Positions 1 through 62,251 of a stretch of DNA of 62,251 nt are shown here, one piece after another (within the stretch, counting starts at the first letter, position 1; each line of letters starts with the position of its first letter). The notes under the pieces are model-generated. The model was not told the origin of the DNA, did no database searches, and worked only from the letters and a program-made list of their open reading frames with translations. The position numbers were made by a program, and so were the translations under genes. This DNA is from Octopus bimaculoides (lineage: Eukaryota), in assembly GCF_001194135.2 (NCBI RefSeq), contig NC_069001.1, positions 6,893,821-6,956,071 of the forward strand, written 5' to 3'.

Positions 1-19
1 ACCACCACCACCACCATTA

Positions 20-515
20 GGGGTGATTGCTGTTTCGTGACACTGAGTGTTCTGTGGTGACGAGACTGCAGTCGGCACATTAAAGGATGAGTGCCCCTGG
101 AAATAATAAAATAATAGCCTTATTGATTGCAAAGCCCAATAAAATGTTCAGTTGTTCAGATCCCGAGGGATCTCTGGATCGCTGTAGACACAAATAAACA
201 GATAATGCACGGAGAAGAAATCAGTGTTCGCATTAAACTTAATATACATATTGCTTCTCAATCACCGAGGATGCTTCAATCTTGTAGCTTGCCCTCTGCA
301 CAACATGGCTGCCGCACTCTATCAACAGACGACAGGAAAGGACGAATGTATGATTCAGTGAGGGATTGCGTTTAGGTCTGCCATCAATATGCTTTTCAGA
401 GAAGGAACAAACAGATCGATGGTGATGCCGAAAACTTGTACGTTGTCCTTTTCGATAGAGTTATTACATCTTCAACAGATTCATTGGGATATATACCCGA
501 TAGTGAGAGTAACTC
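20..515 (-). mobile_element. Possible highly degraded CR1/L2-like LINE 3' relic ending in a (TGG)n tail
   Basis: Broken minus-strand frames give KDNVQVFGITIDL and SYIRPFL...VDRV, resembling the C-terminal RT motifs of CR1-group LINEs (VKILGVTID; YKxxIRPxL; LDRVQ). Many stops and frameshifts. Confidence 0.3.
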
Positions 516-792
516 TGTATGTGTGTGCGTGCGTATGTGTGTGTGTATTAGATAATAAAACGCATGGTTTATACCTGATAGCTTACTGTATGTATGTATG
601 TATGTATTTATGAATGTATGCATGTATGTAATAATATAAATAATATATAAATATATGCATATATCCATACATATATATACATACCTACATCTATATGTAT
701 ACATACATGCATATATGGGTACAGGACATAAAAAAAAAAACGTTAAACGCGATGAGAAACTGGGCGCATTCAATCGGTTAGGTTTGCTTACA

Positions 793-918
793 TCGGAGCC
801 TCGTGGAGCTTTAGGCGTTTTCGCTCAATAAACACTCACAACGCCCGGTCTGGGAATCGAAACCGCGATCCTACGACCGCGAGTCCGCTGCTCTAACCAC
901 TGGGCCATTGCGCCTCCA
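793..918 (-). mobile_element. tRNA-derived SINE, type D head (5' part)
   Basis: Reverse complement TGGAGGCGCAATGGCCCAGTGGTTAGAGC...GGTTTCGATTCCCAGACCGGGCGTTGTGAGTG has pol III A-box and B-box motifs; homologous to 20361-20605. Confidence 0.85.
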
Positions 919-1059
919 TACAACTCGAGTACCACTCTCTGAATTACGGTGGTTAGTACCGAGTGACAAGCTGATGCAAGATGACTAGTAATCACGTGAG
1001 ACCCAGGGTTTTACATCAGTGTTTCCCCTCTTCTCTCGAACCAGACAAAAAGTGCAAGA

Positions 1060-1400
1060 TTAGGTGCAGTTGACATTTTTGTTTACCTGGACAATATGTT
1101 GTTAAGAGATAGCTCCCCAGGTGCAGATATACATCTTACGCATTTTGTTTATCTGAGCAGTATGTTGTTAAGAGATGGCTCCCCAGGTGAAGAAATATAT
1201 TTACGCATATGGCGGTTCACGTATTTACGCATATGGCGGTTCACAGGGATCATATCTCACAAACTGATACGATCAATCCAGTGGAAGTCACAACCTGTGT
1301 CTGTCACCTATGCTTCAAAACATGCAGATCTACAGCGACACAGAACAGTCATCGGAGATTTGCTTCTGACGAGTCACATTTACTGCTGAGCACTTTATAG
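1060..1400 (+). mobile_element. RTE-like LINE 3' relic with C-terminal Zn knuckle and internal 66-bp and 24-bp tandem duplications
   Basis: Frame 1209-1400 encodes CHLCFKTCRSTATQNSHRRF (C-x2-C-x12-H), like the terminal knuckle of RTE-clade ORF2. Direct repeats start at 1095/1161 and 1198/1222. Confidence 0.45.
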
Positions 1401-1655
1401 CTGCGAAACCAATGATCACTTTCTGATTAGCTATAACTTTTAACTTACTCTCATGGCTGGCCGCCCACACTTTTTTCTGCAAAATAGGGGTAGCTTATCC
1501 TGTTCAGGCTATATTATTAGCATTATCCTGCATTTGAGAATTTAAAATCACTTCTTTAACTTTCTAAAGACATCTCAACGCTTCTAAAAGCAAACTTCGT
1601 TTGTTTGGTTACGTTTATCGTAATTTGAATTTTAACTTACTAATATATATATATA

Positions 1656-1912
1656 GTGGAGGCGCGTGGCTTAGTGGTTAGGGTGTCAGCACTATGATCG
1701 TAAAATTGTGGTTTCGATTCCTGGACCGGGCGACGCGTTGTGTTCTTGAACAAAACACTTCATTTCACGTTGCTCCAATCCACTCAGCTGGCAAAAATGA
1801 GTAAGCCTGCGACGGACCGGCGTCCCGTCCAGCTGGGGAACACATACGCCATTGAAACCGGGAAACCGGGCCCATGAGATTGGCTAGGCTTTAAAAGCGC
1901 GCATTTATTTTA
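1656..1912 (+). mobile_element. tRNA-derived SINE type B (CORE-like centre), near full length, inserted in (TA)n
   Basis: A box TGGCTTAGTGG, B box GGTTTCGATTCC, centre GTGTTCTTGAACAAAACACTTCATTTCAC, tail CCTGCGACGGACCGGCGTCCCGTCCAG. TAATATATATAT flanks both sides as a TSD-like repeat. Confidence 0.9.
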
Positions 1913-1943
1913 TTTTTAATATATATATATACACATTGATATA

Positions 1944-2095
1944 CATCGGGCTCCTTTCAGTTTCCATCTACCACATTCGCTTCCAAGGCTCTAATCGACT
2001 CGGGGTATGTTTGAAGACAGTCACCCAAAGGGTTTCGCTGTAGGACTAGGACTGAACCGGAAACCATATAGTTGACTGACAAATATCTTACCGCT
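1944..2095 (-). mobile_element. Degraded SINE type C head
   Basis: Similar to 17690-17852 and 27272-27437 (CTTTCAGTTTCC-TCTACC; ACTGAACC-GGAACCAT motifs). Confidence 0.65.
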
Positions 2096-2179
2096 CCGAT
2101 AGAGTGTAACTATACTCCCTGTTGAGGTTTCAACAGGGAGTATAGCTACTCCTTGACGGAGTTTCAACATCAATGTATC

Positions 2180-2819
2180 AGAGTGTGTGTATAAGTGTAT
2201 GCGTGTGTGTGTAAATGGGTGCGCGCGCGCGTATGCATGCATGCGCGCGCGTGTGTGTGAGATACAGTTCAGAAGTAAGCCTAGCTGGGGTCAACAAACA
2301 CACAAACCACCTTTGTCCCTTACAACATTGTCAAAAATCTGTTCTTTTTTCCACATCTGTTACCACAAAACTGTGTGTAAACGCCACACCGAAACCGTTA
2401 TGTGCGAACGCGCGTGTTTCCGTGTGTGTGTGCGCATGTGCATGTGTATGAATGTGCGCGCGCATGTGCCTTGGTGTGTGTATGTGTGTGTGTGTGTATG
2501 TATAAGTGAGTGTGTGTATATGTTTGTGCGTGTGGTTGTGTGTATGACTGTACGTCCTTGAATGCGCCTGCGTCACTGACCGCGTGTATACGTGTGACAA
2601 TGTGTGTGCGCGCATGCATATAAACGGGTGTGTGTCGGTGCGCGTGCGTGTATGCGTGCGTGCATCAGTTACTCTGCTTGTGTATATGTGTATGTGTGTG
2701 TGTGTGTGTGTGTCCCTGCAATATGTAGGTAAGCATGCACTTATGATTTGAGTGTGTACCGTTGTAATCGTGTGTGCACGCTTGCATATGTGTGCACACG
2801 TGTATGCGATCCTGTGGAA

Positions 2820-2864
<45 letters not shown>

Positions 2865-3013
2865 TACATGTCTGTGAGTGCGTTGACTGCATATGTTTAC
2901 GTGTATATGTGTGTATGTGCGTGTGCATGTGTGTGTGTGTGTCTGCGTATATGTGTGTAGATGTGATTGTATGTGTGCATGTGTTTGCGTGTGTATGCAT
3001 GTGTGTATGCGGC

Positions 3014-3053
<40 letters not shown>

Positions 3054-3263
3054 TGTCTGTCTGTATATGTGTGTGTGTATGTGTGTGTGTGTGCGTGCGT
3101 GTTTAACAATTATCGGCAACCAAATAAAAGAATGAAAGAAAGATAAATGTCAGTGTGGGAGGAGGAGGAGGAGGAGGAGGGGGGAGTGGGGGATAAGAGG
3201 AAGAAGGAAACATGTTGGTTGTGGGTAGAGAGAGGATAGATGGTGATAGCGGGGGAGAGAGCT

Positions 3264-3294
<31 letters not shown>

Positions 3295-3430
3295 NNNNNN
3301 NNNNNNNNNNNNNNNNNNNNNNNNNNNNNNNNNNNNNNNNNNNNNNNNNNNNNNNNNNNNNNNNNNNNNNNNNNNNNNNNNNNNNNNNNNNNNNNNNNNN
3401 NNNNNNNNNNNNNNNNNNNNNNNNNNNNNN

Positions 3431-3474
<44 letters not shown>

Positions 3475-3693
3475 AGAGAGAGAGGGGGGAGAGAGAGGGA
3501 GAGAGAAACTGAAAAATAGGGAGAGAGAAAAAGAGAGAGAGAATAAGATAAAGAGTGATAAAAGACAGAAAGACAGCGATACAGAGACAGAATGACAGGG
3601 CAGAGAGAGGGGGAGGGAGAGAGAGAAAGAGAGAGAGAGATGTAACTTATACAAAATTTTCTAAGATATAGACGTATATATATTGACAGAGAA

Positions 3694-3720
<27 letters not shown>
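2180..3720. repeat. Compound (TG/CA)n, (TA)n, (GA)n microsatellite field
   Basis: Directly visible dinucleotide tracts; source of the [12 protein letters not shown] pseudo-ORFs. Confidence 0.95.
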
Positions 3721-3724
<4 letters not shown>

Positions 3725-4139
3725 CACACAAGATCACAACGTTGAAGAAATCAAAGCCCAAAGACAGTTAACAGAAAAAGACAGAAGATAAAAAATGTCG
3801 TCAGATAGACCAGAAGGAATGCTGTTATTGTTATCGTTGTTGCTGTAATTATTGTTGTTATTGGTGGTGGTGGTGGTGGTTGTTGTGGTGGTGGTAACAG
3901 TAGTGCTCCTGCAGTAGTGTTTATCCTTATTGTTGCTGTTGTATTTTTTCTTAATTTTAAGTAGAAGGCGAAAAGCCGTCTGTTTTGTCGTCAAGCTCCG
4001 TGACAAATTGTCTTCACAATACATCAAAAGAATTGACCAGCGGATTTAGTCACGTGTAGTGTGCAGATTACGTCTGCTTTCAACCAAACTTACTACTTAT
4101 TATCTAACCACAAACCACTGTTAGATTGTCCCCGTGTGT

Positions 4140-4241
4140 TGTGTTTGTGTGTGTGTGAGAGAGAGAGAGTGTGTGTGTATGTATGTGTGTGTTGCGCATG
4201 TGGTCGTGGTGTTGGTGACAGAATAAGTGTTTGTGTATATA

Positions 4242-4272
<31 letters not shown>

Positions 4273-4331
4273 GTATGTATGTGTATATATATATATATAT
4301 ATACATATATACACACACATATATATATATG

Positions 4332-4366
<35 letters not shown>

Positions 4367-4466
4367 GCATATATGTGTGTATGTGTGTATATATGTATGT
4401 ATGTGTATATATATATATATATACATATACACACACACACATATATATATACATATATATATATAC

Positions 4467-4502
<36 letters not shown>

Positions 4503-4732
4503 GCATATTTATATTCAAATATACATTTTATACAATGTATATATGTATGTGTGTGTGTGTATTATATATATATATACGTATATACATATACATATATATG
4601 TATATAATATATATATGTATATATATATATGTATATATACACATATACATGTATATAATATATATATATACATATACATACTTATATACTTACAAACATA
4701 TATATATGTGTGTGTATGTATGTACGTATGTA

Positions 4733-4793
<61 letters not shown>

Positions 4794-4800
4794 ACGTGTT
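4140..4800. repeat. (TA)n/(TG)n compound microsatellite
   Basis: Directly visible. Confidence 0.95.
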
Positions 4801-5320
4801 TGTTTGGGATTTACTTTTTCTTCTTACAAAGTATGGTTTTTTTTTTTCAGTCCCACGCGGCGCCCATCGAAATAATGGTAGTTGCCACTTCATATAATAG
4901 TAAATAATATCTCGCCATATTCCTTCTTTCACCGATGATGGTATATTCTTCAGACCCGATGGTTTGGAAATGTGGTATATATTTTTTTATTCCTTGTTCT
5001 AACCAAGCAAACCATAACACCCGCTGCCACCGCCGCCACCACTACCACCACTACCACCAACAACAACCGTTAGCCCTCCGCCATCCACCCTGCCTCCGTT
5101 TTCCCCCAAACCAGTTTATTGTTGGTATTTCTTAATCTTTGTATGTTTAATTGTCTTTTTAATGACCTAAACGTGTCTTTAATCACGTGTCTTTAATCAG
5201 TGACTTTTGACTAAAGTCAAAAACCTGGCCAAATCTGTTTCCAGTTGAAATTTTACAACAGAAGTTTAATTTTTTCTCCAGTTTTTCTGCTTCATTTTTT
5301 ACTTAAATATAATAAACATA

Positions 5321-5351
<31 letters not shown>

Positions 5352-5412
5352 TATGTATGTGTGCGTGTANNNNNNNNNNNNNNNNNNNNNNNNNNNNNNN
5401 NNNNNNNNNNNN

Positions 5413-5487
<75 letters not shown>

Positions 5488-5950
5488 TATGTGTATATGT
5501 ATATAGATACATATTACACGTTTGATAATATATATATATATACATATATACATACGTATATGTACATACATCTATACGTATAAATATATGGATATGTGGG
5601 CACAGGACGTCACGAAACGTGTACAACAAAAAATGCGAAGCACGTGTACGTGGGATATGAACTATTTTTTCGAACAACGGAAGGCACAAATGGAAACAAG
5701 ACAAACGACATAAAAAAACGACCCTTCATCAGTTGTTGGCTGTTTTTCTACTCTCGTATTTCGAGCATTTATATACATATATATAAATACAAATAATCAG
5801 AAAATGGAGAAGACCTCAGATTAACAAACAATGATTGGACCACATCTATAGCGTATTTTTTAATACTAAGTTTGATATAACAAGTCTAGATTTGTATTAC
5901 CATTTTAAAGAATCTAGAATTTATGTTGTATGATATTTATATACCTGTAA

Positions 5951-6410
5951 GGCAGCTAGCTGGCAGAAACGTTAGCACACTGTTAGAAAGCGGTAAGTTG
6001 GCAGAAACGTTAACACGCCGGGCGAAATGCTTAACGGTACTTCGTTCTAAGTTCAAATTCTGACGAGGTCGACTTTGCCTTTCATCCTCTCGGAGTCGAT
6101 AAATTAAGTTCCAGTTACGCACTGGAGTCGATGTAATCGACTTAATCCCGTTGTCTGTCCTTGTTTGTCCCCTCTATGTTTAGCCCCTTGTGGGCAATAA
6201 AGAAATAAGAAACGTAAGCACACCGGGCGAAATGCTTAGCGGTATTTCGTCTGCCTTTACGTTCTGAGTTCAGATTCCACCGAGGTCGAATTTATCTTTC
6301 ATCCCTTCGGTGCCAATAGATAAAGTACCAGTTGCGTACGGGATTCGATCTAATCGAATGGCCGCCTCCCCCCAAAATTTCGGGCCTTGTGCCTATAGTA
6401 GAAAAGTATA
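5951..6410 (+). mobile_element. Nested or tandem cluster of SINE type A (head fragment, full copy, second copy with alternative tail)
   Basis: GCTGGCAGAAACGTTA occurs twice, followed by CCGGGCGAAATGCTTA, GTTCTGAGTTCAAATTC and AAGTACCAGTT. Tails are TTGTCTGTCCTTGTTTGTCCCC...AATAAAGAAATAAG and CCCCCAAAATTTCGGGCCTTGTGCCTATAGTAGAAA. Confidence 0.9.
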
Positions 6411-6454
6411 TTTCATATACACGCCACGGATCACTTATTTTTCTTAGCTTATAC

Positions 6455-6541
6455 TTGCTTCTTGGCTCATACGTGCCACGCAGGGGGACTGAACGCGGAA
6501 CCATGTGGTTGGGAAGCTAGCTTCTTACCACACAGCCACGG
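6455..6541 (-). mobile_element. SINE type C head fragment
   Basis: GGAACCATGTGGTTGGGAAGC..CTTCTTACCACACAGCCAC matches the other type C copies. Confidence 0.8.
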
Positions 6542-6554
6542 TTTTGCGTTCTGA

Positions 6555-6617
6555 GTTTCACCTGTAGGTGCAAAGGCTCTTCAGGTAATAAAGATCTTGT
6601 GCATCTACAGGTGAAAC
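6555..6617 (+). ncRNA. Candidate pre-miRNA-like hairpin
   Basis: 27 positions pair without bulges (25 paired including 2 G-U, 2 mismatches) around a 9-nt loop. Structure only; no expression evidence. Confidence 0.3.
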
Positions 6618-6722
6618 GTAGAGCAGTAAGAGACTGCGTAATATAGGAGTCATCCCCAGACGCTAGTTGGCAGCGAACCGATGAATAAACAAAACACATA
6701 CTTTTAGTATGTGCAGTCGATA

Positions 6723-6795
<73 letters not shown>

Positions 6796-6907
6796 TGTGT
6801 GTGTGTGTGTAAATATCTATATGTATATGTATGGATGAATGGATGGATGTTTGTATGCATGTATAGAATATAATATAAAAGTACATATATATNNNNNNNN
6901 NNATATA

Positions 6908-6944
<37 letters not shown>

Positions 6945-8033
6945 TGCTAGTTCCTGTGGTACATACGCAATAGCCTCCACCTTCGCCATCACGTCCACCA
7001 GTAAAAAGACGACTCTCTCCACCCTCTACGTCTGTCTGTGTCACTGCCAATACAGTCAGCCACCCGGCCATCCGCTTGTCCACACGACTACCCGCCTTCC
7101 ACTTCCTGCAATACAGCGCCATCTGGTACTTAAGTTTAAGACAATCGTCGAGGCGGTGGCGGTGGCAGTGCAGACGGATTGTGGTGGTGGTGTTGGTGGT
7201 GGTGGTAGTGGTGATGGTGGTGGTAGTAGTGTTGGTGTTGGCCGTGGTAATGGGGGTGCGCTGATGGTGGTGCAGGTTATGGTGCTGCTGTTGGAGGTGA
7301 TGGTGGTAATGGTGATGGTATTGGTGGTGGCGGTGTTGGTGATGGTGGTGGTGGTGGTTGTAGAGTTACGACGGTGGTTGCCGGGNNNNNNNNNNNNNNN
7401 NNNNNNNNNNNNNNNNNNNNNNNNNNNNNNNNNNNNNNNNNNNNNNNNNNNNNNNNNNNNNNNNNNNNNNNNNNNNNNNNNNNNNNNNNNNNNNNNNNNN
7501 NNNNNNNNNNNNNNNNNNNNNNNNNNNNNNNNNNNNNNNNNNNNNNNNNNNNNNNNNNNNNNNNNNNNNNNNNNNNNNNNNNNNNNNNNNNNNNNNNNNN
7601 NNNNNNNNNNNNNNNNNNNNNNNNNNNNNNNNNNNNNNNNNNNNNNNNNNNNNNNNNNNNNNNNNNNNNNNNNNNNNNNNNNNNNNNNNNNNNNNNNNNN
7701 NNNNNNNNNNNNNNNNNNNNNNNNNNNNNNNNNNNNNNNNNNNNNNNNNNNNNNNNNNNNNNNNNNNNNNNNNNNNNNNNNNNNNNNNNNNNNNNNNNNN
7801 NNNNNNNNNNNNNNNNNNNNNNNNNNNNNNNNNNNNNNNNNNNNNNNNNNNNNNNNNNNNNNNNNNNNNNNNNNNNNNNNNNNNNNNNNNNNNNNNNNNN
7901 NNNNNNNNNNNNNNNNNNNNNNNNNNNNNNNNNNNNNNNNNNNNNNNNNNNNNNNNNNNNNNNNNNNNNNNNNNNNNNNNNNNNNNNNNNNNNNNNNNNN
8001 NNNNNNNNNNNNNNNNNNNNNNNNNNNNNNNNN

Positions 8034-8634
8034 ATCTGGACATTGCACGAGTGCGTGCAGAACGGTTTCGTCGCTCTGACCGCATCTCGGGCAGGTCGGT
8101 CCGGTGGTTTTCGAACCGTGCCTGTAGATCTTCTCTCGAACTGGTAGTGCGTCCCGATAGCATTGCCAAGCCAGAGATCTCTGGCAGTTATCCATAGGCC
8201 TCAGCACGAACGTCGTCCTGAAAAGGCGGGTTAGGAATTTCTCGTCGACACCCAGGTTTGCCCAGAGTGTGTCGTCGGACCTCCCCTCCAGTAGTCCACT
8301 ATAGAACGCATTGGTCGTTTGGAAGTTGCACAAGTTTGATCCCGGACAGCAGAGCTGCTGTAGAGCTTGGCGACACTCGCAGTGCCAATCGCCCAGTTTC
8401 AGTCTCTTTTTGATCCATGTTTGCAGTTCGTTAAGTGAGACGAGCTGCGGGAAGGCGCGCCTCACGAACGGCGTCCACACCTGTTCACCGTCGTCAATGA
8501 AGTTCGAGAGATTCCGCAGTCTCAGCGTTTGTCTGCGCATCATTAACCACAGCACCCCCAGTCCTCCATCTAACGGACGTTGACAGCAAATGGATCGCCT
8601 CACCATCGGAACGCCACCCTTCCGCAGAAAGCGG
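8034..8634 (-). mobile_element. Tx1/L1-clade LINE ORF2 C-terminal fragment (post-RT region and zf-RVT)
   Basis: Open frame FLRKGGVPMVRRSICCQRPLDGGLGV...LAWQCYRDALPVREKIYRHG...CPRCGQSDETVLHALVQC carries the GGLG motif and the CxxC...ETxxH...C knuckle typical of L1/Tx1. It runs into a gap. Confidence 0.9.
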
Positions 8635-8654
8635 AAGAGTATACATTCTAGTCT

Positions 8655-8663
8655 TCTGATAGT

Positions 8664-8716
<53 letters not shown>

Positions 8717-8757
8717 CCGGGCGAAATGCTTAGCGGTATTTCGCCTGNNNNNNNNNN

Positions 8758-8795
<38 letters not shown>

Positions 8796-8850
8796 CCGGG
8801 CGAAATGCTTAGCGGTATTTCGCCTGCCGCTACGTTCTGAGTTCAAACTC
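8655..8850 (+). repeat. (GATA)n tracts with SINE type A head fragments
   Basis: GATA repeats followed by CCGGGCGAAATGCTTAGCGGTATTTCG, twice around a 10-N gap. Confidence 0.8.
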
Positions 8851-9558
8851 CCAACTAACCAAATAGGCATAATTATATATACACACACACTCGTATACCA
8901 ATAAACCAACCACAGCCACACAACACAATGTATAAATATATACACATGCCAACAGTCCAAGTACGTGACATGTTGTTAACCCCATCTGTCCAACACTCAT
9001 TTTGCCAATGAAAGGTCGCAGTTTTGAGCGACGAAAATGTTGACGCCATTTTAGTAATAAATGTTTCAGTGAAGTTAATGGTCTTTTTGTATTTCTAAGT
9101 CGTTAACTTATGTCTTTCACAGAGCAATCGCTTTAGTTTCAACACCAGGATCTCAGATCAAAACACTTGCTATGCATATATGATACATCTCCGTAAACCC
9201 AACATTTATTACATACAAAAATAAGAGGAATGACCAGCAAAAGTGGACTCCTATATGCTAGAAATAGATGCCGAATCATCTAACCACGAAAAAAAATATG
9301 TTCTCAGTAAAAAATTTAGCAACACAACAGACTGTAAAAGGGTAAGACAAATGAAAAAATACTAAATAAAAAAACGATTAACCTACGTACCATGGTTTCA
9401 CCTGTTAAAATTTACATAGGTAAATATCTGCAGGATCATCAGCGTAGTCTGTCGATTTGAAATATAATTCCCAGAACTAGACACAAGGCGTCCACCCCAA
9501 AGGGAGCACGTGTAGAGTTCTACAAATTACATTCAGTGTATCCCATCAAATGTCCTCA

Positions 9559-9623
9559 TTCAGTACATTTTTATGTACATTTCAGTACATTTTTATGTAC
9601 ATTTCAGTACATTATTATGTACA
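9559..9623. repeat. 22-bp minisatellite x3 with internal dyad
   Basis: TTCAGTACATTTTTATGTACAT at 9559, 9581 and 9603 (third copy variant). Confidence 0.95.
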
Positions 9624-10110
9624 AACACAGACATAACAACAGTCCAGCCAGCCGCGCAACATGCAAGTAAGAACAGATGTCCATCACACATCACATGACT
9701 GTTTATAGCTTAAGATTACACCTCGAAGCTCTCCTACTTGGAGAGACGACAAACAGCAGCAATAACAAAAATAACGACAATTATAACAAAGAAACGACCA
9801 TTAATATTACCGCACAACAATAATAGTAACCACAATTATTCAACATTGAATCTTGATATTAAGCATTAAAAACACACCCACTTTCAATTCTACATAAATA
9901 CTTACATACATGCATATATATGTATATATACATACGTATAATATAAATACACACATATATACAATACATACGTACATATATATATATATGGGAGAATGTA
10001 CGAAAAAACAACAACAGACGAGGACAGGTGGTGTAAACAACAAAAGGATGTATTAGTATGACGCTCGGGAATACGGAATATATATATATGTATAAACATG
10101 CACACATATG

Positions 10111-10156
<46 letters not shown>

Positions 10157-11129
10157 TATGCATACACACACACATATGTATGTATGTATGTATGTATATA
10201 TTCATATACATATACATATAAAATGTATATATATGCATAGATACATAATTCAACATTCACGAACATTATTGGCAACTAATAAAAGACCTTTGACTTTGGT
10301 ACATTTATCCATGTATACCTCCTTTCTTTCTAATGTTGTCGTCATTATCGTTAATTTTGTTGCCATTGTTGTTGTTGTTGTTGTTGTTGTTTCTGTCCAA
10401 AATGAGAGAATTCCAAAATGATTTTGTAAGCTTTATATCATTTTTAACGCCACTAATTATATTTCTTAATCCACAGAGAGAAAATGAAGAAGAAGAAGAT
10501 GATGATGATGATGGTGGTGATGATGACAGGCAGGCCATCAGACAAGCAGCCAGCCAGCCAGACAGACAAGCAGACAAACAGACAGGCAAAGCAGATAAAC
10601 ACAAAAACCTCAAAGAAGAACAAAAACTATGAAAATACTATTTAATTTTTTTTAATGTTTTGAAGCAAGCTATGGGCTTGCCTCTTACTTCAAAATGACT
10701 CCCATTAAAAGTAAAAAAAAAATTTAAATGCTACGCCCCCCCCCTTCTCTCTCTCCTTCTTTCTCTCTCTCTCATACACACACACACATTATTTATTTTT
10801 ATTTTATTTCATTTTTTACCACCATTATCACACTATATTCAGCCGGTGAAAGTCTTTTGTCTGTCCCTTTGTCACAGTTATTCCTCACAGCCAACATGCG
10901 ATATGGTAACAAAAATTAAAATACTCCTCTTTCTTTTTCTCTTGCTTTCTTTCTTTCTTTCATTTTTCAGAGATATTTTCTTTCTTTTTTTTTTGTTATT
11001 ATATTTTATTTATTTTTTCGTCATTATTTCACTTTTTTTTAATGTGGCGTTGTTTTGGTTTTAGAGTTCTACTTTAAAGAGTTTTTTTCTCTTCTTTATT
11101 AATTAAAAAAATCCCACCGAACTATACTT

Positions 11130-11133
11130 TTAA

Positions 11134-11170
<37 letters not shown>

Positions 11171-11666
11171 TCAACATAACAAGTACGCACGTTTTATGGC
11201 TCAGAGCCAATATCAAATATGAAAAAAAATATGGCAATGGATGAAGAATTTAATTTAGACTTGGTCTTTTGAAAATGGAAATAAATGAAAAATAATAATC
11301 AAATGAATATAAAATAAAACAAAGAATAAATATATCATTAAAAATTGAAATAAATGGAAATAAAAATAACGAAGCAAAAAATATATATATATATATAAAA
11401 ACGCACAAGAAATAAATATAATTAAATTACATAAAATATTACAAAAAAATATAATGTATGATAGATGATGATGATGACGACGACGATGATGATAATGATG
11501 ATGAATACGACGACGATAGTGACGGGGATGATGATGATGATGATGATGATGAGGATGATGATGATGACGATGGTGATGATGACGATGATGACGATGAAGA
11601 TGCTGCTGTTGCAGATGATGATGCCGTTGACGATAAAATGATGATGATAATGATAATAATAGGAGC

Positions 11667-11713
<47 letters not shown>

Positions 11714-11715
11714 CA
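11130..11715. repeat. (AAT)n and (GAT/GAC)n microsatellites in AT-rich DNA
   Basis: Directly visible. Confidence 0.9.
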
Positions 11716-11775
11716 GATATACATTTGTCGGAAATATAATTTCAGTAAAATAACTAAAAATAAATAATCAAAATA

Positions 11776-11806
<31 letters not shown>

Positions 11807-12074
11807 CAGTCCAAAAAATTAATAGTCATAAGTGAAAAATATAAAAAAAAGAAATGAAGGCTATATTTTTCCAGTAATAATTACTAGAATGAGTGCAAAG
11901 TTTGGTTGGTAATGCCAACATCTGCCTGTTCAATTATCATTCGTTGGTTCGATCTACAGACGTTGCTGATAGCTTTGTTTAGTGGAGACCTTTTCACCTT
12001 AAATTGATTAGAAACGGCCACAGATCTATTTGGGTTAGTTAACAATAAAGCCACAGTACTGCTAACAACTGGTA

Positions 12075-12077
12075 TGC

Positions 12078-12153
<76 letters not shown>

Positions 12154-12388
12154 TTATGTGTGCCTGTGGCTGTGAACGTGTGTGCTGGTGGGTGGGTTTT
12201 AATGTGCAAGTGTACGTAGGCTTGTGCGCGCGAAGGTGTTGGTATATATGAGTGCTGTTTGTGTGTGTGTGTGTGTGTGTGTGCGTGTGTATTGTTTGTG
12301 TTTGTGGGTTTGCCTGTGCTGTTATGTGTGAATGTATGTGTTGTATGTGGTTCTTAGTGTATGAGGACATGTAGGCCTATGTGCCTAT

Positions 12389-12436
<48 letters not shown>

Positions 12437-12732
12437 GTATAAGTATGTGTTACTTTGTAATGGTCTGTGCATGTGTGTTTGTGTTGTGTTTGCTTGCATG
12501 TGTAAATGTGAGAGTGAATGTGTGAGTGTTCGTGTGTGCGTGAGTATGTGTGTATATTGGTTTGTGTTGGTGTGTGTGTGTTCGTTCGTGGGTGTATGTG
12601 TGTGCGTTATTCTTGATGTGTGTTTGTGTATGTGGGGTTGTTAGAGTGTGTGGATGTGTTTGTTATTGGGTGTATCTATGTGGTTGTGAGTATACGTGTA
12701 TGTATATGCACACATTGATGTGAGTGCGTATT

Positions 12733-12763
<31 letters not shown>

Positions 12764-24427: not shown

Positions 24428-25057
24428 TACATATGACTGCATGAATGTGTATGCTGTTATATATATGTGTGTATGTATGTGTGTATGAATTTATGTATAT
24501 ATTTATAAATATGTATATATATATATATATATATATATGTACGAGTGTATACGAACGTGATTATACATGCACATACATAAACGTGTATATACTAGAATTG
24601 GAGATTGAATGAAGGATAAAGGGACAGATGGGGAAGAAGAAATGATTAGTGGACCTTAAAAACAGCAAGAGCACTATGCGTTCCCATGGTTACATGTTTG
24701 TGTATTCATAAATACATAATTACGTACATGGAAGTACAAGCATACTTATGCGCACGCACACACACTTAACACACCCACACACACCCACACACATATACAT
24801 GCATAGATATATACATGTGTGTGTGTATGCGTGTGCATGCGTGTGTATTAATATCTCGTGAAGCAGCGTCATTAATGGTGGGAGCTGGAAACCCCTTTTT
24901 GTGGTGGAAGGAAGATTTCGATACAAGACCCGTCATTTTTATCTCATGCTGTGATGTAGGTCGTTTTTGGACCTTAAATATCAGAATGTCCGAGTGTTGT
25001 CTGACTGTAATGATCCCTTCTGTGTAGAGCCCTTGCGTTTTTCGATGGCATTGTCCT

Positions 25058-25780
25058 TTATCTTTTATCTTCTATTTGCTTCAGTTATTAAATTGCGGCC
25101 ATGCTGGAGCACTACCTTAAAGAATTTTAATCGAATGAATCCACTCCAATGCTGTTCTTTTTTGGGGGGGTGGGGGTTCATTTTTTTCCGGTTGATATTT
25201 ATTCTATCAGTCTCTTTCGCAGAACCGCCATGCTGTGGGAACAAGTGGTGGTAGGAGGGCAAACAGACACAAAGTCACACACATACACACACACACGAAC
25301 ACACACACACACACAAACACACGCACACAAACACACACACAAACACACAAACAAACACACAAACGCACTCACAAAAACACACACGCACAAACATACACAC
25401 ACACAACACAGACAAACACACACACACATACAACACACACACACACAAACAAACGCACACATATTTTTATGGCAGTGAAGAATTTTAGTCGAACAAATCG
25501 AACTCAGTACTGAGTTTTTAAAGCCTGGTACTTATTCTATCGGTCACTATTGCCAAACCGCTAAGTAACGGGGACATACACAAAGCAACACCGGTTGTCA
25601 AGTGGGACAACATATACACAATAATACAGACACATAGATATATATACATACATATACACATACATACATAATACGTACATACGTACATGTACATTTACAC
25701 ACACACATATACGATGGGCTTCTTTCAGTTTCCTTCTACCAGATACACTCAGAAGGCTTTAGCCAGTCCGAGGCTATAGG
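25058..25780 (-). mobile_element. SINE type C body and tail, broken by expanded (CA)n microsatellites
   Basis: TTCAGTTATTAAATTGCGGCCATGCTGGAGCAC (tail), GGTACTTATTCTATCGG...CCGCTAAGTAACGGGGAC, and CGATGGGCTTCTTTCAGTTTCC (core). Confidence 0.75.
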
Positions 25781-25873
25781 AATTTGCGGAAAAAATTTCC
25801 GTAGATATAGATAAGAGGTACTTTTAAAAACTAAATCCACCTCTCTTAGAAAAGGTATATTTTAAGATTACAC

Positions 25874-26092
25874 GGCGAGCTGGCAGAACCGGGCGAAATG
25901 CTTAGCGGTATTTCGTCTGCCCGCTACGTTCTGAGTTCAAATTCCGCCGAGGTCGACTTTGCCTTTCATCCTTTCGGGGTCGATTAAATAAGTACCAGTT
26001 ACGCACTGGGGTCGATATAATCGATTTAATCCGTTTGTCTGTCCTTGTTTGTCCCCTCTGTGTGTAGCCCCTTGTGGGTAGTAAAGAAATAA
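25874..26092 (+). mobile_element. SINE type A, young-looking near-complete copy
   Basis: GGCGAGCTGGCAGAA-CCGGGCGAAATGCTTAGCGGTATTTCG...AAAGAAATAA. Confidence 0.95.
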
Positions 26093-26129
26093 CCCACTCC
26101 CTCTATTTCTCTTCTACCAGTTGCAAATG

Positions 26130-27265
26130 CCTTTAACCAACAGGACGAACCAGGCTGGACTCTCTTACAAACATTATGGAAGAAAATCTTTTCTATATGG
26201 ACGACCTCAAGTTATACATTGCAAATGATAAACTTCACGAAACAGTGTTACGAGCAATAGTATGACTTACTGAAGCTAATATATTCGGGTTAGACAACTG
26301 CACCAAGTCAACTCGGAAATTTATCAAGGACAGTAATACATTGCTAGACGAAGACGCTAAGAGATTAAACCAGCAGAAACATACAAATACTTAGAAATCA
26401 ATGAACTAAGAAGAGTACAGCCCATACGAAAGAAAGTAAAGGTTACGATGAAATATTAATGCTTGAGATTCGTTATTTGAAACAAAGCATAAAGCAAAAA
26501 CAAAAAAGAAATTGAAATAATGTAATAATATTCAATACTTTAGGCGTGCCAGTAATAAATTAGTTATAATATTCTCAACTGGGCGCTTAATGAATTAATA
26601 AGACTTGACAGAAAGACAAGAGAAACGACTGCATTTGAAATACGCCACCTAAAATCTAACATAAAACGATTATATTTACAATGAATACTGAATAGTATAG
26701 GTGTTATGTAACTAGAATACTATTGCTAAATACCCACTGTGGGTCTACAAAAATATTTCCTAATGAATAATAGAAAACTAATACAAGTAGCTACAAAATA
26801 TGAGTTAACAAAAGAAAATTGTTTTCAGTCTTCAAGAAGACAGAAGCTGAAGGGATAAACAGGTTTGAGGAGAACCGGAAGACAAGGGAAATTGTGAAAA
26901 AGGTGAAAACTAAACTAAACAGGAAACTACAAGTGATGACAAGGAAAGCCCCTACATGTAAAAAAAACTAAATAGAGTGAAAATAGAGAAGAAGAAGAAG
27001 AAGAAGAAGAAGAAGAAAAGAAGAAAAAGAAAAAGTCGGATATATACTTGTTGAGAAATGCAATGACTCAAAGCTAAGATTAAAGGATACTTAATGGCGG
27101 CACAGAGTCAAAGCCTTTCTACCAGAAACCTCCGAAAGCATGTAGTGAAACAGAATACATGATGTGTCTGCTGAATTTAGAGAGACAGAGAATAAACAAT
27201 TAAACGAATTGTTTCTAGCTGTCCGGTGTTAACCGAGAAACGTTATAACCACAGACTTAACAGAA
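26130..27265 (+). mobile_element. Degraded R4/Dong-like LINE, RT-to-Zn-knuckle region
   Basis: Ordered broken motifs: FYMDDLKLY (YMDD at 26194-26205), FGLDNC, TYKYLEI, NTLGVPVI, LIRLDRKTR, HLKSNIKRLYL, GYLMAAQSQSLSTRN, IVSSCPVLTEKRY. Confidence 0.85.
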
Positions 27266-27271
27266 CTGAGA

Positions 27272-27437
27272 TAGGCGCAGGCGTGGCTGTGTGGTTAGAA
27301 GCTTGCTTCCCAACCACGTGGATCTTGGTTCAGTCCTACTGCGGAGCACCTTCTGCAGGTCTCTTTTTTTTATAGCCTCCGGCCGACCAAAGCTTTGTGA
27401 GTGGATTTAGTAGACGGAAACTGAAAGAAGCCCGTCG
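27272..27437 (+). mobile_element. SINE type C head and core
   Basis: TAGGCGCAGGCGTGGCTGTGTGGTTAGAAG...GGAAACTGAAAGAAGCCCGTCG followed by (TA)n. Confidence 0.9.
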
Positions 27438-27453
27438 TATATATATATGTATG

Positions 27454-27491
<38 letters not shown>

Positions 27492-27492
27492 C

Positions 27493-27525
<33 letters not shown>

Positions 27526-27540
27526 CATGCGTTCGTGTGT

Positions 27541-27916
27541 TATTTTCTTTAAAGCCTAGTACTTATTTTATCTGTCGCTTTTGCTGAACCGCTAAGTTAC
27601 GGGTAGTAAACAAACCAGCATCGGTTGCCAAGCGATGATGAGGCCAAGCACAGACACAAAAACACACACACATGTAACCATATATATATATATATATATA
27701 TACACGCAAATGCATATATATATGCACATACATACATACATTTATACACGACATACTTCTTTCAGCTTCACCGTCAACCAAATTGACTAATAAGGATTTG
27801 TTCGGCCCGAGGCTAGTATAGAAGACATTTGTCCAAGGTTCCACGCAGTTTGGAGTGAACCGGGAACCATGTAGCTGGGAAAGAAACATCTTACCATACA
27901 CAGCCATACCTGCACC
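27541..27916 (-). mobile_element. SINE type C with internal microsatellite (inverted relative to 27272-27437)
   Basis: CTAGTACTTATT...CCGCTAAGTTACGGG, then (CA/TA)n, then CTTCTTTCAG...CTTACCATACACAGCCATACCTGCACC. Confidence 0.85.
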
Positions 27917-27919
27917 AGT

Positions 27920-28330
27920 GAAATACTAACAGGATAGAGGTGGTATAAGAAGAGGTCTTCGAGAATGGTGCGATAAACGTTCGGGATTTGCCAATCCACA
28001 AACACTTGTGCGTCAACCCCAGATCGTTTCTTTCCAAGGATCATTTGGGAGTAAAGAGGGTTTCAGCCGACATACCAGACCCAACAGACGATGATATCTC
28101 GTTAAAAGAAATCGAGAAATTATTCAGATGTATTTTAGAATTGGAAAAGTGGGACATGGCGGCAGAACAAAAAAAAATTAGAAACACAGAAACAGGAATA
28201 ATTCTAGAAGGGGATACAGGATAGTACATAATCCCCAAACTCTAGGACTTTACACAAACACACACACACACTATACAGGAAACAGCGCTATTAGGGACTC
28301 CACACGGATTGTGTAGGGGGTACTGACTGG
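27920..28330 (+). mobile_element. Degraded R4/Dong-like RLE domain and C-terminus, likely continuation of 26130-27265
   Basis: DLPIH...SKDH, PTDDDISLKEIEKL and IQETALLGTPH motifs in the expected order downstream of the SINE pair. Confidence 0.7.
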
Positions 28331-28590
28331 CAACACATTATTGCTATCACCACCACCACCACCATTGCCATCATCATCATCAACAACAACAATAACGACA
28401 ACAACAGAGTTTTCTTAAGAATTTAAATTTTTCTTCTTTCTCTGATTTTCTTTGTGTCTTTTCTTTCTTCCTGTTTTCTTTCCTTCCGCCCTGCTCACGG
28501 CCGCCGCTATCATTGTAACCAACCAATACACGTATACATGTATAACTGTGTCCGCATATATGTGTCTATCTTCTGTATGCCTGTATATCC

Positions 28591-28645
<55 letters not shown>

Positions 28646-29141
28646 NNNNNNNNNNNNNNNNNNNNNNNNNNNNNNNNNNNNNNNNNNNNNNNNNNNNNNN
28701 NNNNNNNNNNNNNNNNNNNNNNNNNNNNNNNNNNNNNNNNNNNNNNNNNNNNNNNNNNNNNNNNNNNNNNNNNNNNNNNNNNNNNNNNNNNNNNNNNNNN
28801 NNNNNNNNNNNNNNNNNNNNNNNNNNNNNNNNNNNNNNNNNNNNNNNNNNNNNNNNNNNNNNNNNNNNNNNNNNNNNNNNNNNNNNNNNNNNNNNNNNNN
28901 NNNNNNNNNNNNNNNNNNNNNNNNNNNNNNNNNNNNNNNNNNNNNNNNNNNNNNNNNNNNNNNNNNNNNNNNNNNNNNNNNNNNNNNNNNNNNNNNNNNN
29001 NNNNNNNNNNNNNNNNNNNNNNNNNNNNNNNNNNNTAGCACGCTCGTTCGCTCGATCGCTCTCTACCTCGGGTGCACCGTTTCGCTTCCACAAACCCTCT
29101 CTCTCTCTCTCTCTCTCCCTTTATCTCCCTCTACAAATTAC

Positions 29142-29297
29142 CTCAGGCGGAGTTTGTTGACTCGAATGGTGCCAACAGCAGTGACGATGATGGTGGTGGT
29201 GGTGGTTGCGCTCGTCGCCGTCATCGTCATCGTCGTAGTCTTCGTTGTCGTCGTGTAGTGGAAGTAGTTGTGATGATAGGAGATGTGACATAGCTAT
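29142..29297 (-). CDS. Candidate 156-nt phase 0-0 coding exon (acidic stretch plus poly-His), product unknown
   Basis: Acceptor TTTTTTTTTCTTGCTTAG, donor GAG/GTAATT. Only one frame is open across it: IAMSHLLSSQLLPLHDDNEDYDDDDDGDERNHHHHHHRHCCWHHSSQQTPPE. Partly simple-repeat in character. Confidence 0.3.
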
Positions 29298-29610
29298 CTA
29301 AGCAAGAAAAAAAAAGTGGGAGGAGAATGTAAAAATATTAACCAATGAGACAGCAAGAAATCTGTGACGACATTAAACTTTCCCCCATCTCTTTTAAAAT
29401 TTTTGTAGTGTTTTAATGGTGACGGAGCAACGAAGGGAATAGCTTGCAGTGTTATGTTTCATCGGGACCTATAACATTCTGTGTTCAAATCCTATCTGAA
29501 CACACTTTCTACTTCATCCTGTAACTATGACATATAAAATCAGTACCAGTTATATACTGGTACTTATATCAGTTAAATCTACACCGCTCAAATAAATCTG
29601 TTATTTTATA

Positions 29611-29830
29611 ATAATCCTTTCTACAAAAGGCACGAGGCCTGAAATTTTGTGAGAGGGGACCGGTCGATTACATCGTCCCCAGTGTCTCACTAGAACTTGA
29701 CTTATCGACCCCGAAAGGATGAAAGGCAAAGTCGACCTCGGCGGAATTTGAACTCAGAACGTAAAGACGGGAGAAATGCTGCAAAACATTTTCACCCGGC
29801 GTGCTAACGATTCTGCCAGCTGGTCGCTTT
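29611..29830 (-). mobile_element. SINE type A
   Basis: GAAAGGATGAAAGGCAAAGTCGACCTCGGCGGAATTTGAACTCAGAACG...GCTAACGATTCTGCCAGC. Confidence 0.9.
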
Positions 29831-29835
29831 TATAA

Positions 29836-29933
29836 CACTGGTTCCCAACCTGTGGTCCGCGGACCCCTGGCGGTCCGCACAGGCAGTACTGGGGATCCGT
29901 GAACTAAATTCAAAAATTGATACACACACACAC

Positions 29934-29975
<42 letters not shown>

Positions 29976-30451
29976 NNNNNNNNNNNNNNNNNNNNNNNNN
30001 NNNNNNNNNNNNNNNNNNNNNNNNNNNNNNNNNNNNNNNNNNNNNNNNNNNNNNNNNNNNNNNNNNNNNNNNNNNNNNNNNNNNNNNNNNNNNNNNNNNN
30101 NNNNNNNNNNNNNNNNNNNNNNNNNNNNNNNNNNNNNNNNNNNNNNNNNNNNNNNNNNNNNNNNNNNNNNNNNNNNNNNNNNNNNNNNNNNNNNNNNNNN
30201 NNNNNNNNNNNNNNNNNNNNNNNNNNNNNNNNNNNNNNNNNNNNNNNNNNNNNNNNNNNNNNNNNNNNNNNNNNNNNNNNNNNNNNNNNNNNNNNNNNNN
30301 NNNNNNNNNNNNNNNNNNNNNNNNNNNNNNNNNNNNNNNNNNNNNNNATATATCAACACACATAAGGATAAGCATATCAAAAGAAGTCCGTGAGAAAACT
30401 CATTAAATAAAAGGGGTCCCTGGTTGGTAGTGAAAAGGTTGGGACCCACTG
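29836..30451. mobile_element. hAT/Charlie-like MITE containing a microsatellite and a gap
   Basis: TIRs CACTGGTTCCCAACCT and AGGTTGGGACCCACTG; decayed 8-bp flanks TTTTATAA and CTCTATGA. Confidence 0.75.
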
Positions 30452-30580
30452 CTCTATGATCTCATTACAATTTAATTACAAGCAAAGAAGTAGAAAAAGA
30501 AGATAAAAGGTGGGGATCAACCAGCAGAAAATGGAAGGTGAGGGAACAACGGGCCGCACACTCCAGAACGAGTGGCGTGC

Positions 30581-30700
30581 TCAGCCGCGCCCCACGATCA
30601 TGACACCGATGGCGTTGCCGCGAAGAATGGCCCGCGACATTCGCTACAGTAGCCACTTCACCTCGCAGGTCTCATTTCTCAGACGGTTCGCCGTTATCCT
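30581..30700 (-). mobile_element. CRE-like RLE retrotransposon C-terminal fragment
   Basis: RITANRLRNETCEVKWLL*RMSRAILRGNAIGVMIVGRG* resembles the CRE-clade terminus (WLxQRxSxAIxRGNA); the in-frame TAG could derive from CAG. Confidence 0.55.
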
Positions 30701-30784
30701 TCATGTCGTCAGAATTTTATTTATTTGCTCGACAGAGACGGGTACCGTTGATTATATATGGGGGGAAAAAATAGAAAAGAAGAA

Positions 30785-31042
30785 GCTACCTTCTCGTGTC
30801 ATGCCGACTTACAAAGGCCAATATCTCGGTTTCCATGGCGTATACATTTCCCACCTGGACGGGACATCGGTCCACCGCGGAGTTACTCATTTTTGCCAGT
30901 TGAGTGAACTGCAGCAACGTGAAATGAAGTGTTTCTGATCAAGAAAAGAAAAAAAAAAAACATGTCGCCTGGTTCCGGAATCGAAACCAAAATCTTACTA
31001 TCATGAGTCCAACAGTCTAACCACTAAACCACATGCCTTCAC
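30785..31042 (-). mobile_element. SINE type B
   Basis: TTACTCATTTTTGCCAG..GAGTGAACTGCAGCAACGTGAAATGAAGTG; GGAATCGAAACC; CTAACCACTAAACCACATGCCTTCAC. Confidence 0.85.
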
Positions 31043-31054
31043 AAAATGAAGTTC

Positions 31055-31280
31055 TTTCCCAAGTAACATAGATGCATAGGGCTATATAAATTCCCCACCT
31101 GGACAGGACGTCGGTCAGTCGCAGGATTACTCATTTTTGCCAGCCGAGTAGACTGCAGCAACGAGAAATGAAGTGTTTTGCTCGGGAACACAACGCGTTG
31201 CCCGCCCGGTCCAGGAATCGAAACCACAATCTTTCGATCATGAGTCCAATACCTCTAGCCACTAAGCAACGCGCCTACAC
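31055..31280 (-). mobile_element. SINE type B (tandem with 30785-31042)
   Basis: CTGGACAGGACGTCGGTCAGTCGCAGG...CCAGGAATCGAAACCACAATC...CCACTAAGCAACGCGCCTACAC. Confidence 0.9.
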
Positions 31281-31359
31281 CGATAGCAATGCGATACATA
31301 TTAACGATATGGTCCCTTAGAGCAGCGTCCTGTGTGGGTTATGTTATACTCTTTTCTAT

Positions 31360-31556
31360 ATTTTCTACTAATAAGCACAAGGCCTAAAACTTTTGAGGAA
31401 GGTATGGTTGTTTACATTGACCCCGATGTTCAACTGGTACTTATCTCATCGACCGCAAAAAGATAAAAGGTAATGCTGACTTCAGCGGGATTTGAACTTA
31501 GAACTAAAAAAATGAAGACGAGCGAAATGCCGCCAAGCGGTTTGTCCGGTGTGCTT
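31360..31556 (-). mobile_element. Degraded SINE type A
   Basis: AACTGGTACTTATCTCATCGACC; GGATTTGAACTTAGAAC; CGAAATGCCGCCAAGC. Confidence 0.75.
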
Positions 31557-31558
31557 TG

Positions 31559-31596
31559 TGTCCTAAGGTGAGGATCGAACTCACGACCTTCAGATT
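31559..31596 (-). pseudogene. tRNA(Met)-like 3' half (or SINE head fragment)
   Basis: Reverse complement AATCTGAAGGTCGTGAGTTCGATCCTCACCTTAGGACA has an intact T arm (GTGAG-TTCGATC-CTCAC) and matches the 3' half of metazoan elongator tRNA-Met from memory. The 5' half is absent. Confidence 0.6.
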
Positions 31597-31612
31597 CTAC
31601 AACATATTTTGT

Positions 31613-31803
31613 TTTGTAGTAAAGATTGTTTGCCAACATATCATGGCAGTCCTGATTTAGGACTAATGTTGTTGTAATTTAGCCCCAGGAGACATCGTCT
31701 CCAGCTGGCTATACGACACAATGTCTCCTGGGGTTAAATTACAGCAGCATTAGTCCTAAACCAGGACTGCCATGTTATGTTGGCAAACAATCTTTACTAC
31801 AAA
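31613..31803. repeat. Long inverted repeat (83-bp arms, 25-nt loop)
   Basis: Arms 31613-31695 and 31721-31803 differ at 5 positions. Confidence 0.95.
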
Positions 31804-31931
31804 GTACTGTTGCTGAATATCTCACGTTGTGAGATTTTAAAAATAGTAATATTCTAATACTTCGTTTTGTTTATGAGAGTAACGTACTGCCAACTGCGCC
31901 ATAGAGGAACTCCGTAGGCTATGTTGTTATA

Positions 31932-32154
31932 CAGTAATCCTTTGCCATATTGCGGTTCACCTATCGCAGTTTATTATTTAAGCTTACGTCGATTCCTCCG
32001 TGGTGTTATTTTGCATTTATAACAAAATAAATATATACAAATTATAAAAATAATTATAAAAAATATGCAGTACAGTACTGTTTCTATTTCGCAGATTTTC
32101 ACCTATCGCAGGGGTTTTTGGAGCGTAACACACGTGATAGTCGAAGGATTACTG
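31932..32154. mobile_element. Tigger/pogo-like MITE (Tc1/mariner superfamily)
   Basis: TA-CAGTAATCCTTTG...CGAAGGATTACTG-TA: TIRs with TA target duplication; internal TTCACCTATCGCAG occurs twice. Confidence 0.8.
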
Positions 32155-32167
32155 TAGTAGGTGCATG

Positions 32168-32385
32168 TGTATTATAAAATCGAGCGGTGATTATATGGAA
32201 TATAGCCTGTACATGTTATAAACTGATGATTGCGTAGAATGTATATTTTGGTTGTTATAATATCGGATGACGATCACTTTTGATATATGTTATATGTATT
32301 ATAATACCGGGTGACGACTGCATAGAATAAATGTTGTATGTATAATAATCTAGAGTTAGGGTTACGTAGAATATATGTTGTGCGT
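32168..32385. repeat. Degenerate ~43-bp minisatellite, about 5 units
   Basis: Recurring TGTATTATAAT...TGA(T/C)GA..GC.TAGAAT frame. Confidence 0.55.
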
Positions 32386-32769
32386 ATTGTACTTAAAACT
32401 TAATGTCTTAACTTTATTTTTACAAGCAGTCTATCTTTTGCATGTGGTTTATAATCCTTACCAAATTTTTGATGTGTCATTTCAGCATCTGAAGAATCCG
32501 TGGTAATGCGAATGCGTAATTTTGTCTTTTGTTTATTTGTTTGACTTTTTTAAGACCCGTGTCTTCTATATTTTCTTCATTACTTTCCCGAAAGAAAAAT
32601 GGATTTCAATGTCGGTTAGATCCTCCTCCTCCTCCTCATCATCATCATCGTAGTCGTCATCGTCGTCATCACCATCATCACCACCACCACCACCACCACC
32701 ACCTGAATACGTTTGATGCATTTCCTCTAATACTTGTGCCTTAAACTCTGTTCGAATTAGTCCTATTGC

Positions 32770-33358
32770 TTTATTACTTATGCTACCCTCCTTTTTCTGG
32801 TTAGTTCGCTCCAAATTGCTCCCCAGATCATCATGGAACAGCCACCGTGTTTCATTGTTGGCTGCAATCTTTTCACAGGAAATTCTTGATTACAGAGTCT
32901 CCTAACCCACACTCAACCACTGTCAGAAAATGCAGCAAAAATGGTCTCATCAGAGGATATGACAGTGTCTTCTCCACCATCTCACTGGCTCAATCTTTTC
33001 TCCCCTTGATATTGGCTGGTCGGAGAAGTATCTTCTATCTTTCTGCTCTGTTATAGTAACCAAGTTTGTGGAGATACCCGACAGCTGTTCTGAGACTGAC
33101 ATCAATTTGTTCTGCTATGTCAGAGGCCTTGCAACAAGGATCATCCTCCACACTTCTCTTAACAAGCGAAAGGTCCCTGGTAGAGATGATGTGAACTTCT
33201 TCCTCTCTCTCTGGTGAATTGCACAATCACTGTATTAACTGTAGAAAGCGGAATCCCAAGGTTTTCTGCGATTTTACGCTAAGTCCATCTTCAGATTGAC
33301 TCAAAATACAACATCTCTGAAATTCGGACAGTTCCACGGCTTCTTTTGTACCTGGCAT
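32770..33358 (-). mobile_element. Tc1-family transposase pseudogene fragment (HTH to start of DDE)
   Basis: MPGTKEAVELSEFQR...RKIAENLGIPLSTVN...[26 protein letters not shown]...[15 protein letters not shown], with frameshifts. Confidence 0.9.
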
Positions 33359-33690
33359 GCTTAAACCGCCATATATAGGACCTGAAGCATAAAAATGTCA
33401 ATTAATAAAGTATGTATACTATTGCTTCAATACTTATGCTACCGTCTGGTTTCTGCTAAGTACACTCCCTTCAGTACCTGTGAAACCATTGCTTTTGTTG
33501 GTACCTTGTTCTGGTTTGGTACCCTTTATATCAATACCCGTATAACCATTTCTGTTCTTTTTTACAACTCATGCATTGTATCTTTGTTCCCGTCTCTATT
33601 CTTTGCCTCCATCCATATCTTTAGATTTCTGTTTTGTTTACTACGCTTCCCATCTTTTCCGTATTAATCTCTTTGTCCGAATTTATATCC

Positions 33691-33835
33691 GTGAAGGCGC
33701 GTAGGTTTAGTGGTTAGAGGCATTCGGCTCACGATCGTCCTTGAGCAAGGCACTTTATTTTATATTGCTCTAGCTCACTCAGCTGACAAAAATGAGTTGT
33801 ACCTGTAATTCAAAGGAGCTAGCCTTGTCACATTC
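33691..33835 (+). mobile_element. SINE with type B head and core and a type D tail start, internally deleted
   Basis: GTGAAGGCGCGTAGGTTTAGTGG; CCTTGAGCAAGGCACTT; CTCAGCTGACAAAAATGAG; GTACCTGTAATTCAAAGGAGCTAGCCTTGTCAC. Confidence 0.8.
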
Positions 33836-34189
33836 ATTGTCGCCTTCTTCTTCTTCCGCCTCCTCTTTTTATCGTCGTCTTCATCATCATCATCATCATC
33901 AACTCCATCATCATTCTCCTCCATCCCTTCTTCGCCCACCTCACCCTCCTCATCATTGTCTTCCCAGCCGCAGTTGCGGTAAGGGGTTGTAAGGGTGGTG
34001 ACCAAGAGCCGAGTAAAACCTACCAATATAATAATAATAACAACAATAATAATAGCAATAATAATAATAATAATAATAATGATAATAATAATGAGTAGGT
34101 TCAGCCTGAAGGATCAAGGTCGATGACCTCCGTACTAGTGACCTTGTTTTCCTCTTGAAATGAAATAGACTGTAATAACGTTTAGTAGA

Positions 34190-34575
34190 TGGACACATGC
34201 ACGCGTACACATGCACACACACACATACTCTCACACACGTACGCACTCATGCACATACACACATGTATACGCACTAACGAACACATACAGTACTAAATAT
34301 ATAAAAACTCGCAAAGGCACATGCATGCACTCACACACACACACACACACATACGCAATTATGTATGTACATACATATGTGTATGTATATACGCACGCAC
34401 ACGCACACACGCATATATATATGTGTTTGTATGCATATGTATATATATATATATATATATGTGTGTGTATGTATGTGTATCTATGTATATATGTATGTGT
34501 ATATGCATACATGGATGTGTAGATATATATATATGTGTGTGTATATATGTATGTCTGTATATATATATGTATGTA

Positions 34576-34628
<53 letters not shown>

Positions 34629-34635
34629 ATGTTTG

Positions 34636-34670
<35 letters not shown>

Positions 34671-34770
34671 GTATATATATATATATGTGTGTGTATGTAT
34701 ATGTATGTAGGTATATGTGTGTATATGTATGTATGTAGGCAAATATGCATACGTGTATATGCACGTGCAT
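34190..34770. repeat. (CA)n/(TA)n/(TG)n compound microsatellite
   Basis: Directly visible. Confidence 0.95.
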
Positions 34771-35257
34771 GATCATCACTAGCACAAGTGCAACAACAAC
34801 AACAACAACAACTGCTACAGCTAGTAGTACTGTAACCGCAACTACAACAGCAACAACAACCCCAGCAACAACAAGAACTAAAACATAGAAAAATCGATCT
34901 CAATTTATTAAATTCAAAAGGGACGAAACCTCTTGAAATCGTCGAGGCATAACGAAGGTAGAAAATAATCGTGGCGTTTAATGGGTGTTTAGGAAATGGC
35001 AACACACCCACCCTCGATGGACGTCTTCCCTGGGGAGTCATCGTTTTACCGAAAATATTTTAAAATTTACAACAACACCAACAACAACAATAAGAATAAC
35101 ACAAAAAAACAGTTTATAGTAAAAATACAAGGAAAAACAACGACAGAAACAGCTTAGAAATATAATGATTTAAAATTAAAGGCGAAAACATTAAAATTCA
35201 TTTATAAAATGAAAATACGAATATGCACATACATATGTATGCCTCTGTATGTATATG

Positions 35258-35420
<163 letters not shown>

Positions 35421-35779
35421 GAATTATTTGATTTAATTTACATTTGTATATTGTATTTGTTTATATGCGTGAATGTTAGTGTGTGTGTGTATGAGAGGGA
35501 GAGAGGGAGAGAGAGGAGGAGAGAGAGAATGGAAGCGCAAGAAAGAAAAGGAGAGAAAGTGGACAAGTCAACATAGGATTCTTTATGTTTAGCAACAGAA
35601 ACAATGTTCAAAACACGTGCAACGAGAAATCTGTTAAATTGGTAAATGTATGTCGAGTGTGAGAGCATGGGCAGTGAACGGAGTCCATCGAGGTCTTTCA
35701 TACTAAACTTGGTCACTCCATTTGGTTCCGCTACACTGATCTCAACGCGCGTGGTCCTCTTGGTTATTGGTTTGCGTGT

Positions 35780-50415: not shown

Positions 50416-50996
50416 AAAAGATTTTGAACATTAATGAAACAAGTAAAAGAGTAAAAGAATGAAGAATTATAACCAATTTATTGCAGATGATTATTAACGA
50501 ACAAAATCCTGCAAGAATTATATGGATTTCGGTTGAGATCCACAGGATTAATTCCATCGAGGTGGTGCCCCATAATAACTGCAGTCCGACAAGCGGAACA
50601 AATAAAACGGTAAAAGATATGTGCAGACGAAATCGTGACTAATCGCGAGGGCTTTTAAAGATTCTGTTAACAACAAAGAAATAAAGATGGTGCCATAAAA
50701 TATCGTCTTTTATTTGGCTCCATTCAACATAAAACAAAAAGAAAAAAAAATGCTATCAGCTAAAGATATTTGTTTTAAGAAACACCCAGATGCTTACAGA
50801 GATTCTATCAGGATGAAATGAAAACAATCAGACTTAAAGAAAGAGAGTAGAACATACTTAGATCGTTTTATCCAGTGCTTACGCACATAAACACTTGCTC
50901 ACTACGTACGCATGTGCACACAGAGACCAGATATATGCATACATAGCCACATAGCTCCATATGTATACGCATACAGACTCATAAGCATATATACGC

Positions 50997-51029
<33 letters not shown>

Positions 51030-51139
51030 CATATATACAGTCACACATATATGTGTGTATGTATACCTATATCAATATATATATACACATATATCGTGTA
51101 TGTGTATATGTATACACAAATATATTTATATATAGTGTG

Positions 51140-51207
<68 letters not shown>

Positions 51208-51744
51208 TAAACATACAGCCACATGCATGTACTAACACTCACCTACACATACATACATGTGTACATACATAAGTACGTATGTTCGTACGTACATACGTAC
51301 GTAAGTACGTGCGTATGTACGCATGTATGTACGGGTGTATGTACGTATGTATGTACGTGCGTACACATGCTCTTATACGTACACAAAAAGAGAAAAATAT
51401 AAGCGACATATAATAAAAATAGTTTACGATTAATTAAATATTTATAAAGATTTATTCTAACAAACAACTGTAGCAATGAAAACAACATACTCCGAAAGAA
51501 AATTGTAACAATAATAATAATAACAATGATGATGGTAGCAGTGACAATTAGAATGCACCACCCCAAATTTGATGCAGGAAGATCATGATTATCATCAATA
51601 CAGTAAGGTTGCGGCTTTGACTTAGTAAAACGCTGTTCAGAAATATGGAATACCAAGCGAAACACTACAACTGTTTCTAGAATAGAACAACCGAGAAAGT
51701 GATAGGACTCTGGTGCATTTTCACCTAAACTGTGTTACGTAGGG

Positions 51745-51784
<40 letters not shown>

Positions 51785-51789
51785 TAATA

Positions 51790-52055
51790 GCCCGGATGCA
51801 GTACCAGGCAGTGGCTCTCATGGCTTCTGATCTTAATTGATTGGAAGTGTTATCATGTACATTGCTTTGTCTCGGTATAAAAAGATTGACTACAGCAAAC
51901 ATTCTGCTTAATACCATAGATTTGCTTGTCAGTTGTTTGACCTTAACCTGCTGAGCATGTCCCTTGGTGGCTGATGATATGTGCATCTCTGATCACGAGC
52001 AGAAGTAGTGTTGAGAGGAATTCTTTGGGGTTTGAATAATTCCCCTTTGGAAACC
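51790..52055 (-). mobile_element. Probable SINE/LINE 3' portion ending in an (ATT)n tail
   Basis: Complex sequence ending ...CTGGTACTGCATCCGGGCTATTATT on the minus strand. Single copy here; I recall it as an octopus dispersed repeat but cannot verify that. Confidence 0.5.
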
Positions 52056-52057
52056 TT

Positions 52058-52416
52058 TGATTTGCGAATAGTCGACAAGGAAGGCGGAAAGATAGATAAA
52101 TACAACCCTCTTAAGTACGAAAATAAAGAAGGTGAAGACAGTGCCAATTATTGTTGGGTCCTTGAGAACAGTATCAGAAGGCATCAAGAGGATTATAAAG
52201 GAAATCAGAATAGAATGCCCTGTAGAACTGTTACAAAAGGTTTGCCTCCTTGGCACGGCCAGAATGATTACGAAAGTAATAGACAGCTGAAAAGAACGGA
52301 TAGCATGGAACCGTAGGCTGCAGGTAGCAAGCCCGCTACTTCTGTAAGACTCCATGAGCTCCAACAAAACTTTGATGGCACGCGCAGCTCTCTCACTCAA
52401 TAATAATAATAATAAT
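52058..52416 (+). mobile_element. R4/Dong-like LINE 3' end (RLE C-terminus, 3' UTR, TAA tail)
   Basis: DLRIVDKEGGKIDKYNPLKYE/IKKVKTVPIIVGSLRTVSEG...LLQKVCLLGTARMITKVIDS* (stop ends 52290), UTR, then (TAA)n at 52401-52416. Confidence 0.9.
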
Positions 52417-52417
52417 C

Positions 52418-52630
52418 TTTTGTACTGTAGGCACATGGTCTGAAATTTGGTGGGAAGGAACTAGTCGATTACATCGACTCCAGTGTTTCACTCGTACTTG
52501 ATTTATCGACCCCAAAAAGATGAAAGGCAAAGTTGACCTCGGTGGAATTTGAACTCAGAACGTGAAGACGGACGCAATACCGCTAAGCGTTTTGCCCGGT
52601 GTACTAACGATTCTGCCAGATCGCCACCTT
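52418..52630 (-). mobile_element. SINE type A flanked by TAA
   Basis: GAAAGGCAAAGTTGACCTCGGTGGAATTTGAACTCAGAACG...CTAACGATTCTGCCAGATCGCCACCTT. Confidence 0.9.
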
Positions 52631-52942
52631 AATAATATTAATATCGATAATAAAAGTAATAATAATCCTAACAATTATTTTATCTTTTACTTGTTTCAGT
52701 CATTAGACTGCGGCCATGCAAAATAAATAAATAAATAAACCATAGTAATTCTCGATCCCATTGTGACTGGGTGTTGATGGTGAGATCGGCTGAGTATAGC
52801 TTTGTTAACGGGAAACGAAAGAACAAGAGGCGAGTAAAAATGGCGTGTTATAGCTGCTGCAGATTGGTTAAATATGGCTGGCGAATCAGCACAGTCTAAC
52901 AAACGCCGTTAATGCAACTCTTTCACCTTTTCTTTCTTTCTC

Positions 52943-52975
<33 letters not shown>

Positions 52976-53185
52976 TTTGCTCCCTCTCTATCCCGCGCCC
53001 CCGTTGTCTCTTTTTTCTTCATCGCTATTAATTTATATTCACTCATTGATAAAGTTGCCAAATTAATTAACTTTTCTGTGTGCTCTTGTGTGTCATTGTC
53101 TATGAGAGTGTGTATGCGTATATGTGTACTTATATACATACATACATATGTATATATACACACACACATACACATAAATACATAC

Positions 53186-53238
<53 letters not shown>

Positions 53239-53303
53239 ATCATAAAAATCAGAAGGAAGAGTGTATGCACATATACATACATAAACGCGTTCATGCATGT
53301 ATG

Positions 53304-53339
<36 letters not shown>

Positions 53340-53631
53340 NNNNNNNNNNNNNNNNNNNNNNNNNNNNNNNNNNNNNNNNNNNNNNNNNNNNNNNNNNNNN
53401 NNNNNNNNNNNNNNNNNNNNNNNNNNNNNNNNNNNNNNNNNNNNNNNNNNNNNNNNNNNNAGGATTCCAAGTGCTAACCTATCATGGAAAATTGGGGGTG
53501 AAGGTATGTAATTTTCTAACCCACCGAAAAGCTGTCAGTGGAATACTCTCCTTTGAGGCGGTCAGCGCTACGTCTAACACGACCCGTCGTATGGTTGACA
53601 GTCAAATGAATGGAGGTGTAATGGAGATATT

Positions 53632-53973
53632 CTAGGTAAGTGAGTACATTCTAGAAATTGGTTGCAATGGGAGACGGTAAAGAGCTGGTAGTGCTTGCAA
53701 TCTTACCTTACCGCCCGAGTAGCACATGCCATTTGTTTCATTTGGAAATTTGAAAGCTTTGCAGAAACGACAATTTGAGTGTAGCACACCATTTTGTACA
53801 GAATTATCATTTTTATAGGAATAGGATGGATCATATCTGAAAGCAGCTCCTGGTGTTGCGAAGAGCGAATTTGCATGTGATCTATTTCTGAGAGCTATTG
53901 TATTGGACCTCTGTCTAATCTGGCGTGTTAAACGTTGTTCTAATGATTCAGCATTAAGTATTGCAGTATGCCT
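53632..53973 (-). mobile_element. Helitron Rep/helicase N-terminal (Zn-finger) fragment
   Basis: 114-codon open frame with no early ATG: ESLEQRLTRQIRQR...AFRYDPSYSY...CRFCKAFKFPNETNGMCYSGGKVRLQAL, matching the Helitron CxxCxAxKFxxE-GMCCxxGKVxL motif. The 5' part runs into a gap. Confidence 0.8.
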
Positions 53974-55383
53974 NNNNNNNNNNNNNNNNNNNNNNNNNNN
54001 NNNNNNNNNNNNNNNNNNNNNNNNNNNNNNNNNNNNNNNNNNNNNNNNNNNNNNNNNNNNNNNNNNNNNNNNNNNNNNNNNNNNNNNNNNNNNNNNNNNN
54101 NNNNNNNNNNNNNNNNNNNNNNNNNNNNNNNNNNNNNNNNNNNNNNNNNNNNNNNNNNNNNNNNNNNNNNNNNNNNNNNNNNNNNNNNNNNNNNNNNNNN
54201 NNNNNNNNNNNNNNNNNNNNNNNNNNNNNNNNNNNNNNNNNNNNNNNNNNNNNNNNNNNNNNNNNNNNNNNNNNNNNNNNNNNNNNNNNNNNNNNNNNNN
54301 NNNNNNNNNNNNNNNNNNNNNNNNNNNNNNNNNNNNNNNNNNNNNNNNNNNNNNNNNNNNNNNNNNNNNNNNNNNNNNNNNNNNNNNNNNNNNNNNNNNN
54401 NNNNNNNNNNNNNNNNNNNNNNNNNNNNNNNNNNNNNNNNNNNNNNNNNNNNNNNNNNNNNNNNNNNNNNNNNNNNNNNNNNNNNNNNNNNNNNNNNNNN
54501 NNNNNNNNNNNNNNNNNNNNNNNNNNNNNNNNNNNNNNNNNNNNNNNNNNNNNNNNNNNNNNNNNNNNNNNNNNNNNNNNNNNNNNNNNNNNNNNNNNNN
54601 NNNNNNNNNNNNNNNNNNNNNNNNNNNNNNNNNNNNNNNNNNNNNNNNNNNNNNNNNNNNNNNNNNNNNNNNNNNNNNNNNNNNNNNNNNNNNNNNNNNN
54701 NNNNNNNNNNNNNNNNNNNNNNNNNNNNNNNNNNNNNNNNNNNNNNNNNNNNNNNNNNNNNNNNNNNNNNNNATAAATTAACATGTGTGAAAAATTTATT
54801 TTTTTCTAAAAACGTTCAATGACGGTTAACCGGAGTGTGGGGTTCGAGTAGATGTCATTCCACTTTTTGATTTATCATTACCATTCTTTTCGTTCGATTT
54901 TATTTTTCGTCCACTTGCGTGTTTTTTTCTGTCCTTGTGTTGTTCCCTCTGTGTTTCGACCCTGTGTGGTTAATAAAAAAGTTAAGTCGTCAGGTATGTA
55001 TGTGTATGTGTAGATGTGTATGCGTGTGTATGTGTGTGTGTGTGTTTAATAACGTACCGTATATAGTATGTCTGCTAGGTTACGGTACGTAAACTCACCA
55101 ACACCGGTTGTGTATATGTGTTCAGACAATTCTAGTTAAGGATTAAGTTAAAGTTACTGGTGTTCGTGGAACACTCAGCCACTTCAGAAGGTAATTCCAT
55201 AAATAGGACTCTATCTTCTCTCCATCTAAGCGAACAACTGGAATATTTGTAAGTTGAAAATGGCGAGAGCGCCTAGTACATGCGCGTACACACGCCTACA
55301 CTCATACACACGCGCGCGCGCACCTGTATGGACATTTGTAAGTAGGGACGTATGGCTGCATATGTTTATGTCTGTATACACAT

Positions 55384-55705
55384 GTGAAGACGCATGGCTC
55401 AGTGGTCAGAGCGTGGGACTCACAATCACGAGGTAGTTGATTCGATTCGACGCGTTGTGTCCTTGAGCAAGACACTTTATTTCACGTTGCTCCAGGCCAC
55501 TCGGCTGGAAAAGATGTGTAGTGCCTGTATTTCAAAAGGGCCAGCTTTGTCACACTCTGTGTCACGCTGAATCTCCCGGAGAACTACGTTAAGGGTTACA
55601 CGTGTCTGTGGAGTGCTCAGCCACTTGCACGTTAATTTCACGAGCAAGCTGTTCCGTTGATCGTATCAGCTGGGACCCTCGTCGTCGTAACCGACGGAGT
55701 GCCAC
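55384..55705 (+). mobile_element. Chimeric SINE: type B head and core with type D tail
   Basis: GTGAAGACGCATGGCTCAGTGG; GTGTCCTTGAGCAAGACACTTTATTTCACG; CCTGTATTTCAAAAGGGCCAG...GTCACGCTGAATCTCCCGGAGAACTACGTTAAG...CGACGGAGTGCCAC. Confidence 0.9.
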
Positions 55706-56487
55706 NNNNNNNNNNNNNNNNNNNNNNNNNNNNNNNNNNNNNNNNNNNNNNNNNNNNNNNNNNNNNNNNNNNNNNNNNNNNNNNNNNNNNNNNNNNNNNN
55801 NNNNNNNNNNNNNNNNNNNNNNNNNNNNNNNNNNNNNNNNNNNNNNNNNNNNNNNNNNNNNNNNNNNNNNNNNNNNNNNNNNNNNNNNNNNNNNNNNNNN
55901 NNNNNNNNNNNNNNNNNNNNNNNNNNNNNNNNNNNNNNNNNNNNNNNNNNNNNNNNNNNNNNNNNNNNNNNNNNNNNNNNNNNNNNNNNNNNNNNNNNNN
56001 NNNNNNNNNNNNNNNNNNNNNNNNNNNNNNNNNNNNNNNNNNNNNNNNNNNNNNNNNNNNNNNNNNNNNNNNNNNNNNNNNNNNNNNNNNNNNNNNNNNN
56101 NNNNNNNNNNNNNNNNNNNNNNNNNNNNNNNNNNNNNNNNNNNNNNNNNNNNNNNNNNNNNNNNNNNNNNNNNNNNNNNNNNNNNNNNNNNNNNNNNNNN
56201 NNNNNNNNNNNNNNNNNNNNNNNNNNNNNNNNNNNNNNNNNNNNNNNNNNNNNNNNNNNNNNNNNNNNNNNNNNNNNNNNNNNNNNNNNNNNNNNNNNNN
56301 NNNNNNNNNNNNNNNNNNNNNNNNNNNNNNNNNNNNNNNNNNNNNNNNNNNNNNNNNNNNNNNNNNNNNNNNNNNNNNNNNNNNNNNNNNNNNNNNNNNN
56401 NNNNNNNNNNNNNNNNNNNNNNNNNNNNNNNNNNNNNNNNNNNNNNNNNNNNNNNNNNNNNNNNNNNNNNNNNNNNNNNNNNNNNNN

Positions 56488-56521
<34 letters not shown>

Positions 56522-57000
56522 ATATGTATGTATATATCCAATCTTTTTATGTGTGGTCCTTTCTAAGGGAGGTGTGTGTATGTGTGTGTGTATATATATA
56601 TATGTATATGTATGCATATATATATATGCATGTATGTATACATTTATATACATGCATATTGTGATATGTTTATAAGTATATTTGTCTTTATCTGATACAA
56701 GTGTGGGTGTTTGTGTGTATATATAGATATATATATACATACATACATGTACATACATACACACACACATATATATATATATATATTTACATACATGCAG
56801 ACACCCCCTCACACATAAATAGTTTAGACAAATATATACATACAAGAATGTTTCGTAGAATAGTCTAGTTATATTAAATACACCTCTTTTAAAAAGGAAC
56901 TACACATATACATTTGTCATAGTTTGAAAGAACAAACGAAATACACATAAAGATTATTAAAACTGAGAGACACACATGCACATGCGTATACAGAGTGAGT

Positions 57001-57033
<33 letters not shown>

Positions 57034-57859
57034 AGACATTTCGTTCGTTATTATCCTGTTTAAAAAAATGCGCAATTTATAGTGCAGTACACTGTAATGC
57101 GTTAGCCCCTGAAGTACTGGTACTTTATTTGTTCCTGATAGGTGAAAAACTTACGGCTACGTCGGCAGGATTCGAACTCACTATGATAGAGGAGAAAAGT
57201 AGATACTGAATTACGTTTTTCATTGATCCTGTTTATTCAGCTCCGTCCGTAAAAGAAAATCGTTGTGGAAAAACAAACCGTAATGCTAAGTAGCAACGAG
57301 NNNNNNNNNNNNNNNNNNNNNNNNNNNNNNNNNNNNNNNNNNNNNNNNNNNNNNNNNNNNNNNNNNNNNNNNNNNNNNNNNNNNNNNNNNNNNNNNNNNN
57401 NNNNNNNNNNNNNNNNNNNNNNNNNNNNNNNNNNNNNNNNNNNNNNNNNNNNNNNNNNNNNNNNNNNNNNNNNNNNNNNNNNNNNNNNNNNNNNNNNNNN
57501 NNNNNNNNNNNNNNNNNNNNNNNNNNNNNNNNNNNNNNNNNNNNNNNNNNNNNNNNNNNNNNNNNNNNNNNNNNNNNNNNNNNNNNNNNNNNNNNNNNNN
57601 NNNNNNNNNNNNNNNNNNNNNNNNNNNNNNNNNNNNNNNNNNNNNNNNNNNNNNNNNNNNNNNNNNNNNNNNNNNNNNNNNNNNNNNNNNNNNNNNNNNN
57701 NNNNNNNNNNNNNNNNNNNNNNNNNNNNNNNNNNNNNNNNNNNNNNNNNNNNNNNNNNNNNNNNNNNNNNNNNNNNNNNNNNNNNNNNNNNNNNNNNNNN
57801 NNNNNNNNNNNNNNNNNNNNNNNNNNNNNNNNNNNNNNNNNNNNNNNNNNNNNNNNNNN

Positions 57860-58068
57860 GTAGTAGTGTCTCGAAAGCAATGACAGCCTTTGAGACAGAG
57901 GGAAAAACCTCCACGTCGACACAAATCTCCGGAAAAAAACCCCAAAACTTTCAGATAGGGACCGTCGGACTCTTATGCGAATTGTTAGAAAGGATCACAA
58001 AAGTACAGCTCCCGAAATTACTGCAGAGCTTAATGACCACCTCGAGAACCCAGTTTCCACAAAAGCTT
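57860..58068 (+). mobile_element. Tc1 transposase fragment (second HTH), different family from the other two
   Basis: SVSKAMTAFETEGKTS...(frameshift)LSDRDRRTLMRIVRKDHKSTAPEITAELNDHLENPVSTK. Confidence 0.85.
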
Positions 58069-58069
58069 C

Positions 58070-58325
58070 AACACGCCGCGGAAGGCGATAGTAGCAGATC
58101 CTTCTCTCGGGTGGGCGTCAGAGGAGAGGTGGTCAGCTGCAGATGTAGCACACGACAATCAAAGTAGATATAGAGTCTTTAGCTGGAATCGGGAATGGCA
58201 TCAACACGCCGCAGAACCGGCCGCTAACAGACGTGCTTGGAACGCTTTGACCCGTGACGCGGTGAACTCAATGGGAGCCGGCTTAACCCCTCCTGGGTGA
58301 ATGCCATTACAGGACAAGACAAGAG
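58070..58325 (+). mobile_element. Possible RTE-type LINE 3' end
   Basis: ANRRAWNALTRDAVNSMGAG followed by GGGTGAATGCC and a CAAGACAAG tail-like repeat. Confidence 0.45.
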
Positions 58326-59580
58326 AGTAAAAACAAATGTAATGCCACAAAGCCGTATGCTCGGGAAGCTAACGATTCTGCCAGCTCACAAACTTCTTCA
58401 TAATGGTAATATTATGATGTTGTTCCCGATAGTTCTCCTCTTCTAAGCATGAATGTTACTTGTTGTTGTATATTTGTTTTTAGTGTCATACAACAGAGCT
58501 CTGCGATTGGCTGAATCTAAAGTAAATTTGGTCCACTTCCGGTTCACATACACTCCTCGATGACACATTTCTTTCGCGTCGTTCTTGTTGCTATTGTATC
58601 TTCGGTCTTCTTTGAGTCTCTCATTATTCCTGAGGAGNNNNNNNNNNNNNNNNNNNNNNNNNNNNNNNNNNNNNNNNNNNNNNNNNNNNNNNNNNNNNNN
58701 NNNNNNNNNNNNNNNNNNNNNNNNNNNNNNNNNNNNNNNNNNNNNNNNNNNNNNNNNNNNNNNNNNNNNNNNNNNNNNNNNNNNNNNNNNNNNNNNNNNN
58801 NNNNNNNNNNNNNNNNNNNNNNNNNNNNNNNNNNNNNNNNNNNNNNNNNNNNNNNNNNNNNNNNNNNNNNNNNNNNNNNNNNNNNNNNNNNNNNNNNNNN
58901 NNNNNNNNNNNNNNNNNNNNNNNNNNNNNNNNNNNNNNNNNNNNNNNNNNNNNNNNNNNNNNNNNNNNNNNNNNNNNNNNNNNNNNNNNNNNNNNNNNNN
59001 NNNNNNNNNNNNNNNNNNNNNNNNNNNNNNNNNNNNNNNNNNNNNNNNNNNNNNNNNNNNNNNNNNNNNNNNNNNNNNNNNNNNNNNNNNNNNNNNNNNN
59101 NNNNNNNNNNNNNNNNNNNNNNNNNNNNNNNNNNNNNNNNNNNNNNNNNNNNNNNNNNNNNNNNNNNNNNNNNNNNNNNNNNNNNNNNNNNNNNNNNNNN
59201 NNNNNNNNNNNNNNNNNNNNNNNNNNNNNNNNNNNNNNNNNNNNNNNNNNNNNNNNNNNNNNNNNNNNNNNNNNNNNNNNNNNNNNNNNNNNNNNNNNNN
59301 NNNNNNNNNNNNNNNNNNNNNNNNNNNNNNNNNNNNNNNNNNNNNNNNNNNNNNNNNNNNNNNNNNNNNNNNNNNNNNNNNNNNNNNNNNNNNNNNNNNN
59401 NNNNNNNNNNNNNNNNNNNNNNNNNNNNNNNNNNNNNNNNNNNNNNNNNNNNNNNNNNNNNNNNNNNNNNNNNNNNNNNNNNNNNNNNNNNNNNNNNNNN
59501 NNNNNNNNNNNNNNNNNNNNNNNNNNNNNNNNNNNNNNNNNNNNNNNNNNNNNNNNNNNNNNNNNNNNNNNNNNNNNNNN

Positions 59581-59732
59581 GATGATGATAGTGACGATGA
59601 TGATGACGATGATGATGAAGATGATGATGATGATGATGACGATGATGATGACGATGATGATGATGATGATGACGATTACGATGATCACGAAAGTTATGAT
59701 GACGACGACGACGATGACGATGATGATGATGT

Positions 59733-59768
<36 letters not shown>

Positions 59769-60055
59769 CGATTACGATGATCACGAAAGTTATGATGACG
59801 ACGACGACGATGACGATGATGACGATGTTGATGATGTTGATGATGATGATGATCGCGACCATGATGATGGTGGTGATGATGGTGCTGCTGTTGAGGCTGC
59901 TGCTGCTGCTGCTGATGATGATGATGATGAGGAGGAGGAGGAGGAGGAGGGGGAAGGGGAGGGGGAAGAGGAGGTGGAAGAGGAGGATTGTGCTACTCCT
60001 GTTGATGATGATGATAATGATGATGGTGGCGGTGATGATGATGATGATGAGGAGG

Positions 60056-60088
<33 letters not shown>

Positions 60089-60090
60089 CT
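59581..60090. repeat. (GAT/GAC/GAG)n field with a 96-bp internal duplication
   Basis: GATTACGATGATCACGAAAGTTATGATGACGACG at 59674 and 59770. Confidence 0.9.
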
Positions 60091-60206
60091 GGCGTTGATG
60101 ATATTGTTAGTGTCGATGGAAAAGTCTGTACTGATATGGTTATAAAGATCTCGCTGCTGCTACGGCTGCTACTGCTGCTACAGCTTCTGCTGTTACTGTG
60201 GGAGCT

Positions 60207-60248
<42 letters not shown>

Positions 60249-61380
60249 ACTGTTGCTTCTAATTATTTCAGTTTCTTTCAGCGGCGCCATTTTGTGTATT
60301 GTTCTTGATGTTGTTGTTGTTGTTGGTGGTGAGCTTCTTCTTGGATTTGGTTATTGTCATTGATATTGAGCTGATTGGACAAAAAAAAAAAACTTGTTAC
60401 TTATACNNNNNNNNNNNNNNNNNNNNNNNNNNNNNNNNNNNNNNNNNNNNNNNNNNNNNNNNNNNNNNNNNNNNNNNNNNNNNNNNNNNNNNNNNNNNNN
60501 NNNNNNNNNNNNNNNNNNNNNNNNNNNNNNNNNNNNNNNNNNNNNNNNNNNNNNNNNNNNNNNNNNNNNNNNNNNNNNNNNNNNNNNNNNNNNNNNNNNN
60601 NNNNNNNNNNNNNNNNNNNNNNNNNNNNNNNNNNNNNNNNNNNNNNNNNNNNNNNNNNNNNNNNNNNNNNNNNNNNNNNNNNNNNNNNNNNNNNNNNNNN
60701 NNNNNNNNNNNNNNNNNNNNNNNNNNNNNNNNNNNNNNNNNNNNNNNNNNNNNNNNNNNNNNNNNNNNNNNNNNNNNNNNNNNNNNNNNNNNNNNNNNNN
60801 NNNNNNNNNNNNNNNNNNNNNNNNNNNNNNNNNNNNNNNNNNNNNNNNNNNNNNNNNNNNNNNNNNNNNNNNNNNNNNNNNNNNNNNNNNNNNNNNNNNN
60901 NNNNNNNNNNNNNNNNNNNNNNNNNNNNNNNNNNNNNNNNNNNNNNNNNNNNNNNNNNNNNNNNNNNNNNNNNNNNNNNNNNNNNNNNNNNNNGAAGAAG
61001 AAGAAGAAGAAGAAGACGAAAAGAGGGAGCGAGGAGGCAGGTGTATGAGGGAGGTAAGGTAAGGTAAAAAAAAAATTAGCCGAGAGGAAACAAATGCATA
61101 AATAAATAATGATATTAAACGACAATGCCAGTGATTATCCGCGATGTGTGAAAGCGGATTTGTTAGGAGAATATCAAAGGAGCTTGTTATGTCACCGTTG
61201 AAGGAGACTGAAGGAGACACGCGGGGACAATTGCACAGGTTTAACACTTACACACACACAACTTTTATTTTTATCATTGCTTTATGTATCACCACACAAA
61301 CACAAACACAAACACACCACACGTACACGTACACACAGAGACACAGACACAAATATATAAACAAATGTACACATATACTG

Positions 61381-61423
<43 letters not shown>

Positions 61424-61563
61424 GCACACACTTATATAGAAATATGCATACAGATTATATATAATACACATATGCCTATATGCTTATACACATATACATA
61501 TGTGCGTGTGTGTATATATGTATGTACATCTATATCGATATCTATATATCTATCTCTCTTTAA

Positions 61564-61609
<46 letters not shown>

Positions 61610-61687
61610 ATACATATATATACATATACACATATCAGCATATGTATACACACATGCAGATATACGTGTCTATATATGTATATATAA

Positions 61688-61720
<33 letters not shown>

Positions 61721-61730
61721 NNNNNNNNNN

Positions 61731-61773
<43 letters not shown>

Positions 61774-62114
61774 GCACAATCACCATATATGTACCTGTAA
61801 GCATACGTGTCAGAGGGAAGAAGACAAGTTACTGTACACATATCTATATATATGTAAACATGTGTGTGTGTGTGTGTAAAGTTGTGTGCATCTGTGACTG
61901 CGATCCTTAAACAAACAGTTTTTGGCCAGTACTGGCCCAGATGTCTCGTTCGCCTTATATTTTAGAACCCCATAACCCACGCGTATAAGAAGCTTCAATT
62001 GACCAAGACACATCCATATGTTTTATGATTCTTGGAGCAACATTTCCAGGCACCGTTGCAGAACGGAGTTGAGAATAGAAGGTTTAGTTGAAGTAAAAAA
62101 AAAAAAAAAAACAA

Positions 62115-62232
62115 CATTCGGGTTCAGTCCCACTGCGTGTCACCTTCGGCAGGTGTCTTCTACTATAGCCTCGAGCCGACCAGAACCTTGTGATTAGATT
62201 TGGTAGATGGAAACTGAGAGAAGCCCGTCGTA
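62115..62232 (+). mobile_element. SINE type C head and core
   Basis: GGGTTCAGTCCCACTGCGTG...CTACTATAGCCTCG...GGAAACTGAGAGAAGCCCGTCG followed by (TA)n. Confidence 0.9.
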
Positions 62233-62251
62233 TATATATATATATATATAT

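What the first reader, a model, noticed from the sequence alone, without database searches (positions are those of the whole stretch)
31559..31803. 191-nt foldback sitting 16 bp from an isolated tRNA-Met-like 3' half
Seen: two 83-bp inverted arms (31613-31695 and 31721-31803) with only 5 mismatches enclose a 25-nt loop that contains the palindrome CCAGCTGG. On the + strand 3 of the 5 mismatches become G-U pairs. Just upstream lies the anticodon-loop-to-3'-end half of a tRNA-Met-like sequence on the minus strand. Known: long hairpin RNAs are Dicer/endo-siRNA and ADAR substrates, and coleoid cephalopods edit RNA heavily. Inference: this is either a rearranged tRNA-headed SINE whose tail was folded back by template switching, or an hpRNA-type locus that could make siRNAs against that repeat family.
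Basis: partly seen in the sequence, partly recalled or inferred. Interest (0 to 1): 0.7.

Follow-up and report, generated by a model that had tools for sequence, protein, structure and literature searches.

The report
Palindromic insertion splitting an old SINE
The hairpin and the tRNA-like piece are real and belong to one 325-bp block of DNA that landed inside an old SINE copy, but it looks like an ordinary, decaying structural relic and not a SINE or a small-RNA gene.

Summary
Arms 31613-31701 and 31715-31803 match at 82 of 89 positions across a 13-nt spacer (fold z about -22). A tRNA-like piece lies 16 nt away on the minus strand.

The interpretation mostly fails. The tRNA piece is a sharp-edged block, 29/29 identical to elongator tRNA-Met positions 37-65. 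Its last 8 nt are not the tRNA-Met acceptor, and there is no 5' half, A box or cloverleaf.

The neighbouring SINE is not the body of a tRNA-Met-headed element. It is an older copy (24% from its consensus) of a different, abundant family, and it is split. Its missing head lies at 31880-31900. Joining the flanks restores an unbroken SINE.

So 31555-31879 is one 325-bp insertion: tRNA patch, foldback and 76 unique nt. It has no terminal inverted repeats, at most 2 bp of target duplication, T-runs on both strands, and no other copy in the window.

The arm mismatches (5 transitions, 2 transversions) show no strand bias, which fits neutral decay. A mollusc survey found no endo-siRNA pathway.

Best reading: captured or patchwork DNA whose core was inverted-duplicated by template switching. 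A low-copy mobile element is the main rival. No collection held host DNA, so copy number and orthologues are untested. Interest is low.

The parts
31350..31554 (-). 3' part (consensus about 27-224) of an old copy of SINE family 1, the target of the insertion
   Evidence: nhmmer hit 31556->31361. 23.9% divergence from the 224-nt consensus built from 12 window copies. Aligns continuously with the head piece once the flanks are joined.
31555..31879 (.). 325-bp inserted segment that splits the SINE between consensus positions 26 and 27
   Evidence: Joined flanks (31915->31880 plus 31554->31350, minus strand) align to the SINE consensus without a break. At most 1-2 bp, (T)A, are duplicated. No terminal inverted repeat. 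No 12-mer is shared with the rest of the window. GC 38%, like the window at 37%.
31560..31597 (-). tRNA-like piece (Rfam tRNA model positions 35-71, 5'-truncated)
   Evidence: 18.5 bits against a gathering score of 29, E 0.03 in a 42-nt search.
31568..31596 (-). Sharp-edged block 29/29 identical to elongator tRNA-Met positions 37-65 (3' anticodon stem, variable loop, T arm with B box)
   Evidence: In the same register the 36 nt 5' of the block match at 6/36 and the 8 nt 3' of it at 2/8.
31597..31612 (.). 16-nt spacer between the tRNA block and the left arm, holding two T4 runs on the + strand
31613..31701 (+). Left arm of the foldback, with inner small hairpins at 31648-31664 and 31688-31702
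31702..31714 (.). 13-nt spacer or loop CAGCTGGCTATAC. The palindrome CCAGCTGG (31701-31708) is off the symmetry axis at 31708.
31715..31803 (-). Right arm, the reverse complement of the left arm with 7 substitutions (5 transitions, 2 transversions, one at a CpG)
31804..31879 (.). 76 nt of unique sequence at the other end of the insertion, with a small hairpin ATCTCAC-GTT-GTGAGAT at 31819-31835 and T4/A5 runs
   Evidence: No tRNA 5' half is present here.
31880..31902 (-). Head (consensus about 3-26) of the same split SINE copy
   Evidence: GGCGCAGTTGGCAGTACGTTA lies on the minus strand at 31880-31900. A match this good in the right orientation within 400 nt occurred in 0.85% of 2000 shuffles. 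It ends at the consensus position where the 3' part resumes.

Best explanation
The foldback and the tRNA-Met-like piece are two parts of one 325-bp block of DNA (31555-31879). The block was inserted cleanly into the head of an older SINE copy, with no loss of target bases and at most a 2-bp duplication.

The block is a one-off mosaic and not a SINE. It consists of a 29-nt patch copied from an elongator tRNA-Met, a core in which about 89 nt were copied in reverse complement next to themselves across a 13-nt spacer, and 76 nt of unique DNA.

The most likely origin is DNA captured or synthesised during repair of a break, with a polymerase switching strand (snap-back or template switch) to make the inverted duplication.

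Since then the arms have drifted apart neutrally. There are 7 substitutions, mostly transitions, with no preference for keeping either RNA strand paired. Today it is a passive structural relic that can extrude a cruciform or, if transcribed through, form a double-stranded RNA stem of about 90 bp.

Shown: the repeat, the split SINE and the insertion borders, the extent of the tRNA block, the absence of TSD and TIR, and the absence of local templates. Inferred: the repair or template-switch mechanism, the order of events, and the lack of function.
For: - Inverted repeat of 89 nt at 92% with sharp outer ends.
- The SINE is split. The head at 31880-31900 and the body from 31554 give an unbroken alignment to the consensus when joined.
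- The host SINE is 23.9% diverged while the tRNA block is 0/29. P is about 4e-4 if they were equally old, so the insertion came later.
- The composition is mosaic, with a sharp-edged tRNA-Met block.
- There is no TSD above 2 bp and no TIR between the ends of the insertion. That excludes most TE superfamilies by their defining marks.
- There is no second copy of any part in 52 kb that holds 17 hits (nhmmer, E below 1e-3) to the neighbouring SINE family.
- The arm differences are 5 transitions and 2 transversions, one at a CpG. G-U pairs number 3 on + and 2 on -. MFE is nearly equal on both strands.
- Template switching is a documented source of new hairpins (PMC10710096, PMC8794818).
Against: - No ancestral or orthologous sequence was available, so neither the inverted duplication event nor the capture is observed directly.
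- Arms of 83-89 nt are longer than the 15-55-nt inverted fragments typical of described template-switch mutations.
- No part of the insertion is templated from the sequenced neighbourhood, so the DNA came from elsewhere. That would also fit a mobile element.
- A clean insertion with no target loss is more typical of an enzyme-made insertion than of untidy end joining.
- A window of 52 kb cannot exclude a family with fewer than about 50,000 copies per genome.
Confidence: 0.45

Rival explanations
1. The 325-bp unit, or the 191-nt palindrome nested in it, is a copy of a low-copy, non-autonomous mobile element. Candidates are a MITE-like or foldback element, or a TSD-less rolling-circle or tyrosine-recombinase type that happened to land in a SINE.
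For: - The insertion is discrete and clean, with no target loss.
- The size and near-whole-length palindrome are typical of MITE or foldback elements.
- The inserted DNA is foreign to the neighbourhood.
- A possible TA/AA 2-bp duplication lies at the junctions.
- Small hairpins with the same stem letters (CTCAC/GTGAG) sit near both ends, one about 13 nt from an end as in Helitron 3' ends.
- TIR elements, Helitrons and 65 MITE families are reported in Octopus vulgaris (PMC13282606).
Against: - No other copy of any part occurs in the window.
- The ends of the 325-bp unit are not inverted repeats.
- The 191-nt palindrome has no flanking target duplication beyond chance.
- The termini match none of Tc1/mariner, hAT, piggyBac or canonical Helitron (TC...CTRR inserted at A|T), judged by eye against motifs recalled from memory.
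Confidence: 0.3
2. The hairpin is a functional RNA locus. Possibilities are a source of Dicer products (hpRNA or a young miRNA) or a dedicated ADAR substrate.
For: - The stem is very stable and nearly perfect, at about 90 bp on either strand.
- It gives sub-threshold structural matches to long plant miRNA hairpin models.
- Template-switch hairpins can become miRNA genes (PMC10710096).
Against: - All Rfam matches are far below the gathering scores, for example 77.5 against 117 bits.
- The stem is much longer than the roughly 35-bp pri-miRNA design.
- There is no strand bias in the wobble pairs and both strands fold equally well.
- There is no homologous target or repeat family in the window.
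- The mollusc survey found no endo-siRNA pathway.
- No expression data were available.
Confidence: 0.07
3. The locus is a rearranged tRNA-Met-headed SINE whose tail folded back.
For: A tRNA-related piece with a B box lies 16 nt from the foldback. On the minus strand it is followed at once by SINE sequence.
Against: - The SINE sequence belongs to another family with its own head. It is older, and it is the split target.
- The foldback lies 5' of the tRNA piece, where a tRNA 5' half should be.
- There is no A box and no cloverleaf.
- T4/T5 runs on both strands would stop pol III.
- The arm is unrelated to either SINE family in the window.
Confidence: 0.04
4. The second arm is an assembly artefact in a gap-rich draft assembly.
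For: The window has 28 N gaps covering 16% of its length. Palindromic misjoins do occur in draft assemblies.
Against: - The arms differ at 7 positions, mostly transitions, which is not what a fold-back of one read gives.
- The palindrome lies inside an 8-kb gap-free contig, with unique sequence on both sides.
- The flanks restore one continuous SINE, which a chimeric join would not do.
Confidence: 0.05

Closest known systems
Hairpins created by template-switch mutations during DNA replication (Monttinen and Loytynoja; PMC8794818, PMC10710096)
   Same: A stretch is copied in reverse complement next to its source across a short loop. This creates an almost perfect stem in one event, which then decays by point mutation.
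   Different: Described events are mostly 15-55 nt, while these arms are 83-89 nt. The palindrome here lies inside a larger foreign insertion. No ancestral sequence is at hand to show the event.
MITEs and foldback-type non-autonomous DNA transposons
   Same: It is about 200 bp, nearly the whole length is a palindrome, it is non-coding, and it is embedded in repeat-rich DNA.
   Different: There is no target-site duplication beyond chance, no recognisable terminal motif and no second copy in the window.
Filler or captured DNA at repaired double-strand breaks (snap-back synthesis in end joining; endonuclease-independent retro-insertions). Named from general knowledge, not tested.
   Same: The insert is a mosaic with sharp internal borders and an inverted self-copy. 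It has no TSD, no TIR, and a small-RNA-derived patch.
   Different: The insert is long, at 325 bp, and the target lost no bases. Apart from the self-copy, no template lies nearby.
tRNA-derived SINEs, such as SINE families 1 and 2 of this window
   Same: It contains a tRNA-related stretch with a B-box-like GAGTTCGATCC.
   Different: Only tRNA positions 37-65 are present. There is no A box and no 5' half. The tRNA part is at the 3' end of the unit in its sense orientation. There are pol III terminators inside and no TSD.
Drosophila hpRNA or endo-siRNA loci
   Same: It is a long inverted repeat able to form a long dsRNA hairpin.
   Different: No target homology was found and expression is unknown. 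Molluscs appear to lack the dedicated siRNA Dicer/Ago pathway.
Helitrons
   Same: It is a TSD-less insertion with a small GC-containing hairpin about 13 nt from one end.
   Different: The termini are not TC...CTRR and the target is not A|T. Judged by eye on the sequence.

Membership tests
tRNA gene or tRNA 3' half | Complete cloverleaf, or a 3' half running to the cognate acceptor end | tested here: not met
   ARAGORN finds none at normal settings, with or without introns. The Rfam tRNA model gives only a 5'-truncated match at 18.5 bits against a gathering score of 29. Identity to tRNA-Met stops at position 65.
tRNA-derived SINE | tRNA-related head at the 5' end with A and B boxes | tested here: not met
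   A B-box-like motif is present, but there is no A box and no 5' half. The tRNA block is at the 3' end of the unit in its sense orientation.
tRNA-derived SINE | Transcribable by pol III, with no internal T4+ terminator | tested here: not met
   T4 runs at 31607, 31612, 31835 and 31865 on the + strand, and a T5 at 31843->31839 on the - strand.
tRNA-derived SINE | Target-site duplication of several bp and many dispersed copies | tested here: not met
   The split SINE shows at most 2 bp duplicated. There are no other copies in the window. Genome-wide copy number is not testable here.
MITE or foldback transposon | Terminal inverted repeats | tested here: met
   For the 191-nt core, the arms are 89 nt at 92%. 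For the whole 325-bp insertion the ends are not inverted repeats.
MITE or foldback transposon | Target-site duplication flanking the element | tested here: not met
   The best flanking direct repeat is 4 bp at asymmetric borders, which is the chance level for the offsets scanned.
MITE or foldback transposon | Multiple copies at unrelated sites | tested here: inconclusive
   There are no copies in 52 kb of window. No collection holds the host genome: the control scans for the abundant SINE also found nothing.
Helitron | 5'-TC and 3'-CTRR ends, insertion between A and T, 3' subterminal hairpin, no TSD | tested here: not met
   The absence of a TSD and the subterminal hairpin fit. The termini and the target dinucleotide do not (sequence at the junctions).
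miRNA families in Rfam | Score at or above the family gathering threshold | tested here: not met
   The best match is MIR2670 at 77.5 against 117 bits, and the others are lower. The matches reflect the generic hairpin shape.
hpRNA or endo-siRNA locus | Long inverted-repeat hairpin | tested here: met
hpRNA or endo-siRNA locus | Transcription and phased 21-23-nt Dicer products | not testable with these tools
   No read data were available. The literature reports no endo-siRNA pathway in molluscs.
hpRNA or endo-siRNA locus | Sequence homology to a target gene or repeat | tested here: inconclusive
   None was found in the window. The rest of the genome could not be searched.
Template-switch inverted duplication | Inverted copy directly next to its source, separated by a short loop | tested here: met
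Template-switch inverted duplication | An ancestral or orthologous sequence that has one arm only | not testable with these tools
   No related genomes are present in any collection.

The most novel reading that the evidence does not exclude
The 325-bp unit belongs to an undescribed family of non-autonomous elements with no TSD and no TIR. Its two ends carry small hairpins, one of them borrowed from the T arm of tRNA-Met, and its core is a long palindrome. It would be moved by a rolling-circle (HUH) or tyrosine-recombinase enzyme. Its transcripts would give the host ready-made 90-bp dsRNA stems.
Probability: 0.07. Interest if true: 0.5.

Novelty: new member of a known kind. Interest (0 to 1): 0.2.

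Why it matters
It matters little. It is a clean, datable example of a foreign DNA block with an internal inverted duplication landing in a SINE, and the split SINE gives exact insertion borders.

If the source genome shows it to be single-copy and lineage-specific, it would be a neat case of de novo creation of a 90-bp hairpin in an animal that edits RNA heavily. If it turns out to be multi-copy, it would define an unclassified element family.

Neither outcome bears on a long-standing open question. There is no evidence that it does anything.

Tried and rejected
**Searches for other copies or orthologues**
- The ORFs overlapping the locus (31430-31639 minus strand, 31556-31660 plus strand) are not on record. 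A control ORF from a Tc1-like remnant elsewhere in the window (49962-50369) is not on record either.
- A six-frame concatenated protein query of the foldback plus tRNA piece, against 5.8 billion proteins, gave no hit at E of 10 or below.
- A control with a LINE ORF found only 4 short contigs, so that collection holds almost no DNA of this host.
- Exact-pattern scans for the arm in metagenome, viral and prokaryote genome contigs found nothing.
- Control scans with the core of the abundant SINE also found nothing. The negatives therefore say nothing about copy number.
- The T arm plus CTTAGGA was not found in viral contigs.

**Structural ideas tested and dropped**
- A full tRNA with an intron, or a cloverleaf closed by GTCCTAA in the left arm. 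RNAfold draws one (z -2.8), but ARAGORN finds nothing unless thresholds are lowered until it returns junk. Rejected.
- A MITE inserted into a tRNA-like gene. There is no tRNA 5' half to the right of the foldback. Rejected.
- A tRNA-SINE chimaera made by reverse-transcriptase template jump. The SINE is 24% diverged against 0/29 for the tRNA block, and the SINE head was then found on the far side. Rejected.
- Extension of the inverted repeat into the flanks. Not significant.
- Local templates for the inserted DNA. No shared 12-mer.
- An endogenous parvovirus-like terminal hairpin. Considered only, with no protein search of the flanks. ORFs of 90 aa or more are absent between 30939 and 33394, and the right flank is unique within the window.

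**Literature string searches**
- Searches for the two SINE motifs returned nothing, so the taxon stays unverified.

Full report
**1. The observation**

The sequence at 31559-31803 is as described.
- The repeat finder reports arms 31613-31701 and 31715-31803, 89 nt, 92% complementary, 13 nt apart.
- CCAGCTGG is at 31701-31708. That is 3.5 nt off the symmetry axis at 31708, so it is not the centre of the palindrome.
- The structure is far beyond chance. RNA MFE is -141.5 kcal/mol on the + strand and -139.5 on the - strand, against about -46 for shuffles, z about -22. As DNA it is -85.7, z -20.7.
- The repeat stops sharply at 31613 and 31803. A gapped alignment of the outward flanks scores 19, against 20.7 +/- 3.8 for shuffles.
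- A self-comparison with low-complexity masking finds only loose inverted SINE pairs elsewhere (73-81% identity, at least 324 nt apart). This is the only tight palindrome in the window.

**2. The tRNA piece**

- No tRNA gene is called anywhere in the window by ARAGORN. None is called locally even with introns allowed, and only junk appears when thresholds are cut to 70-80%.
- When the stretch is cut so that a truncated match is allowed, the Rfam tRNA model matches 31597->31560 on the minus strand. The match covers model positions 35-71 at 18.5 bits, E 0.03.
- The 29 nt at 31568-31596 are identical to positions 37-65 of human elongator tRNA-Met as printed in PMC8216282.
- In the same register, the 36 nt on the 5' side match at 6/36 and the 8 nt on the 3' side (CTTAGGAC against ACGGGGCA) at 2/8.
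- So it is a sharp-edged internal block: the 3' strand of the anticodon stem, the variable loop and the T arm. It is not a half that reaches the tRNA-Met 3' end.
- Its T-arm motif occurs once in the window.

**3. The surroundings**

Directly after the tRNA piece on the minus strand comes a copy of a 224-nt SINE.
- That SINE family has 17 nhmmer hits (E below 1e-3) in the window.
- The SINE has its own, different tRNA-like head.
- The local copy is the most diverged of the 12 aligned: 23.9% from the consensus, against 9-20% for the others.
- It seemed to start at consensus position 25. A search for the missing head found GGCGCAGTTGGCAGTACGTTA on the minus strand at 31880-31900, which is 77 nt beyond the right arm.
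- Joining minus-strand 31915->31880 to 31554->31350 gives one uninterrupted alignment to the consensus. The junction falls between positions 26 and 27.
- A head match this good, in the right orientation and within 400 nt, arose in 0.85% of 2000 shuffles. In addition, it ends exactly where the body resumes.

The SINE is therefore split by a 325-bp insertion at 31555-31879. No target bases were lost and at most (T)A was duplicated.

**4. Anatomy of the insertion**

On the + strand it consists of:
- 58 nt that hold the complement of the tRNA block and a 16-nt spacer;
- the 191-nt foldback;
- 76 nt of unique sequence.

Its other properties are these.
- Its two ends are not inverted repeats.
- No direct repeat longer than chance flanks either the foldback or the whole unit.
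- No tRNA 5' half lies to the right of the foldback.
- It has T4 runs on the + strand and a T5 on the - strand, so pol III would not read through it.
- Its GC content (38%) is that of the window (37%).
- No 12-mer of it occurs anywhere else in the window, while shuffled versions share about 3.
- A profile of the two arms finds only the arms themselves.

**5. Ages**

- The arms differ at 7/89 positions: 5 transitions, one of them at a CpG, and 2 transversions. The JC distance is 0.083, about 0.04 per arm.
- The repeat clock used for Octopus vulgaris puts JC 0.09 at about 25 My (PMC13282606). On that clock the arms are about 11-12 My old. This holds only if the window is from an octopus and the arms have not been homogenised.
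- The host SINE is at JC 0.29.
- Zero changes in the 29-nt tRNA block would have probability about 4e-4 at the SINE's divergence, but 0.31 at the arms' divergence.
- The tRNA block and the foldback are thus of similar, younger age than the SINE. That agrees with their being inside the insertion.

**6. Function**

- Transition mismatches give G-U on one strand and A-C on the other. Here 3 fall on + and 2 on -, or 3 against 1 within the 83-nt arms. This is no different from a coin toss, and both strands fold equally well.
- Rfam matches are generic long-hairpin matches, far below threshold: MIR2670 at 77.5 against 117 bits, and others lower.
- The stem is far longer than the roughly 35-bp pri-miRNA design.
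- A survey of 32 molluscs, including O. bimaculoides, found miRNAs and piRNAs but no evidence of a dedicated endo-siRNA pathway (PMC12479628).
- Nothing in the window is homologous to the arms, so no 'repeat family' target exists within reach.
- If the region is transcribed, a 90-bp near-perfect stem would be a good ADAR substrate. That is a general expectation and not a finding.

**7. Explanation**

The data show a later, clean insertion of foreign, mosaic DNA with an internal inverted self-copy. By their defining marks it does not fit any of the following:
- a SINE (no head, internal terminators, no TSD);
- a TIR transposon (no TIR at the ends of the unit, no TSD around the palindrome);
- a canonical Helitron (wrong termini and target).

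By elimination I favour DNA captured or synthesised at a repaired break, with a strand or template switch producing the inverted duplication, followed by neutral decay (confidence 0.45). Template switching is a documented way of making hairpins in one step (PMC8794818, PMC10710096). The arms here are longer than usual for that process.

The main rival (0.30) is a low-copy, unclassified mobile element. The cleanness of the insertion and the foreign origin of the DNA speak for it. The lack of any second copy, TIR or TSD speaks against it. Only a search of the source genome can decide.

The remaining readings are a functional hairpin RNA (0.07), a folded-back tRNA-headed SINE (0.04) and an assembly artefact (0.05). 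They are weak for the reasons given above.

**8. Limits**

- None of the collections holds this host's DNA. Scans for the arm in metagenome, viral and prokaryote contigs were empty, and so were the control scans for the abundant SINE.
- The six-frame protein search of the locus was empty.
- A LINE control found four short contigs only.
- ORFs at the locus, and one control ORF elsewhere in the window, are not on record.
- Copy number, orthologues, transcription, small RNAs, editing and read support are therefore untested.

**9. Verdict**

The new fact is the split SINE, which defines a 325-bp insertion uniting the tRNA patch and the foldback. It is an ordinary kind of structural relic: low interest, a new instance of a known kind.

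Noticed in passing
window 52402-52637(-), 29605-29839(-), 6192-6420(+), 49220-49408(+), 14323-14476(-) and others: An abundant SINE of about 224 nt has 17 nhmmer hits in 52 kb of non-gap sequence. Copies are 9-24% from the consensus built here. It has its own tRNA-like head (GGCGAGCTGGCAGAATCGTTAGC...) and an (ATT)n-like tail.
   Followed up: partly
window 36141-36470 (-): Two partial copies of the same SINE lie head to tail (36309-36470 and 36141-36313).
   Followed up: no
window 49257-49319 / 49657-49719: An inverted pair of SINE copies, 81% identical and 338 nt apart. This is the ordinary kind of dsRNA-forming repeat pair, and more typical of ADAR substrates than the foldback under study.
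   Followed up: no
window 55389-55457 (+), with related copies at 30841-31042, 31085-31280, 1656-1840, 17314-17451: A second SINE family. Its head is the only Rfam tRNA match above threshold in the window (29.4 bits). Its body contains GTGTCCTTGAGCAAGACAC. Two copies lie just left of the studied locus.
   Followed up: partly
window 49962-50369 (+): An ORF with a sub-threshold match to the Sleeping-Beauty-type HTH domain (25.6 bits against a cutoff of 43). It is probably a Tc1/mariner transposase remnant.
   Followed up: partly
window 8037-8606 (-) and 14868-15092 (+): LINE reverse-transcriptase C-terminal remnants (zf-RVT matches just below the Pfam cutoff). Both are cut by assembly gaps.
   Followed up: partly
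whole window: There are 28 runs of N totalling 10,153 of 62,251 bases, and very dense TG/CA/TA-type microsatellites. It is a gap-rich draft assembly. The taxon was not verified by any tool.
   Followed up: no
window 31559-31566, 31648-31664, 31752-31768: CTTAGGAC, next to the tRNA block, repeats the TTAGGAC of the small inner hairpin in each arm. With GTCCTAA in the left arm it could close a 7-bp stem. The chance of this is about 2%, and its meaning is unknown.
   Followed up: partly
window 31572-31588 and 31819-31835: Both non-palindromic ends of the insertion carry a small hairpin with the same stem letters, CTCAC/GTGAG. One is the tRNA T arm and the other is ATCTCACGTTGTGAGAT.
   Followed up: no
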